Shown: positions 1 through 64,000 of the stretch, in pieces
How the letters are laid out: each line of letters opens with the position of its first letter
Numbering within the stretch: position 1 is the first letter of the stretch
Assembly: GCA_963844965.1 (NCBI GenBank)
Contig: CAWJQC010000004.1
Coordinates: forward strand, 32,001-96,000
From: an uncultured bacterium
Lineage (GTDB): Bacteria; Patescibacteriota; Minisyncoccia; UBA6257; 2-01-FULL-56-20
Length of the DNA stretch: 64,000 bases
Direction of reading: 5' to 3'
The notes under the pieces: model-generated
The model's input: the letters and a program-made list of their open reading frames with translations, nothing else
Database searches by the model: none
What the model was told of the DNA's origin: nothing
Program-made: the position numbers and the translations under genes

Positions 1-511
1 GGGCAGCTTCCGCTACTCGTGCCTTGTTACGACTTATCCCATGTCACCGAGCTTAAGCTAAATCGCCTGAGGCGATCTTCACCTACTCCCGGCTCCCTTG
101 GATTGACGGGCAGTGAGTACAGGACTCGAGAACGTATTCACCGCAACATAGCTGATTTGCGATTACTAGCGATTCCAGCTTCATGAGGGCAGGTTGCAGC
201 CCTCAATCCGAACTGAGACCGGGTTTGATGGGATTAGCTCCGCCTTGCGACTTCGCAACCCATTGTCCCGGCCATTGTAGCACGAGTGTAGCCCAGGGCA
301 TCAGAGGGCCATGCTGATTTGACGTCATCCCCTCCTTCCTCCCCGCTCAGAAACCACGAGACATGAGACACACGTCACGACTCACAAATTTATTGTGCAT
401 CGTGCTACGTGTATCGTGCATCATGAACTCTGAGCGGGGCAGTTTCGCGTGACACTTGTAACACACGATAGGGGTTGCGCTCGTTACCCCACTTAAGGGA
501 ACACTTCAAAG

Positions 512-542
<31 letters not shown>

Positions 543-669
543 ACGTGACGTCCTTGAGAGAGGGCCCGCCTTTCGGCAAGCTTTCGTCACGAATTTCAAG
601 CCCTGGTAAGGTTCCTCGCTTACTGTCGAATTAAACCTCATGCTCCACCGCTTGTGCGAGTCCCCGTCT

Positions 670-701
<32 letters not shown>

Positions 702-1161
702 TCCCAGGCGGCCGACTTAACGCGTTAGCTCCGCCACTCCGAGGGTCGATACTCGAAACAGCAAGTCGGCATCGTTTAGGGCGTGGACTACAAGGGTATC
801 TAATCCTTTTTGCTCCCCACGCTTTCGCGTCTCAGAGTCAGGAAGGTCCCAGTGCCATGCCTTCGCCTTTGGTGTTCCGCACGATATCAACGGATTTCAC
901 CCCTACACCGTGCGTTCCAGGCACCTCTAACCTCCTCTAGTTTCGCCGTATCTCCTGCACTTCCACCGTTAGGCGGTGGGATTTAACAGAAGACGCACGA
1001 AACCTCCTACACGCTCTTTACGCCCAATAAATCCGGATAACGCTCGAGGTCTACGTATTACCGCGGGTGCTGGCACGTAGTTACCAACCTCTTTCCGTAT
1101 GGTACGGTCACCCAGCACTTTTGGAACGAACTTTTCTAATTTGCTCAAATTTTTGGAGGTA

Positions 1162-1190
1162 TTGACAACAGCAATCACTTCTGCTATAAT
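1162..1190 (+). promoter_or_regulatory. Perfect consensus sigma70 promoter (TTGACA-17 nt-TATAAT) inside the 16S insertion, antisense to the rRNA.
   Basis: TTGACA at 1162-1167, a 17-nt spacer, TATAAT at 1185-1190. Confidence 0.6.
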
Positions 1191-1269
1191 GCCCATAGCA
1201 CATTGGGAGACCAACGTGCCGCACGTCGGGCCTCAGCCCTTGTGCAATTCCCAAAAGGAGAATTGATTT

Positions 1270-1461
1270 ATGCGTGCCAAATTCCCGTCACAAGTCACGG
1301 ATCGAATACTGGAAGCAGCCAAGAAAGAGTACTCCTTCCAGATCAATCATGCGGAATTAGGGCGGCGGCTGTTTACGCGCAAGCACTGTGGCACGAGAAT
1401 GGTTCAGGTAAAAGTCTTTCTGCAAGGAAGACAACAACCTGCCATACTCGGAAAACAATAA
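1270..1461 (+). CDS. 63-aa basic hypothetical protein encoded antisense inside the 16S rRNA insertion.
   Basis: AAGGAG RBS at 1255-1260, 9 nt upstream of ATG 1270. The ORF is MRAKFPSQVTDRILEAAKKEYSFQINHAELGRRLF.... It is preceded by the consensus promoter and followed by an intrinsic terminator. Confidence 0.45.
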   Translation: MRAKFPSQVTDRILEAAKKEYSFQINHAELGRRLFTRKHCGTRMVQVKVFLQGRQQPAILGKQ

Positions 1462-1542
1462 CCACAGATGCACGGACGCCGCAGTATGCCCCGTTTGTTT
1501 GCTGGCATATGTCATGACTAACGACTAGCTGCCACCTTTCTA

Positions 1543-1577
1543 CTGCCACCAGAAGCTTTCCGGTGGCAGTTTTTTAA
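1543..1577 (+). terminator. Intrinsic terminator after the 63-aa ORF.
   Basis: ctgccacc-agaagctttcc-ggtggcag hairpin followed by TTTTTT. Confidence 0.6.
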
Positions 1578-2337
1578 ATCCAAAAATTTGAGCAAATTAG
1601 TTTTCCCGCCAAAAGTGCTGGGTTCTTCCCATACTACCGCAGTTTACAACCCGAAGGCCTTCTTCCTGCACGCGGCGTCGCTCGATCAGGCTTTCGCCCA
1701 TTGTCGAATATTCTCGGCTACTGCCACCCGTAGGTGTACGAACCGTTTCTCAGTTTCGTCGTTGGGGGTCAGGCTCTCACCTCCCCTACCGGTCATAGCC
1801 TTGGTAGGCCGTTACCCTGCCAACTAGCTGATCGGACCTAGGCCGCTCTTGGAGCGTCTTGCGACTTTGGATGCGAATGGCTTTCGCCCCCGCATCATCA
1901 TCAGGAATTACCCCGCCTTTCGGCGAGCTGTGCCCGTCTCCAAGGTACGTTACCAAGGTGTTACTAACTCGTTCGCCGCTCACTATTTTCCTTGCGGAAA
2001 ATAGTTCGCTCAACTTGCATGCCTTATCCACGCCGCCAGCGTTCATCCTGGACCAGGATCAAATCCTCAGTAAAAATCGCGCATTTATTCAATACGCGAG
2101 ATTGTGCGCCATGCATGACGCCCAAACTCGCGCATCTCACTCGTGCGTGAGTTCATACCGCGATTGATTTATTGATCTCGGTTTATTTCAATTCCAAACC
2201 GAAAAATGAATCTTATTGGGACAACTAAAAAACTCTTTTTTATTTACTTTTCTCATATTAATTTTTCAATCTGCAGTCGGCGCAGTCCTTTACCCCGCAC
2301 ATTACCTTCGGTAATAACGGGGCGAGCAACAAAACAT

Positions 2338-2378
2338 CCCCCCTACACATTCTAAACCTCAGAAGAATGTGTAGGGCG
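2338..2378. repeat. CCCCTACACATT palindromic hairpin, copy A, in the rRNA leader.
   Basis: cccctacacattct...agaatgtgtaggg is a perfect 13-14 bp stem. Near-identical arm to copy B at 2771-2813. Confidence 0.6.
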
Positions 2379-2438
2379 GATGTCTTTAGACACACCATAA
2401 TATTGAGATATCAAACCTATCCGTTTTCCATATTGATA

Positions 2439-2466
2439 ATTATATTCTACCCACAACCCTTGTCAA
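2439..2466 (-). promoter_or_regulatory. rRNA operon promoter (TTGACA-16-TATAAT on the minus strand).
   Basis: rc of 2439-2466 = TTGACAagggttgtgggtagaaTATAAT, ~360 nt upstream of the 16S 5' end. Confidence 0.55.
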
Positions 2467-2487
2467 GCACCTATGATTGTGTATAAT
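2460..2487 (+). promoter_or_regulatory. rpmE promoter (TTGTCA-16-TATAAT). It overlaps the rRNA -35 on the opposite strand, and the mRNA is nearly leaderless.
   Basis: TTGTCA 2460-2465, TATAAT 2482-2487, ATG at 2498. No SD. Confidence 0.5.
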
Positions 2488-2497
2488 CTATAGCATT

Positions 2498-2770
2498 ATG
2501 GCCAAGAAAGACCTGCATCCCCAATATTATCCCGCCGCCAAGGTGCACTGCGCCTGCGGAAACACTTTCACAGTTGGCTCAACCAAACCCGAGATTCAGG
2601 TTGAAATCTGCCACAAGTGCCACCCGTTCTATACCGGCGAAGAAAAACTGATAGATACCGCTGGACGCGTGGAGAAGTTTAAGATACGACGGGCCAAAGC
2701 AGTCACGGCTCCCAAGAAAAAGCCCCGACGCGCCCGAGCAACGGAGGACAAGAAGGAACATCGGAAATAA
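2498..2770 (+). CDS. rpmE: 50S ribosomal protein L31 (Zn-ribbon type).
   Basis: [12 protein letters not shown]...CACGNTF...[10 protein letters not shown]...[12 protein letters not shown]. Confidence 0.9.
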
Positions 2771-2813
2771 TCCCCCTACACATTGTTTGAATTTTGACAA
2801 TGTGTAGGGAAAA
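2771..2813. repeat. CCCCTACACATT palindromic hairpin, copy B, immediately after the rpmE stop.
   Basis: tccccctacacattg-tttgaatttt-gacaatgtgtaggg. Confidence 0.6.
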
Positions 2814-2829
2814 CCAAGGAAACAAGGAA

Positions 2830-2861
2830 GCGGCCTCTACGTGAGGCCGCTTCGCGTTCTT
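2830..2861. terminator. GC hairpin terminator between convergent rpmE and the histidine kinase.
   Basis: gcggcctc-tacgt-gaggccgc followed by ttcgcgttctt. Confidence 0.45.
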
Positions 2862-2955
2862 GCTCGGATAAAAATCGGTCGTATTGCAAACTGTCCGATA
2901 TTTGTAAATCGGCTGCCCGCCACAATCGGCTGACCTCAAAAACGCGAAACTATTT

Positions 2956-3717
2956 CTAACCGACCTTCGGCAACGAGAAACGGAATGTTGAACCTTTACC
3001 TTCCCCCTCGCTTTCGGCCGAAATCTTCCCGCCATGCGCCTCAATAATGCTCTTAGTTATATGGGGCCCGATGCCCGAACCCATGATTTCGTTCCTCACG
3101 CGCTTATCGCGGACATATTCTCTGAAGTTCAGCGGATTCACGCCCGGATCAAAGCCAATGCCGGAATCTTTAACCATGAAGACCGCCTCGCCGTCCTTTT
3201 CTTCCACTCTCACGCCTACGAATCCCTCGGGGGTGTATTTGATAGCGTTGTCAATGAGATTTCTGATGGCGTGCTTCAGCTCCCGCGGGTCAGCGTTCAC
3301 GAAAATATCCCTCGCCGACGCGCTGAACGTCAGATCAATTTCTTGAACGTCGGCGAGCGGTCGCAAACCTTCAACCACGTCTTTTGCCAAACCCACCAGA
3401 TCGGTTTTTGAAAATTCGTACTCCATTTTTCCCTCTTCAACTTTTCTCAAATCAACCATGTTGGTTACGGTTTCAACGAGGTCGTCGGTCGTGGTTTCAA
3501 TTTTCCCGAGAGTTTCTTTCGCTTTCTCGTCTATAACTCCGCACAAGCCCTCACGCAGCAAGGTTGCATAACCTTTTATGACCGCGAGGGGAGTTTTCAT
3601 TTCGTGGGAAGCAATCGCAATAAGCCGGGTGCCGAAGCGATTGGCCTCTTCAAGTTTGCGCCGCATTTGTTCAAGTTCATCCGCAAGTTCCTGCAAGCGG
3701 GTATTAATGTCAGCCAT
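2956..3717 (-). CDS. Sensor histidine kinase (HisKA + HATPase_c) with no transmembrane segment.
   Basis: H-box SHEMKTPLAVIKGYATLL, and the ATPase G-boxes DSGIGF / GSGIGPHI. Confidence 0.8.
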   Translation of the reverse strand: MADINTRLQELADELEQMRRKLEEANRFGTRLIAIASHEMKTPLAVIKGYATLLREGLCGVIDEKAKETLGKIETTTDDLVETVTNMVDLRKVEEGKMEYEFSKTDLVGLAKDVVEGLRPLADVQEIDLTFSASARDIFVNADPRELKHAIRNLIDNAIKYTPEGFVGVRVEEKDGEAVFMVKDSGIGFDPGVNPLNFREYVRDKRVRNEIMGSGIGPHITKSIIEAHGGKISAESEGEGKGSTFRFSLPKVG

Positions 3718-3822
3718 ATTAAAATTCTAACATTGCGCCCAGAAATTTTGTAGATGCACTTGAAAAGCATGCCGCTTCCGTGTTATATTCGGATAAGCTA
3801 ATTTACATCTCTGTGAGGCGCG

Positions 3823-4665
3823 ATGAATTTTATGTATCGGATGGGGTTTTCGGCAATTCTGAAAGTGCGGAATGTCTACCTTGCCTTCCCAAGATGCTAT
3901 AAAGCGGCTGCCGAATGCTACGAAAAAATCGTTTGGTGGCACCTGCTCGTGGCGCCTATCATTCTCATAATCGGCGGCTTCGTGTGGGGCATCGTGACCG
4001 GCGGCCTTTTGTGGGGTCTGAAATGCGGCTCCGGCGTTTTCTTCCTGTTCTTCGAAGCCGAGGGCGTAATCGGATTCTGGGCAAAAGTCATCGGCATCTC
4101 GTTACGTGGGGCGGTGGTCCTCTCCATATTGTGCAGTTCTTACGATATCTTCTGTTTGTTCATACTATCAAACAAAGCGGTGGCTGGCCTAAGGCGTTCG
4201 GTAAAAGCCAACCCGGAAAAGGCCGGCGACTCCTGGACTGACAAATTTTTCTTTCTTGTGCGGGCATTTGAATCCCGCGCTCACGTGGCGGCCGCTGAGG
4301 TTGAAGACAAGGTAAAAAATCTGGAAACTGAATCGGACAACTCGCGGTTCGCCAGAGCATACCGTTGGTTCAAAAGACGCAAGTTACTTTACGCGACGCT
4401 TCCGATCTTCGGATTCGTAGTCGGCGCCCTTTTCATCGGCGTCCCCCTGTCCGTTGTCTGTGGGCTGAATCAGTTGCTTTCCTTTGTCCTAATCGTATCC
4501 GGCAATGCACTGAAGATGATCGCGGCCGGCTATACCGTCTTAAAGATAGGAATGTTCGGCGTCATTCTTTCAGTTGTAGCTGTGGCGTTCGCCGAAAAGG
4601 CAATCAAGTTCTGCATTAGAAAATGGCGGCATCGCCATCTGCAACATAAGAAGGGCCTCGCTTAG
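3823..4665 (+). CDS. Hypothetical polytopic membrane protein.
   Basis: 280-aa ORF with several hydrophobic helices. No recognisable family. Confidence 0.4.
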   Translation: MNFMYRMGFSAILKVRNVYLAFPRCYKAAAECYEKIVWWHLLVAPIILIIGGFVWGIVTGGLLWGLKCGSGVFFLFFEAEGVIGFWAKVIGISLRGAVVLSILCSSYDIFCLFILSNKAVAGLRRSVKANPEKAGDSWTDKFFFLVRAFESRAHVAAAEVEDKVKNLETESDNSRFARAYRWFKRRKLLYATLPIFGFVVGALFIGVPLSVVCGLNQLLSFVLIVSGNALKMIAAGYTVLKIGMFGVILSVVAVAFAEKAIKFCIRKWRHRHLQHKKGLA

Positions 4666-4724
4666 CGGGGCCTTATTTAATCAATGGCAAAATCCGAGTA
4701 GGCGACAATTTCCCCCGACCATAA

Positions 4725-5126
4725 TCAGGGCGCAACATTCAACAATGTCTTGATTTGATCGACCGTCTTGTTCAGATCGTCGGATTTTTTGATGTACCCA
4801 TCGGCGCCCAATTCCCCGGCAAAGCGACGGTCAATTTCCTGTATTTCCCGCCGCGGATCGCCCAAACTTGATAGAAAAACCACTTTTATATTTTTGGTTT
4901 CGGGGTCACTCTTCAACCGCAATACTGCGTCGGCGCCGCTTACTCCCGGCATCTTCACGTCCATTAAAATTAAATCCGGCTTCAATTCTTTAGCCATTTT
5001 TATCCCGCTCTCACCGTCCCCAGCCGTTTCCACTCTAAATCCAGCACTGGTCAACTTCATGCCAAAAATCTCCAGAAAGTCCGGCTCATCGTCAACAATC
5101 AATATCAAGGGTTGTTTATCTGTCAT
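4725..5126 (-). CDS. Stand-alone response-regulator receiver (CheY-like).
   Basis: LIVDDEPDF...DLILMDVKMPGVSG...K. No output domain. Confidence 0.8.
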   Translation of the reverse strand: MTDKQPLILIVDDEPDFLEIFGMKLTSAGFRVETAGDGESGIKMAKELKPDLILMDVKMPGVSGADAVLRLKSDPETKNIKVVFLSSLGDPRREIQEIDRRFAGELGADGYIKKSDDLNKTVDQIKTLLNVAP

Positions 5127-5240
5127 ATTACCTGCTTTAATTATACAATATCATTATATCATAATTGGCACTAAACACGGGAAGCGTGCCGAAACGCGTA
5201 GAGCGACAGCCGCGCCGGCACAATCCCCATTTACGAAACC

Positions 5241-5309
5241 ATGAACAAAATAATCCTAGAAATCCGGGCTGGAACGGGCTTGCCCGCCATAGCCAAATTT
5301 TATAAATAA
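5241..5309 (+). pseudogene. 22-codon relic or uORF that re-codes the N-terminus of the downstream release factor.
   Basis: [22 protein letters not shown] compared with the downstream [23 protein letters not shown]. Similar protein, different codons. Confidence 0.4.
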
Positions 5310-5337
5310 TTCAAGTACGAAGTGGTGCAACAAAAGC

Positions 5338-6057
5338 ATGACAAATAAAGTTATTTTGGAAATAAGGGCGGGGGCGGGAGGTGACGAAGCCGCTATCTTT
5401 GCGGGCGATCTCGCGCGAATGTACCAACGCTACGCCGCAAGGCGCGGCTGGGGATTCGCGACGCTTGACTCAAACGAAACATCGCTCGGCGGCTATAAAA
5501 CATTTATCGCCGAGATAAAAGGAGAAAATGTTTATGACGCGCTGAAAAACGAATCTGGCGTCCATCGCGTCCAGCGCGTGCCGAAAACCGAGAAATCGGG
5601 ACGTGTACACACCTCAACCGCTTCAGTGGCTGTGATTCCCGAAGTGGAAGCAAAACTGGTTGATGTCAACCCGAACGACTTGGAAGTGACATTTTCTCGC
5701 GCCGGCGGCCCCGGCGGCCAGAACGTCAACAAGGTTGAAACGGCCGTAAGGATCTTGCACAAACCGACCGGCATCGTCGTTTCCTGCCGTGAAGAACGCT
5801 CACAGAACGCCAACCGCGAAAAAGCTCTGGAAATTCTGCGCGCGAAATTATTCGAACTTCAGCGCGAACAAGCAGCCGGCAAAGTAAGCGAAATCCGCCG
5901 CGAACAAATCGGCTCCGCCGAACGCGCGGAAAAGATACGCACATATAATTTCCCAGAAGACAGAATCACCGACCACCGCCTCGGAAAGAAGTTTCACAAC
6001 ATAGAGAAAATTCTTGACGGGGATTTGGAACCGATAGTCAAGGCTTTCCAAAAATAA
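5338..6057 (+). CDS. Class-I peptide chain release factor with domains 2-4 only (GGQ present, PKT tripeptide). N-terminal domain 1 is absent.
   Basis: [17 protein letters not shown]...[19 protein letters not shown]. Only ~210 nt upstream is free, so there is no room for domain 1. Confidence 0.75.
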
Positions 6058-6067
6058 AACGAGGCGG

Positions 6068-6409
6068 TTATTTCCGCCTCTTGACCTTCTTGGTTTTGGA
6101 ATCCCGCCTTCCCGCGGGCTCCGGCTCCGTCCTACCGCCAAAATACATCCGGCTGTCAATTTCAATCCTGGTGCCGCATCCCGGGCAGGGAACATAATGA
6201 ACAATAAAATCCTGTGTGCCGACAGCGCCTCCGTCAACTGTCTGGATTTGCGCGACCACCTTTTTTCCATCATTTTTCTCAAGTTGGAATTGGCATGCGC
6301 AAATACTGTTGTTGCATACCCAAACTTTTTCCAGCCAATCAGGCCAAACGCTCTTAGATTTCCATTCTCTTACTACGTGCACGCGCCGACTAACCAGTAT
6401 TTTCATTGC
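6068..6409 (-). CDS. Small zinc-ribbon protein (CPGC...C...C), hypothetical.
   Basis: ORF with CNNSICAC ... CPGCGTRIE. The start is taken at the internal MKILVS. Confidence 0.3.
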   Translation of the reverse strand, partial: AMKILVSRRVHVVREWKSKSVWPDWLEKVWVCNNSICACQFQLEKNDGKKVVAQIQTVDGGAVGTQDFIVHYVPCPGCGTRIEIDSRMYFGGRTEPEPAGRRDSKTKKVKRRK

Positions 6410-6500
6410 TAACCTCCTTCCTTCTTGTGAAATATCACTCAACCACATGACAAGGCAACTGAGAATACAATATTGCACAATTATTAAAAAGTCAAATGAG

Positions 6501-6998
6501 CTACCGCGCCTTGCTGATTAATCCGTCCACATCTTTCAATTCTTCCCAAATGCCGTCAATCAAATCATATTTCTTAGCCTCTTCAAGCGTTACCCAGACG
6601 TGATCGGTCAGGTCCTTGCACAATTTTACTTCACCGCTTTTGTAAAACGTCCAGTATGACAGCGTGACCACGGGGAAACCATCAGGGCGGATGAAAACCA
6701 AATCCGTCAAATATTGCGGCTTCTCTATTTCCAGACCGACCTCCTCGCGCACCTCCTTGCGCACGAGCCAATCCATAATGCCGTAGTATTGAAAATATTC
6801 CGTCTCGTGCGGCAGTTTCTCGTATTCATGAACCACAAGTTTCCCGCCCGGCACGGTCCATTTATTCGGGAACGCTTTCTCGTGCGGCGCGCGCTTGGCG
6901 ATCAAAAACCGCGCAACGTCCTGAGCCGAAGGCGAAGGATCTCTTTTGACGATAATCGCTGTCGCGGTTACGAAATGCAGGCGAGGGTCAGTGTCCAT
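6501..6998 (-). CDS. Nudix hydrolase.
   Basis: Nudix box G-x5-E-x7-REVREEVGLE. Confidence 0.7.
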   Translation of the reverse strand: MDTDPRLHFVTATAIIVKRDPSPSAQDVARFLIAKRAPHEKAFPNKWTVPGGKLVVHEYEKLPHETEYFQYYGIMDWLVRKEVREEVGLEIEKPQYLTDLVFIRPDGFPVVTLSYWTFYKSGEVKLCKDLTDHVWVTLEEAKKYDLIDGIWEELKDVDGLISKAR

Positions 6999-7115
6999 TT
7001 CAATTTAATTCCCGACATTTACGAAAGCTCAAAGGGGTAAATTATTCTTCTTCCCTGTGTTCTAAAACTTTCTCGCGCGCCGCTGCAAGTCTACTCGCCT
7101 CTTCGGTTTGGCGAA

Positions 7116-7514
7116 TCACATCTTTCCGACGATCTCTTCGATTTTCACTAAACCCTTCCCAACCATTTCCAGTCTATTCGCCAAAGCACCGACATTCTTC
7201 ATCTCTGCCTCGATTCTCTCAGTTTCTTCTCCTTTTTCCGCATTTTTATATTTCCCCTTAAGCCCCTCTTCCAACTTACGAAGTCCTTCACAAATCGTAT
7301 GCATGTCATGCTCAGTAAAATATTTACCAAGATCTTTTGACATCGAATCTGTTTTTATCATCTCTCTCTTAGCCTCTGCTTTCTGGTCGCCCGTTGCAAT
7401 AAGTCGTCCTTCTCTGTCAACCTCGGCTCCTCCTTTTACCATCTCGGCCTCTTGTATTCTGGCGCTTGCTATTTCCTCCGGCGTCATTCTTGGGAATTCT
7501 TCTGATTTTGGCAT
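7116..7514 (-). CDS. Hypothetical charged/coiled-coil protein.
   Basis: 132-aa ORF, K/E-rich. Confidence 0.4.
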   Translation of the reverse strand: MPKSEEFPRMTPEEIASARIQEAEMVKGGAEVDREGRLIATGDQKAEAKREMIKTDSMSKDLGKYFTEHDMHTICEGLRKLEEGLKGKYKNAEKGEETERIEAEMKNVGALANRLEMVGKGLVKIEEIVGKM

Positions 7515-7564
7515 TGTTTTAACTGTTTAATAATTTTACGGATACGACCTTTTTAGTAAGATAC

Positions 7565-7665
7565 CAATATACAAATGCATGCAAATGATACAAATAATAC
7601 GAATTAATTATTAGTATCCATTCGTATCATTAGTACCATTTGTATATTTGTATCATAGTTTCAAA
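7565..7665. repeat. AT-rich array of TACAAAT/ATTTGTA half-sites (inverted and direct).
   Basis: atacaaatgcatgcaaatgatacaaataat ... ccatttgtatatttgtatcat. Confidence 0.5.
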
Positions 7666-7666
7666 T

Positions 7667-8749
7667 TTATTCCAGTATTTCTGCAATTTGTTTGATCATC
7701 GCGAGCGCTACCGGTGCCGGCAATAAACTATAGGAATCAACGCCTTCGTCATCTTTCACGACCCACGGACTTTCAACGACTTTTATTTTCCCCGAAGAGT
7801 CGCGCTCGTAACTGTAAGCCGGCGTTATTTCGTAATCATCCACAAACTCCGCGGCCTTCGCGACCGGCACAGAGTTGCGGAGATAAACCTTGGGCACGCC
7901 GTGAAGTTCAAGAAGTTTGTTGAAAACCTTCTCGTCGGTTTCCAAGCGCTCTCTGATGGGCTCAATGCCGAGTTCGTCACCCTCTTTGGGCACCATCCGC
8001 GCGCCGTTGCACGAAGGGTTATCGCATATCAAATAAAATTCTTTTTTATCCCTGTCGTATCCCACCTCCTTCGTGGCAAGGAGTTTCGTGTTGCGCGGCG
8101 TCTTGCAAATCGGGCAGACGACGCGCGTTTTTATCCTTGCGTCAATGATGGAAGTCGGCAAACTTATGAACACAAAAAAGTCCGGGTCATCGCGGTAGCC
8201 CAGAAGCTCGCGCAAAAATATTGAATAATTTATCTGGTCCAAGCCGCGCGGAAAGCCGTCTATGAAAATCGCTTGCCTCGGCCGCTTGGAAATCTCATAT
8301 TTCAAAAGGGCCAAAATAAGTTCGGTGGAAACGAGCGAGGACTGACTCCGCCCCTCTATCAATCCGTCTATTTCTTCCAAACTGTGAAAGCCGCGGTAGT
8401 TCTTTTTGAAAAATTCGCTCAATTCTTTTTTCTTCGCCGAATCGGAAAGCCCGGCATGCACGTCACGGACGATGTCCCCCACCGCCACGTGGCCGACATG
8501 GCCTGCCTCGCCGGCAGGCAAACCGCCGCCGATGGTCTCCATGAAAAGCTTGGAGTAAGTGCCCTTGCCAGAATTCTTTTTGCCCAAAAGGTAGCCGACG
8601 AACGTTTTGCCGCTCGCTAAATATTTCCTTATTTTTTCAATTTCCTTGCCGGCCTTCAATTTAAAATACTCCCGGCGCTCGTCCGGGTCGTTCAGGTTGA
8701 ACTTTCGGTCAACTCCCTTTACTTTTGTTTTGAATATAGGGAAATCCAC
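7667..8749 (-). CDS. Adenylate/nucleoside-monophosphate kinase-like protein with long N- and C-terminal extensions and a Zn-LID.
   Basis: P-loop GKKNSGKGT, core IDGFPRGLDQ, and a C-x2-C-x20-C-x4-C lid (CPICKTP...CDNPSC). Confidence 0.6.
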   Translation of the reverse strand: MDFPIFKTKVKGVDRKFNLNDPDERREYFKLKAGKEIEKIRKYLASGKTFVGYLLGKKNSGKGTYSKLFMETIGGGLPAGEAGHVGHVAVGDIVRDVHAGLSDSAKKKELSEFFKKNYRGFHSLEEIDGLIEGRSQSSLVSTELILALLKYEISKRPRQAIFIDGFPRGLDQINYSIFLRELLGYRDDPDFFVFISLPTSIIDARIKTRVVCPICKTPRNTKLLATKEVGYDRDKKEFYLICDNPSCNGARMVPKEGDELGIEPIRERLETDEKVFNKLLELHGVPKVYLRNSVPVAKAAEFVDDYEITPAYSYERDSSGKIKVVESPWVVKDDEGVDSYSLLPAPVALAMIKQIAEILE

Positions 8750-8794
8750 GCGTTTTTTTGTTTTTTTCCCCGACGCTACGGTCGGGGTCTTCGG

Positions 8795-10252
8795 CTATGC
8801 CTTTGACTTTTTAATTCCCAATCCTAACTCATTCAATTGTTTTTTGTCCACATCGCTCGGCGAACCCATCATCGGGTCATAGCCCTCGCCAGTTTTCGGG
8901 AATGCAATAACTTCGCGGATGTTCGGCTCGTTTTGCAAAACAGTAACCAGGCGGTCAAGTCCCCAGGCGATGCCGCCATGCGGCGGCGCGCCGAAACTCA
9001 GCGCCTCAAGCATGTGCCCGAACTTCGCCTGTATCTCCGTGTCACTGTAGCCCATAATACTAAACACTGCCTTGAGTGCTTCGGGCCTGTGATTGCGCAT
9101 ACTGCCGCCGCCGATCTCCAGTCCGTTCAAAACAACATCGTATTGGCTTGTCAAAATTCCGGCAATATTTTTCTGCGCCAGCAAATCATCCATAAACTCC
9201 GGCTTCGGCGCGGAAAATGGGTTGTGCGTAAAAGTCCATTTGGTTTTCTCTCCGCCAGAGGCGGATCCCTGCCCGCCGGCAGGCGCGGCGCCTTCGGCGG
9301 AAAAAAACGGAAAATCAATTATCCAGCAAAAAGCCAAAAGGTTCGGGTCGTTCTTATCCTTCCGTAAATCCGGCCGGTCGGTTTTATATTTTTCAGCAAC
9401 ATCTTTATAGCTCAGACGCGGGAAAGGAATTTCCTGAATTTTTTTGTCCGGATAGAGGGTCTCCACTATCTTTATCAGAAGTTCTTCGTTTATCGCCATC
9501 ACATCCTCGCGTTCCACGAAGCTCATCTCCAGATCAAGTTGCGTGAATTCCGGCTGCCTGTCTCCTCTTGTGTCCTCGTCGCGGAAACAACGGGCAATCT
9601 GGAAATATTTTTCCAATCCGCCGACCATCAAAAGCTGTTTATACTGCTGCGGCGACTGCGGCAAAGCGTAAAACTGTCCTTTGAAAATGCGTGACGGCAC
9701 AAGATAATCGCGTGCGCCTTCCGGCGTGGATTTTGACAGCACCGGCGTTTCTATTTCCAAAAATCCTTTCCCATCCAGAAAATCTCGTATTAACTTGATT
9801 ATTCTGTGCCGCGAAATCAAGTTTTTCTGCAAGCGCGCGCGCCGCAAATCCAAATATCTGTATTTCAGGCGGGTTTCCTCGTTGATCTCGTAACCGTCGG
9901 CGTCAACGGAAATCGGCGTGGCTTCCGAGCGATTCAGGATTTCCAGTTCGGTCGCGCTGACTTCATAGTGACCGGTCGGCAACTTGTCGTTCACCATCGC
10001 CGGCGGCCGCTTCTTGACCTCGCCTTTCACTCGCACGACATATTCCAGCCGCAGGTCGCCGGCGCCTGATAATGATGGCCCTCCGCCAGAGGCGGATCCG
10101 CCTTCGGCGGAAAAAACGACCTGCGCTAAACCGCTCCGGTCGCGGAGGTCAATAAAAACCAATTTCCCGTGGTCGCGCCGCGCGTGAACCCAACCGCAAA
10201 GCTCAACTTCTTTGCCTTCGTTTTTTATGATTTCTGATACAGATACCCGCAT
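8795..10252 (-). CDS. aspS: Aspartyl-tRNA synthetase (class II, short type lacking the GAD domain) with two in-frame Gly/Ser/Ala-rich insertions.
   Basis: N-terminal OB fold, motif FRDEDTRGDRQPEFTQLDLEMSF, C-terminal GGIAWGLDRL. Confidence 0.85.
   Translation of the reverse strand: MRVSVSEIIKNEGKEVELCGWVHARRDHGKLVFIDLRDRSGLAQVVFSAEGGSASGGGPSLSGAGDLRLEYVVRVKGEVKKRPPAMVNDKLPTGHYEVSATELEILNRSEATPISVDADGYEINEETRLKYRYLDLRRARLQKNLISRHRIIKLIRDFLDGKGFLEIETPVLSKSTPEGARDYLVPSRIFKGQFYALPQSPQQYKQLLMVGGLEKYFQIARCFRDEDTRGDRQPEFTQLDLEMSFVEREDVMAINEELLIKIVETLYPDKKIQEIPFPRLSYKDVAEKYKTDRPDLRKDKNDPNLLAFCWIIDFPFFSAEGAAPAGGQGSASGGEKTKWTFTHNPFSAPKPEFMDDLLAQKNIAGILTSQYDVVLNGLEIGGGSMRNHRPEALKAVFSIMGYSDTEIQAKFGHMLEALSFGAPPHGGIAWGLDRLVTVLQNEPNIREVIAFPKTGEGYDPMMGSPSDVDKKQLNELGLGIKKSKA
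9248..9307. repeat. GC-rich palindromic mini-element copy 1 (with an extra 22-nt internal insert), located in-frame inside aspS.
   Basis: ctccgccagaggcggatcc[ctgcccgccggcaggcgcggcg]ccttcggcggaaaaaaa. Hairpins ccgcc-agag-gcgg and ccgcc-ttc-ggcgg. Confidence 0.55.
10080..10115. repeat. GC-rich palindromic mini-element copy 2, in-frame inside aspS.
   Basis: ctccgccagaggcggatccgccttcggcggaaaaaa. Encodes FSAEGGSASGGG on the coding strand. Confidence 0.55.
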
Positions 10253-10264
10253 GGATTGGCGTCC

Positions 10265-10528
10265 TTATTTAGCTCTTGCCTTATCAACCCTATCTATGGC
10301 GCTCTGATACTGATCGCGTATCTTTTCAAGCTCCTTGCGCTGATCGATCAGTGCATTTGCTGTCGCCTGACCATGCCTGACGCCATATTTTACTTGTTCT
10401 TGAATCTGCTTCTGAAGCTCCGCAATCTCTGCTAACTTCTTCGCAAGTTCTTCCTTGTAAATTTCGTACATTTCCTCGTCTTCTTGCGAAGCTTCGCCGC
10501 TATTTTGAATTATTTCTTTCCCGTCCAT
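10265..10528 (-). CDS. Hypothetical coiled-coil protein.
   Basis: ORF starting MDGKEIIQNS.... Heptad-like EELAKKLAEIAELQKQIQEQ. Confidence 0.4.
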   Translation of the reverse strand: MDGKEIIQNSGEASQEDEEMYEIYKEELAKKLAEIAELQKQIQEQVKYGVRHGQATANALIDQRKELEKIRDQYQSAIDRVDKARAK

Positions 10529-10558
10529 ATGAGTATGATATAATTTCACTATACACCA

Positions 10559-11047
10559 ATGCTGACTTTTGAACAAATGATCTTGCGACTCATCGTCGCC
10601 CTCGCCCTCGGAGCGCTCATTGGCCTTGAGCGCGAACTCATCGGCAAAGAAGCCGGAATACGCACGACGATGCTTGTTTCAAGCGGAGCGACAATCTTCT
10701 CAATCATCGCGATGACTCTCCCCTACCTTGTCGCGACGGACGCGTCGCAGTTGCCCGACATCCTCGCGCACAACGGCGGCTTCCTCACAATAATAGGAAA
10801 CATCATCGTCGGCATCGGCTTTATCGGCGCAGGCATAATACTCAAGGAAGAAGGGCGCGTGCGCAGCCTGACCACCGCGGCGGATGTCTGGTTCGCCGCC
10901 GCCGTCGGCATTCTTGTCGGTATTGGCCTGCTCAGCTTCGCTGTCGCTTCCGCAATACTCGTTGCCGGCCTTCTCTACTTACTGCGAAAAGTTAGGCTCT
11001 CCGAATACGTGCGGCCGGAAGATAAGGCCGAAAACGTGTCGGACTAA
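10559..11047 (+). CDS. MgtC/SapB-family membrane protein.
   Basis: LIVALALGALIGLERE...AGIRTTMLVSSGATIFSII. Confidence 0.7.
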   Translation: MLTFEQMILRLIVALALGALIGLERELIGKEAGIRTTMLVSSGATIFSIIAMTLPYLVATDASQLPDILAHNGGFLTIIGNIIVGIGFIGAGIILKEEGRVRSLTTAADVWFAAAVGILVGIGLLSFAVASAILVAGLLYLLRKVRLSEYVRPEDKAENVSD

Positions 11048-11069
11048 AAAACTTGTACCTTCTACGCAA

Positions 11070-11100
11070 ACAAAAACGCCCCGTTCATCGGGGTATTTTT
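11070..11100. terminator. Bidirectional intrinsic terminator shared by the mgtC-like gene (+) and rnpB (-).
   Basis: AAAAACgccccgttcatcggggtaTTTTTG. Confidence 0.6.
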
Positions 11101-11101
11101 G

Positions 11102-11512
11102 TTGCTGGCAATCCGTAAGCCGGATTCTGTCGCGCCTGCCTGTCGGCAGACGATGCGATCATTTATCTGGGCCCTTGATTGCTCGCGGGCTCAAGCGGCA
11201 CTTCCACCTCATCGGCGGACACGGCCTTGCACCCAGTAAGGATTTAGCCGTTTCATCTCCACTTTTTTATCCCTATGGCGGAGCTGGACCGACTAGCTTG
11301 GGATTGGGTCCGTCCGACTTTTTCAAATCGGACCGTTTCTGCTCGCACCTCTATTCTTACGAACGACGGCTGTTAGCCGCTACTATTTTATCCCTCCCCA
11401 GTTTTGCCAGTAATGTCACTGGCAAAACTGGGGAGGGATGGTGTCCGGACTTTCCTCCCTACATTTTCTAGAATTTTAAGAAAATGTAGGGCGATCGCCT
11501 AGATTGCCAGCT
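11102..11512 (-). ncRNA. rnpB: RNase P RNA (bacterial type).
   Basis: rc contains P4 strands GGAGGAAAGTCCGGAC and ACAGAATCCGGCTTA. P1 GCTGGCAATC/GATTGCCAGC. P3 hairpin CCCTACATTTTCT/AGAAAATGTAGGG. A 21-bp P-helix tccctccccagttttgccagt/actggcaaaactggggaggga. Confidence 0.85.
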
Positions 11513-11604
11513 AACTACAGTGTAACATTCTATCAAAAAAAATCAAGTCCGGAAGCAGTGTTCGCGACTAGCCGGTGATATTTTAATTCACGGCGGACAT
11601 ACCT

Positions 11605-12699
11605 TCAACTTATATTGAAAAGCAACTTGAATATGATAAAACACAACGCCGCGAGAACCCCACTCGCGATAATATTAACAAAGCAGACAAATCCCGAATC
11701 TTTTACCAGCCGCCAGCAAACCGCTTTAAAGCGGGATGCCACATCCGCTTCAGCTGTTGAGGATGAGATAACCTGCGCCGTGGAAAGCGGGTAACCGAAA
11801 ATTGTAAAAGTATAAATCACGAACGCCGATGCCATTTGCGGCGCGAAGGCGCGCGTCGGTTTAACTTTGCGTGAACGCACCCCCACTGCCTTAATCGCCC
11901 TCCAACCGCCGGCCATCACGCCCGCGGCGATGCCAAGCGAACACAACGCTATCACCCACCACGGAATAACCACCGAATCTCCCGCTCGTAAGACATTAAT
12001 GCCGACTATCACAAGTGTGAAAGCAATGACGCCCATCGCCTTTTGTGCTTCATTCGCGCCACAAGAGAACGTCTGTGCCGCCAAAGACACAGCTTGCATA
12101 TTTTTAAACGATCTATCGGCGCGGTGTCCAAATAGTCCCGAAAAACGGACCGCCACTTTAGCAAAAATACGCGCGACAGCAAACCCGACGAGAGGAGCGA
12201 TAAGCATTATAACTACGATCAAGAGCACTTTCAGCCAATGAATCGGCTGAAATCCCCAAGCGATTAAAAACGCACCGACAAGCCCGCCGATGAGCGCGTA
12301 AGATAAGGAAGACGGGACCCTAAGGCGCCTGGCCAAGAAGTTCCACACTATCGCCCCAAGCAGCGCGGCTATAATTACGAACGCGCCTACGCTCCTTTCT
12401 CCCAAAAAGCTCGGGTCAATAATTCTCTGGCTAATGGTTCTCGCTACCGCCGTTCCCAAAAGAAACGCGCCGGCAAAATTTCCCGCCGCCGCGAGCAAAA
12501 ACGCCCGGGTCGGTGAAACAGAACCAGACATAATCACCGCAGCTGTTCGGTCAGACGAATCGCCAAAACCATTCATGAAGTCAAAAAACAAGCCGAGCGC
12601 TATAGCGATCGCCGCGAGCAAGATTGCCAATCCGGTCACCGGTTCTATGACTTGCATCAATGTAAAAGTTAAATCGTTCGCGAATCGGCGCCCTAACAA
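11605..12699 (-). CDS. Inorganic phosphate transporter, PiT/PHO4 family.
   Basis: Polytopic membrane protein with the FMNGFGDSSDRTAAVI motif region and a duplicated half structure. Confidence 0.6.
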   Translation of the reverse strand: MLGRRFANDLTFTLMQVIEPVTGLAILLAAIAIALGLFFDFMNGFGDSSDRTAAVIMSGSVSPTRAFLLAAAGNFAGAFLLGTAVARTISQRIIDPSFLGERSVGAFVIIAALLGAIVWNFLARRLRVPSSLSYALIGGLVGAFLIAWGFQPIHWLKVLLIVVIMLIAPLVGFAVARIFAKVAVRFSGLFGHRADRSFKNMQAVSLAAQTFSCGANEAQKAMGVIAFTLVIVGINVLRAGDSVVIPWWVIALCSLGIAAGVMAGGWRAIKAVGVRSRKVKPTRAFAPQMASAFVIYTFTIFGYPLSTAQVISSSTAEADVASRFKAVCWRLVKDSGFVCFVNIIASGVLAALCFIIFKLLFNIS

Positions 12700-12770
12700 G
12701 TTAGTGGGCTCTAGAGTGCTTTGTTTATATTCAGTTAGCCCGCGAACTCGTCAACTGAACAATTTTTCAA

Positions 12771-13203
12771 CTATAACCCATTCTTGTTCAAAACCTCATT
12801 CACGACTCTATCCGCTTTTCTGTTCTCCTCGCGCGGCACGTGGCGGAATTCCACCATTTTAAAGTCAAATTTCAAATTCCATACACCGACGAACAGTGGC
12901 TGCAGGTTTTCTTCCATGATCTTATACTTGCCGTTCAGTTGTTTCACCACGAGTTCGGAATCCATCCTTATTTCAACATCCGACTCCTTCGCTTTCGCTT
13001 TGCCAATGAGCTGTTTTATTTTTTTAAGCGCGAAAATGACCGCTTCGTATTCGGCCTGATTGTTGGTCTTCTCGCCTAGATATTCGCCATATTCTTTATT
13101 ATCAATCACAACCCCGATAGCGGCCGGACCTGGATTTCCCCTGGAACCGCCGTCGGTATAAACGACGTATCTTTGATTCTTTGAATAATTGACCCTTCTT
13201 CAT
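12771..13203 (-). CDS. rnhA: Ribonuclease HI. It has a 1-nt frameshift between the ATG (13203, overlapping the upstream stop as ATGA) and the YTDGGSRGNPGP motif.
   Basis: VVYTDGGSRGNPGPAAIGVVI...NNQAEYEAVIFALK...RHVPREENRKADRVVNEV. The ORF track starts only at GTG 13109. Confidence 0.75.
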
Positions 13204-14153
13204 TTTAGCCTTTCAACAACTTCCATAGCGACCCTTCCAGCGTCTTCCTTACTTTTGAAGAAAGCACCCGCGGCGCCCTTGTGGCCGCCGCCGCCGTATT
13301 TTGCCATAAGTTCACCAGCATGAATTTTTGCCTCGCGCATTCGCCAGGGATTCGCTGAAAGCCCTACCTCAAAAAGGTTGTCGCTCCTTTGCAGGCGGAC
13401 GGCATAGATGGTCTTCGGATAAAGATAGTATGGCGCGAACCGCAGCTTGCCGCTACCTGCCAATGTCAGGTCTATAAATGTCGCCTTGCCGCGAACTTTT
13501 ATGTTCTTCCGGTAAAATCTCAATCCCAATCTTATCTTTTTGCGCGCACCGGCTGCGCATTCCTGAACGCGCGGGTCTTTAGCTATTTCCCTGAGCGACT
13601 TCCGGGAAAGAAGGTCTATGAGCGGCCGGCGCGTGCTGTTATCATTGGCGTTCTTTTCAATGAAGGCGTCAATGCGGAGTGCCGGCTCCTTTACTTCAAG
13701 CGTCTGCTTGGCGGATCCATAACCCGCTCCGTCAATAATGTCCAGCCATTTCGTCAACTCCTTGAAGTGCTTGGGTGGTTTCCAGTCGAAACCGACGCGC
13801 AGTGACGCCTCGGTAAAATGGCACGCCGACTTATACGACGGATCGTAACGGCGGAACTTGGATGGTCTGAACTTTTTCCGCCAGCTTTCTTTCTGAAAAG
13901 CGGTCGGATGGTGGTCAAACCAAAAAAAAGCCCCTGGGTGGTATTGGAAATCCAAAACGATGGCCGGATTGCGCCTGCCGCGGAAGAGTTTGTGCTTCAA
14001 AAAGAATTTTTCGTCCCGCCACTGCGGTAAAATATCAAAACCGAGAGGAACATAACGCTCAATATCGTCGCCGCGGTCGCGCAAAAATGCAAGCATCACC
14101 GCCGCTGACGCCCATCCGTCAAAATCGTTGTGAAAATAGACGTCGTAAGTCAT
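13200..14153 (-). CDS. DHH-family phosphoesterase (NrnA-like, DHH + DHHA1).
   Basis: HNDFDGWASAAV, FDHHP, and the C-terminal GGGGHKGAAG. Confidence 0.75.
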   Translation of the reverse strand: MTYDVYFHNDFDGWASAAVMLAFLRDRGDDIERYVPLGFDILPQWRDEKFFLKHKLFRGRRNPAIVLDFQYHPGAFFWFDHHPTAFQKESWRKKFRPSKFRRYDPSYKSACHFTEASLRVGFDWKPPKHFKELTKWLDIIDGAGYGSAKQTLEVKEPALRIDAFIEKNANDNSTRRPLIDLLSRKSLREIAKDPRVQECAAGARKKIRLGLRFYRKNIKVRGKATFIDLTLAGSGKLRFAPYYLYPKTIYAVRLQRSDNLFEVGLSANPWRMREAKIHAGELMAKYGGGGHKGAAGAFFKSKEDAGRVAMEVVERLK

Positions 14154-14377
14154 TCTCTATTATGATAACGCCTGCCGCCCCTCCTCGCCAACTATCTGAA
14201 GTCATCGGCGAAAAATTCATAACCGCAGATTAGCACGGGCGTGGAAAGAAAATACCAGAATACCACGTCGTCTATGGGAAAAATATGGCCGAAAACAAGA
14301 ATTGGAAAGATATATTTTCCGGGTGACCAGGACCCCGTAATTTAGACACAAAGGTCGAAACAAACTACCATTGTGTC

Positions 14378-14641
14378 ATGAGCAACAAAAAAGGGCATCG
14401 GATTGCAAAGGAAGTGAAGGCGGACATCCTCCGCCGCGTGAAGGAAGAAGGCGTTTCGGTGGCCCAAGCCGCGAAGGACCACGGCTTGCACGAGTCCACC
14501 ATCTATAACTGGCTCGGAGCCGGAGCGGCAGGCGCTCCCTCGTGGAGCGAGTTCTCCCGCCTGCAGAAGCAGAACCGCGAGCTCTTTGAGGTGGTGGGCG
14601 AGCTCACCGTGAAGCTCTCTCAGGCCCAAAAAAAGAGTTGA
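14378..14641 (+). CDS. IS3-family transposase OrfA (HTH).
   Basis: RIAKEVKADILRRVKEEGVSVAQAAKDHGLHESTIYNW plus a leucine-zipper tail. Confidence 0.8.
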   Translation: MSNKKGHRIAKEVKADILRRVKEEGVSVAQAAKDHGLHESTIYNWLGAGAAGAPSWSEFSRLQKQNRELFEVVGELTVKLSQAQKKS

Positions 14642-15420
14642 CGGAGAAACGGGACAAGTCGGCCCTGGCCAGGGCCATGGGCGTCTCACGGGCATCGCTC
14701 TACTACGTTCCGAAACAGTACGCGAAGGATTGGGCATTCAAGATCCTGATCGAGGAAGAGCTGCGGCGCCATTCCTCGTACGGCTCGCGGCGCCTGGCGC
14801 AAGCCCTCCACGCGAACCGCAAACGGACCAGGCGTGTGATGAAGCTCTTTGGCATCAAGCCATACCGGAGGCGGGGCAAGAAATATCGTAAATCAAAGGC
14901 ATCGCGGGCCTTTCCGAACCTCTTACTTGCCATCATGCCCTCGTACGCGAACCACGTCTGGGCAACCGATTTCACGGAGTTCCTGTATCGCGGCAAGAAA
15001 GTGTACGTGTCCACGATACTCGATCTTTTCACGAGACGATTGATGGGCGTCCATGTGGCGTTGCGGAAAGGATCGCCCCTCACGATACAGACCCTGGCCA
15101 ACGCGCTTTTCCACCATCCGCATCCGGTCATCTTCCATTCGGACAACGGCAGCGAGTACAAGGCACGAGCGTTCACCGATACACTGGGGGACTGTGGCAT
15201 CACGATCTCGCGGTCGCGGCCCGGTGCCCCATGGGAAAACGGCTACCAGGAATCGTTCTATGACAAGTTCAAGATTGACCTCGGTGATCCCAACCGGTTC
15301 GGGACCTTCGGCGAGCTCGTGGCGGAGATCTACAGCACCTTGTGGCAGTACAACCACACGCGGATCCACTCCGCCCTCAAGATGCCGCCGTCCGTGTTTG
15401 CCGAGAAGATTGCGGCTTAA
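14638..15420 (+). CDS. IS3-family transposase OrfB (DDE integrase core).
   Basis: WATDFTEF...HSDNGSEY...NGYQESF. rve domain. Confidence 0.8.
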   Translation: MTEKRDKSALARAMGVSRASLYYVPKQYAKDWAFKILIEEELRRHSSYGSRRLAQALHANRKRTRRVMKLFGIKPYRRRGKKYRKSKASRAFPNLLLAIMPSYANHVWATDFTEFLYRGKKVYVSTILDLFTRRLMGVHVALRKGSPLTIQTLANALFHHPHPVIFHSDNGSEYKARAFTDTLGDCGITISRSRPGAPWENGYQESFYDKFKIDLGDPNRFGTFGELVAEIYSTLWQYNHTRIHSALKMPPSVFAEKIAA

Positions 15421-15472
15421 CGAAAAAAAACGGCAAAAAGCCGTCGAATCACTGTCTAAAGAAACCTATCCT

Positions 15473-15736
15473 TTACAGGTGTTTATAGCTGCCATCTTCT
15501 GGTGCCCAAGACTCAAACAATTTCTTTAAGTCCTCTATGATTCCCACCTCCCACTCCATAATAACAAGCGCTGCAGTCGTTCCAAAAACGAATATGTGCG
15601 CGATTCCGTCCGAGAGGCCGGATTGCTTGACCACCGCAGCAACCCGATCGGTGATGTTTATAAAATCGTAGTGACCTTTTGTTTTGACGGAAAGGATCAT
15701 CGCCATATTATCTCGAAAGTTGCGGGTGGGGTGCAA
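15473..15736 (-). pseudogene. N-terminal 87 aa of a YjbQ/UPF0047-family protein, truncated immediately next to the IS3 right end.
   Basis: HITDRVAAVVKQSGLSDGIAHIFVFGTTAALVIMEWE...DGSYKHL* compared with the ~138-aa family. Stop is 13 nt from the IS IR. No C-terminal remainder was found on the other side of the IS. Confidence 0.6.
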
Positions 15737-16050
15737 ACGATTCTACCGCAAACTGGTTTTTTTTGCGGTTTTGACATGTCCATGTTTCCCAACTCTATCA
15801 CTTTAATTCTATCAGAACAGAGAAAATTATATGCATCTCGGTCTGTCCGATACTAAAACTAGGTGCGGGGAGTAGTGGACGACGTTAGAACCTGTTTGAT
15901 GGAAAATGCCAGCAAATTCAGTATCCCGAGTCTTGTGAGTTAGGTTCCCCCACCCTATCACCCACCATATCTACTCCGGTGGTTGGACGACATAAGGGCC
16001 TGTAAAAAAACCGAACATTCTTATCGCGATCAGCTTTGAGAAATTAACTT

Positions 16051-17106
16051 CTAGTTCCCCATCTTCGGCCCGCTTACGTCGCCATTGTTATTATATCCAG
16101 ACTTTTCCCACGTGCCTTTGTAATTAATATCATCGGACAACTCAATTTTGGTTATCCATTTTATCCATTTGTATCCCCATTTTTGTTCCGCAACAAGCTG
16201 AAACGGGAAGCCTTTTTCTGCCGGAATGACAACGTTATTCATTTTATAGGCCAAGAGAATATTATTATTTTCAATATAATCCAGGGGCAGTGAGGTGGTA
16301 TAACCATCGCTCGCATAAAATATGACAACTTTTGCTTGTGCTTTAATACCGGCCGATTCCAAAAGGTCTTTGACCAAGACCCCTTCCCATAAAATTTTTG
16401 CAGTCCAGCCCTCGACACAATCAAGCTCCACAACCTTAGAATATTTCTGAAAATTTAGAACTTGATCGTAGGTATAACTTTTTGGAGTCTGGACCAAGCC
16501 AGAGATTTCCAATGAGTAATTATCAATGTCTATATATTGAGTTCCTTTAATCGCGTTATCCTGAATATCGGCAATTGATGATAATTTTTCTCCCTGGTAC
16601 TCCTTAACCTGACTATCTGTTAATTGTTTTGTTGCGTAATCAGACGATAATTTAATTCTGATAAAAGAAATGCTTGCGATTCCGGCCAGCACCAAAAAAA
16701 TTATTAAAAACCAAATTTTGGTTCTCAAACCTAAAAATTTATTTTCAGGAGTTGCGTTGAGTGTTTTTTCGGAAACTTTAATTCGGCCCAAGACGATATT
16801 CATCAATGCCAAAACTACTATAATAATACCCGACCAATCATGTGCAAAATTTATCCAAAATAACGGCAAAGGCGCATAGCCAATTACATGATACAATTCC
16901 AAAAACTTAAAAACGCCCGTAATAACCAGTATTGGAACAAAAAATATCAAAACCAGTCGAACAATTTTTCTTAATGCAATCACGCTTTTATTATATCGTT
17001 TCCATCCGAAGTCAACAAAAGCGAAGAGCGTCAAAAAACCACCCCGTGTGCGGAGCGGCGGAAATTTACTCCAACGGGTGGACGGTGTTAGAATATAAAT
17101 CGCCAA
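16051..17106 (-). CDS. Molybdopterin-dependent oxidoreductase (sulfite-oxidase/MsrP-like catalytic domain) fused to an N-terminal multi-TM domain.
   Basis: ELDCVEGWTAKILWEGV...FYASDGYTTSLPL...LLAYKMNNVVIPAEKGFPFQLVAEQKWGYKWIKW. Confidence 0.65.
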   Translation of the reverse strand: MAIYILTPSTRWSKFPPLRTRGGFLTLFAFVDFGWKRYNKSVIALRKIVRLVLIFFVPILVITGVFKFLELYHVIGYAPLPLFWINFAHDWSGIIIVVLALMNIVLGRIKVSEKTLNATPENKFLGLRTKIWFLIIFLVLAGIASISFIRIKLSSDYATKQLTDSQVKEYQGEKLSSIADIQDNAIKGTQYIDIDNYSLEISGLVQTPKSYTYDQVLNFQKYSKVVELDCVEGWTAKILWEGVLVKDLLESAGIKAQAKVVIFYASDGYTTSLPLDYIENNNILLAYKMNNVVIPAEKGFPFQLVAEQKWGYKWIKWITKIELSDDINYKGTWEKSGYNNNGDVSGPKMGN

Positions 17107-17163
17107 AAGTTAGAACCTCAAATTGCTTACCGGATAAGCGTTAACCGAGAAAAATTATCGTAG

Positions 17164-17235
17164 CGGGGGCAGTAGGAATCGAACCCACGTTAGCGGTTTT
17201 GGAGACCGCTGTCCTGCCACTGAACGATGCCCCCT
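17164..17235 (-). tRNA. tRNA-Trp (CCA).
   Basis: rc GGGGGCATCGTTCAGTGGCAGGACAGCGGTCTCCAAAACCGCTAACGTGGGTTCGATTCCTACTGCCCCCG. Anticodon loop cuCCAaa. Confidence 0.85.
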
Positions 17236-17332
17236 TGCGCTCCGACCATGGTCGGAGCGCAATTTTCAAATCACAATTTCCAATTTTCAAACCATTACTG
17301 AATTACCACTAATTACAACTGAATTACATCTA

Positions 17333-17515
17333 TTACTTCCCTCCTATCTTAACCTCCTTGTGTGCCGTATGTTTTCGGCACCACTTGCAGAATTTTTTAT
17401 ATTCCAGTTTCCGCTCAACTTTCTTCTTGTTCTTGGTCGTATAATAATTCCGCCGTTTGCAGACGGAACAACGCAGGGCTATTAAATTCTCGGAATGCTT
17501 GGATTTAGCTGCCAT
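17333..17515 (-). CDS. rpmG: 50S ribosomal protein L33.
   Basis: MAAKSKHSENLIALRCSVCKRRNYYTTKNKKK...KFCKWCRKHTAHKE. Confidence 0.85.
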   Translation of the reverse strand: MAAKSKHSENLIALRCSVCKRRNYYTTKNKKKVERKLEYKKFCKWCRKHTAHKEVKIGGK

Positions 17516-17635
17516 GGAATCAGAAAGTAGAAGGTAGAAAATAGAATTTAGAACATAGAACTGAGGGCGCGGAGAGAACAATCCTCAAAATTCCACACAG
17601 GAAATCTTAGCAGAAAACCGGTTTTCGCGCAAATC

Positions 17636-19514
17636 TTAAACGGTCCCTCGGGGTGACGCGCGGAACGCAGCCTCAACATCCAGGTCCTCCCAGCCGGCTT
17701 TCTTCAATTCGCCGCGAATCACGTCGTCCACAAACGCGGCGGCGCGGGCGGCCCTGATATATTCCACGAGCTCCGGATTCTGGGAACCGGCTTGGGTTGA
17801 TTTCACTTCCGCGGCCGGAGAAGCGGCGGTTGCGGCGTCCGCGCTAACTTGCCGCGCGGCTTCAGGGTTCGCCGCTGAAGCCGCTGAATTGTTTTTCTCC
17901 GCTTCTTCCCGCGTCGCCTCATGTTTTATAAGTTCTTTCTCTTCCGTCTCCAGCTTCACTATTTCCTCCTCCTCTTTTTTCATCCGCTTGCGAAGCATGA
18001 CTACGACAAACGCCGCTATTATCAGAACCAACACTCCGCCGCCCGCGATAAGCCACGCGGTGAGTCCGACTCCGCTCAGCCGCTCCTTTATGACATCCCA
18101 TGGCGTATCAAGCGACCCGCCCGCGGCGATAAGCGCCGCGCACTGCTCTATATACGGGTCAGCGTATTTGTTTACGGAGAATTTCGCGTCGGAATTCTCG
18201 GCTATCTTGAATTGCTCCGTCGCTTTCTTGCACTGCTTGGCGTGCAGAAGCGCGAGACCCTGTTCCATTGAATCGGTGAAGCCGCTTGTATCGTTTTTCA
18301 GCGACTGTGCGTCAAGCGCGGCTTTCGCCAGTTCAACCGGAACGGCGGATGCGAAATTATCCCCTAAAATGTCGCTGAGCCCCGATTCAAATGTCACCAA
18401 ACCAATGACCTCTCCGTCAGCTCCGAAGAGCGGCCCTCCGCTTGAACCTTCGGAGATCTTCGCGTCCGATTGCAATATTTTGAAATCCTTATTTTGGGAA
18501 TCTTTGATGGCGGTTATCACTCCCTGTGTGAACGTCGGCTCAAGATAATCTTGCGACCCGATACTGGGCCGTACCCGGAAAGCCAAACACGTAAATTTTC
18601 TGGCCGACAGCGGCCAACGCCGAAGCGCCGAGCTTCATGGCCGCGAGGTTACTTTCGCCAATCTTAAGAATAGCGACGTCCTTGTCGTCAAGGTTGTAGT
18701 TATCATTCACGCTCAAAACCGTTGCCGGAAACGAATCTTTGATAAGTTCGGTGAGTTTTTGTTTCGTTGATGTCGGATTCAGCACGACGACCTCCCGCAA
18801 GATGTCAAAGCGGCTGTTGGCTTCCAGGGCGGATAAAATTTTCTTTCCATATTCTTCTCCCATGCTTTCCGCATCCAGCGAGTCAATCCCTTTATCTTTA
18901 TAATACTTTTCCAAGTCCTGTATTTCATTCGGTTTCAAGGAGAACATTTCTTTGAATATCACCGACGTCATAGCCGCGCCGAGTATCGCCTGCCGCATGG
19001 TCTCTTCCGAAACAACATGGGAGTTTGTGAGGACCAGGCCGGATGGATTCACGACGAAACCGCTGCCCGCGAGATACTGCTCCGTGGAAGTGCCGTTAAC
19101 GGCGCCTGATTTCGGAAACGACACGGCAAACGTTCGGAGGTCAATGCTAAAATCGGGCACCGTTGAGGTTACCAGGAAATGCGTGAGCACCCGAACAATG
19201 GACGGCTTCGTTATGTCCGCCAATTCCTCTTCGCTCATCGCGAGCGGCTGCGGCGTGGGCATGCTCCAAAGATCGGAGAGCGACGCCGTCCCCGATCTCC
19301 CACCGCCGGGCAAACTGCGGAGAGCAACGGCGCCCAAAAACGCCGTGCTCACAAAAAGCGCGACCAAAAACAAAAAGAGCGGTAGCCATATCCGTCCACC
19401 TTCCCTACCGTTGCCGATAAATGGCATGTATAAATTATAACAAACCCGGAATGAGCCTGGCACTTCACGACAACTTAAACGTGGGTCTGAATTAACTCGT
19501 TCAAATCCAGCCAA
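17636..19514 (-). CDS. Trypsin-like (S1/HtrA-like) serine protease with a C-terminal TM anchor and a low-complexity tail. It is split into two ORFs by a frameshift near 18540-18586.
   Basis: Catalytic His (LVLTNSHVV), Asp (DVAILKI) and Ser (EGSSGGPLF), distributed across the two ORFs. Confidence 0.7.
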
Positions 19515-19555
19515 AACTTAACCCGTTGCCCTAAACACTTCGTGTCGGGCAGCTA

Positions 19556-19590
19556 AAACAAAAAAGCAGGCGATTCACCTGCTTTTTTGT
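19556..19590. terminator. Bidirectional terminator hairpin.
   Basis: AAAAAgcaggcgattcacctgcTTTTTTG. Confidence 0.55.
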
Positions 19591-19599
19591 TTTAGGCTG

Positions 19600-19671
19600 A
19601 GCCGATGGCCGGATTTGAACCGGCGACCTACTCCTTACCATGGAGTTGCTCTACCAGCTGAGCTACATCGG
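19600..19671 (-). tRNA. tRNA-Thr (GGU).
   Basis: rc GCCGATGTAGCTCAGCTGGTAGAGCAACTCCATGGTAAGGAGTAGGTCGCCGGTTCAAATCCGGCCATCGGCT. Confidence 0.85.
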
Positions 19672-19808
19672 CGAACTTAGTCCCGACGCGCTTCGGGCAT
19701 CGGTTTAAGTTTACTATTACGAAAACGCACAGTCAAAACACCGTGTTTTTATCCCGTCACACGGTCCTCATTTCTGGCGTGCCGGTGATTCTTCAAAAAT
19801 AGCCCGGA

Positions 19809-20060
19809 CTAGGCGGCACCGGCCGTGTCGGATTTGTCCTTGCTTATGCCGAGCTTGTTCATTAAACCCTTTCTCGTTTTCTCCAGCTCGGGCAACAGCA
19901 CTCGGTCCTCTACCGTAGAATTACCGGCTCCCATCCACATGTTCAATTCTGCAATCCGCTTCTCAAGATTCTTAAGCTCGGCTATATCGGCCTCGCGCCT
20001 TGCCATTTTTGCCTCATCCTCTAACCTTTTTTCTTTTCGTTCAAACCATCCCATAAACAA
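19809..20060 (-). CDS. Small hypothetical protein.
   Basis: 83-aa ORF between the tRNA genes, coiled-coil-like. Confidence 0.35.
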   Translation of the reverse strand: MFMGWFERKEKRLEDEAKMARREADIAELKNLEKRIAELNMWMGAGNSTVEDRVLLPELEKTRKGLMNKLGISKDKSDTAGAA

Positions 20061-20148
20061 ATGTTAGCAAGCAAACGCCACAATATCAATATTTATGCCT
20101 ACGCGTCTTATTTAAACCGAACTGTTTTACCCCACACTTTCCGCCGAA

Positions 20149-20179
20149 TGAGCCGAGGAGAGGAGTCGAACCTCCAACC
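20149..20179 (-). other. tRNA 3'-half-like fragment (T-arm + acceptor 3' strand).
   Basis: rc GGTTGGAGGTTCGACTCCTCTCCTCGGCTCA. No matching 5' acceptor or D-arm within 70 nt. Confidence 0.5.
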
Positions 20180-20213
20180 TACGGTTTATCCCGATTTTGC
20201 AAAATTTGCCTTG

Positions 20214-20285
20214 AGCCGGCGGTCGGATTTGAACCGACGACCTGCTGTTTACAAAACAGCTGCTCTGCCGCTGAGCTACGCCGGC
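20214..20285 (-). tRNA. tRNA-Thr (UGU).
   Basis: rc GCCGGCGTAGCTCAGCGGCAGAGCAGCTGTTTTGTAAACAGCAGGTCGTCGGTTCAAATCCGACCGCCGGCT. Confidence 0.85.
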
Positions 20286-20400
20286 AATTTTTTTGCAAAA
20301 TCGCGGACTCGCGATATTGTAAGCAAATCGTAGATTTGCACAATATCGGAGCAAAACCGTTGCTCCCTGCCCCGCACCGAGCTTTGCTCTGGTGCGCGGG

Positions 20401-20420
20401 TGCCATTGAACTACCTCGAC
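20401..20420 (-). other. tRNA 5'-half-like fragment (acceptor 5' strand + D-arm start).
   Basis: rc GTCGAGGTAGTTCAATGGCA. GTCGAGG is complementary (one G-U) to the CCTCGGC of the fragment at 20149-20179. Confidence 0.4.
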
Positions 20421-20480
20421 AAATATGCCTGAACCCAAAAATTATTCTAACAGAAAATTGAAAAATCGGCAATTTTCATC

Positions 20481-20510
20481 AAAAAAGCCCCGCGCTCGAA
20501 GCACGGGGCT
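20481..20510 (-). terminator. Intrinsic terminator downstream of the 20521-20784 gene.
   Basis: gccccgtgcttcgagcgcggggc followed by TTTTTT on the minus strand. Confidence 0.55.
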
Positions 20511-20520
20511 ACTCAAAATA

Positions 20521-20784
20521 TCATTGCGCCAATACCTTGTTAGGTTGAGCAACTTGCCGTCTCCCGGTGTATCCCCTGATCTCACTCAGCCCGGCATAAA
20601 TGACGTGACCAACCATCAATTCCGGACGATCTTCGTCCATACCCCCTACAAACTCACAGGGAAAACCGGCTCCCATAACAAGCTGGCAAGCATCCCTTGA
20701 TTCGTTTGACACTCCAAAGATCAGAAGGGCTTCATCTCTGATGGGGATTTCTGTTGCCATTACAAGTCTCCTTTCGTAATTCAT
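20521..20784 (-). CDS. Hypothetical protein.
   Basis: 87-aa ORF with its own terminator. Confidence 0.4.
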   Translation of the reverse strand: MNYERRLVMATEIPIRDEALLIFGVSNESRDACQLVMGAGFPCEFVGGMDEDRPELMVGHVIYAGLSEIRGYTGRRQVAQPNKVLAQ

Positions 20785-20919
20785 AATAAACTACTTTCAT
20801 AATAAGTCGCGGCGCAAATTTTGTCAAATTTTCACGCATATGTGCATAAATCCTCTTTCGCGGACGCGAGAATTTCTCTATGATTAAGGAAACAACAACC
20901 GAGACCGTCAAAATTTTTT

Positions 20920-23900
20920 ATGTCCAAGTTCACGCATCTCCATATCCACTCCCACTATTCTCTGCTTGACGGCCTCACAAAAATTGACGACCTTGTCGCG
21001 CGGGTAAAGGAACTCGGAATGGATTCGGTAGCGCTCACCGACCACGGCGTTCTCTACGGCGCCGTTGAATTTTACAAAAAGGCGCGGGCCGCCGGCATAA
21101 AACCGATCCTCGGCCTCGAAACCTACGTCGCGCCGAGGGACAGGTTCAGTAAAGAAACGAGTGAGCGGTATTATCACCTCATACTCCTCGCGGAAAGCAA
21201 CACCGGCTGGAAAAATCTCATAAAACTTTCCACCAAAGCGCACCTGGAAGGGTTTTATTACAAACCCCGCGTTGACAAAGACCTTCTGCGGGAATGCCAC
21301 GAGGGACTCATCGCGCTCTCGGCATGCCTAGGCAGCGAGATCGGCCAGGCGCTCCTTGAAGGCAACACGGAAAAAGCTGAGCGCATCGCTCGGGAGTATG
21401 AAGAAATATTCGGCAAAGGAAATTATTTTCTGGAGATCCAAAAACATCCGCGCATTGCCGATTCAGAAAAGATAGAGACGGGACTCATAGACCTGTCGCG
21501 CGCTACCGGCATCCCTCTCGTCGCCACGCAGGACAGCCACTACCTCCGCTCAGAGGATGCGGAATACCACGACGTGCTTCTCGCTGTGCAGACCGGCAAT
21601 CAACTCGCCGACCAGGACCGCCTGACGATGAAAGACGATGACTTCTCCCTCCTTTCTCCGGAAGCAATGGCGGAAAAATTCGTGCGCGTTCCCGAAGCCA
21701 TCGCCCAGACTTCCGTTATCGCCGAGCGCTGCAATGTTGAACTGCAACTCGGAAAAGTTATCCTGCCGAATTTTCCCAAGCCGGAGGATAAAACCGCGAA
21801 CGAATACCTGAGCGACTTGATAAACGAAAAGATCGGTAATCGCTTCACAAAAGAAAAACAAACTCCTGAACTTTTGAAGCGATTGGAATACGAGCTCACT
21901 ACGATCGAGAAGACCGGATTCGCCGATTACTTTTTGATAGTCGCGGACATGATCAACTGGGCCAAAACCCACGGCATAGCCGTAGGCCCTGGCCGCGGTT
22001 CCGCCGCCGGAAGCCTGGCTTCGTATATCCTCGGCATAACGGACATCAATCCGCTTGAATACAACCTCCTTTTTGAGAGATTCCTGAACCCCGACAGGGT
22101 TCAAATGCCGGACGTTGACATGGATTTCGCCGACACGCGGCGCGATGAGGTCCTGGCATATCTGCGCGAAAAGTACGGCACCGACCATGTGGCGCAGATA
22201 ATAACTTTCGGAACGATGATGGCGAGAGCGGCGTTGCGGGACGCGGGCCGCGCGATGGGATTTAGCTATAATTTCTGCGACCAAATCGCCAAGCTGATCC
22301 CGTTCAATCCGACACAAGGAATGAAAGAAGGATGGCTGGACAGGTGTCTCGCCATGGTGCCGGAACTTAAATCCACCTACGAAGGCAATGTGGACGCCAA
22401 GCGCCTCATTGACACCGCACGGCATCTTGAAGGAGTGGCGCGCCACGCGTCGGTCCACGCCTGCGGTACGGTGATCTCCAAAGAGCCGCTCGTGAATTAC
22501 CTGCCGTTGCAGCTCGCGCCACAGGACAAAAACAATGTCATCACACAATTTGAGATGCACAGCGTGGAAGACCTGGGACTCCTCAAAATGGATCTCTTGG
22601 GACTCAGGAACCTCACCGTAATAGAGGAAACCGTACGCCTCGTGAAAGACACGCGCGGCGAGGAGTTGAAAATTTCCGAACTGCCGCTCAACGACAAAAA
22701 AACATTTGAACTTCTGCGGGCGGCGAACACCACGGGCGTCTTCCAGTTCGAAAGTTCCGGCATGAAACGCTATATGAAGGAAATTGAACCGACAAGCATT
22801 GAAGACCTAATCGCCCTCGTCGCTCTTTTCCGCCCCGGCCCGATGGAACTTATTCCGTCCTTTATCAATCGCAAGCATGGGCGGGAAAAAATCACATATC
22901 TTCATCCCCTGCTTGAACCAATCCTAAAAAACACCTACGGCATCGGCGTTTATCAGGAACAAATGATGCAAATCGCCCGCGACCTCGGCGGCTACACGCT
23001 CGCGGAAGCCGACACCCTGCGGAAAGCGATCGGCAAGAAAATAAAAAAACTTCTGGACGAACAGAAAGAAAAACTCATAAGCGGCATGCGCAAAAAAGGC
23101 ATACCGCAAAAGACGGCGCAAGCTATCTGGGAACTCTTCCCACCTTTTGCGCGCTACGGTTTCAACAAATCGCACGCCGCCTGCTACGCCCTGATCGGCT
23201 ACCGGACTGCATATCTCAAAGCGCACTATCCGGAGGAATTCATGGCGGGACTCCTCAATTCCGAGCTGAGCGATATTGACCGCATCTCGGTTCTCATAGA
23301 AGAAGCGAAGCAGTCCAACATCGGGATACTGCCGCCGGACATTAATAAAAGTTTCGTAAATTTCACACCAGAGGGAGAAAAAATCAGGTTCGGTCTGGTA
23401 GCTGTGAAAAATGTCGGCGAAGAGATAGCGAAGAACATCATAGAAGAACGGATCCGCGGCGGCCCGTTCAAGAATTTTGAGGATTTCCTCTCGCGGGTTC
23501 AGCACAAAGACCTGAACAAAAAATCCCTGGAGTCGCTCATAAAAGGCGGCGCGTTTGACTCGCTTGGCGTGGAGCGCAATCAGGCCCTCCAAGGAATGGA
23601 GGATGTGCTCAGGTTCGCGAACGTTTTCCGCAAAGGCGCAGCATCCATGAATGGCAGAAGTACTTCCCTCTTCGGTGTGAGCACGCCCAAAGCTTCGTTA
23701 AAATTGAAAATTGTTCCGCCGGCGACAAACGAGGAAAAGCTTGCCTGGGAAAAGGAACTCCTCGGATTCTACCTGTCCGAGCATCCTCTGAAGGCCTACG
23801 AGAAAAAAATAAACGGCTACAACGCGAAGCCGATATCCGAAGTGCGGAAGATAACGAACGGCCAGCTTACGGTGCGGACCGCGGGCCTTGTCTCACAAAT

Positions 23901-24117
23901 CAAAAAAATTCTCACGAAGAACGGCCAGCCGATGCTCTTCGCGAAAATTGAGGACCTCTCCTCGCAGCCTATTGAGGTTGTCGTATTCAACAGCACTTTA
24001 GAAAAAACGGCGAAGGCCTGGGTTCTAAACAACGTCGTCCTGCTTGAAGGCCGCGTCAACTGGCGCGACAACGAACCCAAAATCATCTGCGAGCGAGCGG
24101 CGAAGCTGGAAGCGTAA
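20920..24117 (+). CDS. dnaE: DNA polymerase III alpha subunit.
   Basis: PHP domain HLHIHSHYSLLDG. Full 1065-aa PolIIIalpha architecture. Confidence 0.9.
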   Translation: MSKFTHLHIHSHYSLLDGLTKIDDLVARVKELGMDSVALTDHGVLYGAVEFYKKARAAGIKPILGLETYVAPRDRFSKETSERYYHLILLAESNTGWKNLIKLSTKAHLEGFYYKPRVDKDLLRECHEGLIALSACLGSEIGQALLEGNTEKAERIAREYEEIFGKGNYFLEIQKHPRIADSEKIETGLIDLSRATGIPLVATQDSHYLRSEDAEYHDVLLAVQTGNQLADQDRLTMKDDDFSLLSPEAMAEKFVRVPEAIAQTSVIAERCNVELQLGKVILPNFPKPEDKTANEYLSDLINEKIGNRFTKEKQTPELLKRLEYELTTIEKTGFADYFLIVADMINWAKTHGIAVGPGRGSAAGSLASYILGITDINPLEYNLLFERFLNPDRVQMPDVDMDFADTRRDEVLAYLREKYGTDHVAQIITFGTMMARAALRDAGRAMGFSYNFCDQIAKLIPFNPTQGMKEGWLDRCLAMVPELKSTYEGNVDAKRLIDTARHLEGVARHASVHACGTVISKEPLVNYLPLQLAPQDKNNVITQFEMHSVEDLGLLKMDLLGLRNLTVIEETVRLVKDTRGEELKISELPLNDKKTFELLRAANTTGVFQFESSGMKRYMKEIEPTSIEDLIALVALFRPGPMELIPSFINRKHGREKITYLHPLLEPILKNTYGIGVYQEQMMQIARDLGGYTLAEADTLRKAIGKKIKKLLDEQKEKLISGMRKKGIPQKTAQAIWELFPPFARYGFNKSHAACYALIGYRTAYLKAHYPEEFMAGLLNSELSDIDRISVLIEEAKQSNIGILPPDINKSFVNFTPEGEKIRFGLVAVKNVGEEIAKNIIEERIRGGPFKNFEDFLSRVQHKDLNKKSLESLIKGGAFDSLGVERNQALQGMEDVLRFANVFRKGAASMNGRSTSLFGVSTPKASLKLKIVPPATNEEKLAWEKELLGFYLSEHPLKAYEKKINGYNAKPISEVRKITNGQLTVRTAGLVSQIKKILTKNGQPMLFAKIEDLSSQPIEVVVFNSTLEKTAKAWVLNNVVLLEGRVNWRDNEPKIICERAAKLEA

Positions 24118-24119
24118 TT

Positions 24120-24230
24120 TTAGAAAATAGTAAGTAGAAATTAGAAAATAGAATTTTGTCGGGATTTTCGGCGAAGTTCCGATTTCTATTTTCTATTTAC
24201 TATTTTCTACTTTCTATCTACGATATTGCT
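24120..24230. repeat. Long imperfect AT-rich inverted repeat (TAGAAA-type spacer) between convergent dnaE and the nucleotidyltransferase gene.
   Basis: agaaaatagtaagtagaaattagaaaatagaa ... ttctattttctatttactattttctactttct. Confidence 0.55.
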
Positions 24231-24614
24231 TTTATATCTATGCGGCTCGTGCGCCCTCAAAACAACCATCTTCGGCCGCCAACGAAATTCCTTGCGGTGA
24301 TTTTTCAGGTCCTCTTTGAGCGCCACCTGGTCGTAACCCAAAGCGATAACGTCGGGCTTGTGCTTTTTCACGACCTCGTAAACGCCGAGTTCAGCGTCGC
24401 CGAGCGCGACCTCGTCAACAAGAGGTTCTTTTCGCAGGTCGTCAATTCTCCGCGCGAGATTTCTCTGCGGCAGACGGCCCTTCAAGTACTCAGCCGTATG
24501 GTCCTGCGCGACTGCGACGAGCAAATAATGGCCGTATTCCCTGGCTTGTTTAAAAAATTGACGGTGACCTTCATGGATGCCGTCAAAAACGCCGAAGACC
24601 AGAACTTTTTTCAT
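24207..24614 (-). CDS. Cytidylyltransferase-like nucleotidyltransferase (TagD/HIGH family).
   Basis: VFGVFDGIHEGH. Confidence 0.65.
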   Translation of the reverse strand: MKKVLVFGVFDGIHEGHRQFFKQAREYGHYLLVAVAQDHTAEYLKGRLPQRNLARRIDDLRKEPLVDEVALGDAELGVYEVVKKHKPDVIALGYDQVALKEDLKNHRKEFRWRPKMVVLRAHEPHRYKSNIVDRK

Positions 24615-24676
24615 GTATCACGCAACATGAAACATGTAGCAGTTAAAACGGTGCTACATGTTTCGTGTTATATGTT

Positions 24677-26125
24677 TCATTTTTTCGGACGCATCAGCGG
24701 GAAAATCACGGTCTCGCGCACGGGCTTGTCCATCAAAATCGCGAATAGGCGCTCTGACATGCCGAAACCGGCGGCGGGCGGCATACCGTACTCCATAGCT
24801 TCCAAGTAATCCTCGTCCAGCCGCTGGGCTTCATTGTCCCCTTCCGCACGCAACTTCATCTGCTCCTCAAACCGCGCGCGCTGGTCAAGGGGGTCATTCA
24901 GTTCCGAAAAACCATTTCCCACTTCCGTGCCACAGGCCACTACCTGAAACCGTTCCGCGACTTTCGGATTTTTCCGACTGCGTTTGGCCAAGGGTACTAA
25001 TTCAACCGGTGGGTCAACCAAAAAGCACGGCTCAATCAGTTTGGGTCGGATGGCTTTCTTATATATCAGATCAATAAGGCGTCCTCTGCCGAGATTTTCC
25101 TCCGGCTGCAGGCCGAAAGAACGTGCCGTGATAAAAAGCTCTTTGCGCGTGGCAACCGTCGGGTCAAGCCCGGCAGCTTTCTTAAATTCCTCCACGTAAT
25201 TCACTTTCGGCCACCTCTTCCCCCAGTTTATTTTTTTGCCGCCGAAGGTCACGGTAAAACCGCCGCAGGTTTTTTTGACAACGGCTTTGTACATTTTTTC
25301 CACGGACGCCATCATGTCGTTGTAATCGGCGTAAGCCCAGTAGTATTCCATGTGCGTGTAGTCCTGCAGATGTTCCTTGTCTATGCCTTCGTTGCGGAAC
25401 ACGCGGCCAATCTCAAAGACCCTTTCAAAACCGGCGACGAGAAGTTTTTTCAAAGACAGTTCCATGGATATGCGCAGGTAGAAGTCAACATCCAGCGCAT
25501 TGTGATGCGTTTTGAACGGCTCGGCGTCCGCGCCTCCGGGAACGCTCTCCAGAACGGGCGTTTCCACTTCCAAAAATCCTTCGCCCTTAAGATAATTGCG
25601 GATAGTTTCCCAAAAAACGGCTTTCTTCTCAAAAAGCACCTTTGCTTCCGGATTCATAAGCAAATCCAGGTATCGTTTCCGCAGGCGCGTTTCAATGTCT
25701 TCCAGCCCGTACCACTCGCTCGGCAACGGACGCAGGGATTTCGCCAGTATTTTAAGCTCTTTAACTTCCAGACTTTCCTCTCCTTTTTTCGTCTTGAACA
25801 ACGAGCCACCCGCGTAAATAAAATCGCCGATGTCCAAAACGGATTTCCAAAATTCAAAATCCGGCAAATTGTCTTTCTTCAAAACCAGCTGCAGCTTGCC
25901 CGTGGCGTCTGCCAGATCAAGAAACACGATATTCCCCTGGTCGCGCGAGCCCAAAATGCGCCCGACCAAAGAAATCTTCTTCCGGGATTTCGCCAGCGCG
26001 TTGAATCTTTTCCGCGCCTCGGCAATCGCAAGCGTCCGCTTCGCCTCCGGCGGATACGGGTCGAGCTTCACTTTCTTTATTTCTTCCAGCTTCTTCAACC
26101 GCTCTTTGATAAGATCGTCAAGCAT
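24677..26125 (-). CDS. lysS: Lysyl-tRNA synthetase (class II).
   Basis: N-terminal OB anticodon-binding domain plus a class II core. ...FEIGRVFRNEGID.... Confidence 0.85.
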   Translation of the reverse strand: MLDDLIKERLKKLEEIKKVKLDPYPPEAKRTLAIAEARKRFNALAKSRKKISLVGRILGSRDQGNIVFLDLADATGKLQLVLKKDNLPDFEFWKSVLDIGDFIYAGGSLFKTKKGEESLEVKELKILAKSLRPLPSEWYGLEDIETRLRKRYLDLLMNPEAKVLFEKKAVFWETIRNYLKGEGFLEVETPVLESVPGGADAEPFKTHHNALDVDFYLRISMELSLKKLLVAGFERVFEIGRVFRNEGIDKEHLQDYTHMEYYWAYADYNDMMASVEKMYKAVVKKTCGGFTVTFGGKKINWGKRWPKVNYVEEFKKAAGLDPTVATRKELFITARSFGLQPEENLGRGRLIDLIYKKAIRPKLIEPCFLVDPPVELVPLAKRSRKNPKVAERFQVVACGTEVGNGFSELNDPLDQRARFEEQMKLRAEGDNEAQRLDEDYLEAMEYGMPPAAGFGMSERLFAILMDKPVRETVIFPLMRPKK

Positions 26126-26363
26126 TAGATTAATTATGCCCCATTATCAATCAAAATTCAAAATCGGGATAACATAAAAAGCTGTTTTTGCCGACAGGCT
26201 AAAACACCTTATATCCAAAAGAATTGAGTGGCGTTTCTTGGGAAACCCGCAGCCGATTTAGCTAGGTCTTTGCCGAAAGGCAAAGTAAATCGGCGAGGAC
26301 AAGTCGAATTTGCCGCCGGAGCAAATTCGACGGGTTCCCAAGAAATCTCGCCGCTCGATTCCC

Positions 26364-26823
26364 TCACTCTATCTTAGTAATCTGGTATACAATCTGTCCC
26401 GCCGGCGCGTTAACGGTCACGCTGTCGCCGACTTTCCTGCCGATGAACGCTCTGCCGAGCGGCGATTCGTCGGAAATCTTTCCTTCCTCCGGCTTCGCTT
26501 CATAAGAACCGACTATCGTGTAACGCGCAATCTGATTCTCCTTTCTTGGCGAAAACCGTGGAGCAGACGCCAACTTTCTCCGCTCCTTCTGTCTTCTTTA
26601 TAATCACCGCTTTTTTCAGAAGTTCCTCCAGATCAAAAATCCGCGTCTCAACGAGCGCCTGCTCTTCCCTCGCCTCCGCGTACTCGGAATTTTCCGAAAG
26701 GTCGCCGTATTCCTTCGCGTGACGCAAACGCTCCGCGATTTCCGCGCGTTTCGTATTTTTCAGAACGTCAAGTTCCTGCTTCAATTCCTCAAGACGTTCT
26801 TTTGTTAAGTAATATCTGTCCAC
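26364..26823 (-). CDS. greA: Transcription elongation factor GreA. It is split by a frameshift near 26540.
   Basis: N-terminal coiled-coil ORF 26500-26823 plus the C-terminal FKBP-like ORF 26364-26573 (GRAFIGRKVGDSVTVNAPAG). Confidence 0.7.
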
Positions 26824-26885
26824 GATAGAAAATTAAAAAATTTAAAAATCAAAATGCAAAATTTGGGTGTCCTACGGACCAGATT

Positions 26886-27749
26886 TTATAATTTGTCAAT
26901 TTTAAATTTTTCATTGTTATTTTGAACTTTGATTTTTACATTTTCAACTTGATACTTGCCGGTCCACAGCCACCAACGAATTTTACACGTTTCCCATAAA
27001 GTTTTCAAGTAGGCGGAAGCCGGAAGCCTTGAGCGGGCATCGTTCACCCAATGAACCGGAATTTCCTTAATTTTGTAGCCGAATTTCTTGGCCAATGCCA
27101 GGATCTCCACGTCAAATCCCCAACCGCTGATTTTTGATAAATTGAAAATTTTTTCCGCTGCCTCATCCGTAAACGCCTTGAAGCCACACTGCGTGTCCCA
27201 AATCTTCGGCAACAGCAGTGCTTGAATGATCAAATTCCCGACCTTTCCCGGGATCTGGCGGTAGAAGGGCTGCGGCGGGTCAAGTTTGCTTCCTTTGAGC
27301 ACGCGGTCACAGATCACGACATCATATCTCTCGCGCGCCGCCACGGTCGGCGCAGAAAGCGTTCCCAGTTTCATATCATCCGAATCCGACTCAACTGGTA
27401 CGCCTCCCGGAGCAAAATACGGCATCATGGCATTGAAGTGATCTATGGACGTAGAATTGTCGGCATCGGTGAAGAGCCGAATCTTCCCCCTTGCGAGAAG
27501 CATTCCCTGCCGGACAACTCCGCCCTTGCCCTTGTTCTCGGAATTATCTATCAGCTTGAGGTTTTTGATAAGCTTCGCCATATTGCTGACGATTTGGGCG
27601 GTGTTGTCCTTTGAGCCGTCGTTCACGACCAAAATTTCGTAGGAATATTCCGCGTCTGCCAGGCGCTTGTCAATATCAACGAGCGTCAAGGGCAGCCGCT
27701 CGGCCTCGTTGTAGGCGGGAATGATGATAGAAAGATAGGGCTGGGCCAT
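26886..27749 (-). CDS. Family-2 glycosyltransferase (Dpm1-like).
   Basis: LSIIIPAYNE...VVNDGSKDNT...DAD. Confidence 0.75.
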   Translation of the reverse strand: MAQPYLSIIIPAYNEAERLPLTLVDIDKRLADAEYSYEILVVNDGSKDNTAQIVSNMAKLIKNLKLIDNSENKGKGGVVRQGMLLARGKIRLFTDADNSTSIDHFNAMMPYFAPGGVPVESDSDDMKLGTLSAPTVAARERYDVVICDRVLKGSKLDPPQPFYRQIPGKVGNLIIQALLLPKIWDTQCGFKAFTDEAAEKIFNLSKISGWGFDVEILALAKKFGYKIKEIPVHWVNDARSRLPASAYLKTLWETCKIRWWLWTGKYQVENVKIKVQNNNEKFKIDKL

Positions 27750-27884
27750 TGAAATAGAAAATAGAATTTAGAAAGTAGAAAGTAGTAGGTAGTAGGAAGA
27801 AAAAACTGAAAATTTCTAAATTCTAATTTCTGATTTCTAAACAATTAAAATTATAACACAAAAGAAACAGCTGAAATTCCACGC

Positions 27885-28646
27885 TCAAATCTTGGTTAGT
27901 ATTCTTGTTCCCTGTTCTGTTATAGCAACCGTATGTTCCCAATGAGCGGATGGTGAGCCGTCGGCGGTGATAAAACTATCGTCGGCGAGCTGCTTTGTCG
28001 CCCCGGAGCCCATCGCTACCATCGGCTCAATCGCGAGCACCATTCCTGGCACAAGTTCTTCGCCTTCGCCTTTGCGGCCAAAATTCAGAACTTGCGGCTC
28101 TTCGTGAAGGTCGCGGCCGATACCGTGACCCGTGAGCGAACGAACGACCGAGAAACCATTTTTTGTCACGAACTTTTCAATAGCACAACCGATGTCCCCC
28201 ACCATTTTTCCAGGCCTCGCTTCCGCAATACCAATATTAAGTGCTTCTCTCGTGACGTGAATTAATTTCTGTGCTTCACGGCCGATAGCGCCAACGGGAA
28301 CGGTAATCGCCGAATCGGAATAAAATCCCTTGTATTTTAGTCCCAAATCCAATTTAAGAAGATCGCCGCTCTTCAGCGCGTAATCCGACGGCAACCCGTG
28401 CACGACAACGTCGTTCAGGGATGCGCAAATCGTAAATGGATATGGCTTTTCGGAGCCCGCTGGTCGGTAACCCAAAAACGCCGGCTCGGCTCCAGATTCT
28501 TTTATCAGCTTCTTCGCCAATTTGTCCAAAAAAATTGTGGTGACGCCCGCGCGGACCTCTTTCCTAAGCGCCTCAACAACCGAAGCGAGCCGCTGCCCAG
28601 CCTCGGCCATGATTTCAACCTCAGCGGGAGTTTTTATGGTGGTCAT
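27885..28646 (-). CDS. map: Methionine aminopeptidase type I.
   Basis: Pita-bread fold motifs ...VVHG..., ...HGIGR..., ...AIEPM. Confidence 0.85.
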   Translation of the reverse strand: MTTIKTPAEVEIMAEAGQRLASVVEALRKEVRAGVTTIFLDKLAKKLIKESGAEPAFLGYRPAGSEKPYPFTICASLNDVVVHGLPSDYALKSGDLLKLDLGLKYKGFYSDSAITVPVGAIGREAQKLIHVTREALNIGIAEARPGKMVGDIGCAIEKFVTKNGFSVVRSLTGHGIGRDLHEEPQVLNFGRKGEGEELVPGMVLAIEPMVAMGSGATKQLADDSFITADGSPSAHWEHTVAITEQGTRILTKI

Positions 28647-29401
28647 TACGAAAACAAAACCCGATAAAAGTCCACTGAGCCGGCGGAGGCCTTCCTCACG
28701 GTGGTTTTTCTGCCGATGCCGCGCGTTCGCAGCATAATCGTACCAATTATCTTGTTGAGCACTTTATATGGCGCGGCTCTGGCGTTAATAACTTCCAGGT
28801 TGTAACCCAATTTATCCAAAATATTGAAAACCGGCTCGGTGCGATTCTTATACTCCTTAAGACGTACCTTGATCACCTCCGGTTTATCCAATGAACGTCT
28901 GTAAAAATTTCCGCCGCACACGGGGCAATACCTCGGCTTAACCTTGGGGTAATATTTCGCAAGCAGCGTGTAGCCGCAGGATTTACACACCATGCGGGCG
29001 CCGTTTCTCTTGATTGAATATTCTGCCGGCAGCCGCAACTCAAAAATAAATATATTCTCCCGGCCATAAAGCCGATCCAAAATCGGCATAAGCCGCTCGC
29101 CTTCGTAAACGGTGCGCGGCGAGCCGCTGAAAGCGACGCCGAATCCCGCCTGCGCGATCTTCGTGACCGCGTTCGCCACCTCGCGCGAAACAAAGCTCGG
29201 TGTCATCAAAATCCCGCCATCAAAAAGTTTCCGCTCGCGCTTTACAATTTTTTCTTTCTGCCGCGCCTGGTCGTGCACAACCGATTCCAAAAATTTTCCC
29301 GTGTCAAAATGAATCAGGTTCAGTTTTTGCGCCAATAAATTCGCCTGTGTTCCCTTACCCGAACCCGGCGGCCCGTAAATTATAATGGCGATTTTTTTCA
29401 T
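28646..29401 (-). CDS. adk: Adenylate kinase (Zn-LID) with a C-terminal extension.
   Basis: GPPGSGKGTQ. Lid CKSCGY...CPVCGG. Confidence 0.85.
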   Translation of the reverse strand: MKKIAIIIYGPPGSGKGTQANLLAQKLNLIHFDTGKFLESVVHDQARQKEKIVKRERKLFDGGILMTPSFVSREVANAVTKIAQAGFGVAFSGSPRTVYEGERLMPILDRLYGRENIFIFELRLPAEYSIKRNGARMVCKSCGYTLLAKYYPKVKPRYCPVCGGNFYRRSLDKPEVIKVRLKEYKNRTEPVFNILDKLGYNLEVINARAAPYKVLNKIIGTIMLRTRGIGRKTTVRKASAGSVDFYRVLFS

Positions 29402-29648
29402 CCCGTTAGAGACAGGGAACGCTTCGCCAGTTAGACGAACCGCTATCTGTCATTATTATTTTTGATAAATGAAGTTGGTTTGTGTAAATTAAGCGTCCCC
29501 GTAGCGAAGCGGTCTCTAACGGGATTCATGCACTTGAAACAATTCTAACACAAGATGCCCCTGCAATTTAAGGGGGATTTATGCACAGCAAATCGGCACA
29601 CGCCATGTCGCGACAAACAAAAACCCCGATTCTCATCGGGGATGCAAA

Positions 29649-30314
29649 CTATTCCGGCTCAATACCAAGAACATCGCAAACGGCGCAGAAAAGGCGCTCT
29701 TTCTTCTTTTTGAAACCTGTAGAATTATCAATTACCGTCAAATTTCTGTGTGGTCGCCAACCGGCGAGAATGCGCCGATCCAAAGCGCGGGCTTTTTTAG
29801 GGGTCTCGTATCTCACTTCGTTGCTTTTATTCCCATAATGCTTCTCTGCGCCCAACGCGGCCGTCACAAGGTGTATCACGGCGTCGTATCTCGTATAGAT
29901 GTCGTGAAGCAACATTTCCTTGTCTTTCAAAATCTTTTCCAATGAAACTAGACCGTCGTATCCAACCCGATCGACGATTCCACGATCGCACAAGATTACT
30001 ATATTTTCACGGGGCAAGGTTTTTGCCAAAACCTCAGTCCCGTCTTCAAGGGCTAGTTGCAAATCAACAATATATCTCCCCATAAGGAAAGAGGTGTGTG
30101 AATCTTCCGCAACAATTCTCTTTATGTCGTATGCGCCCGTGCCTATACCGAAAAGGATGGTTGCAGCTTCCGGAACGAGCAATGGTTGCCAACCAGCCGC
30201 CTTCAACTTTCTAACGACGTACTTTATTCCCAGCGTTTTTCCCGAACAAGGCCCACCGGTAATGGCAATCTTTATAATCCTTCCCATTTGCGACCTCCCG
30301 GAAGATAATTTCAA
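29649..30314 (-). CDS. P-loop NTPase (AAA_28-like predicted ATPase/kinase).
   Basis: Walker A ITGGPCSGKT. Confidence 0.55.
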   Translation of the reverse strand: MKLSSGRSQMGRIIKIAITGGPCSGKTLGIKYVVRKLKAAGWQPLLVPEAATILFGIGTGAYDIKRIVAEDSHTSFLMGRYIVDLQLALEDGTEVLAKTLPRENIVILCDRGIVDRVGYDGLVSLEKILKDKEMLLHDIYTRYDAVIHLVTAALGAEKHYGNKSNEVRYETPKKARALDRRILAGWRPHRNLTVIDNSTGFKKKKERLFCAVCDVLGIEPE

Positions 30315-30444
30315 TTTCGCTGCCTAAAATATATCAGAACCTTAAAATTTGTGCAACAAAAAGTTTTGTATGGTAGCGGTCAATGGACAACAACGTAGGA
30401 ATGATTTAGAATTTAGTCAGCATCACAAAATACGGGAGGTGGCA

Positions 30445-30801
30445 ATGGCTACTAAGAAAAAATTCAGATTGACGAAGAAAGAGCGCACAAAACGGAATCC
30501 GAAAGGAAAAATTTCCCGCCGAATTGCCGAATTGCGCCGGAAATTTAAAAAATTTTCAAAGACGCCTACAGACAACGTGTCTATTCGTTCCTTGGTTCGC
30601 TCTAATATTAAGCGCAAGATTAAGATGCTGAACGACCACCTGAAGGGCAAGATTGATATTTTTGCCGAGATTGCGAACGAAAAACCCAAGACCGAAGTTC
30701 TGCGTTCGGCAGAGCAGCAATTATCTTTAGCTCAAATCAGGGTAGACACGCTCAAGAAAGAATTGCAGAGAATTGTCTGGCTCAAAGATTTGGTCGGTTA
30801 G
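30445..30801 (+). CDS. Highly basic hypothetical protein.
   Basis: MATKKKFRLTKKERTKRNPKGK.... Confidence 0.4.
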   Translation: MATKKKFRLTKKERTKRNPKGKISRRIAELRRKFKKFSKTPTDNVSIRSLVRSNIKRKIKMLNDHLKGKIDIFAEIANEKPKTEVLRSAEQQLSLAQIRVDTLKKELQRIVWLKDLVG

Positions 30802-30987
30802 ATGTGGAATTTACCAGACAAAATAACGGCGCCCCCTCGGCGCCGGATTTTTTTCGGCAGTTGCACATGCTTAGTTATCTAAATTTTCCCAATGCGGAGG
30901 CCATTGCCTCTCAAAAAAGAAAGGGCCGGATTATCCATCCGGACCCTGCGGCCTGCCGTGGCCGCTTCAAACCGGTCTCGCCCCGCC

Positions 30988-31422
30988 TCATTTGCCAACT
31001 TTCGGAGTGACGTCAGCCGCCGGAACGGCAAACTTGATCTCTTCTATGTCGCTGCCAAAGTCAGTACCAAGGTTATAGACAAACCTACCAACACATACCT
31101 GCTCTCCGACTACCATCTTCAACCCTGGTTTAACAGGAACAGAACGGATCCTGTCACGCTGACTCTTGATTGCGACCCTGTCGAGGCCGAGGACCCCATC
31201 AGGTATCACCTTCACGACGGTATAACGATAATCGTCAATGCCCTTGACATAGATGCGCAGGGACTCCCGACTGACGAGATCAATGTCTTTTTGTTCGCGC
31301 AACGCTTCTTGCTTGACGACATCGCGGGCGTGATCGTAGGCGGGTTGAGTTGCCCTCCAAACGATTCCCGCCAGAAGCAATACCGCAGAAATTAATAAAG
31401 CGACCGTAAAGTTCTTCCCCAT
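30988..31422 (-). CDS. Membrane-anchored hypothetical protein.
   Basis: N-terminal TM helix followed by a soluble domain. Confidence 0.4.
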   Translation of the reverse strand: MGKNFTVALLISAVLLLAGIVWRATQPAYDHARDVVKQEALREQKDIDLVSRESLRIYVKGIDDYRYTVVKVIPDGVLGLDRVAIKSQRDRIRSVPVKPGLKMVVGEQVCVGRFVYNLGTDFGSDIEEIKFAVPAADVTPKVGK

Positions 31423-31907
31423 GTTTCTTCCCTCCGATTTGAGATACCCAACCAGAAAAAGCTGGGCTATAAGACCGAAAACTAGATTGTGCAGAACTAC
31501 TTATATGTTAGCATATAGTCAATAATAAGTCAAGTGCTTAAAAACGCTTGATTTTGTTGGCTAAAACGTACTTCGCCCTGCTATCAAGAAAGCGCACGGA
31601 GATTCTTCGCATGGCTCAGAATGACACCGGCTCTTTATAAAAAATCCGTTTTGCGCCAGCAAAACTCCTTATTTCCTACAGCATTGAGGGATGTTTCTTT
31701 GGAACCAGAAGCGGAGGCCGCGCAAAAATGAATGAGTGCGGCGAAGATTTTTAAAAGCCGATTTTGCCGTGAGGCAAAATCACCTTAAGCACTCGCAGAA
31801 GTTTTTGTTTCGCGAGGGTGTATCGCAGGAGCGAAGGCGACGAGATGCAGCGCGTTTTCAGCAGAAAACGACGCGACCATCGCGAAATAAAAACTGGAGC
31901 TACTCGA

Positions 31908-33172
31908 TGCCCTCGTATTCGCGAACCGTCAGCTGCGAATCCACCTGCCTCATTGTCTCCAAGCGCTACCGCGACAACGATCAGAAGCGCCGTGCCCGAA
32001 ATATTCAGGACCTGGACGCCGGTAAAGCGCTGGATGACGAGCGGCAAAACCGCGATCAAACCCAGAAACGCTGCGCCGAAAAACGTGATGCGGTTAACGA
32101 TACCGGAAAAGAATTGGGTGGTCGCCTCGCCGGGCCGGATACCCGGAACGAATCCGCCACCCTTCTGGAGATTTTTGGCGACCTCTTCCGGATTGAACGT
32201 AATGGCGGTGTAGAAATATGTGAAAATGAAAACCAGGGCGAAGTAGAAAATTCCGTAAAAAATCTGATTGTTCAAAAACGCCGTCACGAAGCCGTTTATT
32301 TTAAGCGCGAGACTCGGAGAAAAAATGGTCGCGGCCTGAGCGATGAACTGCGGGAACAGAAGGACCGAGATCGCGAATATCAAGGGAATCATTCCGGCCT
32401 GGTTCACCTTGAGCGGTAGATAGCTTTGCGCGCCGCCATACATTTTCATGCCGCGAACCCGCCGCGCGTAGGCGACGGGAATTTTCCGTTCTCCCTCGTT
32501 CAGATAAACCACGCCGGCGATAAGCAAGACGGCCACTACAACGAAACCGATATACGTCGGCAAAAGCGCCGGCTGATACGAAAGAAGCGCGAGTCCGAAA
32601 GACGAAGGCAGACGGCTCACGATACCCGCTAAAATTATGAGCGATATGCCGTTCCCCACCTTCTCTTCGCTTATAAGTTCTCCGAGCCACAAGGCGAGCA
32701 TGGAACCCGTAACGATTACCACGACGTTCCTTATCATACTGAAAGGATCCGGCCTGTCTATGACGTTCTGGGATATGAGGAGCGTCAAAAATCCGTAAGC
32801 CGAAACGACGGCCAGCGGCACGGTTATGAAACGCGAGTAGCGGTTGAACTTCGCCTGGCCGCGGGCTCCTTCCTCGTAATACATCTGCTTAAACTTCGGG
32901 AAAATAATCGTGAGAAGCTGCATGATGATCGTAGCCGTGATATATGGTCCAACGCCAAGCATGACAACGGACATGTTCACAAGTCCGCCGCCCGAGAAGA
33001 AATTCAAAAATCCTAAGAGCTGATTGGAGTTGAAATAATTCTGAAGTCTAAGCGCGTCCACCCCCGGAATAGGTATCGCGGCCAGGAGCCGGTAAGCGAT
33101 CAAAAACAGTGCGACCTTCAAAATTTTGTTGCGAAGGTCCTTGATTTTAAAAATTTGGAGGAATCTGTTCAT
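31908..33172 (-). CDS. secY: Preprotein translocase SecY. A 1-nt frameshift near 31955 creates an artificial C-terminal extension in the ORF track.
   Basis: 10-TM SecY. The true C-terminus ...ALLIVVAVAL.ETMRQVDSQLTVREYEGIE* is in the alternative frame. Confidence 0.8.
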
Positions 33173-33264
33173 CTCAATAGTAAACCGCAGAATGCGACGT
33201 ATTTAATGGTTGCTTGATCGCGGTTGTGTCAAATCCGATCATTTTACATGTCGCGTTGTCCATT

Positions 33265-33705
33265 CTACTTTATTGTGCCGCCGGCTTTTTCAATCTTCTC
33301 CTTGGCGCTTTTTGATACCCCGATGCCTTCCACCGCAACCGGCACGGTAATTTCCCCGTCACCTAAGATTTTAACATCTCCCGGGTAATTCGCCTTCAAA
33401 AGTCCGCTTTGCGCCAAAAAATCCTTGTCCAGCAAAATTTGCTTCCCGCCGCTTCCGGCGACCTTCAGAACAAGCGACAAATCGTCAAGATTGAATATCG
33501 TAGGCTTGGAACTCTTCGGTTTGTTCCTAAAACCCCGGCGTTTGGGAATGCGCAAAATCAAGTCGCGCTCCGCTGGGCGAATCCTGTGGCCAGCCCTGGA
33601 TTTTTGACCCTTCTGTCCGCGTCCGGAAGTCGTGCCGCGCTTGCCGCCGCGGCCAATGCGCTGCGCCTTCTTGTGGCTTTTAACTTGTAGTTGATGCAGT
33701 TGCAT
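33265..33705 (-). CDS. rplO: 50S ribosomal protein L15.
   Basis: GRGGKRGTTSGRGQKGQKSR. Confidence 0.85.
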   Translation of the reverse strand: MQLHQLQVKSHKKAQRIGRGGKRGTTSGRGQKGQKSRAGHRIRPAERDLILRIPKRRGFRNKPKSSKPTIFNLDDLSLVLKVAGSGGKQILLDKDFLAQSGLLKANYPGDVKILGDGEITVPVAVEGIGVSKSAKEKIEKAGGTIK

Positions 33706-34170
33706 TTAGGCTTTAAGTTTCTTCAACGCTTCTATGGTCGCCAGGGCATTAGTCAGTTTATTTGGCGTTCTGCCGAGACATTTTGCCGTCGCGTCCTTTA
33801 CGCCGGCCAAAGACAGCACAAATCTTACCGCCCCGCCCGCCCTAAGACCGTGCCCGGCCACGGCCGGTTTGAGCAATACCTCAGCCGCGCTGAACTTCGC
33901 CGTTACTTCGTGGGCTATCGTGCGGCCGTCCTTCAGATTCACTTTCAAAATATTTTTCTTCGCCGCCGACTTTGATTTGGCGATTGCCTGCTGGACATCC
34001 GCGCCCTTGGCAACCCCTATCCCGACTCTGCCCTTCTCGTCACCAATGACCAAAGTCGCCCGGAAACGGAATCTTTTGCCTCCGGCGACAACGCGCGTCA
34101 CGCGGCGAAGGTCCAGAACCTTCTCCTTGAATTCCTCCCTTTTTGCGATTGTTTCTCTACGCTTGAACAT
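33706..34170 (-). CDS. rpsE: 30S ribosomal protein S5. It is directly adjacent to rplO, with no rpmD/L30.
   Basis: LDLRRVTRVVAGGKRFRFRATLVIGD. Confidence 0.85.
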   Translation of the reverse strand: MFKRRETIAKREEFKEKVLDLRRVTRVVAGGKRFRFRATLVIGDEKGRVGIGVAKGADVQQAIAKSKSAAKKNILKVNLKDGRTIAHEVTAKFSAAEVLLKPAVAGHGLRAGGAVRFVLSLAGVKDATAKCLGRTPNKLTNALATIEALKKLKA

Positions 34171-34315
34171 GTTGGCGTTAAATTTCTAATATCTAATTTC
34201 TAATTTCTAAACAATATTTGAAATTCCAATGACAAAAACTTAAAATGGTCTGTTTTCAATTTGGGACTTAGAAATTGGGGTTTGTTTAGGATTTAGAAAT
34301 TAGGAATTAGGGCTT

Positions 34316-34678
34316 TTATATCCTAAGTCCGCCCTTTCTGGCTCCTTCGGCCAGCGCTTTGACGCGACCATGGTACTTATACGCGCGGCGGTCCAACACC
34401 GCCTCCTTGACGCCCAACTCCACCGCTCTTTTCGCGATGAGTTCGCCGACCATCAGAGCTTCTTCGCTTTTGGATTTCTTCGCAGCCTTAATTTCGCGCG
34501 ACGACGCCTGGGCAAGAGTGTGCGATTTGCCATCATCGATCAGCTGAGCGTAAATGGAACGACTGCTCCGCGAAACCGCAAGACGCGGCTTCGTGGCCGT
34601 GCCAAAAATCCTGGCTCTGTTACGCGCCGTCCGCCGCACCCTTTTTTCGTTTAACAGTTTTTTCGGATTCATATCCAA
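34316..34678 (-). CDS. rplR: 50S ribosomal protein L18.
   Basis: [18 protein letters not shown]. Confidence 0.85.
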
Positions 34679-34682
34679 AGCA

Positions 34683-35246
34683 TTATGCCGGGGCCGTTGT
34701 CGCCGCTCCGGCTTTTTTGCCGACTTTTCGCTTTATTACCTCGCCGCGATAGTGTATCCCCTTTCCCTTATATGGTTCGGGCTTCTTCAGCGCCCTGATA
34801 TTCGCGGCCACCTTGCCGACCAGATCTTTATCAATGCCGGAAATCTTTATCGCGTTCTTCTCTACCACTACGGCAATGCCTTCCGGAATTTTCAGGCGAA
34901 CCGGTTGCGCGTACCCCAAGAAAAGAACAAGCTCGTTCTTTTCGGTTTGAGCGCGATAGCCAACGCCCTCAATTTCCAGATTCTTCTCAAAGCCATTTGT
35001 GACTCCCTCAACGGAATTTTTAACCAGAGACCAAGCCGTGCCAGCAAGCGCCCGAGCGCGTCCCTCGTTGTCAGTTCCTTCGATCCGGATATCCTCACCC
35101 TCTACCTTAACACGAATTCCCGGATTGACGGCAATCTTTATTTCCCCGCGAGGTCCCTTAAAGATCAAAAAGGAACCCTCGTTTTTCACGGTAACGCCCG
35201 GCGGTAATTTGACTGGTTTTTTGATTAAACGGCTCATTGATAACAA
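34683..35246 (-). CDS. rplF: 50S ribosomal protein L6.
   Basis: [17 protein letters not shown]. Confidence 0.85.
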
Positions 35247-35344
35247 ATGGAAAATGTAAATATCAAAATGTAAAATGACAACCCAAAATGCAAAAATTTT
35301 TAATTCTGAATTGTAATTTTGATTTTTGCATTTTAAATTTTACG

Positions 35345-35725
35345 TTACCATATTTGAAATAAATATTCCCCGCCGACTTTGTTTTTCCTGGCGGTTTTGT
35401 TACTCATTATGCCTTTAGGCGTGGAAATAATACCGACGCCGTAGCCGTGTTTTACCGGCTTCAGGCTTCTGTAATCCGCATAGATGCGCCGGCTCGGCTT
35501 GCTTAATATTTTGAAATCGTTTATGGCCGGTTTTTTACCGCCACCGGCAAGTTTAATTTCTATCGCGCCGCGCACACCGGCACTTTTCTTTTCAACGGCT
35601 TTCACGTAGCCCTCTTCGGCCAAAACTTTGGCGACGGCAAAATCAAACTTTGAGAGGGGGGTGGTGATTTTTTCTTTCCCCGAACGCTCGGCGTTTTTTA
35701 TTTTTACCAGCAGATCGTAGTACAT
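35345..35725 (-). CDS. rpsH: 30S ribosomal protein S8.
   Basis: Starts MYYDLLVKIKNAE. The ORF track's upstream extension is out of frame with rpsN. Confidence 0.8.
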   Translation of the reverse strand: MYYDLLVKIKNAERSGKEKITTPLSKFDFAVAKVLAEEGYVKAVEKKSAGVRGAIEIKLAGGGKKPAINDFKILSKPSRRIYADYRSLKPVKHGYGVGIISTPKGIMSNKTARKNKVGGEYLFQIW

Positions 35726-35733
35726 AAATTTTA

Positions 35734-35919
35734 TTACCAAGACGCCTTTTTGACCCCGGGTATTTCCTGCTGCGTTGCCATTTCCCTGAAGCAAATCCTG
35801 CAAAGATTGAATTTCCTTATGTAGCCGCGTTTTCTGCCGCAACGAAAACACCGCCGCACAATTCGCGTGGAATATTTTGGCGTTTTTTTGCTTCTTGCGA
35901 TGACAGATTCTTTGGCCAT
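35734..35919 (-). CDS. rpsN: 30S ribosomal protein S14 (Zn-ribbon type).
   Basis: C-x2-C...C-x2-C, 61 aa. Confidence 0.85.
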
Positions 35920-36000
35920 GATTATAAATAAATTTTCAATTTTTAATTTTCAATTTTAAAATGTTTGGAAATTGTAAAATTGAGAATTATAAAATTGTTT

Positions 36001-36519
36001 TCATTTCTTCTTTAGCGGCAATCCTAACTCCCTAAATTTCTCTATCGCCCATTGCCGATCTTTCTTGCGCGGAACGATGCTCACTCCCAACGAAAAAGAG
36101 AGTGGCGATTCTTCCGGCTTCACTTCAGGAAAAACAAATTGTTCTTTAAAGCCGACGTTCAGAACGCCTCCGCGATCAACCGCGCCAAGATCTACCCCCC
36201 TGAAATCTCGGACCCTTGGCCATACTATCTTAACCAAGCGCTCAAAAAAATCAACCATTTTTCCGCGCCTTAATGTAGCTTTCAAGCCGACGATCTGGCC
36301 TTCGCGCACCTTGAAGCCGGATATCGATTTTTTGGCGCGCCTTACCTGAGGCTTCTGGCCCGCAATGAGCGCGATGTCGCGCGATACCTGCGGCAGCCCC
36401 CTTTCCTCAAAGTTGGGGTTTTGAGCTGCGCGACCCACGCCGGCGTCAATGACGATCTTCTCTAAAAACTGTGTTACACGCCGACTGTTCTCGGATTGTT
36501 TTGGCTGTTCGTATTTCAT
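36001..36519 (-). CDS. rplE: 50S ribosomal protein L5.
   Basis: Start taken at MKYEQPKQSENSRRVTQFLEKIVIDAGVG. Confidence 0.8.
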   Translation of the reverse strand: MKYEQPKQSENSRRVTQFLEKIVIDAGVGRAAQNPNFEERGLPQVSRDIALIAGQKPQVRRAKKSISGFKVREGQIVGLKATLRRGKMVDFFERLVKIVWPRVRDFRGVDLGAVDRGGVLNVGFKEQFVFPEVKPEESPLSFSLGVSIVPRKKDRQWAIEKFRELGLPLKKK

Positions 36520-36520
36520 T

Positions 36521-36826
36521 TTATGTTGTGGCATTACATTTCTTGCAATATCGGACTTTTCGCCCAGATTCAAAACGGTAACCAACGCGCGTCGCTTTCT
36601 TGCAACCTGAACATACCAGCATCACCTTGGATGCCGGCATCGGACGCGGAACCATGACCGTTTCGCCTTTCTGCCCCTGTCTCTTCGGACGCACGCGCTT
36701 CTTATAGAGATTTAGTCCTTCAACGGTAGCGCGTCCATCGTCTGGAAAAACATTCAAAACGGTGCCGCTTTTGCCGCGATCTTTGCCGGATAATATTTTA
36801 ACTTGGTCGCCTTTCTTTATGTGCAT
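36521..36826 (-). CDS. rplX: 50S ribosomal protein L24 with a C4 zinc-ribbon in its C-terminal region.
   Basis: MHIKKGDQVKILSGKDRGKSG... CSGC...C..C. Confidence 0.8.
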   Translation of the reverse strand: MHIKKGDQVKILSGKDRGKSGTVLNVFPDDGRATVEGLNLYKKRVRPKRQGQKGETVMVPRPMPASKVMLVCSGCKKATRVGYRFESGRKVRYCKKCNATT

Positions 36827-36837
36827 GATTGAAGTTC

Positions 36838-37207
36838 TTATACAATTTCTTCGGCCATCGTCATTAATTTTTCAAAACCTTTTTCCTTGAGCTCGCGCGG
36901 TAAAGGACCGAAGATCCTGGTCGCTATCGGTTCCTTCTTGGCGTCAATCAGCACAACCGCGTTCTCGTCAAAACGCACGTAAGAACCATCCAAACGCCTT
37001 ATGGGACTCTTTCGTGCGCACGATGAGCACCCGGACGATGTCCTTTTTCTTCACGGTTTTTCTGGGCTCGGCGACCTGAACGGAGGTCACGATAACGTCA
37101 CCCACACCTCCATATCTCCTGCGCGTTGCTCCCAAAATTCTAAAGCAACGGACGATTTTCGCGCCGGAATTATCAGCAACCTTTAAAATACTCCTTTCTT
37201 GTATCAT
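36838..37207 (-). CDS. rplN: 50S ribosomal protein L14. It has a 1-nt frameshift near 36985, so the ORF track truncates it at 79 aa.
   Basis: [17 protein letters not shown]...VRTKE then the alternative frame [21 protein letters not shown]...AEEIV*. Confidence 0.8.
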
Positions 37208-37276
37208 TGCTTTGTAAAATGTTTACTGCGACATGTGAAATGTTTTATTTATATGATCTTTCCATGTCGCTTGTCG

Positions 37277-37537
37277 CTATTCTACTTTTGCCACGATTCT
37301 CCATCTTTTCTCTTTTGATGTCGGCCTTGTTTCCTCTATGACAACCTTATCGCCAACGCGATATTCGTTTTTCTCGTCATGCACTTTAAACCGCGCGGTG
37401 ACCCTATAGTACTTTTGGTACTTGGGATGCTTTTTAAACCTTTCTATTTCAATTACCCTCGTCTTCTGCATCTTGTCGCTTACCACCACGCCCTCAAGCT
37501 TCCTATGATTTAATTTTGCGTTGGATTTTTCCGCCAT
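37277..37537 (-). CDS. rpsQ: 30S ribosomal protein S17.
   Basis: 86-aa OB-fold protein in the conserved position. Confidence 0.8.
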   Translation of the reverse strand: MAEKSNAKLNHRKLEGVVVSDKMQKTRVIEIERFKKHPKYQKYYRVTARFKVHDEKNEYRVGDKVVIEETRPTSKEKRWRIVAKVE

Positions 37538-37542
37538 GATAA

Positions 37543-37752
37543 TTATTTGTTGCCGTTATTTTCGGCCTCGCGCATGAAGGTAAGCACCCTCGCGATATCT
37601 CTGCGCAGTTTTCTTAATTCTTCCACGTTCTTGACCTTGCCGGCTGCCAAATCAAACTTCAAAACTCTTAGGCGCTCTCTCCACTCCTTGAGGAGTTTCG
37701 CAAGTTCCGGCATCGGCTTGGTTTTTAATTCTTGGATCTCTTTACGTTTCAT
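37543..37752 (-). CDS. rpmC: 50S ribosomal protein L29.
   Basis: 69-aa helical protein after rplP. Confidence 0.75.
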   Translation of the reverse strand: MKRKEIQELKTKPMPELAKLLKEWRERLRVLKFDLAAGKVKNVEELRKLRRDIARVLTFMREAENNGNK

Positions 37753-37756
37753 ATCG

Positions 37757-38168
37757 TTATTTACTAATGACCTTGCTTTTGAACGGCAGTTTATATCCGG
37801 CGAGGCGCAGGGCTTCCTTTGCCATATCCCCGTCCACGCCGTCTATTTCAAATATAACCCGACCGGGCTTCACGGGGAATACGTAGTGGTCAACGCTTCC
37901 TTTCCCGCCGCCCATGGTGGTTTCCGGCGGCCGCATGGTGACCGGCTTATCCGGGAAAACGCGTATCCAGAGCCGGCCGCTGCGCTTCAAGTGATTCGTA
38001 ATGGTTTTCCTCGCAGCTTCAATCTGCTTGGAATTCAACCACGACGGCTCAAGCGCCTTCAGACCGTACTCGCCGTAATTCAACCCCAAACCGCGCGTTT
38101 CCACCGGCGCGCTTGCGCGACCTGCCCTTTTGCCACTTCCTATGTTTTACTTTTTTGGGAATCAACAT
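37757..38168 (-). CDS. rplP: 50S ribosomal protein L16, with a frameshift near 38105.
   Basis: The N-terminus [23 protein letters not shown] is in another frame from [17 protein letters not shown].... Confidence 0.8.
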
Positions 38169-38253
38169 GGTTTTATAAATTCGAAACTTAAAAATCAAAA
38201 GGCAAAAGTGGGATTAAAAAGTTTTAAATTTTGACCTTTGATTTTGTTATTTG

Positions 38254-38937
38254 CTACTTTTTGTTTTCTGTTTTGTCTTTTTGGAATATCTCTCCTTTAT
38301 ATATCCAAACCTTGACTCCCACCGTTCCATACGTGGTGTAGGCGACGGCGTGGCCGTAATCTATATTGGCGCGGAGGGTGTGGAGCGGCAAAGAACCGCC
38401 CTGCGCCGCAAGCCACTCGCGCCTCGCAATCTCGTTGCCGTCAAGCCGGCCGGAAAGAAGCACTTTTGCGCCTTTCACTTCCTTGTTTTGTTTGACGCCT
38501 TCAAGATATTTTTTCATCGTCCTGCGGTAAGGCATGCGTTTTTCCAGATCCCAGGCGATCTGCTGCGCAACGTATTGTGCAGAAATTTCGGACCTTTTCA
38601 GTTCCTCAACGTTCACACTCAAGTTCCCGGTCAATTTCTTGACTCCCTTGAGCTTCCTTACTGCCGCCTCAATCGCCTTGTTCAGTTCTTCTATGCCTTT
38701 GCCGCCCCTGCCGATTATGAAACCCGGCCTTGCGGCTTTTATCCAAATCTTGATATTTCCGCCGGTGCGTTCTATCTCCACGGCAGCGATGCCCGCCTGC
38801 CCGATTTTATCCGTAATCACCCTTCTAACTGCTTCATCCTCTTCCAGAAATTTTGCGTAATTCTTGGAAAACCAGCGCACTGGCCAATTCTTGGTAACAC
38901 CAAGCCGATATGATAACGGATTTATTTTTTGTCCCAT
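38254..38937 (-). CDS. rpsC: 30S ribosomal protein S3.
   Basis: MGQKINPLSYRLGVTKNW. KH domain. Confidence 0.9.
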   Translation of the reverse strand: MGQKINPLSYRLGVTKNWPVRWFSKNYAKFLEEDEAVRRVITDKIGQAGIAAVEIERTGGNIKIWIKAARPGFIIGRGGKGIEELNKAIEAAVRKLKGVKKLTGNLSVNVEELKRSEISAQYVAQQIAWDLEKRMPYRRTMKKYLEGVKQNKEVKGAKVLLSGRLDGNEIARREWLAAQGGSLPLHTLRANIDYGHAVAYTTYGTVGVKVWIYKGEIFQKDKTENKK

Positions 38938-38945
38938 GATTTTAT

Positions 38946-39461
38946 TTATTTGGCGAATCCAGCCTTTCTGCTGAAAATTCTCCTGAAGAAACCGGGTCTT
39001 TTCTTCGGCTCGGCGACTTCTTTTTTGGCCTTTTCAACTCTTTTCTTTTTCGCCGGTTTTTCCTCTCCCGGCGGCAACTTAACTTTTTTAGGAACAACTA
39101 TCTTGAACCGCGGCGAAGCCAGATCCGGTTTCTCCGCTAAAATCATAGTAACGTGGCTCATTTTTCTCTGTATCGGCGTGGCTGTGCCGCGCGCGCGGGG
39201 CAGATATCTTTTGAGCATGGGGCCCTGGTCAACGCGCACACTCTCAACGAGAAATCTTTCTTCGGCTAAGCGCTTATTGTTCTTGATATCGGCGACGGCG
39301 GAACGCAAAAGCTTCAAAAGCGGTACGGCGGCTCGGCGCCTTATGGACATAAGCTGCGCTTCCGCTTCGTGGATAGGCAGTCCTTTAAGCAGATCGGCAA
39401 TGGCGCGCACCTTGCGCGGAGTCATTCTAAGATAATTCAGTTTTACTGTTTGCTTATTCAT
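38946..39461 (-). CDS. rplV: 50S ribosomal protein L22 with a Lys-rich C-terminal extension.
   Basis: L22 core plus a KKKRVEKAKK tail. Confidence 0.8.
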   Translation of the reverse strand: MNKQTVKLNYLRMTPRKVRAIADLLKGLPIHEAEAQLMSIRRRAAVPLLKLLRSAVADIKNNKRLAEERFLVESVRVDQGPMLKRYLPRARGTATPIQRKMSHVTMILAEKPDLASPRFKIVVPKKVKLPPGEEKPAKKKRVEKAKKEVAEPKKRPGFFRRIFSRKAGFAK

Positions 39462-39473
39462 GCGTAATTTTTA

Positions 39474-39806
39474 TTATTTCTTGACCTCCTTTGCCGGCGC
39501 GGCAGCCGGTGCTCCAGCGACAGCGGCGCTCGCCTCCAACTCACGCTGCATCTTGCCGCCGTGCCGCGTGAACTTCCTCGTCGGCGCGAATTCTCCCAAG
39601 CGATGGCCGACCATTTCTTCGCTCACTTTAACCTCAATGAAGATCTTGCCGTTGTGAACGCCGAAAGTGAATCCCACCATTTCCGGTGAAATCTCCGAAG
39701 CCCGCGACCATGTCTTAACAACCACCTTGTCGTCGGGCCTGAGTTTGGAAACCTTCTTAAGAAGTTTCGGGTCAACATAAGGACCTTTCTTTAGCGAGCG
39801 GCTCAT
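39474..39806 (-). CDS. rpsS: 30S ribosomal protein S19.
   Basis: [19 protein letters not shown]. Confidence 0.9.
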
Positions 39807-39882
39807 AATGATAAATTTTCAATTTCCAATTTTCCAATTTCCAAACGTTTGGAAATTCTGAACTTGGAATTATTTTCTCCGT

Positions 39883-40695
39883 TTAATTATAAGTTTTGCT
39901 CGACCATTTTTTCTTATTGCGGGTCTTGTGCCCGCCGGTAACCTTACCCCACAACGTTTTTGGTTTTCTCGTGCCGCGCGGCTGTCTGCCCTCGCCGCCG
40001 CCGTAGGGATGATCAACCGGATTCATGGCTGTGCCGCGGACGGTCGGCCTCACGCCAAGCCAGCGCGAGCGGCCGGCTTTTCCTATTGTAACCAAATTAT
40101 GCTCGGGATTGGAAAGTTGTCCGATGGAAGCGAAGGAGTTCCAGGAAACCCTTCGTATCTCGCCGGAGGACAACTTCAGGTCCGTATAGCCATCGGCGTT
40201 CGCGAGGACCTCCACGTAAGAACCGGCGGAACGGGCCAGCTTCCCGCCCACGCCCGGCTTCAATTCTATATTATGTACTTGGTAGCCAACTGGAATATTC
40301 TTCAATCTTAACCTATTTCCGATTTTAAGAGGCGCGGTATCGGACGTCACGATGGTATCCCCGACCGCGAGCCCCTGAGCCGCGAGAACGTAGCGGCGCT
40401 CGCCATTGGCGTATAAAACCCTGGCGATGAATGTGGTTCTGTAAGGATCATATTCCAAAGTTTCAACCTTGGCCGGCATATCCGGGAATTCGCTCTGCAC
40501 GAAATCTACCATCCTGTACAGCTTTTTGTGACCGCCGCCCTGATGGCGCACCGTGATTCTTCCCTGCGAGTTCCTGCCCGCGTGGTCCTGAAGGCGCCTA
40601 AGCAGCGGCTTATACGGTTCTGTTTTTGTAAGCGCACCATAATCGGGTACCGTCATCTGCCTGCGTCCCGGAGTTGTTGGCTTGTAAGCTTTCAT
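39883..40695 (-). CDS. rplB: 50S ribosomal protein L2.
   Basis: ...GGGHKKLYR...HPYGGGEGR. Confidence 0.9.
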   Translation of the reverse strand: MKAYKPTTPGRRQMTVPDYGALTKTEPYKPLLRRLQDHAGRNSQGRITVRHQGGGHKKLYRMVDFVQSEFPDMPAKVETLEYDPYRTTFIARVLYANGERRYVLAAQGLAVGDTIVTSDTAPLKIGNRLRLKNIPVGYQVHNIELKPGVGGKLARSAGSYVEVLANADGYTDLKLSSGEIRRVSWNSFASIGQLSNPEHNLVTIGKAGRSRWLGVRPTVRGTAMNPVDHPYGGGEGRQPRGTRKPKTLWGKVTGGHKTRNKKKWSSKTYN

Positions 40696-40702
40696 CGGAA
40701 AA

Positions 40703-40978
40703 TTATTGTATGTCTATTTTTTGTCCGGCCTTAAGCGTCACAATCGCTTTTTTGTATCCAGATTGTTTGCCGCGCAGGGCGCCGACGCGCTTATGCTTGG
40801 CCGGGCGATTGACGATATTGACTGCGACCGCATCGGCTTTGTAAATTTCTTTCACCGCTTTTTTGATCTCCGGCTTGGTGGCGTCATTCCTCACGAGAAA
40901 AACGTATTTGCCGAACTTGGACAAGTCGGTCGCTCTCTCTGTCACCCACGGTTTTTTTATCAAAAATACGCTGCTCAT
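40703..40978 (-). CDS. rplW: 50S ribosomal protein L23.
   Basis: 91-aa protein in the conserved position. Confidence 0.8.
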   Translation of the reverse strand: MSSVFLIKKPWVTERATDLSKFGKYVFLVRNDATKPEIKKAVKEIYKADAVAVNIVNRPAKHKRVGALRGKQSGYKKAIVTLKAGQKIDIQ

Positions 40979-41619
40979 GATTTGTAACGTTTACCCATAA
41001 TTTCAACGGCTTTTCTGTCCATGAAAATATTCTTATAGTTCAAAATGTCGTAGAGATTCAGCGACTCCGGAGGAACAGTTTTTGTCTTGACCAAATTCCG
41101 CGAGGCGCGCGCCAAATTTTTGTTTTCTTTGTTCGCGACAAGAAGTAGATCAAATTTTTTATCCTTCTTTTTCAAGTTCAAAACCGGCGCGAGCGCCGCG
41201 GCAAGAACCTTGGTTTTCGGCCGCTCCACGTTCAAATCTTCAAAAATCCTCACGTCATTGTCTTTGAGTTTGCGCGAGAGCGCGCTCACGAGAGCCAGAC
41301 GCTTCATTTTCTTGTTTATCTTCTGCGAATAATCGCGCAACTTGGAAGGTCCGTGCGCCTTGCCGCCGCCAACCCACAACGGCGAGCGGATAGAGCCATG
41401 CCTCGCGCGCCCCGTTCCCTTCTGCCGCCACGGCTTTCTGCCGCCGCCTCGGACTTCGGCGCGGGTCTTTGCGTGCGCCCACGGGCGTCTGGCGTTCGCA
41501 AGCTGGGCAACCAAAACCTGTTGCACAAGCTCCGGATTCCACTTCACGCCAAAAATCTTGTCGGGTAGTTCAATCTCGCCGACCACCTCGTTTTTTAAAT
41601 TATAAACCGCGGCTTTCAT
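40975..41619 (-). CDS. rplD: 50S ribosomal protein L4.
   Basis: 214 aa, with an RGGGRKPWRQKGTGRAR loop. Confidence 0.85.
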   Translation of the reverse strand: MKAAVYNLKNEVVGEIELPDKIFGVKWNPELVQQVLVAQLANARRPWAHAKTRAEVRGGGRKPWRQKGTGRARHGSIRSPLWVGGGKAHGPSKLRDYSQKINKKMKRLALVSALSRKLKDNDVRIFEDLNVERPKTKVLAAALAPVLNLKKKDKKFDLLLVANKENKNLARASRNLVKTKTVPPESLNLYDILNYKNIFMDRKAVEIMGKRYKS

Positions 41620-41620
41620 T

Positions 41621-42172
41621 CTATTTTCTATTTTCTATTTTCTGTACTTCCAAAATCCCTCCCCTCGCTCCGGGAACCGCTCCCTTTATAAAAAGCAATC
41701 CGTTCTCTTTATCAACGCCGGCGACCTTCAAATTTTTTACCGTCACGCGCTCGTCGCCCATGTGGCCGGCCATGCGGTGGCCCGGCGTAACCCGCTGGGG
41801 CGCGGTGCTGCCGATGGAACCGCCGGCGCGGAAACGGTTTTTCTGTCCGTGTGTTTTCGGTCCGCCGGCGAAACCATGGCGCTTGACGACACCAGCAAAG
41901 CCACGTCCCTTCATCGTGCCCGACACGCGCACCACATCACCTTCCTTGAAAGCATCAACCTCTATTGCGTCACCAACTTTAAATTTCTCGCTTTCGGTTC
42001 TGAATTCCCGCTTTTGCTTTCCGAGAGCGAGCTGAACGGCTTCATATCCGTCCCGTTCGTTAGTGCGAACAAAAGTTACCTTATTCGGCTGCGCGCGAAG
42101 CACCGTCACGGGCACGACGGTTTTGTCCTTCCAAATCTGGGTCATCTTCAATTTTTTCGCCAGGATAAACAT
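41621..42172 (-). CDS. rplC: 50S ribosomal protein L3.
   Basis: KKLKMTQIW...FKEGDVVRVSGTMKGRGFAG. Confidence 0.85.
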   Translation of the reverse strand: MFILAKKLKMTQIWKDKTVVPVTVLRAQPNKVTFVRTNERDGYEAVQLALGKQKREFRTESEKFKVGDAIEVDAFKEGDVVRVSGTMKGRGFAGVVKRHGFAGGPKTHGQKNRFRAGGSIGSTAPQRVTPGHRMAGHMGDERVTVKNLKVAGVDKENGLLFIKGAVPGARGGILEVQKIENRK

Positions 42173-42407
42173 AACTTAATAAAAATCCGCCCAAGCACAC
42201 CCGGGCGGTCCGGCTGTCCTTGTGAAAACGTTCTTAATTATTGTCCAGAACGTCCATTAAAGAGACAAGCTAATACTACGCCGGAATGCCTGGAACGTCA
42301 ATAGCACCCCCTCCACAAGCAAAATCGGCCTGATTTTGCCGCCTTGCCTTCTAAAATGTCGGTAAAATAAAAAGCCGGGCCGTTAGAACTTCAGCCCGGC
42401 AACTTGC

Positions 42408-43511
42408 TCACCGAAGAATGAAACGTCCCGGTTTGCTTGAGTAATCAGAGAAGAAATTCGCATACGGGAAACGCAGAACACCATAGCCGTGCGTCACGCT
42501 TTTTGAGACGAACGCGGGCCTTTCTCGTTTCCATCGCTCATACTCTTCTTCCTTGAACAGCACGACGCGTAGCGGATTGCGCGATTCATCAATAACGGCA
42601 GGAAGAGCAAACTCCCAAAACGCCATGTCGTCCTGTTCGTCGCGCGTGAAGAGCGAACGAACGTCGGCGATATCGCCTTCGGCCCAGAACGCGAATCCGC
42701 CGCAGGAAGTCAAATATATTCTCTCCAACTCTTTCGGCCGAATACCCTCCAACTTCAACAAATCAAATCTGTTACAAACAGCCAAAGGCTTTAACCGAGA
42801 ATAGTAAAAAAGTTGTCGCGCTTCCTTTCTTACACATTTGGCAAATATGTCCTCGATGTAGGCGGCGAGGAACGGGAGCTCGTGACTAATGTCGGCATCA
42901 AAACAGTTGACCGAATGTTCAACCGGCAGGGCGTATTTCCAAATGCTCGGAATCGTTTCTTGGAGAATGGCAAGTGTGTCCGGCACCGACCCGCCGATAG
43001 TACTGAGAGAATTGAGGCCGGGAACCGTTTCGCCGTGTATGAAGTGCCGGTGGCAAACCGACACATACCGGAGATATATACCCATGCCGTCGCTGTGCAT
43101 GAATTCCAGAAGACGCAGGGTTTTTTCCGGCGCGAACATAACGAGCACGCATTTCTTCGTTTTCTCAATCGGCACCGTTTCGCCGGGCAGTACGTGCCCT
43201 TTATCCCCGAGCGCGCGGAGAAGTTCTTCGGCGGCTTCATCGCAACCGTCACGCCGGAGCTGGGCATAAAAATCGGCGAGAACGCGCGCATCGCTGAAAA
43301 GTCCGTTAAGTTCGTTCAAAAACGCGGTTGGGGTGTCGGCTTTATCGGCGATATTTGCCAACGTTTCCGTCATAAATCCGAGTTTGCCGCGCCTTCGCCC
43401 AAACACTTTATGGCCGGCGAGTTTCTGAAATAACCGGTCAAATTGCTGTCCACGAAGAACCGTCTTTCCTTCAGGCACCTGTTTCATGGGAACCTCCTTG
43501 TTCCGAAACAC
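42408..43511 (-). CDS. Hypothetical 367-aa protein in a locally GC-rich segment.
   Basis: Long ORF with no recognisable motif. Many overlapping antisense ORFs indicate a compositional shift. Confidence 0.45.
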   Translation of the reverse strand: MFRNKEVPMKQVPEGKTVLRGQQFDRLFQKLAGHKVFGRRRGKLGFMTETLANIADKADTPTAFLNELNGLFSDARVLADFYAQLRRDGCDEAAEELLRALGDKGHVLPGETVPIEKTKKCVLVMFAPEKTLRLLEFMHSDGMGIYLRYVSVCHRHFIHGETVPGLNSLSTIGGSVPDTLAILQETIPSIWKYALPVEHSVNCFDADISHELPFLAAYIEDIFAKCVRKEARQLFYYSRLKPLAVCNRFDLLKLEGIRPKELERIYLTSCGGFAFWAEGDIADVRSLFTRDEQDDMAFWEFALPAVIDESRNPLRVVLFKEEEYERWKRERPAFVSKSVTHGYGVLRFPYANFFSDYSSKPGRFILR

Positions 43512-43690
43512 ATCTGAAGCAACACTTCCTGGGAAATGCCTATTCGTCTGCCTTTCAGCAGACCGTCTCCTGGGAAACGTGGATTAGCGCATTTTCAAAG
43601 AACATGCACCGAACAAATCATAAGCAATGCGGACTTCTAAGTCAAGCGCATCGTAGATGCGGCCGACACCGAAAATCTTCCGTTCCCAAT

Positions 43691-44695
43691 TTACTGTGCC
43701 ACCATAAGCGTCCTCCTTATTGAGTCAAACTGATTAAGCAATGCCGTGCGGTCAAATTCATGGACAACGCCAGGCGGATAGTTATAAATATCCGTGGAGT
43801 GTATGAGATAGCGCACCGCGAGGCAGGGATTTGTGCCGGGAACGGCCCAGACTTGTTCTTCGTAAAAATTGCCCGCCGCCCCTTCGGTCGTCGTAGCAAC
43901 GGAATACTCCGCGCCGCCGTCGGTCACATTCTCTGCGACCAGATTTTGCCGGTCAAGAAAAGGAAGCGCGCTGCAATCCTTTATGTTCGGAGTTTCTTCA
44001 ACCGACACGCCCGTGTCGTAGTGTGAAAGATTGGTACCGGTCGCCATCGCGGCGGGAATAACAAATTTGACGCCGCTGATATCCTTGCCCGGGCCGAGTT
44101 CCTGATACTTATACGAAGCGTCAACGGAGTAGCCCACGGGATAACGTATGGAAAAACCCGCCGTTCCGCTTGCGTAAGTTTGCGGCAAACCGCCCGAGTC
44201 TGGCGCAAGCACAATACAGCCAACGTAATTTTTCTCTTCGTTATTCTCAAAAACGAGCGCGCCGTTGCCCTTGCCCCAGAAAACGAACGACTCGTCACTG
44301 TTGGCGTAACGTATTCCGTCCGCCGATATTGTTTGCGGCAAAGTGAATCTGCGCCCGTCGCTTAAAACCAAGGCAACGCTCCCACCGGGAACCGGCGGCT
44401 CGCCGGGCTTTACGGGCGGCGGAGTTCCCTTGTAAAAACTTGCGTCAATCGTCTTTCCGCCATTGCACAGATAGGTAACTTCATTGATAGGCGCGGGCGC
44501 CGCGGACTTTTCCGGCGCGCCGCGGCGGGCGTACCAAAACCACACGCCAAAAAACACCAAGATGACCGCGAGCACCGCAAACAATATTTTAATATTCCTA
44601 AATTCCATGATTTTAGTTTTTAGAAACGCCCGATCCGATAAGCACAGGTGGCACTCTGTGGAGATAGCGAGAGGCACCAGTTGCAACTTCGCCAA
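43691..44695 (-). CDS. Membrane-anchored protein with an MliC/PliC-like (lysozyme-inhibitor) domain plus an unknown C-terminal domain.
   Basis: The probable start is MEFRNIKILFAVLAVILVFF (44608). Motif region CNGGKTIDASFYKG...VALVLSDGRRFTLPQTISADGIRYANSDESFVFWGKGNGALV...C. Confidence 0.5.
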   Translation of the reverse strand: MAKLQLVPLAISTECHLCLSDRAFLKTKIMEFRNIKILFAVLAVILVFFGVWFWYARRGAPEKSAAPAPINEVTYLCNGGKTIDASFYKGTPPPVKPGEPPVPGGSVALVLSDGRRFTLPQTISADGIRYANSDESFVFWGKGNGALVFENNEEKNYVGCIVLAPDSGGLPQTYASGTAGFSIRYPVGYSVDASYKYQELGPGKDISGVKFVIPAAMATGTNLSHYDTGVSVEETPNIKDCSALPFLDRQNLVAENVTDGGAEYSVATTTEGAAGNFYEEQVWAVPGTNPCLAVRYLIHSTDIYNYPPGVVHEFDRTALLNQFDSIRRTLMVAQ

Positions 44696-44706
44696 ACCAA
44701 CCGCCG

Positions 44707-45018
44707 TCAGCTGTAAGCCAAAATGATAAACACAATCGCGACGATTACGACGAGGAACGTAATGGTTGCCGCAACAAGATTTATCGCTTCCCTTTTTTTG
44801 CCGTTAAAGTACCAAAGAATCGGCCGGCCGAAGATAACAATGCCCATTACAGCCGCGGAAATCACAAAAACAAGAAGAAACGCCGAGACGACCAGCACCC
44901 CGCCCCCGGGACCGAAAACGTGGTTCGCGTTTGAAATCAAAAGAGCGACGAGCCCCACGTAGGCCGCGGCGGCAAGCGCGTTAAGCAAGCCGTAGCCGAT
45001 TATTCGTTTTGTTTTCAT
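44707..45018 (-). CDS. Small 3-TM membrane protein, hypothetical.
   Basis: 103-aa hydrophobic ORF. Confidence 0.4.
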   Translation of the reverse strand: MKTKRIIGYGLLNALAAAAYVGLVALLISNANHVFGPGGGVLVVSAFLLVFVISAAVMGIVIFGRPILWYFNGKKREAINLVAATITFLVVIVAIVFIILAYS

Positions 45019-45030
45019 TGTATAGAAATA

Positions 45031-46422
45031 TTACTGCTGGCATGCCTGGCCCGTCAGCCACGGTCCACTCGTGGCGTTGGGATCGTATGGCACGAGCGGC
45101 ACTACGCACGACCAGGAAAGGCCAGTGGATTTGAGCACGATTTTGCTATCGCTTCGGTCCGTTATTACGCTACGCAGTCCGATGGTAATTGTCGGGTCAA
45201 CGCCGGAAATGCCCATGCGGTGCACCCCCAATATTTCAATCGGGAGCATTCTCTGGGTGGTTGGTCCTAATGGGAAGGAAAACGGAACGTTAATGTTCTC
45301 TCCGCTGTGCGTGAAGGGAATAGATGGGTCAGCCGCCAGATTTTCCAGGTGATAATCGGTTGACGGATCATCAGCTACGCGCAAAACCAGCGGCGAATCG
45401 GCGACATTCAAAGCCGTGTAAGAAATATCAACGTTTAGTCCGGTAATCGTAATCTGGTTGGAATCTATATTGTTGAAAACAAGACCACCATTGTCCGTAC
45501 TTTCCTGAAGCACGGTGCTCATGGCCGACGGCGAAGTGACGATCAGTTGGCCGGGGTCGGTCGTAAAGGAAAAATTTTTGGACTGAACCCGCTGGTCGTT
45601 TCCGGAAGTCTGAGCCAAACCGATGGCACAAGCGTATGAAGTTCTCACATCGAACATCGGATTTTGGTCGGTATCGTCGGAAGACGGGATATTCGGCGGC
45701 GGATTGCAGGAGAACGAAACGAAAAAACGCGGCACCGAACCGCTGCCGCCGATGGAAGTTTCGTCCAAACCCCATATTACACTGCTTTTTGTGCCTGCGA
45801 ACGTGGTAAATTTTGCTTCGTATGGGCCGTCAAACCGTTCGTTCAAAGAAAGCGTGGTGGCGTCCAAAAACGTCCGCGCCGTAATTACCGCCGGGACGGA
45901 AGCGGCGGCTGTTGTCGGGGTCGTAGCGGATTTTGCCTGCGCTCCGGCCTTTTTACTTGTAGTTTTCCCACCGGACTGGGTGGTCGCGGCGGCCGTCGTG
46001 GCGGTCGTTGTGGAAAACGGCACATCCACGCTTGGCAATAGTCCCGCCACAATCTCCGTCTGTGCATCCAAACTCGCGACGCTTGAGGTGGCAACGCTTG
46101 AAGTAGCCGTGGAAGTTGAGAACGCAATAACACTTTGCATCATGGCAATCTCTTTCGGGACGCCTACTGCCATGCCCAGGCGTGCCTGCATGCCCATAAC
46201 TTCAATCGTCTGTTTATAGGAAACAATTTCCGTCAAAGTTTTCGCCGCGAAAACTCCTCCGAAGAGGATTGCCGCGAGCCCGACAAGAAAAGGAACTCTC
46301 GTGCTGAACAACTTCAAGATTTTTCCGGAGATATTTCCGCCGCCCAAAAAAATGGCCTTGAAGCCGCCGGGTCTGGCGGGCTTTTCACGGCGCACAATAT
46401 CTTGTACGCGCCTGTTATTCAT
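45031..46422 (-). CDS. Large N-terminally anchored secreted/cell-surface protein with a Ser/Thr-rich linker.
   Basis: 463 aa. TM near the N-terminus, a TTTATTAAATTQSGG linker, and a Cys-containing C-terminus. Confidence 0.45.
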   Translation of the reverse strand: MNNRRVQDIVRREKPARPGGFKAIFLGGGNISGKILKLFSTRVPFLVGLAAILFGGVFAAKTLTEIVSYKQTIEVMGMQARLGMAVGVPKEIAMMQSVIAFSTSTATSSVATSSVASLDAQTEIVAGLLPSVDVPFSTTTATTAAATTQSGGKTTSKKAGAQAKSATTPTTAAASVPAVITARTFLDATTLSLNERFDGPYEAKFTTFAGTKSSVIWGLDETSIGGSGSVPRFFVSFSCNPPPNIPSSDDTDQNPMFDVRTSYACAIGLAQTSGNDQRVQSKNFSFTTDPGQLIVTSPSAMSTVLQESTDNGGLVFNNIDSNQITITGLNVDISYTALNVADSPLVLRVADDPSTDYHLENLAADPSIPFTHSGENINVPFSFPLGPTTQRMLPIEILGVHRMGISGVDPTITIGLRSVITDRSDSKIVLKSTGLSWSCVVPLVPYDPNATSGPWLTGQACQQ

Positions 46423-46717
46423 TTGACGTATTGTTATATATTACCTCAGGACGCGTGGGGATTCAAACGTAGGCAAAATCGCAGTTTTGTTGCGGCAGGG
46501 CAAATCACCCGGAGCGCTGAAGGATTAAAAAACAAAGCCGCAACCACGACTGTTCACTTTTTATGAACAATCATTTTATCGCTTGTTAAAAATTGAAACT
46601 GCCGACCGTGGATACAAAAATCTTTCAAAAGCCCGAAAAGAAAACACCCCGAAAACGAATTGGCTTTCGGGGCGACTTGTTAGAAAAAAACAGGAGTCAG
46701 GATTCTATTCTCTGGTT

Positions 46718-47162
46718 TCAATTGAGGCCCGTTGCGGCAAGAAGTGTGCGGCGAATCACCGAATCGTGTCCCATCTCATTGTATGTGGCCGCCTCTATAC
46801 GCCTCTCCAAAACAGCAGGAAGCCCAAGTATTTCTTTCTTGACCTCCCGTTCGGCAGAGCTCGCCACACCTTCCGTAATCATCGCGTATACCGCAGTCAA
46901 CGGATAGTAGTCATTTTCCGCGGTGATGATGACACCGAGCGGCGTCAGCTTCCATCGGTGGGGTCTTTGCGCAGATACTCAAGAATACGCTGTAGTCGTA
47001 GATATCGCGCCCCAACAGTGCGCCGAAGAACAGCAACAAAACACCCTGAATTCCTACGACCACGTGATGACCTTGTATTTGATCTTTTGAAAAAAGAGCG
47101 AAAGCGGTGCATATTCCACCAAACACCAGCAGCACGACAAGCGATGGCTTAGCGCCCTTCAT
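46718..47162 (-). CDS. Hypothetical membrane protein, probably one gene split by a frameshift.
   Basis: ORFs 46911-47162 and 46718-46900 are collinear. Confidence 0.3.
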
Positions 47163-47434
47163 ATACCCCCCCTTCCTCTTTTTTATCTTTGGCCTATCCA
47201 GCTGGCCTCAACCTAACACAGCGAAAGTTATTAGTCAAATGCGGCGGCTTTTTATAACTTGCGCGCTGATCACGGCAAAAATCTGCCGCCGGCCGGGAAT
47301 GCGGGGGTTTAAACGAGGTCCAGCTGGTCCTCGGCCACAGGGTTTTAGAAAACCAATTCAAAACTGCCCTTTCCTGCGCTTCGCCGAAGGCTTCGGCAAG
47401 GCGAGCGGGCGGTGGTGAAAAAAATTACCTAGTT

Positions 47435-47782
47435 CTATTTGCCGTCGGCGCTGCTGGCCGGAAACTCGGAAGACGCGTCTCCGTCGTTCATCCATTGCCA
47501 AATTTCGGCTCGGCGCTTTTCGGCGCCGGGAAACACGTCATCGGGTATGGCAATACGCCGCAATTCTTCTTCGGTCAAGCTGCTGAGGTTAACCGACGAG
47601 GGGTCTTTGCCTAAAAGAGATTTGAGCGTTTTAAGGCTCGCTTTTATCCGTTTCGGGGCGAGAGCGTCCTTATTCCACAACTCTGAATCTTTTCTAATTG
47701 CGTCCAAATTTTCGTGCGCCAGGGCGATCCTGTCGTTCCTGGAGAGTTCGTTCCCGCCAATCTTATCTGCAGGTTCTGGCAT
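47435..47782 (-). CDS. Hypothetical protein.
   Basis: 115-aa ORF. Confidence 0.35.
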   Translation of the reverse strand: MPEPADKIGGNELSRNDRIALAHENLDAIRKDSELWNKDALAPKRIKASLKTLKSLLGKDPSSVNLSSLTEEELRRIAIPDDVFPGAEKRRAEIWQWMNDGDASSEFPASSADGK

Positions 47783-47841
47783 AAATTTATATTACAACAA
47801 TTTAATTTCTAAGTCCAAGCCCTGAATTAACAGAGAAATTC

Positions 47842-47870
47842 AAAACCGCCTTTTCGGGCGGCTTTGTTTC
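47842..47870. terminator. Bidirectional terminator hairpin downstream of rpsJ.
   Basis: AAAAccgccttttcgggcggcTTTGTTT. Confidence 0.5.
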
Positions 47871-47885
47871 TGCGTAATTCCGCGT

Positions 47886-48236
47886 AGTTCCGCGCTTAGA
47901 CCATTTTGATTTCCACATCTACGCCAGCCGGTAAATTCAGATTGCTCAGCGATTCCACGATTTTCTGACTGGGATTCAGTATTTCCACGAGGCGCTTGTG
48001 GACGCGGAGCTCAAACTGCTCGCGCGAGTCCTTGTGGACGAATGTTGAACGATTTACGGTGTAGCGCTTAATCTCGGTCGGCAGCGGAATCGGCCCTACG
48101 ATGCGCGCGTCCTGCCTCTCGGCGGCTTCAATAATTTGCCGCGCCGAATTATCAATCAGCTTGTGATCTGTATGACTTGATTCTCAGCCTGATTTTTTGC
48201 GGAAGGTCCGCTACTTTTTTGGCCATTATTTTTTCC
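47886..48236 (-). CDS. rpsJ: 30S ribosomal protein S10, with a 1-nt frameshift near 48165. It is absent from the ORF track.
   Basis: [19 protein letters not shown] then shifted to [41 protein letters not shown]...[13 protein letters not shown]. Confidence 0.8.
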
Positions 48237-48537
48237 TATTGAGGGAATTCATCCGGATGTTCGTCCTCGTATTTTTCAAGAAGTCCGTTGTACAGATTTA
48301 TATCCCTTTCGAGTTTGGAGCAGGATTCAAGCTCCCAGTGCCCGATATCCCCTTGACGGGACGCCGCTGGCTCGCCACTTCCGCAAATTGGCTCTCTAAT
48401 CGCTTAACCAGGGCTTTCAGTTTTTCGTAGTCCTCGTGATTTTGAGGCGGATTTTTCAACCAGCTCCTGTTGTCAAAGTTAGTTTCTTTTTCCTCACCAA
48501 GCTAATTTTGGATTCACTGCGATTTTTTTCACCCATA

Positions 48538-49740
48538 TTATTTCAGTATCTTAGTCACCGCTCCTGCGCCGACCGTCTTGCCGCCTTCGCGGATGGCAAA
48601 ACGCTGTTTTTCTTCAAGCGCGACCGGGAAATGAGTTTCACGGTGAGTTTAACGGTGTCGCCCGGCATGACCATTTCCATGCCTGCCGGCAAGGGTCACT
48701 TCGCCCGTAACATCGGTCGTCCTGATATAGAACTGCGGCTTGTAGCCGTTGAAGAACGGCGAGTGGCGGCCGCCTTCCTCTTTTGAAAGCACGTAAACCT
48801 CGCGCTCGAATTCCGTGTGCGGCGTGACGCTGCCCGGCTTCGCGACAACCTGCCCGCGCTCCACGTCTTCTTTCTTCAGGCCGCGGAGCAGAACGCCGAC
48901 GTTGTCGCCCGCCATGCCTTCGTCCAAGAGTCTTATTGAACATTTCAATGCCCGTGACGACGGTCTTCTGCCGTCGGCCTGCAGGCCGACGATCTCCACT
49001 TCTTCGTTCACTTTCACCTTGCCGCGCTCCACGCGGCCGGTCACGACCGTGCCGCGTCCTTCAATCGAGAAGATGTCTTCGATCGGCATAAGGAACGGCT
49101 TGTCGAAGTCGCGGACCGGATCGGGAATGAATGTCATCCACCGCTTTGATAAGGTCCAAGATCGGTTTCGCGTCCGGGTCGTCGGCGATTTCGCGGCCAA
49201 CGCTTTCAAAGCCGAACCGCGGATGATCGGAGTCGTGTCGCCCGGGAATTCGTATTTCTTCAAAAGCTCGCGGACTTCGGACTCAACGAGATCAATGAGT
49301 TCCGGATCGTCCACCTGATCGCACTTATTAAGAAACACGACGATGGTCGGCACGCCGACCTGGCGGGCAAGCAAAATGTGCTCGCGCGTCTGCGGCATCG
49401 GGCCGTCGGTCGCGGCGACGACCAAAATCGCGCCGTCCATCTGCGCGGCGCCCGTGATCATGTTCTTGATATAGTCGGCGTGTCCCGGCGCGTCAATGTG
49501 CGCGTAGTGGCGCTTCTCGGATTCGTACTCCGAATGGTGCAGGGCGATCGTGATGCCGCGCGCCTTTTCCTCCGGAGCGTTGTCAATTTGGTCCACTCTC
49601 TCTTCTTTCTTCGTCAGACCCTTCAAATGCAAAACGTGCATAATCGCGGCGGTCAGGGTCGTCTTGCCGTGGTCAACGTGGCCGATCGTGCCGATGTTCA
49701 TGTGCGGCTTGGCCCGGTAGAATTTTTCTTTTTCAGCCAT
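48538..49740 (-). CDS. tuf: Elongation factor Tu, with at least four 1-nt indels (near 49185, 49150, 48690 and 48600).
   Basis: [14 protein letters not shown]...DAPGHADY...NKCD. The C-terminus ...[51 protein letters not shown] can only be reconstructed by switching frames. Confidence 0.85.
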
Positions 49741-49864
49741 GGTTTTATTATTTTATTTTTATTTATTTTTTTAGTGAGAACCTGGCCTGATGGATATCGC
49801 GTATGAAAAGCCCCAAACCAATCGACCGGGGCCGCGAACACATCATCGGACCTTATAATGCTAG

Positions 49865-49894
49865 ATTATATACCATTCCCCCAACTGCTGTCAA
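49865..49894 (-). promoter_or_regulatory. tuf promoter (TTGACA-18-TATAAT on the minus strand).
   Basis: rc TTGACAgcagttgggggaatggtaTATAAT, ~125 nt upstream of the tuf ATG. Confidence 0.5.
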
Positions 49895-49980
49895 TTGCCA
49901 TTGTGGAATGATTGTGGACGGCGAAAGGGGGCAGGATTTGGACAAATCATAGATAGATAGCATGAATTAATTTATTACTT

Positions 49981-50040
49981 ATTAACGGATTAACGAATTG
50001 CGAATTGAATCCGATGCGTTAATACGTTAATTCGTTAATT
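49981..50040. repeat. Array of TTAACG half-sites (three direct 8-nt repeats plus inverted copies) upstream of the tuf promoter.
   Basis: attaacggattaacgaattgcgaattgaatccgatgcgttaatacgttaattcgttaatt. Confidence 0.5.
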
Positions 50041-50050
50041 TTAATAGAAT

Positions 50051-50088
50051 AAAAAACCCGCCGACGCTTACACCTAACGCGCGGCGGG
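50051..50088 (-). terminator. Intrinsic terminator after the 50101-50904 gene.
   Basis: cccgccg...cggcggg hairpin followed by a T-run on the minus strand. Confidence 0.55.
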
Positions 50089-50100
50089 CTCGTTCAAGAC

Positions 50101-50904
50101 TCATTTCCCTAGAGCGGAAAACGCCTCGTTGCCGGGATACTTTCTATGAAGGTAATCGTGGATATTAGCTTTGTCATCTGCGGTATATTGGCAGGCGTTT
50201 TTCTTGTCCGTGATTATCTTCAAAATCACGAACCAAACGTCGTCGGCGTACATACCGCCGTCCAGAGCCACCGATTCGAATATTAATTCCCGGCCGCGAT
50301 AGTCGTTGTTCGGAATGCCGAACAGTGTTGTCACCACGGGATGCGACGACGCCCTATAGTTCGTAAGGCCGAGAAGGAATTTCGCGCCACGGTACTTTGA
50401 GGCGGAAGCGACGGCAACGGCGGACTGCAAGGTGTTTTTTGCCGCCCACCACGAGCCGCAGCCATACAACAGAACTGCCTTGGTATATAGAAGATTCGCC
50501 TCTACATACTGATAAAAATCAATCTGCTTGCCGTTTCCTATTTTCTTATCAGCCTTGTTGATGCCCACATCAAGCAGCTTGAAAAAATCCGCGCGCGGGC
50601 CGTCCTCCAATTTAGGCGCGTCCTTTTTTTGTTCGTGCCGAAGCCGGAAAAGCCAGCTCAAAGATAGCCGCAGTTCACCGACGGGATCGTCCGGCTCCAT
50701 TTCCGCGTATTTTCTGAACTTGGCGTCGGCGCAGTTATAATCGCTGTTGTAAAAACAATTCAGGCCCGCCTCAAGCACAGCACGGCTCTCGGGCCTCATC
50801 TCACGGTCCGAGATAGAATCCGCAGAAAAAACCGGGGCAGCCGAACCCGAGAAGAGACACACCGACATAAAAAAGATGAGCATCCTCGTTCTCTTCGCGC
50901 CCAT
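50101..50904 (-). CDS. Secreted hypothetical protein (signal peptide) inserted between fusA and tuf.
   Basis: MGAKRTRMLIFFMSVCLFSGSAAPVFSA.... Confidence 0.45.
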   Translation of the reverse strand: MGAKRTRMLIFFMSVCLFSGSAAPVFSADSISDREMRPESRAVLEAGLNCFYNSDYNCADAKFRKYAEMEPDDPVGELRLSLSWLFRLRHEQKKDAPKLEDGPRADFFKLLDVGINKADKKIGNGKQIDFYQYVEANLLYTKAVLLYGCGSWWAAKNTLQSAVAVASASKYRGAKFLLGLTNYRASSHPVVTTLFGIPNNDYRGRELIFESVALDGGMYADDVWFVILKIITDKKNACQYTADDKANIHDYLHRKYPGNEAFSALGK

Positions 50905-51044
50905 TTTTCTCCTTTCAACGGCAAAATTTCAACGCAAGCCCATCAGCTACGAAGCATTATACGGAAATACTTCATAAAAGTCAAACAAATTGCCAAATTG
51001 CCCCGAGGGCGCAAGAGAACGCGACCAGGATCTCCGGCAAAAAA

Positions 51045-53149
51045 TTACCGTTTTTTGCCTTCGATAATCAACTGCGCAATGTTCTGCGGCACTGGCTCAT
51101 AATGGTCAAATTCCATCGTGAACGCTCCCCTGCCTTGCGTCATGGAACGCAACTCGGTCGCGTAGCCGAACATTTCCGCGAGCGGAACTTTGGCGTCAAT
51201 CACTTTCACGTTGGGCCGGTCGGAAATTTCCTCAATCCTGCCGCGCTTGGAGTTCAAGTTGCCGCTCACCTCGCCCAAAAATTCTATCGGGATGATAACC
51301 TGAAGCTTCATTATCGGCTCCAATATGACCGGCTTCGCGCGCTTCGCCGCTTCCTGCAGGGCGATGGAGCCAGCAATTTTGAAAGCCGCCTCCGACGAGT
51401 CAACTTCATGGAAAGAGCCGTCATAGAGCGAAACTTCAAGGTCGGTCATCGGGTAGTGGGCAACGACCCCCTTACTCAATGCTTCCACCACACCTTTTTC
51501 CACCGCCGGGATGAATTCGTTCGGAATGATCCCTCCCTGATATCGTCTATGAAAACAAATCCCTTGCCGCGCTCCAAGGACTTCACGCGCAGCCAGACAT
51601 GTCCGTATTGTCCGCGGCCGCCGGATTGCCTGATATATTTGCCTTCCGCCTCCGCTTCGCCCATAATCGTTTCTTTATAGGCAACCTGCGGCCGCCCCAC
51701 CGAACCCTCAACACCGAACTCCCGCTTCATCCTGTCAACAATAATTTCCAGGTGCAACTCGCCCATGCCAGAAATAATCGTCTCGCCAGTTTCCAGGTCG
51801 CCCGCCACGCGGAAAGTCGGGTCTTCTTCCGCCAAGCGGTGCAGGGCAATGCTCATTTTTTCCTGGTCGGCTTTCGTCTTCGGCTCAATGCGAATGCCGA
51901 TCACCGGCTCGGGGAATATGATCTTCTCAAGCACTATCGGCGCGTCGGGACTGCAAAGCGTGTCGCCGGTCGTCGTATTCTTCAAACCGACGATCGCCGC
52001 GATATCTCCGGCATGCACTTCCTCCATTTCTTCGCGGTGGTTGGCGTGCATCCGCACCACGCGGCCGACACGTTCCTGCTGGTCCTTCTTGGAATTCAAA
52101 ACGTACGTGCCGCGCTTCAAAACGCCGGAATAATTCCGGAAATAGGTTAAAGTGCCGACGTACGGGTCTGTCGCAACCTTGAAAGCCAGCGCCGAGAACG
52201 GCTCTTCGTCCTTGGGGTGCCGCACGATATCGGCGCCGCTCTTCGGGTCAATGCCCTTAACCGGAGGAAGGTCCGTCGGCGCGGGCAAATATTCCACAAC
52301 CGAGTCAAGCATAAATTGCACGCCTTTGTTTTTCAGGGCCGAACCGCAAAGCACCGGCACAATTTTGTTGGCAATAACGGCTTTGCGCAAAACGCGGCGC
52401 AAATCTTCAATGTCAAGCTCAGTACCATCCAAATACTTGGTCATCAAGGCATCGTCATTGTCCACAATGCGTTCCACAAGTTCATGCCGCGCCTTCTTCA
52501 CGTGCACTTTCATATTTTCCGGCATCGGAATTTCTGTAATCTTTTCGCCATGTTCACCCTCCGAGCCGTACGCCTTTTCGGTTAAGAGGTCTATCATTCC
52601 CACGAATTCACCCTCAAGGCCGATGTTCAACTGCAAAGGCAGTGCGTTCGGCGTGAGCCGTTCTTTGATTGACTGCAAACTTTTTTCAAAGCTCGCACCC
52701 AAGCGGTCAAGTTTGTTAATAAAGCAAATCCGCGGCACGTGGTACTCATCGGCATAGCGCCAGTTCGTTTCCGACTGCGGCTCAACACCTGCGACGCCAT
52801 CAAAGACGACAACCGCGCCGTCCAAAACGCGGAGCGAACGCTTCACCTCCACCGTAAAGTCAATGTGCCCCGGCGTGTCAATCAAATTTATCATATGCTC
52901 AAATTTTTTGTCGCCCTTGCGGTAAGTCGGAATCCAGAACGCCGTCGTTGCGGCGGAAGTAATCGTAATTCCCCTCTCACGTTCCTGCTCCATCCAATCC
53001 ATCACCGTGTCGCCCGTGTGCACCTCGCCGATTTTGTGACTGACGCCCGTATAAAAAAGCACCCGTTCGCTCACGGTGGTTTTGCCGGCATCTATATGGG
53101 CGATGATGCCGATGTTACGGACCTTCTCGACAGGATACATTCTAGGCAT
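51045..53149 (-). CDS. fusA: Elongation factor G, with a 1-nt frameshift near 51520 splitting it into two ORFs.
   Basis: [25 protein letters not shown].... The C-terminal ORF 51045-51503 continues ...[27 protein letters not shown]. Confidence 0.85.
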
Positions 53150-53363
53150 TGAATTTGAATAAACTTATTTTAATTCTCGCGCATATTGATGCGGGAAAGG
53201 GGTCGGGAAAACGGGAGTTTTCCCGTATAGGAAAAAGGCCGGAGGCCGAGTTAAAAACCGAGAGGTTTTTAAGGAGCGGGTTGCTGTATAGCGACTCGCG
53301 ACCGTCTATATGCGCGATTATTCCTATATTTCTTACTTTTTCTACTGGATATTGTCGCGGCAT
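53142..53363 (-). pseudogene. Re-coded relic of the EF-G N-terminus (first 20 codons) directly upstream of fusA.
   Basis: [21 protein letters not shown] then nonsense. Different codon usage (AT-rich) from the real fusA start. Confidence 0.45.
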
Positions 53364-53371
53364 AAAATAAA

Positions 53372-53758
53372 TTATTTATCTTCTTCAACTTCCGGCAAAC
53401 CTGTTCCGCCTCTCACCCCTTGGCCGCCGCTCTCCACGTAAGACATGGTGACATCGAATGCGTTCCGGAGATAAGGAATTTTGGCGGGACTGCTGTTGCC
53501 TTCCTCTATCTCCGACCAGCTAATTTTGCCTTTTTCCAAAAGAGCGCTCAGAACTTCTATTTTTGATTTGGTGCCGAAATCCAAAACCGTTTCCGGTGGT
53601 GCATAAGCGATGTTTTTACCCTGCCGAAGCGCTTCCAATTCGTGGCGTTTCGCTCGTTCCTTATATTCTTCCAATTTTAATCGCAATTGCTTTACGCGCC
53701 GTCCGTCAGTAGGCAAAACTATCTCTAAACCACTTTTTTCGGCTTCCGGACCTTTCAT
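53372..53758 (-). CDS. Hypothetical protein inserted between rpsG and fusA.
   Basis: 128-aa charged ORF. Confidence 0.4.
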   Translation of the reverse strand: MKGPEAEKSGLEIVLPTDGRRVKQLRLKLEEYKERAKRHELEALRQGKNIAYAPPETVLDFGTKSKIEVLSALLEKGKISWSEIEEGNSSPAKIPYLRNAFDVTMSYVESGGQGVRGGTGLPEVEEDK

Positions 53759-53886
53759 CGTGGCAAATAATTACCGGGCGAAGTGCGCGAATGCCCTGTT
53801 CGCTTCCGCCCCCGCACCAAAGCTACGCTTGGTACGGGACTCCGCCTCTTCTAAATATCTTAAATTAAGGTGGCTACGCATTCTGT

Positions 53887-54354
53887 TTATCTGGCAAAGT
53901 GTGCAAAGGCACGATTAGCCTCAGCCATCCGGTGCATATCTAACTTCTTTTTGATTGCCGCGCCTTCATTCTTGGAAGCGGCAATGATTTCTTCCGCCAA
54001 TTTGTCGGCCATGGGCTTGCCTTTGCGGCTGCGCGCAGTGCCGATTATCCAGCGGATTGCCAAAATAAACCTGCGTTCGGGGCGCACTTCAATCGGCACT
54101 TGATAGTTCGCGCCGCCGACCCGCCGCGATTTCACCTCCAATAAAGGCGAGGCGTTTTCAACGGCTTTCTCAAAAACCTTCAGGGAATCTTCTTTCGTGA
54201 TTTCTTTCACTTTATCAAACGCGTCATAGACAATTTTTTCGGCAATTGATTTCTTGCCGTCGCGCATCACGTAATTAATAAAACGCTCCACGTCTATGCG
54301 CTCATGCTTTATGTCCGGCTTGTGATATTTTTTGTAAACTCGTTTTTTGCGCAT
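53887..54354 (-). CDS. rpsG: 30S ribosomal protein S7.
   Basis: ...[19 protein letters not shown].... Confidence 0.85.
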
Positions 54355-54437
54355 TGTTACATATGGTTGTCATTCCGAGCTTTGCGAGGAATCTCATGAG
54401 ATCCTTCACTTCGCTCAGGATGATGCTCTGCGGAGCG

Positions 54438-54848
54438 TCATTTCGGCCGCTTTACACCGTATTTACTGCGCTGCTGTTTCCTGTTATCCACTCCGGTCGT
54501 GTCCAAAATTCCGCGGATAACGTGGTAGCGCACGCCCGGCAAGTCCTTCACGCGGCCGCCGCGCACGAGAACGATGGAGTGCTCCTGCAGGGTGTGGCCT
54601 TCGCCGGGAATATAAGCCGTGATTTCCATGCCGTTCGTGAGACGGACGCGCGCGACTTTGCGCAGAGCCGAGTTCGGTTTCTTCGGCGTTGTCGTGAAAA
54701 CCTTGAGGCAAACGCCGCGCTTGAACGGTGAGCCGGAATCCACCGGCCGATTCTTCAGCGTGTTGAAATAATAAGACAGCGCCGGCGCCTTGGTCTTTGC
54801 TTTAAGCGGCTTCCTTCCTTTTTTAATTAGTTGACGGATTGTCGGCAT
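54438..54848 (-). CDS. rpsL: 30S ribosomal protein S12.
   Basis: [12 protein letters not shown]...[19 protein letters not shown]. Confidence 0.9.
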
Positions 54849-55018
54849 CCTTAGATAATCTCCAATTTACAATACCCAATTTCCAACTAAATTTCCAGAT
54901 TAACAAAATTAGCAGCCAGCCACAGCCGCTACATTAGGAAAGTGTACAGTAAACGGCGGCCAGTGTCAAACCCACCACGCTTACCCACCGCGCCTAAGAG
55001 AGATAAAAAAAAGCCGCT

Positions 55019-55729
55019 TCAAAATCCGAAAGACTGCCCCGTGATGAGCGTGAAAAGAAACTGAATGATGGGCGCTATGAGCTGAAATCCGAAGAATACG
55101 AAAATGAGAACGAGAATCATGCCGTAGCGCTCCAGGAAATATGCCGCGCGGTAGCTCGCTTCGGTTTTCGGCAAAACGGCGAATAAAACCTTGGAGCCGT
55201 CAAGCGGCGGAATGGGAACAAGGTTGAATACGGCGAGCAGAATGTTAATAAGAGTTATCACAAAAAAAGCATATAAAATCATAGCAACTGGCGAAGTTAG
55301 TAAAGTTAAAACTAGGTCCGTTCTGCCAGAAAGCACGGCTATAGCCATATTATTTCGCAACATTTCGGATACTGGCAAAAACCGACTAGCAATTCCAAAA
55401 AAAATTGCTATTAACAAGTTTGAAGCTGGCCCAGCAACGGCGATTTTTCCAGCTCCAGAAAGAGGATCGCGCAGATTATTCGGGTTGTATGGCACGGGCT
55501 TCGCCCAACCGAAGACCATGCTGCCTCCGGTCAAAAAATAAAGAGAAACCGGCAGCAGAAACGAGCCGAAGAAATCCAGATGTTTTATGGGATTCAAAGT
55601 CAGCCGCCCGGCGAGCCGCGCCGTGGGGTCGCCCAAGTGCTCGGCGACGACGCCGTGCGAAACCTCGTGGATTACGGCGGACATTATGAGTATCGCGAGC
55701 CAAAATAAAAAAGCGATTGTGGATGTCAT
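55019..55729 (-). CDS. M50-family (site-2 protease-like) membrane metalloprotease.
   Basis: HEVSHG zinc motif within TM helices. Confidence 0.6.
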   Translation of the reverse strand: MTSTIAFLFWLAILIMSAVIHEVSHGVVAEHLGDPTARLAGRLTLNPIKHLDFFGSFLLPVSLYFLTGGSMVFGWAKPVPYNPNNLRDPLSGAGKIAVAGPASNLLIAIFFGIASRFLPVSEMLRNNMAIAVLSGRTDLVLTLLTSPVAMILYAFFVITLINILLAVFNLVPIPPLDGSKVLFAVLPKTEASYRAAYFLERYGMILVLIFVFFGFQLIAPIIQFLFTLITGQSFGF

Positions 55730-55829
55730 ATCAACAATAATATCCGAAAACCGCGGTCTTTGCCAATTAAGAAAAAACAAATTAAAATGAGCATGTCGCC
55801 CTCGTGGTGAAACTTGCCCTCCCACCTTT

Positions 55830-55902
55830 GTCCCTGTAGCTCAACGGATAGAGCGTGTGGCTTCGAACCACAAGGTTGCAGGTTCAAATCCTGCCAGGGA
55901 CG
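55830..55902 (+). tRNA. tRNA-Arg (UCG).
   Basis: GTCCCTGTAGCTCAACGGATAGAGCGTGTGGCTTCGAACCACAAGGTTGCAGGTTCAAATCCTGCCAGGGACG. Confidence 0.85.
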
Positions 55903-55928
55903 CAAAGGTGGGAGGGTGAAGATATCAT

Positions 55929-55978
55929 ATGTGGCTTCGAACCACAGGTTCCAGGTTCGAGTCCTGGCGAGGGCACAC
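55929..55978 (+). other. 5'-truncated copy of a tRNA-Arg(UCG) paralog (anticodon arm + T-arm + acceptor 3' strand). Candidate att site.
   Basis: The 17-nt tgtggcttcgaaccaca is identical to the intact gene. The T-arm/acceptor is ccaggttcgagtcctggcgagggca. Confidence 0.6.
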
Positions 55979-56072
55979 ACAACATTTCGTATCGCGGCAT
56001 CGTGGGGGCCGACGCTCTAGCGCGACCCCGAGAGGCCTACCGATACGGAATATCGTCCTCCTTATTTCTCTA

Positions 56073-56324
56073 TTAAGAGCCGGCAAAAATACTTTTGATA
56101 AGGCTTGTAATGCCGCCTGCTATCAGCACGATCACAAAACCGACTGCCGCATACGTAAGGGTCTTCTTCCCTTTCGAAAATTTTTCAGGATCGCCAGCCG
56201 CCGTCATCATTTGAAACCCGCCGACAAGCACCATTATACTTGTGAGCGGCGCTGCAATATCGTAAAAAAGAAATCCCGCCACACTATTCGCGACGGACAC
56301 CAAGCTGCCCCCCCATTCGTACAA
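56073..56324 (-). CDS. Small 2-TM membrane protein (pilin/TrbC-like is speculative).
   Basis: 83-aa ORF with two hydrophobic helices. Confidence 0.35.
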   Translation of the reverse strand: MYEWGGSLVSVANSVAGFLFYDIAAPLTSIMVLVGGFQMMTAAGDPEKFSKGKKTLTYAAVGFVIVLIAGGITSLIKSIFAGS

Positions 56325-56491
56325 TTTGGATCGAACGGATTAAAAAGTTGGTTGGGAGGGCACGCGGCAAAAGCTAACTTCGCGACGGTTAAGGCGCTGA
56401 CTGTTATTAAAATCTTTGTTGTGCGGCGGATAATATGCATATGGATTATTATAGCATACGAGATAGCGTGGCAGAAGCCCATTTTGTTTAG

Positions 56492-57886
56492 CTATTTCTG
56501 CAAGCTCAGAATTTTATTCCTGAACGTCAACTTACTCTTGAAGCAAGATAGCAATTCGCGTTTCTCGACCGTGCTGCCCTTTTTGAGAAGATATTTTGCG
56601 TACGTTTTAAGGTCAATTTCTTTAGTGGCCGCTTTCGATCCTTCTCCCAAGACATCGTTCGCGAATTTGCGATATCGTTCCATCTCGTCTTCGAATTTCT
56701 TCTGCATCCCAATCTCACTGATATCCATCTCGTCAATGATAGCGAGAAGTTGAGCGATCAATTCCTCTTCGCGAATGTATCCGCACTTGCAATCCTTATC
56801 TTTCGAGCGTGAGCATCCATAGTACACGTACCGCGCCGTCGTTCCATCCTTGTGCGCCTTATATTTCTCGCACGCACTGATGCCCGATCCGCATAGGCCG
56901 CACGAGATCAGTTTCGTAAACGAAAATTCCTTTATCTCCGACCTGATGACAAAATCTCGGTGCAGCTGCTCCTGTACTTTATCGAACAGCTCCCGCGAAA
57001 TGATTGCTTCGTGCTTGCCGCTGTACCAGTTACCGCTCTTCAGTGGATACTCAAAGATGCCGCAGTAAAATGGATTTTTGAGGATGATATAAATATTGGA
57101 TAACGAAAGCACTTTCCCATTCTTTGTTCTGAATTTGATTTCCGACTTCAGCCAATGATAAAGCTTCCGGCCCGACCATTGTTCGTCGGCGACTTTCTGG
57201 AGCATTTGCTTGATGACGGGCGCTCGCAGGGGATCAATGATAACTTCACAAGGACGGTCGGTGCTCTTCTCGTTAAGATACCCTGTCGGTGCGATAGACG
57301 GACGCAAACCTTGTTCGCACCGCATCCGTAATCCGCGCTTCACGTTTTCCGATTTGTTATCATTCTCAAGTTTCGCTTGGCTGCACAAAATCATCAACAT
57401 GAATTTCTCGCTCGGCGAGTTCGTGAATTTCTGGCTGAAGGTTCTGATCTCGATAAGTAATTTTTGATCCATCAAGTCCACCAAGCCGCCAAGGTCGCCC
57501 GCGTTGCGGCTCAAGCGATCCGGCGCCCATGTAAGGATACCGTTGAATTCGCCGGAACGAATATCAATAAGCAACTCGTTAAAAATTTTTCGCTGGCCGA
57601 CAGCTTTTGCGGAATGGCTTTCCTTTCTAACTTCGGCGATCTCAAGGTTATCGCGCTCGGCGATTTTCAGCATCTCCTTTATCTGACTATCAATGGAAAG
57701 CACTTGCTGTTCCTCGCTCTCCGTACTTTTCCTCGCATAGAGGCAGTATTTTATTTTTATCGCTTCGGCCTTTGTCGCAGAAACGCCCGACTGATCCCAG
57801 CCCTTTGGTATATTTGTTATTTTCTCCATACCTAAGGGATGCCGCAACGGCGGAAGGAGTCCAGAGCATCCTTGTCGGTAACTCAA
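56492..57886 (-). CDS. Large serine recombinase (resolvase domain + recombinase domain + zinc ribbon).
   Basis: YARKSTESEEQ...SIDSQ catalytic region. C-terminal CGLCGS...YYGC. Confidence 0.8.
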   Translation of the reverse strand: MSYRQGCSGLLPPLRHPLGMEKITNIPKGWDQSGVSATKAEAIKIKYCLYARKSTESEEQQVLSIDSQIKEMLKIAERDNLEIAEVRKESHSAKAVGQRKIFNELLIDIRSGEFNGILTWAPDRLSRNAGDLGGLVDLMDQKLLIEIRTFSQKFTNSPSEKFMLMILCSQAKLENDNKSENVKRGLRMRCEQGLRPSIAPTGYLNEKSTDRPCEVIIDPLRAPVIKQMLQKVADEQWSGRKLYHWLKSEIKFRTKNGKVLSLSNIYIILKNPFYCGIFEYPLKSGNWYSGKHEAIISRELFDKVQEQLHRDFVIRSEIKEFSFTKLISCGLCGSGISACEKYKAHKDGTTARYVYYGCSRSKDKDCKCGYIREEELIAQLLAIIDEMDISEIGMQKKFEDEMERYRKFANDVLGEGSKAATKEIDLKTYAKYLLKKGSTVEKRELLSCFKSKLTFRNKILSLQK

Positions 57887-57985
57887 AACTCGATATCAGG
57901 CGACGAAGGGGCAAAGAAGGCAAGCAGAGTGATTTCCCCAGCCACCCTCTTTAAGACCATTTATAAACGAGCTATAATAATTCTA

Positions 57986-58951
57986 ATGTTCAGTACCAAT
58001 GCGCGACGGGTAATGTGTGTCGTTGCAGGTTTGATTTTGACTTCGCTCGCTTGGATCGGATGCGCGAATTATTTCAACTGGTACGCCGACACAATCGGTC
58101 CCGTGGCCTGGTTTGGCACCCTGTTCCTATTTGCCGCAGCAGGAGTCGGCGCCGGTCTGCTCTTCGAAAAATCGACCAGGGCTCATTATCAGTCTGCAAT
58201 GACGGCAAATCCCCAACTTAAGGAACGAATGGAAACTACTCTCGGAAGGCGCCTCAAGTTTGGCTACGTGCTTGCCGGGCTTTATGTCGCCTATAGGCTT
58301 TTCGGATATTATCTGTTTTTTGTTCTCGGCTTCTCTTTATCTCCAGCGGCCCATCTTCAACTGATTCTTTCGGCGGTCGTTGAGGCGGTTGTCGCCTTAG
58401 TGTGTTTGTTGCTTTATTGGGAGCGCGGAGAAGATGCCAGTACGGCGAATATAAAAAAGCATTTGCTTGTCTATGTTATTTTCTTCTTCGTTCTCGCAGT
58501 GGTTGACGGTGTCGCACTGCTTGTCTTGAAGCCCGCTTCGGCGGTAGTTCAAACACCCGCAACTCTCGAATCCGCGCTCGAAGCATTTTCCGCCGAGGAA
58601 TTTTCCGGGGCAGCAGCAAAAGGGGCGCAAGCGCTACAAGTAAAAGATATGGTCGGGATAGCTTCGGCGCTCCAGAAGATCAATGCTCATTTTAACCAAT
58701 CATTAACCAGCGCGGATCTTTATGACATGCGGTACACCATTAATTGGGGCTTGAATGAAGCAATTGCATATTACCAATTCGAGGCCGACGATCAATCCAT
58801 TTACGCTCTTCAGCTTACCGAAAATCTTGCGACCAGCAATATTGCCGAGAGTTATTATTCGTTTCCGGCAGGTAGCACCTCCGCTCTAACCGGACAGAGG
58901 TATCTCTTCGTGGCAAACGGATTCAAACGCGGCCGAAACTTTGTTCCTTGA
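57986..58951 (+). CDS. Hypothetical 4-TM membrane protein with a C-terminal soluble domain.
   Basis: Start taken at MFSTNARRVMCVVAGLILT. Confidence 0.4.
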   Translation: MFSTNARRVMCVVAGLILTSLAWIGCANYFNWYADTIGPVAWFGTLFLFAAAGVGAGLLFEKSTRAHYQSAMTANPQLKERMETTLGRRLKFGYVLAGLYVAYRLFGYYLFFVLGFSLSPAAHLQLILSAVVEAVVALVCLLLYWERGEDASTANIKKHLLVYVIFFFVLAVVDGVALLVLKPASAVVQTPATLESALEAFSAEEFSGAAAKGAQALQVKDMVGIASALQKINAHFNQSLTSADLYDMRYTINWGLNEAIAYYQFEADDQSIYALQLTENLATSNIAESYYSFPAGSTSALTGQRYLFVANGFKRGRNFVP

Positions 58952-59130
58952 TACTGCAGGTGCTTATCTCAACCTACCTATGCAATCTCCGATTATGAAC
59001 GAAGACCTTTATTATCCTTTAACGGCATCTGCTCCTTCGTGGACAGTGTCCGTCCTCTTTACGAGCACTACGGAGGAGGGACAACAGCAAGTTCACGCTC
59101 TATAATACCTTTGACGCGAATACCGAGCGG

Positions 59131-59526
59131 GTGACGACGAGTACTTACGTTCCCTCCGGAAACTATTTGCCCTTGTCACCACAATCGCCATCCGTGTCGA
59201 TGAACGTTGCTCCGCCTCCCTCAAATTCCTCCCTGAAAATAATTTCTCCTGCCAACGGACAGAAATTGAAGCAGGGGTCAACATACACGATTAGCTGGCA
59301 GTCGTCTGGTGATTTCAATTTTGTCGTCGGGAATATCGTCGCTCCCGTTCCGGGCGAAGGGGGTGTAGGAATATTCCAAGCCCCCGCGACTTCAAGCCGC
59401 TATAGCTGGACCGTGCCGACCGGCTTCCCACCTGGGATGTATAAACTGGGGCTTGCGGGCAGCGATCAAGATTTTGTGAATCATAATTTTGCCTCGTCCA
59501 GTGTTTCAATCTACATCATTCCGTAG
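59131..59526 (+). CDS. Small protein with a Kre9/KNH-like Ser/Thr-rich-family domain.
   Basis: YTISWQSSGDFNFVVGNIV...SRYSWTVPTGFPPGMYKLGL. Confidence 0.4.
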   Translation: MTTSTYVPSGNYLPLSPQSPSVSMNVAPPPSNSSLKIISPANGQKLKQGSTYTISWQSSGDFNFVVGNIVAPVPGEGGVGIFQAPATSSRYSWTVPTGFPPGMYKLGLAGSDQDFVNHNFASSSVSIYIIP

Positions 59527-59649
59527 TAAAACTTATTTAAGATGAGACGCGGCCTTGGGACACCCTTTTAGTGCCTCATTTGTCTCATTTGCATAAAAAA
59601 GCCTTATTTTATGGGCATCGATTTTTCGGAATGAGACACTGCTTTGTAT

Positions 59650-59985
59650 AAATCGGACACGTCCAGAATGGCATTTCTGTGTCCGATTTGTCCGATTTGC
59701 CTCCAAAATGTTACACACCACAAAGTGCAAAAGTTGTGTAACATTTGTAACATTTTGAGGAAAAGCGGGGGGTTGGAACATGGGAATGGGACACGAAAAA
59801 TCGACCTCTTGTGTCCCATTTGTTCCATTTTGTAGAAATGAGCCCTGCTGCGTTACGTTTGCCGCGTTACATTCCGAACGCTCAGAAATCTTTGATTTAT
59901 CTACCTAACAGGACAGCTCCCCAAAAAAGTGCCGCCCTCTCAACTTTTCACATCGCGTTACATTTGTTACATGTTACATTTGATC
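59650..59985. repeat. Iteron-like cluster: several families of short tandem and inverted repeats in an AT-rich intergenic region.
   Basis: AAATCGGACAC-18 nt-GTGTCCGATTT. (TCCGATTTG)x2. TGTTACACA/TGTGTAACA IR. (GTAACATTT)x2. (TCCCATTTG/TTCCATTTT). (GTTACATTT)x3 at 59956-59980. Confidence 0.6.
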
Positions 59986-60188
59986 CCTCCGAAAACCGCG
60001 ACCGTGAGCCTTCCAAGGGAAATTTGGGGTCGTCCTCAAAAACCCTTATACTGATTGCACAGGGAAAGTCCGCATCCGCGAGGGGGCACAACAAAACTAT
60101 ATCTTTTTAGTTACCGCACGGTTGTCGTCGAGACGCGTGAAAAACAAAAAAGGAGCTTGCAGAGCTCCTCTATCTAACTCAACCTAAC

Positions 60189-61013
60189 TCAACGGGATGC
60201 GGCGGAAACATGGGACAGCACGTCCGCAATGGCGTTCACGAGAACTCTTAATCCGTCTCTCCGGTAGAAAATTTCCTCACCGTCTGCCGGTCCGAAGCGA
60301 TCAATGTGGCGGTGAGATTTTTTCCTTATGAAACGACTGTTCGAAAGAGCGTGTAAGTTTACCCTTATGTTCTCAATCATTTTCTCGTGATAAGGGTTCT
60401 CCCTGCCATGCCATTGCTCACAAAGGGCAATCTCGCCTTCGGCGGTCGTAAAAAACAACGACCGAAGGAAGTAATTAAAGTGACGCTCAACGGCAGTCTC
60501 AACCAATCTTTGCAACTCCGGCCCGCTTTTCGCGCTTCCCAAGACCGGTATCGCCGAGATATCGTTACCATACTTCTTTTTGGCCAAGTGGTCCCAGGCA
60601 TAACCAAGAGCGATGAGCCAACGTTTGCCGTGGACGGTGGCAAGGAACACGTCGCCGTACTTCATATATAACCTTTCCGAATTATTGCCGTTGACGGCAT
60701 GGTCGTCAACGATCGCGTAGACAGATGACGGAATGGGCAACTCGATTTTCCTACGGGGACGCAATCTATAATCATCCCAAAGTCCGTGAAATACCCCGTA
60801 GGTAAGTTCCTCAGGCGTAATCAACCGCCTGAACGGATGGACAATAGAACGAAGAGCACCGTGCTTTCCTTCCAGCACTTCCTTCAGGCGTTTTCTAAAA
60901 ATTTTCATCCGACCCCCAATCAAAAGATTTTCACTCAAACAACTGCAAGCAGTATAACGAAATTTTTTGAATTTGGCAAATTTGATATTTTTCGCCGCAG
61001 AAGCCAACGCCAC
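60189..61013 (-). CDS. Hypothetical protein adjacent to the iteron region.
   Basis: 274-aa ORF, no recognised motif. Confidence 0.4.
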   Translation of the reverse strand: MALASAAKNIKFAKFKKFRYTACSCLSENLLIGGRMKIFRKRLKEVLEGKHGALRSIVHPFRRLITPEELTYGVFHGLWDDYRLRPRRKIELPIPSSVYAIVDDHAVNGNNSERLYMKYGDVFLATVHGKRWLIALGYAWDHLAKKKYGNDISAIPVLGSAKSGPELQRLVETAVERHFNYFLRSLFFTTAEGEIALCEQWHGRENPYHEKMIENIRVNLHALSNSRFIRKKSHRHIDRFGPADGEEIFYRRDGLRVLVNAIADVLSHVSAASR

Positions 61014-61236
61014 TTCTCGGCCATAAAAATATCCGCAAACGGCAACCGTTTGCGGATTTCAACTTATCGCGACGCACTCTCAACGCACCTCACGCACAAA
61101 ACACGCACCTGCCGCCAAGGAATCTCGCCCTCAGCGGCGAGAAGAAAATCTCCGGCCAATATAAAGCCCATGGATTCAAGAATTCGCGCGCGGCATTTGC
61201 AACAATTCACTTTCACGCCGACCTTCCTTAGAATTT

Positions 61237-62256
61237 TCAATCGCGCCTCTTCAAAACAGGCGGCTGCTCCTCGCCCTTATTACCTTTATTCTCGCCGCCC
61301 TGCTGTGTCTGGTCGGTCGGCTCGCGCTTCTTAAGCGTCGGCTTTCCTTCGGTTACTTTCCTTCTGCTCGTCACAATTTGCAGCCGATCTTTCACGTCAT
61401 CAAACTCGGATGTAGACACGAGATACTGGTCCTTTTTCGGAAGAATTTCCTTAATCTCCTTCTCTATTTTTATAATCCTGTCACCAGTTGGCGGATGGTC
61501 GGCAAAAACGTTTGGCACGCTTCCGGGTATTCGCCTTTCTTCTTCAATAACCTTGGAAAACATACCTACGTAGGACTCCGGGTCGTAGCCCGCCTTATAC
61601 ATGTACTGCAATCCCAGATAGTCCGCCTCGGCCTCGTCGTTGCGGCTGAATTTTAAAAACGCAATAGGTATGCCAAAGTTCATGGCCTCCATAGTCGCAA
61701 TGTAAACAGGATAAGACATGGGTACGAAGATAAGAGGAATTGTGGCGTATTGGAGGAGCGTGGCTTTTGTCATCTGCGACGCCCAATGCCGGCACGCAAC
61801 GTGCGCAATCTCGTGCGCCATCACTCCGGCAACCTGACTTTCTCCATCGGCAACAAGAAGCAGGCCAGAATTAATATACAAGAACCCGCCAGGGAGAGCG
61901 AAGGCGTTGATTCCGGGCGCATCTATAACTTTCACCGTAAGAGGAACTTTCAGGTCCGAATTCCGCGCAATGTTCTGAGCGACGCGGTTGACATACTCGC
62001 CCACCACAGGGTCGGTCAAAAGTTTCGCCGATTTCTCAACTTCGGTGGAGTATTGTTTCCCGATGGCAATCTCTTTTTCAATGGAAATTATTGACTTGTG
62101 CGCGACCTTGCGGTTGCCGATTTCTTCGGGGTTGTCTTTGCTCTTCTGTCCGTCCGCCGAAGCGCCATAAGCCCTGGGAGGGCACGCCATAATGGCCAAA
62201 AGGATAGCAAGAATAATTACAAGAATCAGGTATCGTTTCTTGACCGTACCGCTCAT
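61237..62256 (-). CDS. M48-family zinc metallopeptidase (HtpX/BepA-like).
   Basis: HEIAHV motif, signal/TM N-terminus. Confidence 0.7.
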   Translation of the reverse strand: MSGTVKKRYLILVIILAILLAIMACPPRAYGASADGQKSKDNPEEIGNRKVAHKSIISIEKEIAIGKQYSTEVEKSAKLLTDPVVGEYVNRVAQNIARNSDLKVPLTVKVIDAPGINAFALPGGFLYINSGLLLVADGESQVAGVMAHEIAHVACRHWASQMTKATLLQYATIPLIFVPMSYPVYIATMEAMNFGIPIAFLKFSRNDEAEADYLGLQYMYKAGYDPESYVGMFSKVIEEERRIPGSVPNVFADHPPTGDRIIKIEKEIKEILPKKDQYLVSTSEFDDVKDRLQIVTSRRKVTEGKPTLKKREPTDQTQQGGENKGNKGEEQPPVLKRRD

Positions 62257-62488
62257 AAGCCACCTCCTTTTCCAGATTCAACCAACTGCTTCCACTCTAC
62301 CAAAAAGCGGGAAAAAATCCAGAACCTGTCCAAGTCGTTGCGGAAAGACGTTTTTGGATATAAAATAATAAAACCGGCCGCGAAGCCCGACATAATCAGC
62401 GCCATTCGGCTTAATAAAAATCCGCCCATAGCTCCCACCTTCGCCGAGGCTTCGGCGGGCAAGCAACTGGCCCCGCACCAAAATTTAT

Positions 62489-62561
62489 CCGCGCGTAGCT
62501 CAACTGGCAGAGCAGCTCCCTCTTAAGGAGACGGTTGCAGGTTCGACTCCTGCCGCGCGGA
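62489..62561 (+). tRNA. tRNA-Lys (CUU).
   Basis: CCGCGCGTAGCTCAACTGGCAGAGCAGCTCCCTCTTAAGGAGACGGTTGCAGGTTCGACTCCTGCCGCGCGGA. Confidence 0.85.
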
Positions 62562-62700
62562 CTGGAAAAATTAAGGATAAATTTGGTGCGGGTTAGACGC
62601 CGCAGCTCTCCTCTTACAACCGCGTAGCGAGGCGAGGATAAAAATCGCCAATTTTTATTTTCGCCGAGCGAGCGGGTGGCGAAACAGGTTTTCGCAGGAA

Positions 62701-62735
62701 AAGGTTCCAGGTTCAAGTCCCTGCTTGCCAGCAGG
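62701..62735 (+). other. Degenerate tRNA T-arm-like fragment. 18/19 match to the fragment at 55945-55963.
   Basis: aaGGTTCCAGGTTCaAGTCCctgcttgcca. Confidence 0.45.
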
Positions 62736-62860
62736 CAGGCAGGTGGGCGGACACAGAATCGAGGATCTCCGGCAGCTCACCTCTTTTTTATTGACAACAC
62801 ACACGTTATTTTTTAATCTAAACAGTAGCGTCTGTTAAAAATTAAAAATCGGGAGCGGCA

Positions 62861-63100
62861 ATGTATAGTCTGTTTGGAAGATTCGAGCGGATAGGCGAAG
62901 CGAAATATTCCGCCGAGGAAATCTGTCTTTTCCGGTTAATCGACCTTCTATTACATCGCGGATGGAGATTCCTGGGATGCCTGTGGAACGGCAAAAAATA
63001 TAAGATAAAAATAAAAAATCTCCGCACCGGCAAAAAACGCTCTTTCAAATCAGGACGCCCATATTGGCTCTCAAGCGATGCCGACGGAAATTTATTCTAA
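62861..63100 (+). CDS. Small hypothetical protein.
   Basis: 79-aa ORF followed by a terminator. Confidence 0.3.
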   Translation: MYSLFGRFERIGEAKYSAEEICLFRLIDLLLHRGWRFLGCLWNGKKYKIKIKNLRTGKKRSFKSGRPYWLSSDADGNLF

Positions 63101-63132
63101 CCCCACCGAATGAACAGGTGGGTTTTTGTTTT
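63101..63132 (+). terminator. Intrinsic terminator.
   Basis: cccacc-gaatgaaca-ggtggg followed by TTTTTGTTTT. Confidence 0.55.
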
Positions 63133-63237
63133 GGGGTAAATTTGGTATAATATGTGCGCGATGTGCTTGGCTCATATTGGGAAAACGTGGCGCCGGACAC
63201 CGAACAAATTCCGTTCTATGTATAAATCATTATGAGT

Positions 63238-64000
63238 GGGATAAAAATAAATCTTTCTCTCAGCGAAATCCCAGGCATCGGCCCGCGTTTTCTGGAACGG
63301 CTGGGAAAACTCGGCATAAAAACCGTCCGTGATCTCATTTATCATTTTCCGGCCCGCTACGAGGATTTCTCCCAGATATACAAAATTTCCGACGTTGAGC
63401 CGGGGGAACAGGTAACAATACGTGGCGTTGTTGAAGACACCAAACTGCGGCGGACTTGGAGAAAACACATGACAATCGCCGAAGCCCTGATCCGCGACGA
63501 TTCCGGAACGATACGCGCCATCTGGTTCAACCAACCATATGTTTTGAACACTCTGCGGGTCGGGCGCACGGCGAATTTCGCAGGCAAAATATCCATATCG
63601 GACGAGGACGAAATTTATTTGAGCCACCCGGCTTATGAAATCGTCGGCAGTCGGGAGTCGGGAACGGAGAAGCAAGAAACAAAACATACAGCGCGGCTCG
63701 TCCCCATTTATCCCGAAACGCGCGGCCTCACATCCAAGGGGTTGAGATATCTGATCCAGCCAATTCTGAAAAACAGCGAACAGCTGGAGGAATGGCTGCC
63801 GCCGGAAGTTCTGCGCGAAAATAATTTTCCCGAAATAAACCTTGCGCTCAGATCCATACACTTCCCCGAAAAAACCGAGGATGCTCTTGTCGCGAAAAAA
63901 CGCTTCACTTTTGAAAACCTGTTCCTGCTGCAACTCGCCAATCTTGAACAAAAATTGAAACTCGCGCGCGAAAAAGCGCCAGTGATCAAAACCGACATAG
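63238..64000 (+). CDS. recG: ATP-dependent DNA helicase RecG, N-terminal part. It continues beyond the window and is not in the ORF track because no stop lies inside the window.
   Basis: MSGIKINLSLSEIPGIGPRFLERLGKLGIKTVRDLIYHFPARYEDFS...GEQVTIRGVV (wedge domain). Confidence 0.7.

Follow-up and report, generated by a model that had tools for sequence, protein, structure and literature searches.

The window analyzed here, a 64,000-nt stretch of DNA from an uncultured bacterium of the Patescibacteriota, most probably (about 80%) carries an integrative element of approximately 4.1 kb, which would occupy positions 55977-60083 and is bracketed by the hexamer GGGCAC at 55971-55976 and 60084-60089. 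The element adjoins the 3′ end of a tRNA-Arg gene and encodes a large serine recombinase, and it belongs to an apparently undescribed, CPR-wide family of tRNA-targeting serine-integrase elements. An initial annotation had proposed an integrated mobile element with a large serine recombinase at a tRNA 3′ end, and this part of the proposal is supported; its extent of about 6.7 kb, reaching to 62720, and the tRNA-derived direct repeats named as its borders are not upheld.

DNA alignments against two sister elements, L001 and L003, place the borders, since the homology ends at 55976/55977 and at 60089/60090, and because it stops at GGGCAC on both sides the element is 4.1 kb and not 6.7 kb. In these alignments (A1 and A2) the common DNA starts right after ...GGGCAC on the left and runs to ...GGGGGCAC on the right, and the outer flanks are unrelated; beyond the right GGGCAC (attR, 60084-60089, + strand) the sequence continues with AACAAAAC in the window, ACTGCCCG in L001, and CATCCACA in L003, and the homology of the three elements is over. 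GGGCAC, whose left copy (attL, 55971-55976, + strand) abuts the tRNA end, is the only sequence that the two junctions have in common in the window, L001 and L003; so short a shared core is expected of a serine recombinase, and the junctions contain no long tRNA-derived direct repeat. Homology of the window to L001 and L003 is confined to 55946-56033, 56482-57940, and 59542-60090, and a comparison of L001 with L003 yields the same three blocks, with the homology ending at the tRNA 5′ end. The left end of the element (P′ arm and flank, ACACAACATTTCGTATCGCGGCATCG...GCGCGACC; 55977-56072, + strand) is 86-89% identical to the DNA straight after tRNA-Lys in L001, L002, and L003, and carries the family motif TATCG..GAC approximately 14 nt past the discriminator. 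The right end (P arm block, terminus ...CTGATTGCACAGGGAAAGTCCGCATCCGCGAGG; 59946-60083, + strand) is 81-88% identical to the same three loci, and its last 30 nt or so look like a tRNA 3′ end (GTCC ... GAGGGGGCAC). The recombinase of L001 is 91% identical and lies between dnaJ and tRNA-Lys(TTT), and that of L003 is 84% identical and lies downstream of M50, tRNA-Arg, and tRNA-Lys(CTT); the same element is thus found in different, unrelated contexts. A compositional shift across 56.0-62.4 kb, suggested earlier as a sign of an island, was not seen, the GC content of 0.44-0.50 being similar to that of the flanks. The host-side half-sites (B′) that follow the core are also not obviously conserved when the window is compared with L001, L003, and L097, and no attP dyad symmetry is common to the three elements.

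The recombinase gene (56492-57829, - strand; 445 aa) is convergent with the tRNA, and its product contains the Pfam domains Resolvase, Recombinase, and Zn_ribbon_recom. It matches the integrase family PHROG 95 (1.4e-64) as well as the PDB structures of SprA/YokA and TP901-1 integrase, and possesses the invariant YARKSTE and DRLSR motifs and four Cys; judged by these features, the protein is a genuine large serine recombinase. The region upstream of the gene (57830-57940), which overlaps the start of a neighboring membrane protein ORF, is conserved (83% identity in L001 and L002, 76% in L003, and weaker similarity at five further loci) and is probably the promoter or 5′ leader of the recombinase gene. 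Relatives of the recombinase are encoded in at least 570 GTDB species genomes and on 64 predicted viral contigs, and the best 120 matches are all 64-100% identical, across Patescibacteria. In a survey of 81 loci the first tRNA downstream of the recombinase gene was convergent with it in all 44 cases (44/44), and in equal amounts of sequence 71 tRNAs lay downstream of the gene vs. 5 upstream. The motif [AT]ATCG..GAC abuts the tRNA end in fixed register in 19 of these 44, vs. 1 of 32 for other tRNAs. The association with tRNA is therefore family-wide, and to lie almost always against tRNA genes is unusual for large serine recombinases.

As judged by the shared homology, the conserved backbone of the element consists of both ends, the recombinase gene with its upstream region, and a hairpin/9-mer array of about 550 bp, and it leaves two variable cargo slots. 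The gene content given in the initial annotation (serine recombinase, two-TM protein, membrane protein, weakly Kre9_KNH-like protein, hypothetical protein, and M48 peptidase) was recovered, and its iteron cluster corresponds to a real repeat cluster at 59.5-60.0 kb. One slot contains a two-TM protein of 83 aa (56073-56324, - strand) of the T4SS_pilin family (PF18895, 1.4e-11), which is found in none of the sister elements. The other contains mem370, a membrane protein of at most 370 aa with uncertain start (57839-58951, + strand) and no family match in Pfam or PHROG, of which only the first 34 codons, the part overlapping the conserved upstream region, match the sister loci, and a 131-aa protein (59131-59526, + strand) with weak Ig-like matches to Kre9_KNH and Big_7, both slightly under the curated cut-offs (Pfam E 1.5e-4 and 3.1e-4). 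The non-coding array (59533-59995) has about six units, each consisting of a hairpin (AATG-xxxx-CAC ... GTG-x'x'x'x'-CATTT) and one extra direct copy of the 9-mer; it is the sole tandem 9-mer cluster within the window, and three of its units fold as DNA with z = -4.5, -3.0, and -4.9. The array is kept in L001 and L003 with a different variable core, which changes jointly in all copies of one unit (A4). No replication, packaging, or transfer genes are present in the element, and its movement between cells therefore probably requires either a helper or the uptake of DNA.

The tRNA gene against which the element lies is itself disrupted. The tRNA-Arg(TCG) at 55830-55903 (+ strand; ARAGORN, Rfam 74.5 bits) and the tRNA-Lys(CTT) at 62489-62562 were confirmed by tRNA calling and Rfam. 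The second tRNA-Arg, described as a 5′-truncated copy, exists (Rfam tRNA 30.2 bits at 55915-55967, model positions 9-63) but is not truncated, as its 5′ piece (55798-55813, + strand; acceptor strand GCCCTCG, TG, and the start of the D-stem/loop GTGAAAC) is found upstream of the intact gene and has an acceptor strand complementary (7/7) to CGAGGGC at 55968-55974, its 3′ counterpart. The 3′ piece (55922-55975, + strand) comprises the D-stem 3′ strand, anticodon arm, T-arm, acceptor, and discriminator. When approximately 55814-55921 is deleted in silico, ARAGORN calls a tRNA-Arg(tcg) starting at 55798; its D-arm type GTGAAAC..ATATCA also occurs in the tRNA-Arg of L003 and of a syntenic relative, L097, and identity to the tRNA-Arg of L003 is 83.6% for the outer gene when spliced, vs. 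75.3% for the inner gene. The inner gene is enclosed by an inverted repeat of 14 nt, 100% complementary (13-14 bp), with arms CCCTCCCACCTTT (55817-55829, + strand) and AAAGGTGGGAGGG (55904-55916, + strand). Such flanking repeats of at least 11 nt were found at 6 of the 177 tRNAs examined, three of the six within this window, and the maximum in shuffled sequences was 10. From this arrangement the outer tRNA-Arg is read as the older gene, its D-loop split by a cassette of the inverted repeat and a new tRNA-Arg, the latter being presumably the functional copy. The same nesting is found at tRNA-Lys and tRNA-Thr(TGT), and in all three cases (Arg, Lys, and Thr) the acceptor strands of the old 5′ and 3′ pieces pair 7/7, with one G-U pair in Thr. 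The outer genes are decaying, Thr having lost its anticodon arm and Lys containing indels, and they resemble pseudogenes that were replaced more than genes that undergo splicing.

The larger island, running from the tRNA-Arg fragment to 62720 between 19-nt direct repeats and thus including an orphan gene, the M48 gene, and tRNA-Lys, is hardly credible. Its 19-mer, AGGTTCCAGGTTCGAGTCC, is present at 55946-55964, one base from the place first given, next to the recombinase, and recurs with one mismatch (18/19) at 62702-62720, which exceeds chance (0.01 expected in shuffles); however, all five matches in the window with up to three mismatches are tRNA T-arm regions, and the match is a similarity among T-arms and not a repeat specific to the element. 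The distal copy gives no Rfam tRNA match even at E<=10, and lies outside the element in a T-arm-like relic with the acceptor strand TGGGCGG and discriminator (62702-62751, + strand). This acceptor strand (62744-62750) pairs 7/7 with a 5′ piece, CCGCCCATAGCTC, at 62422-62434 (acceptor 62422-62428), and an equivalent relic, ...GTTCGATTCCTCCTGGGCGGAC, lies about 190 nt past the tRNA-Lys of L097. We therefore reject 62702-62720 as an attachment site and assign it to the T-arm of a tRNA-Lys gene that is older and disrupted. To our knowledge serine recombinases make no long direct repeats. The larger island is refuted by the synteny of L097, a relative lacking the island of the kind proposed for comparison, in which the order is S7, S12, M50, tRNA-Arg(tcg), 378 bp, M48, tRNA-Lys(ctt), a small ORF, and RecG. 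This locus contains no gene of the element, not even the recombinase, and is thus an empty site in a relative, not in the same species (S12 93%, S7 88%, M50 and RecG 67% identity), and since M48 and tRNA-Lys follow in the same order there, both are host genes. L097 also lacks 1.1 kb at 60090-61236, so that the insertion relative to L097 exceeds the element defined by its sisters. This interval holds the orphan gene (60189-60908), whose 239-aa hypothetical protein has no homologue but itself among 5.8 billion proteins. A composite or tandem insertion from 55977 to about 61236, in which a second, older or unrelated piece with the orphan gene follows the 4.1-kb element, would account for the absence from L097 of everything that lies between tRNA-Arg and M48, save an unrelated small ORF, and tRNA sites often accumulate tandem elements. 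We consider it rather unlikely, as inspection of 60090-61236 revealed neither a second att-like core nor remains of a tRNA or an integrase, the orphan gene may be lineage-specific host DNA, and L097 is too distant for a decision.

That the recombinase is instead a domesticated, vertically inherited host enzyme, such as an invertase or excisionase for surface-protein genes, is very improbable. The high conservation across Patescibacteria and the wide occurrence described above would fit such an enzyme, as would the pilin, membrane, and Ig-like proteins encoded beside it; but its 84-91% identical copies, with conserved ends, stand in three contexts that are unrelated to one another, and between the window and L003 the identity is 84% for the recombinase but only 54% for the host M50 protein. 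The gene is also missing from L097, relatives are held by viral contigs, and no inverted att-like sites surround the cargo. It is likewise improbable that the tRNA fragments are scars of tyrosine-integrase islands, that is, tRNA 3′ ends displaced by islands that were later deleted. tRNA genes are hot spots of integration (PMC7192596), and an intact tRNA followed by a 3′ fragment is the classic picture of attL and attR. However, every old 3′ piece (Arg, Lys, and Thr) is matched by an old 5′ piece on the other, upstream side of the intact tRNA, for which a single 3′-end integration is insufficient; moreover, between the pieces stands a complete new tRNA with its flanking 13-14-bp inverted repeat, and no tyrosine integrase is present.

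For the 4.1-kb element we propose mobilization by its own large serine recombinase. The excised circle would carry an attP derived from both ends (...GTCCGCATCCGCGAGGGGGCAC / ACACAACATTTCGTATCG...), which the recombinase would pair with an attB whose left half, the B arm, is the last 25 nt or so of the tRNA gene, here of the outer 3′ piece, comprising the T-stem 3′ strand, acceptor strand, and discriminator. The target of this subfamily would be ...TCCTGG(C/T)G(A/G)GGGCAC, common to tRNA-Arg(TCG), tRNA-Lys(CTT), and tRNA-Lys(TTT). Strand exchange is likely to occur in or next to GGGCAC, at 55971-55976 in the window, and would therefore leave the tRNA sequence unchanged and make no long direct repeat; after integration, the recombinase gene and the tRNA would be convergent. 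What we infer from sequence comprises the site of crossover, the make-up of attP, current activity, and a role of the hairpin array. No directionality factor was identified for the element.

The recombinase shares its architecture of resolvase catalytic domain, recombinase domain, and zinc ribbon with those of phiC31, Bxb1, TP901-1, A118, and SPbeta SprA, although its identity to solved or characterized serine integrases is low (E ~1e-10). Serine-integrase prophages and elements likewise have few bases common to both junctions and the integrase gene at one end, but they enter protein-coding genes or intergenic sites, whereas the present family lies against tRNA 3′ ends, and the element here, unlike those prophages, is 4.1 kb without phage genes. 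The tRNA islands of tyrosine integrases (P4-like; Islander/TIGER) resemble it in using the 3′ part of a tRNA that stays functional, in placing the integrase gene beside the tRNA, and in that a single clade of integrases can target several tRNAs. Their enzyme family is different, and their attP carries a tRNA fragment and leaves a direct repeat of 15-50 nt, whereas the element here has a 6-nt shared core and a wholly host-derived tRNA; the search for a long repeat of the tyrosine type led to the wrong border in the initial annotation.

The nested tRNAs recall tRNA introns and split tRNAs (archaeal introns, and Nanoarchaeum with its complementary flanks) in that a loop is interrupted and complementary stretches bound the insert, the interruption being in the D-loop in the window and in the anticodon loop in L073 and L005. 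Group I introns occur in tRNAs of Patescibacteria (PMC13011429); unlike these, the insert of about 100-150 nt is a whole isoacceptor tRNA gene, and group I intron models gave no match to the nested inserts. The array at 59.5-60.0 kb resembles the ssNA-helicase motif (RF03070) and TIGR arrays, the latter being stem-loop arrays (PMC12045711), in its hairpin followed by tandem short repeats (ATGTAACATGTAACA) and in its tandem stem-loops with variable palindromic cores. Its match to RF03070 is weak (21.3 bits, below the cut-off of 41.5), and unlike those systems the element encodes neither a Nop-domain (Tas) protein nor a helicase (Pfam).

The SCCmec/Ccr cassettes of staphylococci are non-phage and non-conjugative, use large serine recombinases, and insert at the extreme 3′ end of a conserved housekeeping gene that is left functional. 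Likened by description and not by sequence, they share with the element here these features and a conserved backbone with variable cargo; they differ in belonging to another bacterial phylum, in their size of 20-60 kb, in often having two recombinases, and in targeting rlmH/orfX where the present element targets a tRNA.

An integrative element of approximately 4.1 kb is docked on the 3' end of an old tRNA-Arg gene in the window. Ahead of it lie the gene of an M50 protease (55019-55729, minus strand), an intact tRNA-Arg(TCG) gene (55830-55903, the inner tRNA) and a second tRNA-Arg-like stretch that ends at 55975. These are followed by an 83-aa protein of the T4SS_pilin family (minus strand), a 445-aa large serine recombinase (56492-57829, minus strand), a membrane protein and a weakly Ig-like protein (both plus strand), about 560 bp of non-coding repeats, an orphan ORF (60189-60908, minus strand), an M48 peptidase (61237-62256, minus strand), tRNA-Lys(CTT) (62489-62562) and a T-arm-like sequence at 62702-62720, beyond which come a small ORF and recG. 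The borders were obtained from the two closest of thousands of close recombinase relatives: L001 (recombinase 91% identical), which sits between dnaJ and tRNA-Lys(TTT), and L003 (84%), which follows an M50 gene, tRNA-Arg(TCG) and tRNA-Lys(CTT). By blastn the window shares only three blocks with them (55946-56033, 56482-57940 and 59542-60090), and L001 and L003 show the identical three-block pattern between themselves, their homology ending at the tRNA 5' end. Alignment of the left junctions shows a common sequence, ACACAACATTTCGTATCGC, starting immediately after the ...GGGCAC of the tRNA, and at the right junctions AAAGTCCGCAYCCGYGAGGGGGCAC closes all three elements, with complete divergence beyond. 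From the shared blocks and the two junction alignments, therefore, the element is 55977-60083, bracketed by GGGCAC at 55971-55976 and 60084-60089. The same element is thus found in different chromosomal contexts (the window, L001/L002 and L003), with homology ending at defined points. The three target tRNAs have the 3' end ...TCCTGG(C/T)G(A/G)GGGCAC in common, and the specificity of the element appears to be for this shared sequence and not for the identity of the tRNA.

An unoccupied site is also available. A metagenome scan with the M48 protein as query gave one syntenic contig, L097, from a relative of a different species, with the order S7, S12, M50, tRNA-Arg(tcg), 378 bp, M48, tRNA-Lys(ctt), small ORF and RecG (identity to the window: S12 93%, S7 88%, and 67% each for M50, M48 and RecG). 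L097 is devoid of the element genes (those of the recombinase, the pilin, the membrane protein and the Ig-like protein) and of the orphan ORF, and the comparison with relatives lacking the island, proposed in the initial annotation, thereby yielded an empty site within conserved synteny. Since L097 keeps M48 and tRNA-Lys without the element, both are host genes, and the right border placed earlier beyond tRNA-Lys is refuted. The serine recombinase element at a tRNA 3' end was correctly recognized in that annotation, while its size of 6.7 kb gives way to 4.1 kb by sister-element homology. The 19-nt repeat invoked as its boundary does exist, at 55946-55964 and again with 18/19 matches at 62702-62720; however, the junctions share only a 6-nt core, GGGCAC, and the copy at 62702, part of a different tRNA relic, is not within the element. 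Every near-match of the 19-mer in the window is a tRNA T-arm, and at the distal copy Rfam recognizes no tRNA even at E<=10. The 1.1-kb stretch with the orphan ORF is likewise absent from L097. The orphan protein (239/274 aa) has no homologue other than itself among 5.8 billion proteins searched, and an exact look-up returned a single 2.4-kb contig of the same strain, 99.96% identical; exact-sequence look-ups of the M50, recombinase and M48 proteins of the window found none on record.

The window belongs to a Patescibacteria (CPR) genome, and all relatives of the genes studied come from CPR MAGs. Proteins encoded on 79 metagenome contigs (L085-L164) also match the M48 peptidase at 60-72% identity, and many of their genes stand ahead of tRNA-Val(tac) and tRNA-Asp(gtc) genes of 77 nt. 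None of the 79 has the CPR synteny, and L097, the sole CPR relative with synteny, is at 67% not closer than they are; the M48 gene may have been transferred between phyla. Two further observations concern RNA genes of the host: the 16S rRNA gene (1-2074) has 2074 nt against a 1533-nt model, implying about 540 nt of insertions, and the RNase P RNA (11101-11510) barely reaches the Rfam threshold (100.2 vs 100 bits).

Judged by its three domains and its homology to characterized enzymes, the 445-aa protein is a large serine recombinase. Its N-terminal domain matches Pfam Resolvase (2.2e-19), and 21 family members all preserve YARKSTE (R33, S35) and D104-R105-L-S-R108; we take the serine to be the nucleophile and the arginines of the D-R-L-x-R motif to be catalytic, by analogy with gamma-delta resolvase. 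The C-terminal part matches PF07508 (1.3e-14) and the zinc ribbon PF13408 (8.8e-08), with four invariant cysteines. Similarity extends to SPbeta SprA/YokA (9dxh; 6e-11 over residues 33-393), to the catalytic domain of the TP901-1 integrase (2.8e-07) and to PHROG 95 "integrase" (1.4e-64). A Phage_integrase (tyrosine recombinase) domain was found in none of the nine ORFs scanned between 55019 and 63999.

The recombinase belongs to a large family. In a scan with one genome per species, at least 570 genomes encode a relative. In a separate protein search the best 120 matches to the recombinase are 64-100% identical, across Patescibacteria classes. We fetched 80 relative loci and counted over 81. 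The first downstream tRNA is convergent with the recombinase gene in 44 of 44 cases, and in equal amounts of sequence 71 tRNAs lie downstream vs 5 upstream. The targets comprise tRNAs for Ser (four anticodons), Gln, Arg, Lys, Val, Asn, Asp, Glu and Trp. In many loci, and independently of the tRNA, TATCG-N(4-6)-GAC(C) occurs about 14 nt past the discriminator, with one of two alternative motifs in other loci; the main motif follows 19/44 convergent tRNAs vs 1/32 other tRNAs of the same loci. Where it occurs, the motif stands in a fixed register to the tRNA, and thus the element end abuts the tRNA end throughout the family. The sole tRNA outside the convergent set with this motif behind it (L065, 9616-9703, plus strand) may be the sign of a second element, or of a remnant, at the opposite side of that locus. 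Relatives are carried by 64 predicted viral contigs, so that some family members may be prophages. Several such IMG/VR contigs have two family copies each (L169/L176, L173/L188, L200/L205, L206/L208 and L226/L227).

Of the 22 loci that lack a convergent tRNA, 4 have possible relics by a T-arm regular expression and most have none within 7 kb; ARAGORN found no tmRNA in any family locus. At one recombinase locus (L016, 10075-10330, minus strand) a structured-looking RNA is closed by GGTTCCAGGTTCGAGTCCTGGCCGCGGAGCA, a T-arm and acceptor-like end of which 23 nt are identical to the outer tRNA-Arg of the window. Neither ARAGORN nor Rfam gives this RNA a name, and the target there may be a tmRNA of unusual form or some other gene for an RNA. 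LOOT RNA (Rfam RF03000, 69-88 bits) was found inside or beside the recombinase locus in five of nine loci scanned (L017 6686-6814; L020 6680-6808; L027 6665-6786; L037 4266-4387; L043 5418-5533), in three of them about 200 nt upstream of the recombinase gene and divergent from it. None of these five has a convergent tRNA within 7 kb; they may represent a distinct subfamily, by which LOOT would gain a genomic context. Rfam found no LOOT RNA in the element of the window.

The three sister elements share a backbone of both ends, the recombinase, a region of about 110 bp upstream of it and the non-coding block, and their cargo is wholly different. The cargo proteins have no counterpart in other family loci, and integrase is the sole PHROG match among five proteins of the window and five cargo proteins of the sister elements. 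As for a prophage, ICE or IME, no phage structural or packaging gene, relaxase or T4SS conjugation module was found; the T4SS_pilin-family protein is the only related Pfam match, and an oriT is not recognizable from sequence alone. Transfer between cells would have to depend on something else, because the element is without transfer genes. Nor does it have the long tRNA-fragment direct repeat at both ends that a classical tRNA island carries. The non-coding block is the sole tandem 9-mer cluster in the window, with a unit made of a hairpin and one additional direct copy (AATG-xxxx-CAC ... GTG-x'x'x'x'-CATTT-GT-x'x'x'x'-CATTT). In three units folding is much stronger than in shuffled sequences (z = -4.5, -3.0 and -4.9), and when the window is compared with L001/L003 the variable core shifts jointly in all copies of a unit (TTAC/TAAC vs GGCA/TGCC; GGGAC/GTCCC vs GTTAC/GTAAC). 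The block may serve as an origin, as a site for transfer or packaging, or as an RNA. For the array at 59533-59995 we rejected the ssNA-helicase motif, whose likeness is weak (21.3 vs 41.5 bits) in an element encoding no helicase, and a TIGR-Tas array, the element having no Nop-domain (Tas) protein. Rfam returned only sub-threshold matches for the element interior (ssNA-helicase and a meaningless miRNA model), and a scan of other family members for similar 9-mer arrays gave coding repeats only.

The junctions suggest how integration might proceed. The attP would be the right element end joined to the left end, and attB the tRNA 3' end with a poorly conserved downstream half; crossover, which spans 2 bp in serine integrases, would take place in or beside GGGCAC, the junction comparison delimiting no more than this 6-nt core, and would leave the tRNA unchanged. 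The putative P arm (GTCC-N11-GGGGCAC) would then resemble the B arm (GTCC-N6-GGGCAC) with its distal motif moved about 6 nt outward, which would agree with the known half-sites of attP and attB in serine integrases. A CCGCGA/TCGCGG dyad considered as attP symmetry is present in the window and not kept in L001 or L003.

The strangest feature of the region is its nested tRNA genes (window 55798-55975, 62422-62751 and, on the minus strand, 20151-20420; L073 13180-13480; L005 13360-13630; L097 9400-9860). The second tRNA-Arg copy, described initially as 5'-truncated, is instead a split old gene whose 5' piece, GCCCTCG-TG-GTGAAAC, lies upstream at 55798-55813 and pairs 7/7 with CGAGGGC at 55968-55974; GCCCTCC at 55816-55822 was ruled out as its acceptor, which is GCCCTCG at 55798-55804. 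When about 55814-55921 is removed in silico, ARAGORN calls a tRNA-Arg(tcg) from 55798. Once spliced, the outer gene has 83.6% identity to the tRNA-Arg of L003 vs 75.3% for the inner gene, and its odd D-arm, GTGAAAC..ATATCA, is alike in L003 and L097. From the recovered 5' piece, the spliced call and the shared D-arm, therefore, the inner tRNA-Arg sits in the D-loop of the ancestral gene. The insert consists of the tRNA and a perfect 13-14-bp inverted repeat that flanks it. Around tRNA-Lys the outer tRNA-Lys(CTT) has its 5' piece, CCGCCCA-TA-GCTC, at 62422-62434, its T-arm in the distal 19-nt repeat and its acceptor, TGGGCGG, at 62744-62750; L097, an independent assembly, has equivalent relics around its own tRNA-Lys, and this nesting is thus old. 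The outer tRNA-Thr(TGT), on the minus strand, is divided into a 5' piece at 20420-20401 and a 3' piece at 20180-20151. The break lies in the D-loop in these three window cases, and in the anticodon loop in tRNA-Gly(CCC) of L073 and tRNA-Cys of L005. In the former a 5-bp duplication, CCAAG, accompanies the split, which falls at or after the anticodon loop, and in-silico deletion restores the ARAGORN call; in the latter the outer 5' half is broken, and by our own reading the sequence about 125 nt beyond it holds a putative complementary 3' acceptor strand.

In the nested cases an 11-14-bp inverted repeat flanks the intact tRNA and the halves of the older isoacceptor still pair 7/7 in the acceptor stem. 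Among 177 tRNAs examined, 6 have flanking inverted repeats of at least 11 nt, of which three lie in the window, and shuffled controls never exceed 10. Besides the serine-integrase element, the window may hold a second layer of tRNA-gene-directed mobile DNA, a set of tRNA cassettes, with a probability of roughly 0.3 for this cassette layer. It is a tentative proposal that tRNA-Arg, tRNA-Lys and tRNA-Thr(TGT) are inverted-repeat-bounded cassettes, each inserted in a loop of an older isoacceptor whose function it replaced, and the extension of this reading to tRNA-Gly of L073 (with its 5-bp target duplication), tRNA-Cys of L005 and the orthologous tRNA-Lys of L097 is just as tentative. The insert ends resemble one another (CCCTCCCACC, CCCGCACC, CCCGCGCACC and CCTCACACC); in 2.5 Mb CCCGCAC(C)AAAA occurs only at the two cassette ends, and CCTC[CA]CACCT has three unrelated matches in addition, which is suggestive only of a possible common terminal sequence. 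A group I intron as the insert was rejected, with no Intron_gpI match in 55700-56100, in 62380-62900 or in the whole window at E<=0.5, and a blastn search for high-copy relatives of the inserts yielded a single match, 36 nt long, that links the fusA insert to L097. [quoted passage not shown]

In fusA, which encodes EF-G, the initial 60 nt of the gene are present twice (minus strand, 53090-53363). Copy 1 is ancestral-looking, stands behind the ancestral upstream flank and is cut after codon 20; an insert of about 150 nt follows, and then a second, diverged 5' end that runs into the gene. Within the insert, 36 nt with a small hairpin (53192-53227) are 97% identical to L097 9613-9648, inside the insert beside the tRNA-Lys of L097. 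This duplication may be the tRNA-cassette process acting on a protein gene. The EF-G ORF (51476-53149) ends at 557 aa with an aberrant C-terminal tail, which suggests a frameshift, insertion or assembly error deeper in the gene.

If the cassettes are real, they would be "addictive" to the host, as loss of the cassette is loss of the tRNA, and would amount to a type of mobile element, or of gene replacement, in bacteria for which we found no description. Repeats that resemble tRNA are poor guides to island borders in these genomes, since old tRNA genes survive there in split form around newer copies. If nesting is general, it matters for how reduced genomes replace their essential RNA genes and for estimates of completeness that use tRNAs. 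CPR bacteria have tiny genomes and their mobile DNA is thought to be limited; the recombinase family may be a main vehicle for the exchange of surface and pilin genes among them. Our literature search, which was incomplete and is weak evidence of absence, found no published description of this family or of nested tRNA genes in CPR.

Serine integrases are prized in genome engineering; in nature they nearly always target protein-coding or intergenic sites. Use of t(m)RNA genes was recorded for 14 of 297 serine-integrase elements vs 44.5% for tyrosine integrases, and the authors called for experimental proof of it (PMC7192596). With a very large, highly conserved family that consistently docks on the last 25 nt or so of tRNA genes, serine integrases would gain a new class of target; one subfamily uses three different tRNAs with the same 3' end, and its junctions supply ready-made attP/attB predictions. 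The element is a real mobile element of a known type of system, here in a tRNA-targeting variant apparently not previously described.

Follow-up and report, generated by a model that had tools for sequence, protein, structure and literature searches.

A self-complementary repeat module associated with large serine recombinase elements in Patescibacteria

Results

Genes and features of the island

The window, a 64,000-nt stretch of DNA from an uncultured member of the Patescibacteria (CPR bacteria), contains a ~4.1-kb island that carries a large serine recombinase and adjoins tRNA-Arg. The gene of the large serine recombinase (LSR) lies at 56492–57829 on the minus strand. It encodes a 445-aa protein with Resolvase, Recombinase and Zn_ribbon_recom domains and a match to the phrog_95 integrase. 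Two cargo genes follow on the plus strand. The first encodes a 321-aa multi-pass membrane protein without a family match (57986–58951). The second encodes a 131-aa protein with weak Ig-like matches (59131–59526), has a promoter-like site close by (59078–59106) and is convergent on an array of short repeats. The array and the LSR gene are on the same strand, separated by 1.7 kb and by the two opposite-strand cargo genes. A 2.4-kb contig nearly identical to this DNA is present in ERR10755942.

At the other side of the island, a partial tRNA-Arg(TCG), extending from the anticodon arm to the 3′ end (55915–55967, plus strand), directly follows a complete tRNA-Arg (55830–55903). This partial copy is likely the junction at the island's other end. 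It weakly resembles positions 60058–60103, with a score no better than background. These data bear out the proposal of an earlier note on this DNA that the repeats lie within a mobile island, in which they constitute a cis-acting non-coding feature. The repeat cluster is best explained as the non-coding region just inside one end of an integrative element of ~4.1 kb, at about 55968–60092.

Beyond that end lies a gene that had been put forward, with the coordinates 60189–61013, as encoding a protein that binds the repeats. The actual gene spans 60189–60908, encodes 239 aa and sits outside the element, behind its own intrinsic terminator (60140–60171, minus strand), which lies between it and the array. 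The gene is absent beside the homologous arrays of three other loci (L012, L032 and L128), and a remote relative, P0004, has no adjoining array. An AlphaFold model of the protein (pLDDT 71.5; an earlier model, pLDDT 36.7, was unusable) is predicted to be alpha/beta; nothing in the PDB matches it significantly, and a winged-helix, Rep or Nop fold could not be recognised in it. Neither sequence nor profile searches of the PDB, Pfam and PADLOC gave a match. The protein had no close homologues, and an exhaustive HMMER search yielded five remote relatives. Together, these data argue against a role for the 239-aa protein in binding the array.

Anatomy of the repeat cluster

Each of the repeats originally listed for 59650–59985 was found at its given position. 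However, this extent was too short, and the repeats are organised in modules rather than as a loose mixture. The cluster spans ~59540–60092: a degenerate GAG module, previously missed, opens it at 59540, and a conserved non-coding stretch extends it to near 60092. It contains six modules. On the minus strand, four of the six follow the grammar AAAT-NNN-AC, AAAT-NNN-ACAC, 16–20 nt, GTGT-NNN-ATTT. Two tandem 9-mers and one inverted copy are common to these modules and the core triplet is module-specific, being GAG, CGG, GTT or GGG/GGA. The AAAT-NNN-AC tandem followed after 12–24 nt by an inverted copy with concordant cores is exact in modules M2, M3 and M4 and occurs in M1 with three mismatches.

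The modules, all assigned to the minus strand, are arranged as follows. M1 (59540–59591; core GAG) is degenerate, begins 14 nt past the stop codon of the 131-aa gene and reads AGATGAGACGC-N20-GTGCCTCATTT-GTCTCATTTG on the plus strand. It is homologous to the canonical GAG module found throughout the CPR and to M1 of L012, L032 and L128. An additional inverted GAG copy on the minus strand, the B0 arm (GAATGAGACAC on the plus strand; 59629–59639), lies 38 nt from the M1 tandem and would allow M1 to form a second, back-to-back hairpin. This B0..A1A2..B layout recurs in many loci. M2 (59650–59698; core CGG), AAATCGGACAC-N18-GTGTCCGATTT-GTCCGATTT, and M3 (59706–59756; core GTT), AAATGTTACACA-N17-TGTGTAACATTT-GTAACATTT, have perfectly pairing arms. 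In M2, AAATCGGACAC-N18-GTGTCCGATTT occupies 59650–59689 and GTCCGATTT occurs twice in tandem at 59681–59698. In M3, the pair AAATGTTACACA/TGTGTAACATTT spans 59706–59746 and the tandem copies of GTAACATTT span 59738–59755. M4 (59784–59831; core GGG/GGA) reads GAATGGGACAC-N16-GTGTCCCATTT-GTTCCATTT, with GTCCCATTT/GTTCCATTT at 59813–59830.

The remaining two modules depart from this layout. M5 (59850–59873) consists of the direct copies GCGTTACGTTT and GCCGCGTTACATT, with the core GTA on the minus strand and no inverted partner, and is conserved in L012, L032 and L128. It includes two near-copies of GTTACATTT, namely GTTACGTTT at 59852 and GTTACATT at 59866. M6 (59954–59982), CGCGTTACATTT-GTTACAT-GTTACATTT, sits where other genomes have their single module; GTTACATTT is exact at 59957 and 59973, with the truncated GTTACAT in between. 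The 24-nt core of M6 is identical in six sequences (the window, L012, L032, L127, L128 and L129). The array is followed by the conserved subterminal non-coding region of the element (59983–60092, minus strand), as defined by alignment with 24 other loci and by an abrupt end of homology at the equivalent sequence in 1.7-kb copies of the element. Within this region, landmark (3), CCGCGACCGTGAG, is at 59996–60008, and landmark (1), which resembles a tRNA 3′ end and marks the left end of the element, is at 60058–60092.

The repeat cluster is not explained by chance. The pattern AAATNNNACAAATNNNACAC-N12-24-GTGTNNNATT has three matches in the cluster versus none in 100 shuffles, and GTNNNATTTGTNNNATTT with at most one mismatch has eight matches versus 0.7 expected. 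The one kilobase of the cluster holds 11 of the 64 AAATNNNAC/GTNNNATTT sites in the 64-kb window. In folding calculations, the segment 59530–59990 outperformed every shuffled sequence on both strands (z = −4.4 and −4.3). The same genome's housekeeping spacers hold other tandem-plus-inverted clusters of unrelated sequence.

Searches for known features in the array were negative. A sigma-70 scan found no promoter-like site anywhere in it. A scan for intrinsic terminators found none within the array, its hits elsewhere being at 60149–60171, in the terminator of the 239-aa gene, and at 59246–59265. As compared with canonical terminators, the module hairpins have AT-rich stems, loops of 16–20 nt and no clean U-tract. 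Among Rfam families, only tRNAs reached threshold in the window; the best scores in the array were 25.6 bits for MIR9481 (threshold 130) and 21.3 bits for ssNA-helicase RNA (threshold 41.5). The related loci had no Rfam match at gathering or permissive thresholds. A hidden tRNA or tmRNA at the tRNA-like landmark was rejected: ARAGORN returned nothing credible even with relaxed settings, the landmark has no acceptor-stem partner, and it has no similarity to the tRNAs of the same loci. We also rejected a structured RNA spanning the ~110 nt from the element end to the module. According to RNAalifold (25 sequences), there is no conserved structure past the module hairpin, and single-sequence folds were inconsistent.

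Distribution of the module and its linkage to LSR genes

A scan of a genome collection, in which the cores were left free, located the module at at least 119 loci, nearly all in Patescibacteria. By comparison, a viral collection of 2.9 million contigs gave six matches, only one of which was genuine, and a phage origin of the module was rejected on this basis. The nearest relatives of the window's array and recombinase likewise place it in the CPR. At 19 loci among the at least 119 listed, an LSR 50–69% identical to that of the window is encoded downstream of the motif on the same strand. Among loci with enough sequence, 10 of 41 had an LSR gene within 5 kb on the downstream side of the motif, compared with 1 of 35 on the upstream side.

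The smallest elements define the boundaries. In seven copies of 1.7 kb, homology begins abruptly 145 nt before the motif and extends as far as the LSR stop codon, and in these minimal elements the motif lies 90–160 bp upstream of the LSR start codon. The window carries the same landmarks as the 1.7-kb copies, and landmarks (1) and (3) can be aligned between it and 24 loci. The module is positioned ~100–150 nt inside the element end, which bears the tRNA-3′-like landmark. The region usually holds one module; it is expanded to six here, making the array unusually large, and there are multiple modules in a few related genomes. An element family that is mobilised by the LSR and has spread across Patescibacteria is the best explanation of these data.

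Several features of the motif and its surroundings recur. In most loci, the window included, the stop codon of a convergent gene is 0–50 nt from the motif. The 3′ arm is followed by T in 80% of cases, and the loop starts with T (71%), A (66%), n, A (64%), a, a, and then GGG. In 29 loci, a gene on the motif strand begins 21–200 nt downstream; among these are seven LSR genes and a family of Zn-finger proteins. Many motif loci are without a recombinase, and some retain only recombinase fragments. A model in which solo units are internal-deletion derivatives was rejected, as a C-terminal remnant of the recombinase is present only in L036 and L055. We likewise rejected a cassette model, in which each cargo gene would have its own module, as the interval between the two cargo genes of the window has none.

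The module is a self-complementary repeat that has not been described before: it has no Rfam family, and the tandem sequence is in none of the papers of the literature searched. Searches for the motif sequence and for serine-recombinase elements of the CPR found nothing relevant; a match in a Tn7 paper is only a primer.

Co-variation of the core triplets

Within a module, all copies of the core co-vary, and the modules of one array differ from each other. Among matches with unconstrained cores, seven non-GAG modules have all three copies concordant, whereas permutation predicts 0.054 (maximum of 2 in 5000 runs). In 62 distinct modules representing 22 core types, 92.7% of arm cells are paired versus 81.9% after shuffling, and there are 72 double-sided changes versus 13.8 expected. 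These pair counts are partly circular, since a module entered the set only if at least 9 of its 11 positions paired. In slid controls, pairing drops to 31–55%. The nominally constant positions also change with compensation, as in AAAG/CTTT, TAAT/ATTA and ACGC/GCGT.

The homologous arrays of L012, L032 and L128 have kept the order of the modules, the loops and M6, and their cores have been swapped in concert. For example, the module at position 3 is GTT/AAC/AAC in the window and GGC/GCC/GCC in the other three. No protein-coding similarity to the window was detected in the sequences flanking these arrays. The co-variation within modules and the concerted swaps amid changing flanking genes point to self-pairing hairpins rather than iterons bound by a single initiator. 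G·U-type mismatches favour the LSR-sense strand by 18 to 2, a weak difference (about p = 0.02) derived from related sequences; the favoured strand is not the one whose gene ends abut the motif. Core types GAG, GTT, GGG, GGC and CGG recur in distant genomes.

Discussion

A proposed folded border of the element

The module is most likely a folded nucleic acid and not a row of identical protein-binding sites. We tentatively propose, with a probability of about 0.4, that the modules form a cis-acting barrier or control point that transcripts meet at the border of the element. In vivo, the arms would pair to form an 11-bp stem with a loop of 16–20 nt, and the tandem copy could serve as an alternative arm or as an arm of a second hairpin. 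Unlike cores would prevent pairing between neighbouring modules. The hairpins might terminate or shield the transcript of the cargo gene whose stop codon is 14 nt away, and might block transcription from outside from entering the element and its recombinase gene. The conserved flanks, AAAT..ACAC and GTGT..ATTT, could be the handle for a shared factor that recognises the hairpins.

A comparable arrangement is that of IS10 and IS50, in which a structure near the element end forms only in transcripts from outside and keeps transposase expression low. In those elements, however, it is the ribosome-binding site on the transposase mRNA that the hairpin hides, whereas the modules can be far from the recombinase gene. 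Three observations sit poorly with the proposed hairpin barrier. First, the modules make poor canonical terminators, and none was flagged by the terminator scan. Second, the flanks (AAAT..ACAC) and the loop start (TAnAAA..GGG) are conserved across phyla, which is not expected of a purely structural element and points to a sequence-specific partner. Third, the tandem copy also co-varies, which a single hairpin does not require. The recurrence of core types in distant genomes could similarly mean specific recognition rather than free drift.

Possible protein-binding sites

Alternatively, the modules might be double-stranded sites for the LSR or a partner, such as a directionality factor or repressor, and binding would control recombination or recombinase expression. 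All module types retain the flanking bases, even between phyla, and tandem copies 9 bp apart with an inverted copy are a typical layout of recombinase and repressor sites. The motif occurs at a fixed ~100–145 bp from the element end, 90–160 bp before the LSR start in minimal elements, and is directionally linked to the LSR gene; identical core types return in distant genomes. The closest parallels are found in the res sites that precede resolvase genes, in Sin site II with its head-to-tail repeats and in the arm-type sites of lambda attP. The res sites of Tn3/γδ and Sin are likewise clusters of short half-sites, inverted and direct, that lie just upstream of a serine recombinase gene in a mobile element. 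Half-sites of small serine resolvases begin with TGTC, and the arms here, GTGTCYNATT, share that start after an initial G.

Nevertheless, we consider this reading doubtful. A single array has four to six modules with different cores, yet the island encodes one candidate DNA-binding protein. If the core were read by protein, several cognate proteins would be needed; if it were not, the copies should drift independently, yet they are concordant. Subsites of res neither differ in their cores between units nor co-vary within them; in the modules, the flanks AAAT..ACAC are common to all and the core is module-specific. The array of the window is 1.7 kb from the recombinase gene, and a module of the same family at 7583–7641 is far from any recombinase gene. 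Finally, the enzyme is a large serine recombinase, a class that is not known to use accessory sites.

A reading that combines folding with recognition is that the modules are structure-specific sites for the LSR or a partner, in which a protein would grip the conserved base and top of the hairpin and the free 3-nt core would act as an address matched between copies. We regard it as unlikely. If true, it would be the serine-recombinase counterpart of the integron attC site, with the cores deciding which sites pair, recombine or are co-regulated. An array would in that case offer several addresses on one docking or regulatory platform, and the reshuffling of modules between genomes would be accounted for. 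Like the modules, attC sites form arrays of imperfect palindromes with a conserved framework and an inner stem that varies by site, and are located at the 3′ ends of cargo genes in fixed orientation; they are read as a folded single strand, as the modules would be. By contrast, attC sites are hairpins of 57–141 nt with R″/L″–L′/R′ boxes, one per cassette, that are used by a tyrosine integrase. The modules have 11-bp stems and a tandem arm copy, none lies between the two cargo genes, and the sole recombinase is of the serine type. No R″/L″..L′/R′ boxes (GTTRRRY) and no tyrosine IntI were found.

Relic, promoter and other readings

The array might instead be functionless, a neutral relic of element ends in which the palindromes and 9-mer duplications arose, and were homogenised, through replication slippage and hairpin repair. 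The unrelated tandem-plus-inverted clusters in housekeeping spacers suggest a general mutational tendency in this genome, and the recombinase is absent from many motif loci and reduced to fragments at some. A relic is nonetheless improbable. The module keeps its sequence from one CPR phylum to another and a constant position with respect to gene stops and the element end, the M6 core is identical in six sequences, and the order and loops of the array are kept in four genomes whose flanks have no detected coding similarity. REP/BIME and other extragenic palindromes resemble the module in being short palindromic units, single or clustered, that directly follow stop codons between genes. However, REPs are species-specific, high-copy and RAYT-linked, whereas the module is cross-phylum, low-copy and LSR-linked.

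It is, in our judgement, quite improbable that the canonical module is the promoter-operator of the recombinase, with the −10-like box in the loop. Transcripts started in the loop would lack the 5′ arm, and read-through from outside would fold and be terminated or masked, a logic known from IS10 and IS50, in which outside transcripts fold and are thereby not expressed. Such a box is consistent with the loop start described above and with the 29 loci in which a motif-strand gene, including the seven LSR genes and the Zn-finger family, starts 21–200 nt downstream. However, a −35 element is lacking at any usable distance, the sigma-70 scan of the array was negative, and in the window only M1 has the −10-like loop. 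In most loci, the window included, the adjacent gene on that side points the opposite way.

The earlier note had interpreted the repeats as iterons of a replication origin or as a partition centromere, bound by the adjacent 239-aa protein. The dense short repeats inside the island are the sole support for this reading, and are what the array shares with the iterons of plasmids and phages. Iterons are identical direct repeats of 17–22 bp beside a rep gene and an AT-rich region, none of which is present here: the units are 9–11 nt, two in tandem and one inverted, with a core that differs between modules. The island encodes the recombinase, the membrane protein and the Ig-like protein, and no Rep, ParA or ParB according to Pfam, PHROGs, NCBIfam and PADLOC. 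The GC content is 0.47–0.48 over 59–61 kb, with no AT-rich dip and no change in skew, and no DnaA-box-like 9-mers were seen on reading the sequence near the cluster. A partition site is further contradicted by the heterogeneity of the repeats and the lack of Par proteins in the island (Pfam, PHROGs and NCBIfam). Moreover, the module is chromosomal in more than 100 genomes and nearly absent from viral contigs. Overall, an origin or partition site is very improbable.

A TIGR-like guide-RNA or other small-RNA array is scarcely credible: TIGR arrays are likewise CPR-enriched tandem stem-loops whose stems vary within one array and whose sequences diverge too far for standard annotation tools (PMC12045711; bioRxiv 10.64898/2026.09.09.750476), but they are defined by two 8–12-nt spacers and box C/D motifs between the stem arms (PMC12045711), for which, with a linker, loops of 16–20 nt are too short. 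Here, no box C/D or CUU pattern was seen in the modules by eye, no Tas or Nop-domain protein was found (none of the neighbours had a Pfam match, and the model of the 239-aa protein is alpha/beta, unlike the helical Nop fold), and the neighbouring genes differ at homologous arrays.

Significance

Patescibacteria make up a large share of bacterial diversity, and their mobile elements and non-coding regulatory DNA are almost unknown. The present data define a family of small serine-recombinase elements that occurs across Patescibacteria phyla with varied cargo, and a conserved, co-varying non-coding module that belongs to it. Should the hairpins govern recombination or the expression of the recombinase, they would represent a new means of regulating LSRs, enzymes that are widely used in genome engineering. 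If their role is insulation alone, they would exemplify how tiny genomes wall off mobile DNA. The module also provides a simple sequence signature by which the ends of elements and the borders of islands can be located in CPR genomes.

Organisation of the repeat array

Every repeat reported in the earlier note was confirmed at its coordinates, and the organisation proved tighter than had been described. On the minus strand of the window (R orientation), four modules follow one grammar: AAAT-NNN-AC, directly followed by AAAT-NNN-ACAC, a spacer of 16-20 nt and an inverted GTGT-NNN-ATTT, where NNN is a variable core triplet. M1 (59540-59591) has a degenerate GAG core and an additional inverted copy (59629-59639), while M2 (59650-59698), M3 (59706-59756) and M4 (59784-59831) have the cores CGG, GTT and GGG/GGA, respectively. 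Two GTA-type units on the same strand, M5 (59850-59873) and M6 (59954-59982), have direct copies only.

Chance does not explain the array. With the cores left free, the full module pattern matched three times in the array and not once in 100 shuffles; a relaxed tandem pattern matched eight times against 0.7 expected. Eleven of the 64 single sites in the whole window fall within the array's kilobase, and both strands of the array folded far better than shuffled sequences (z = -4.4 and -4.3).

The array region is non-coding. It is bounded by the stop codon (59526) of a plus-strand gene encoding 131 aa and by the intrinsic terminator (60140-60171) of a minus-strand gene. Small ORFs spanning the array had no family matches, and the indels that distinguish homologous arrays ignore reading frame. 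A sub-threshold Rfam match to the ssNA-helicase RNA overlapped the end of M6 (59965-60021, minus strand; 21.3 bits versus a gathering threshold of 41.5; E = 2.4) and was taken as chance.

Distribution of the module

When a single genome from each species was scanned with the cores set to N, the module was found in at least 119 loci. Among the matches listed, nearly all loci were from MAGs of Patescibacteria (CPR), including Saccharibacteria, Parcubacteria groups, Uhrbacteria, Peregrinibacteria, Berkelbacteria and others, and GAG was the commonest core (AAATGAGACAAATGAGACAC ... GTGTCTCATT). A few differently labelled contigs may be mis-binned. In a viral collection, one of six matches was genuine. 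No Rfam 15 family matched the window or the related loci, and the tandem sequence was absent from the papers of the searched library; judged by Rfam and the searchable literature, the module was hitherto undescribed.

The window contains another module of this family at 7583-7641 (AAATGATAC AAATAATAC ... TCGTATCATTA), each arm of which has several copies. It occupies the spacer that separates an adenylate-kinase-like gene from a 132-aa ORF and is distant from any recombinase gene, so that the module can also stand alone in an ordinary chromosomal spacer. Unrelated short repeats of equal tandem-plus-inverted layout occur in housekeeping spacers at 39815-39870 (rplB/rpsS), 24615-24690 (class-II aminoacyl-tRNA synthetase/cytidylyltransferase) and 49975-50045 (upstream of tuf), and the layout may be a general trait of this genome's intergenic DNA. 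The core triplets of the modules in loci L002-L120 were mostly GNN (GAG, GGG, GGA, GGC, GGT, GTT, GTA and GCA); their U-NNN-A context resembles an anticodon loop, probably by coincidence. Two motif loci carry LOOT RNA (RF03000) genes that do not adjoin the module (L058, 6060-6181; L077, 3761-3879).

Co-variation of the module arms

Among strict matches with unconstrained cores, all three copies were concordant in seven non-GAG modules (GGT, CTG, GTT, GGG twice, GGA and TGC), against 0.054 expected by permutation. An unbiased scan of the loci for tandem-plus-inverted 9-mers returned 57 further modules, nearly all belonging to this family. In a separate scan, for which the conserved AC of each 9-mer served as the anchor, 62 distinct modules were collected, and at least 22 core types were represented among them. 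In these, the arms paired at 92.7% of positions versus 81.9% when shuffled, with 72 double-sided changes versus 13.8 expected, statistics that are partly circular because the collection demanded at least 9 of 11 pairs; the independent evidence for co-variation is the permutation result. Pairing dropped to 31-55% in slid controls of the 62 modules. The outer tandem copy co-varied in the same way as the inner one, compensated changes were also found at otherwise constant module positions, and the modules of one array differed from one another.

In many loci, a further inverted copy occurs 20-40 nt beyond the other side of the tandem, which may therefore represent the two inner arms of back-to-back hairpins. 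This layout is present in M1 and absent from M2, M3 and M4.

The whole window array has homologues in two other genome loci, L012 and L032, and in a metagenome contig, L128; the coding sequences beside them showed no detectable similarity to those of the window. All four arrays retain M1, the M5/M6 block and many of the loops. By contrast, the core of the position-3 module is GTT in all three copies in the window and GGC in all three copies in the other arrays. The position-2 module reads CGG/CCG/CCG in the window, is in a mismatched state in L012 and reads GGG/CCC in L032; in L032 and L128, the CGG module, recognisable by its loop, is located after M6. The modules thus behave as conserved units, able to change or move without losing their internal complementarity. 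Such behaviour is predicted by self-pairing, which also explains why neighbouring stems stay different, and not by a single initiator or centromere protein acting on identical iterons. Upstream of the L128 array, on the reverse strand, are an XRE-type HTH gene, a 165-aa ORF and a ParB-N/DNA-methylase gene, which are typical mobile-element cargo, unlike the cargo of the window.

The recombinase element and its ends

In the window, a conserved hairpin module with co-varying arms has expanded into an array at the end of a large serine recombinase (LSR) element, one of a family found across the CPR. The array was rated as belonging to a known class, the subterminal cis-acting repeats of mobile elements. 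The general idea in the earlier note that the cluster acts in cis within a mobile element was supported. The window recombinase, a 445-aa protein encoded on the minus strand at 56492-57829, combines Resolvase, Recombinase and zinc-ribbon domains and gave matches to phage-type integrases. Of the 119 motif loci listed, 19 encode homologues with 50-69% identity to it, in every case on the motif's R strand. The recombinase lies within 5 kb downstream of the motif in 10 of the 41 listed loci with at least 5 kb available, and upstream in only 1 of 35.

A minimal element of 1.7 kb was found in seven copies (L007, L020, L075 twice, L089, L090 and L114). Their shared homology has a sharp left boundary, TGGCGGTGTACACGCGTTCAGTGCC, 145 nt ahead of the motif, and extends as far as the stop codon of the recombinase gene; the flanks are unrelated, the left one being an intrinsic terminator in several. 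Given these limits, the module is internal to the mobile unit, with the left end on one side of it and the recombinase gene on the other. The two copies in L075 lie in one locus (2523-4200 and 5486-7132). In L036 (3605-3724) and L055 (2241-2435), an intact module is followed by only the last 40-65 recombinase codons, indicating that the elements decay.

Aligned with 24 other loci, the window shows the same element-end landmarks: a tRNA-3'-end-like sequence (60058-60092), next a TAAGGG..TTTT box, and a CTCGGTCGGGG-like box (59996-60008) followed by the module position, held by M6. The island therefore spans approximately 55968-60092. It contains the left-end region with the array, the recombinase and, on the opposite strand to the latter, two cargo genes, one encoding a 131-aa protein with weak Ig-like matches and the other a 321-aa membrane protein. 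The island end adjoins a partial tRNA-Arg that comes after a complete one.

The complete tRNA-Arg(TCG) gene is bracketed by an inverted repeat matching at 13 of 14 nt (55816-55829/55904-55917) and, 11 nt after it, comes a second tRNA-Arg(TCG) represented by its 3' two-thirds; this arrangement (55816-55967) looks like a scar of integration at this tRNA. The opposite element end resembles the complement of a tRNA 3' end, with a T-arm-like hairpin whose stem co-varies, 7-8 nt and GCCA, in the window (60058-60092), L025, L049, L064, L091, L109, L118 and others. No tRNA was predicted at these ends, nor did they match tRNAs of the same loci. The second box, CTCGGTCGGGG, approximately 85 nt farther in, partly repeats this end.

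Position and proposed function of the modules

In most loci, an opposite-strand gene stops 0-50 nt from the motif, the TGA within AAATGAGAC being its stop codon seven times, and the following gene on that strand starts 45-680 nt on. The window is alike, with 14 nt between the abutting gene's stop and the array. The abutting genes are highly varied, encoding transporters, methyltransferases, reverse transcriptases, CPSase, DHODH and Hsp20, as would fit the cargo of larger islands. In 29 loci, a gene on the same strand as the motif starts 21-200 nt downstream; these genes include the recombinase and a Zn-finger protein family. The GAG-module loop begins TAnAAA..GGG, and the base after the 3' arm is T in 80%. 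G.U-type mismatches favoured the recombinase-sense strand 18 to 2, a weak signal from related sequences.

The modules are best read as a putative structured cis-element at the element border. The hairpins could end or protect the cargo transcript and keep outside transcription from the recombinase, and the conserved flanks might provide a handle for a putative hairpin-binding factor. Against this reading, the modules are not canonical terminators, and scans of the array predicted neither an intrinsic terminator nor a promoter. The main rival is that they are res-like or arm-type duplex sites bound by the recombinase or a partner. Such sites would account for the conserved flanks and fixed position, but not for heterogeneous, co-varying cores in an island that encodes a single DNA-binding candidate.

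The role of replication origin or partition site proposed in the earlier note was not borne out: there are no Rep or Par genes, no AT-rich region, no skew change and no identical direct repeats, and the module's distribution is chromosomal and non-viral. Nor does the neighbouring gene appear to encode the array-binding protein, as it lies outside the mobile unit and has no relative beside the homologous arrays. Its true extent is 60189-60908 (minus strand; 239 aa), and the region recurs nearly identically in an independently assembled 2.4-kb contig (one mismatch in 2,356 nt). The protein has no close homologues; five remote ones among 1.8 billion representatives make a family of six, and one of these, P0004, is encoded at a locus without a module array. 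AlphaFold gave a usable alpha/beta model from the six sequences (pLDDT 71.5, pTM 0.75). This model had no significant PDB match (best Foldseek E-value 1.0; best TM-score <0.2), and sequence and profile searches of PDB, Pfam and PADLOC were empty.

The array resembles TIGR-Tas arrays in CPR enrichment, tandem stem-loops and variable stems (PMC12045711; bioRxiv 10.64898/2026.09.09.750476), but the 16-20 nt between arms are too short for two 8-12-nt spacers plus box C/D motifs, and no Nop-domain protein is present.

Elsewhere in the window, two overlapping ORFs of 557 and 152 aa (51045-53149, minus strand) together make up elongation factor G, a split that could stem from a frameshift or a sequencing error or mark a pseudogene.
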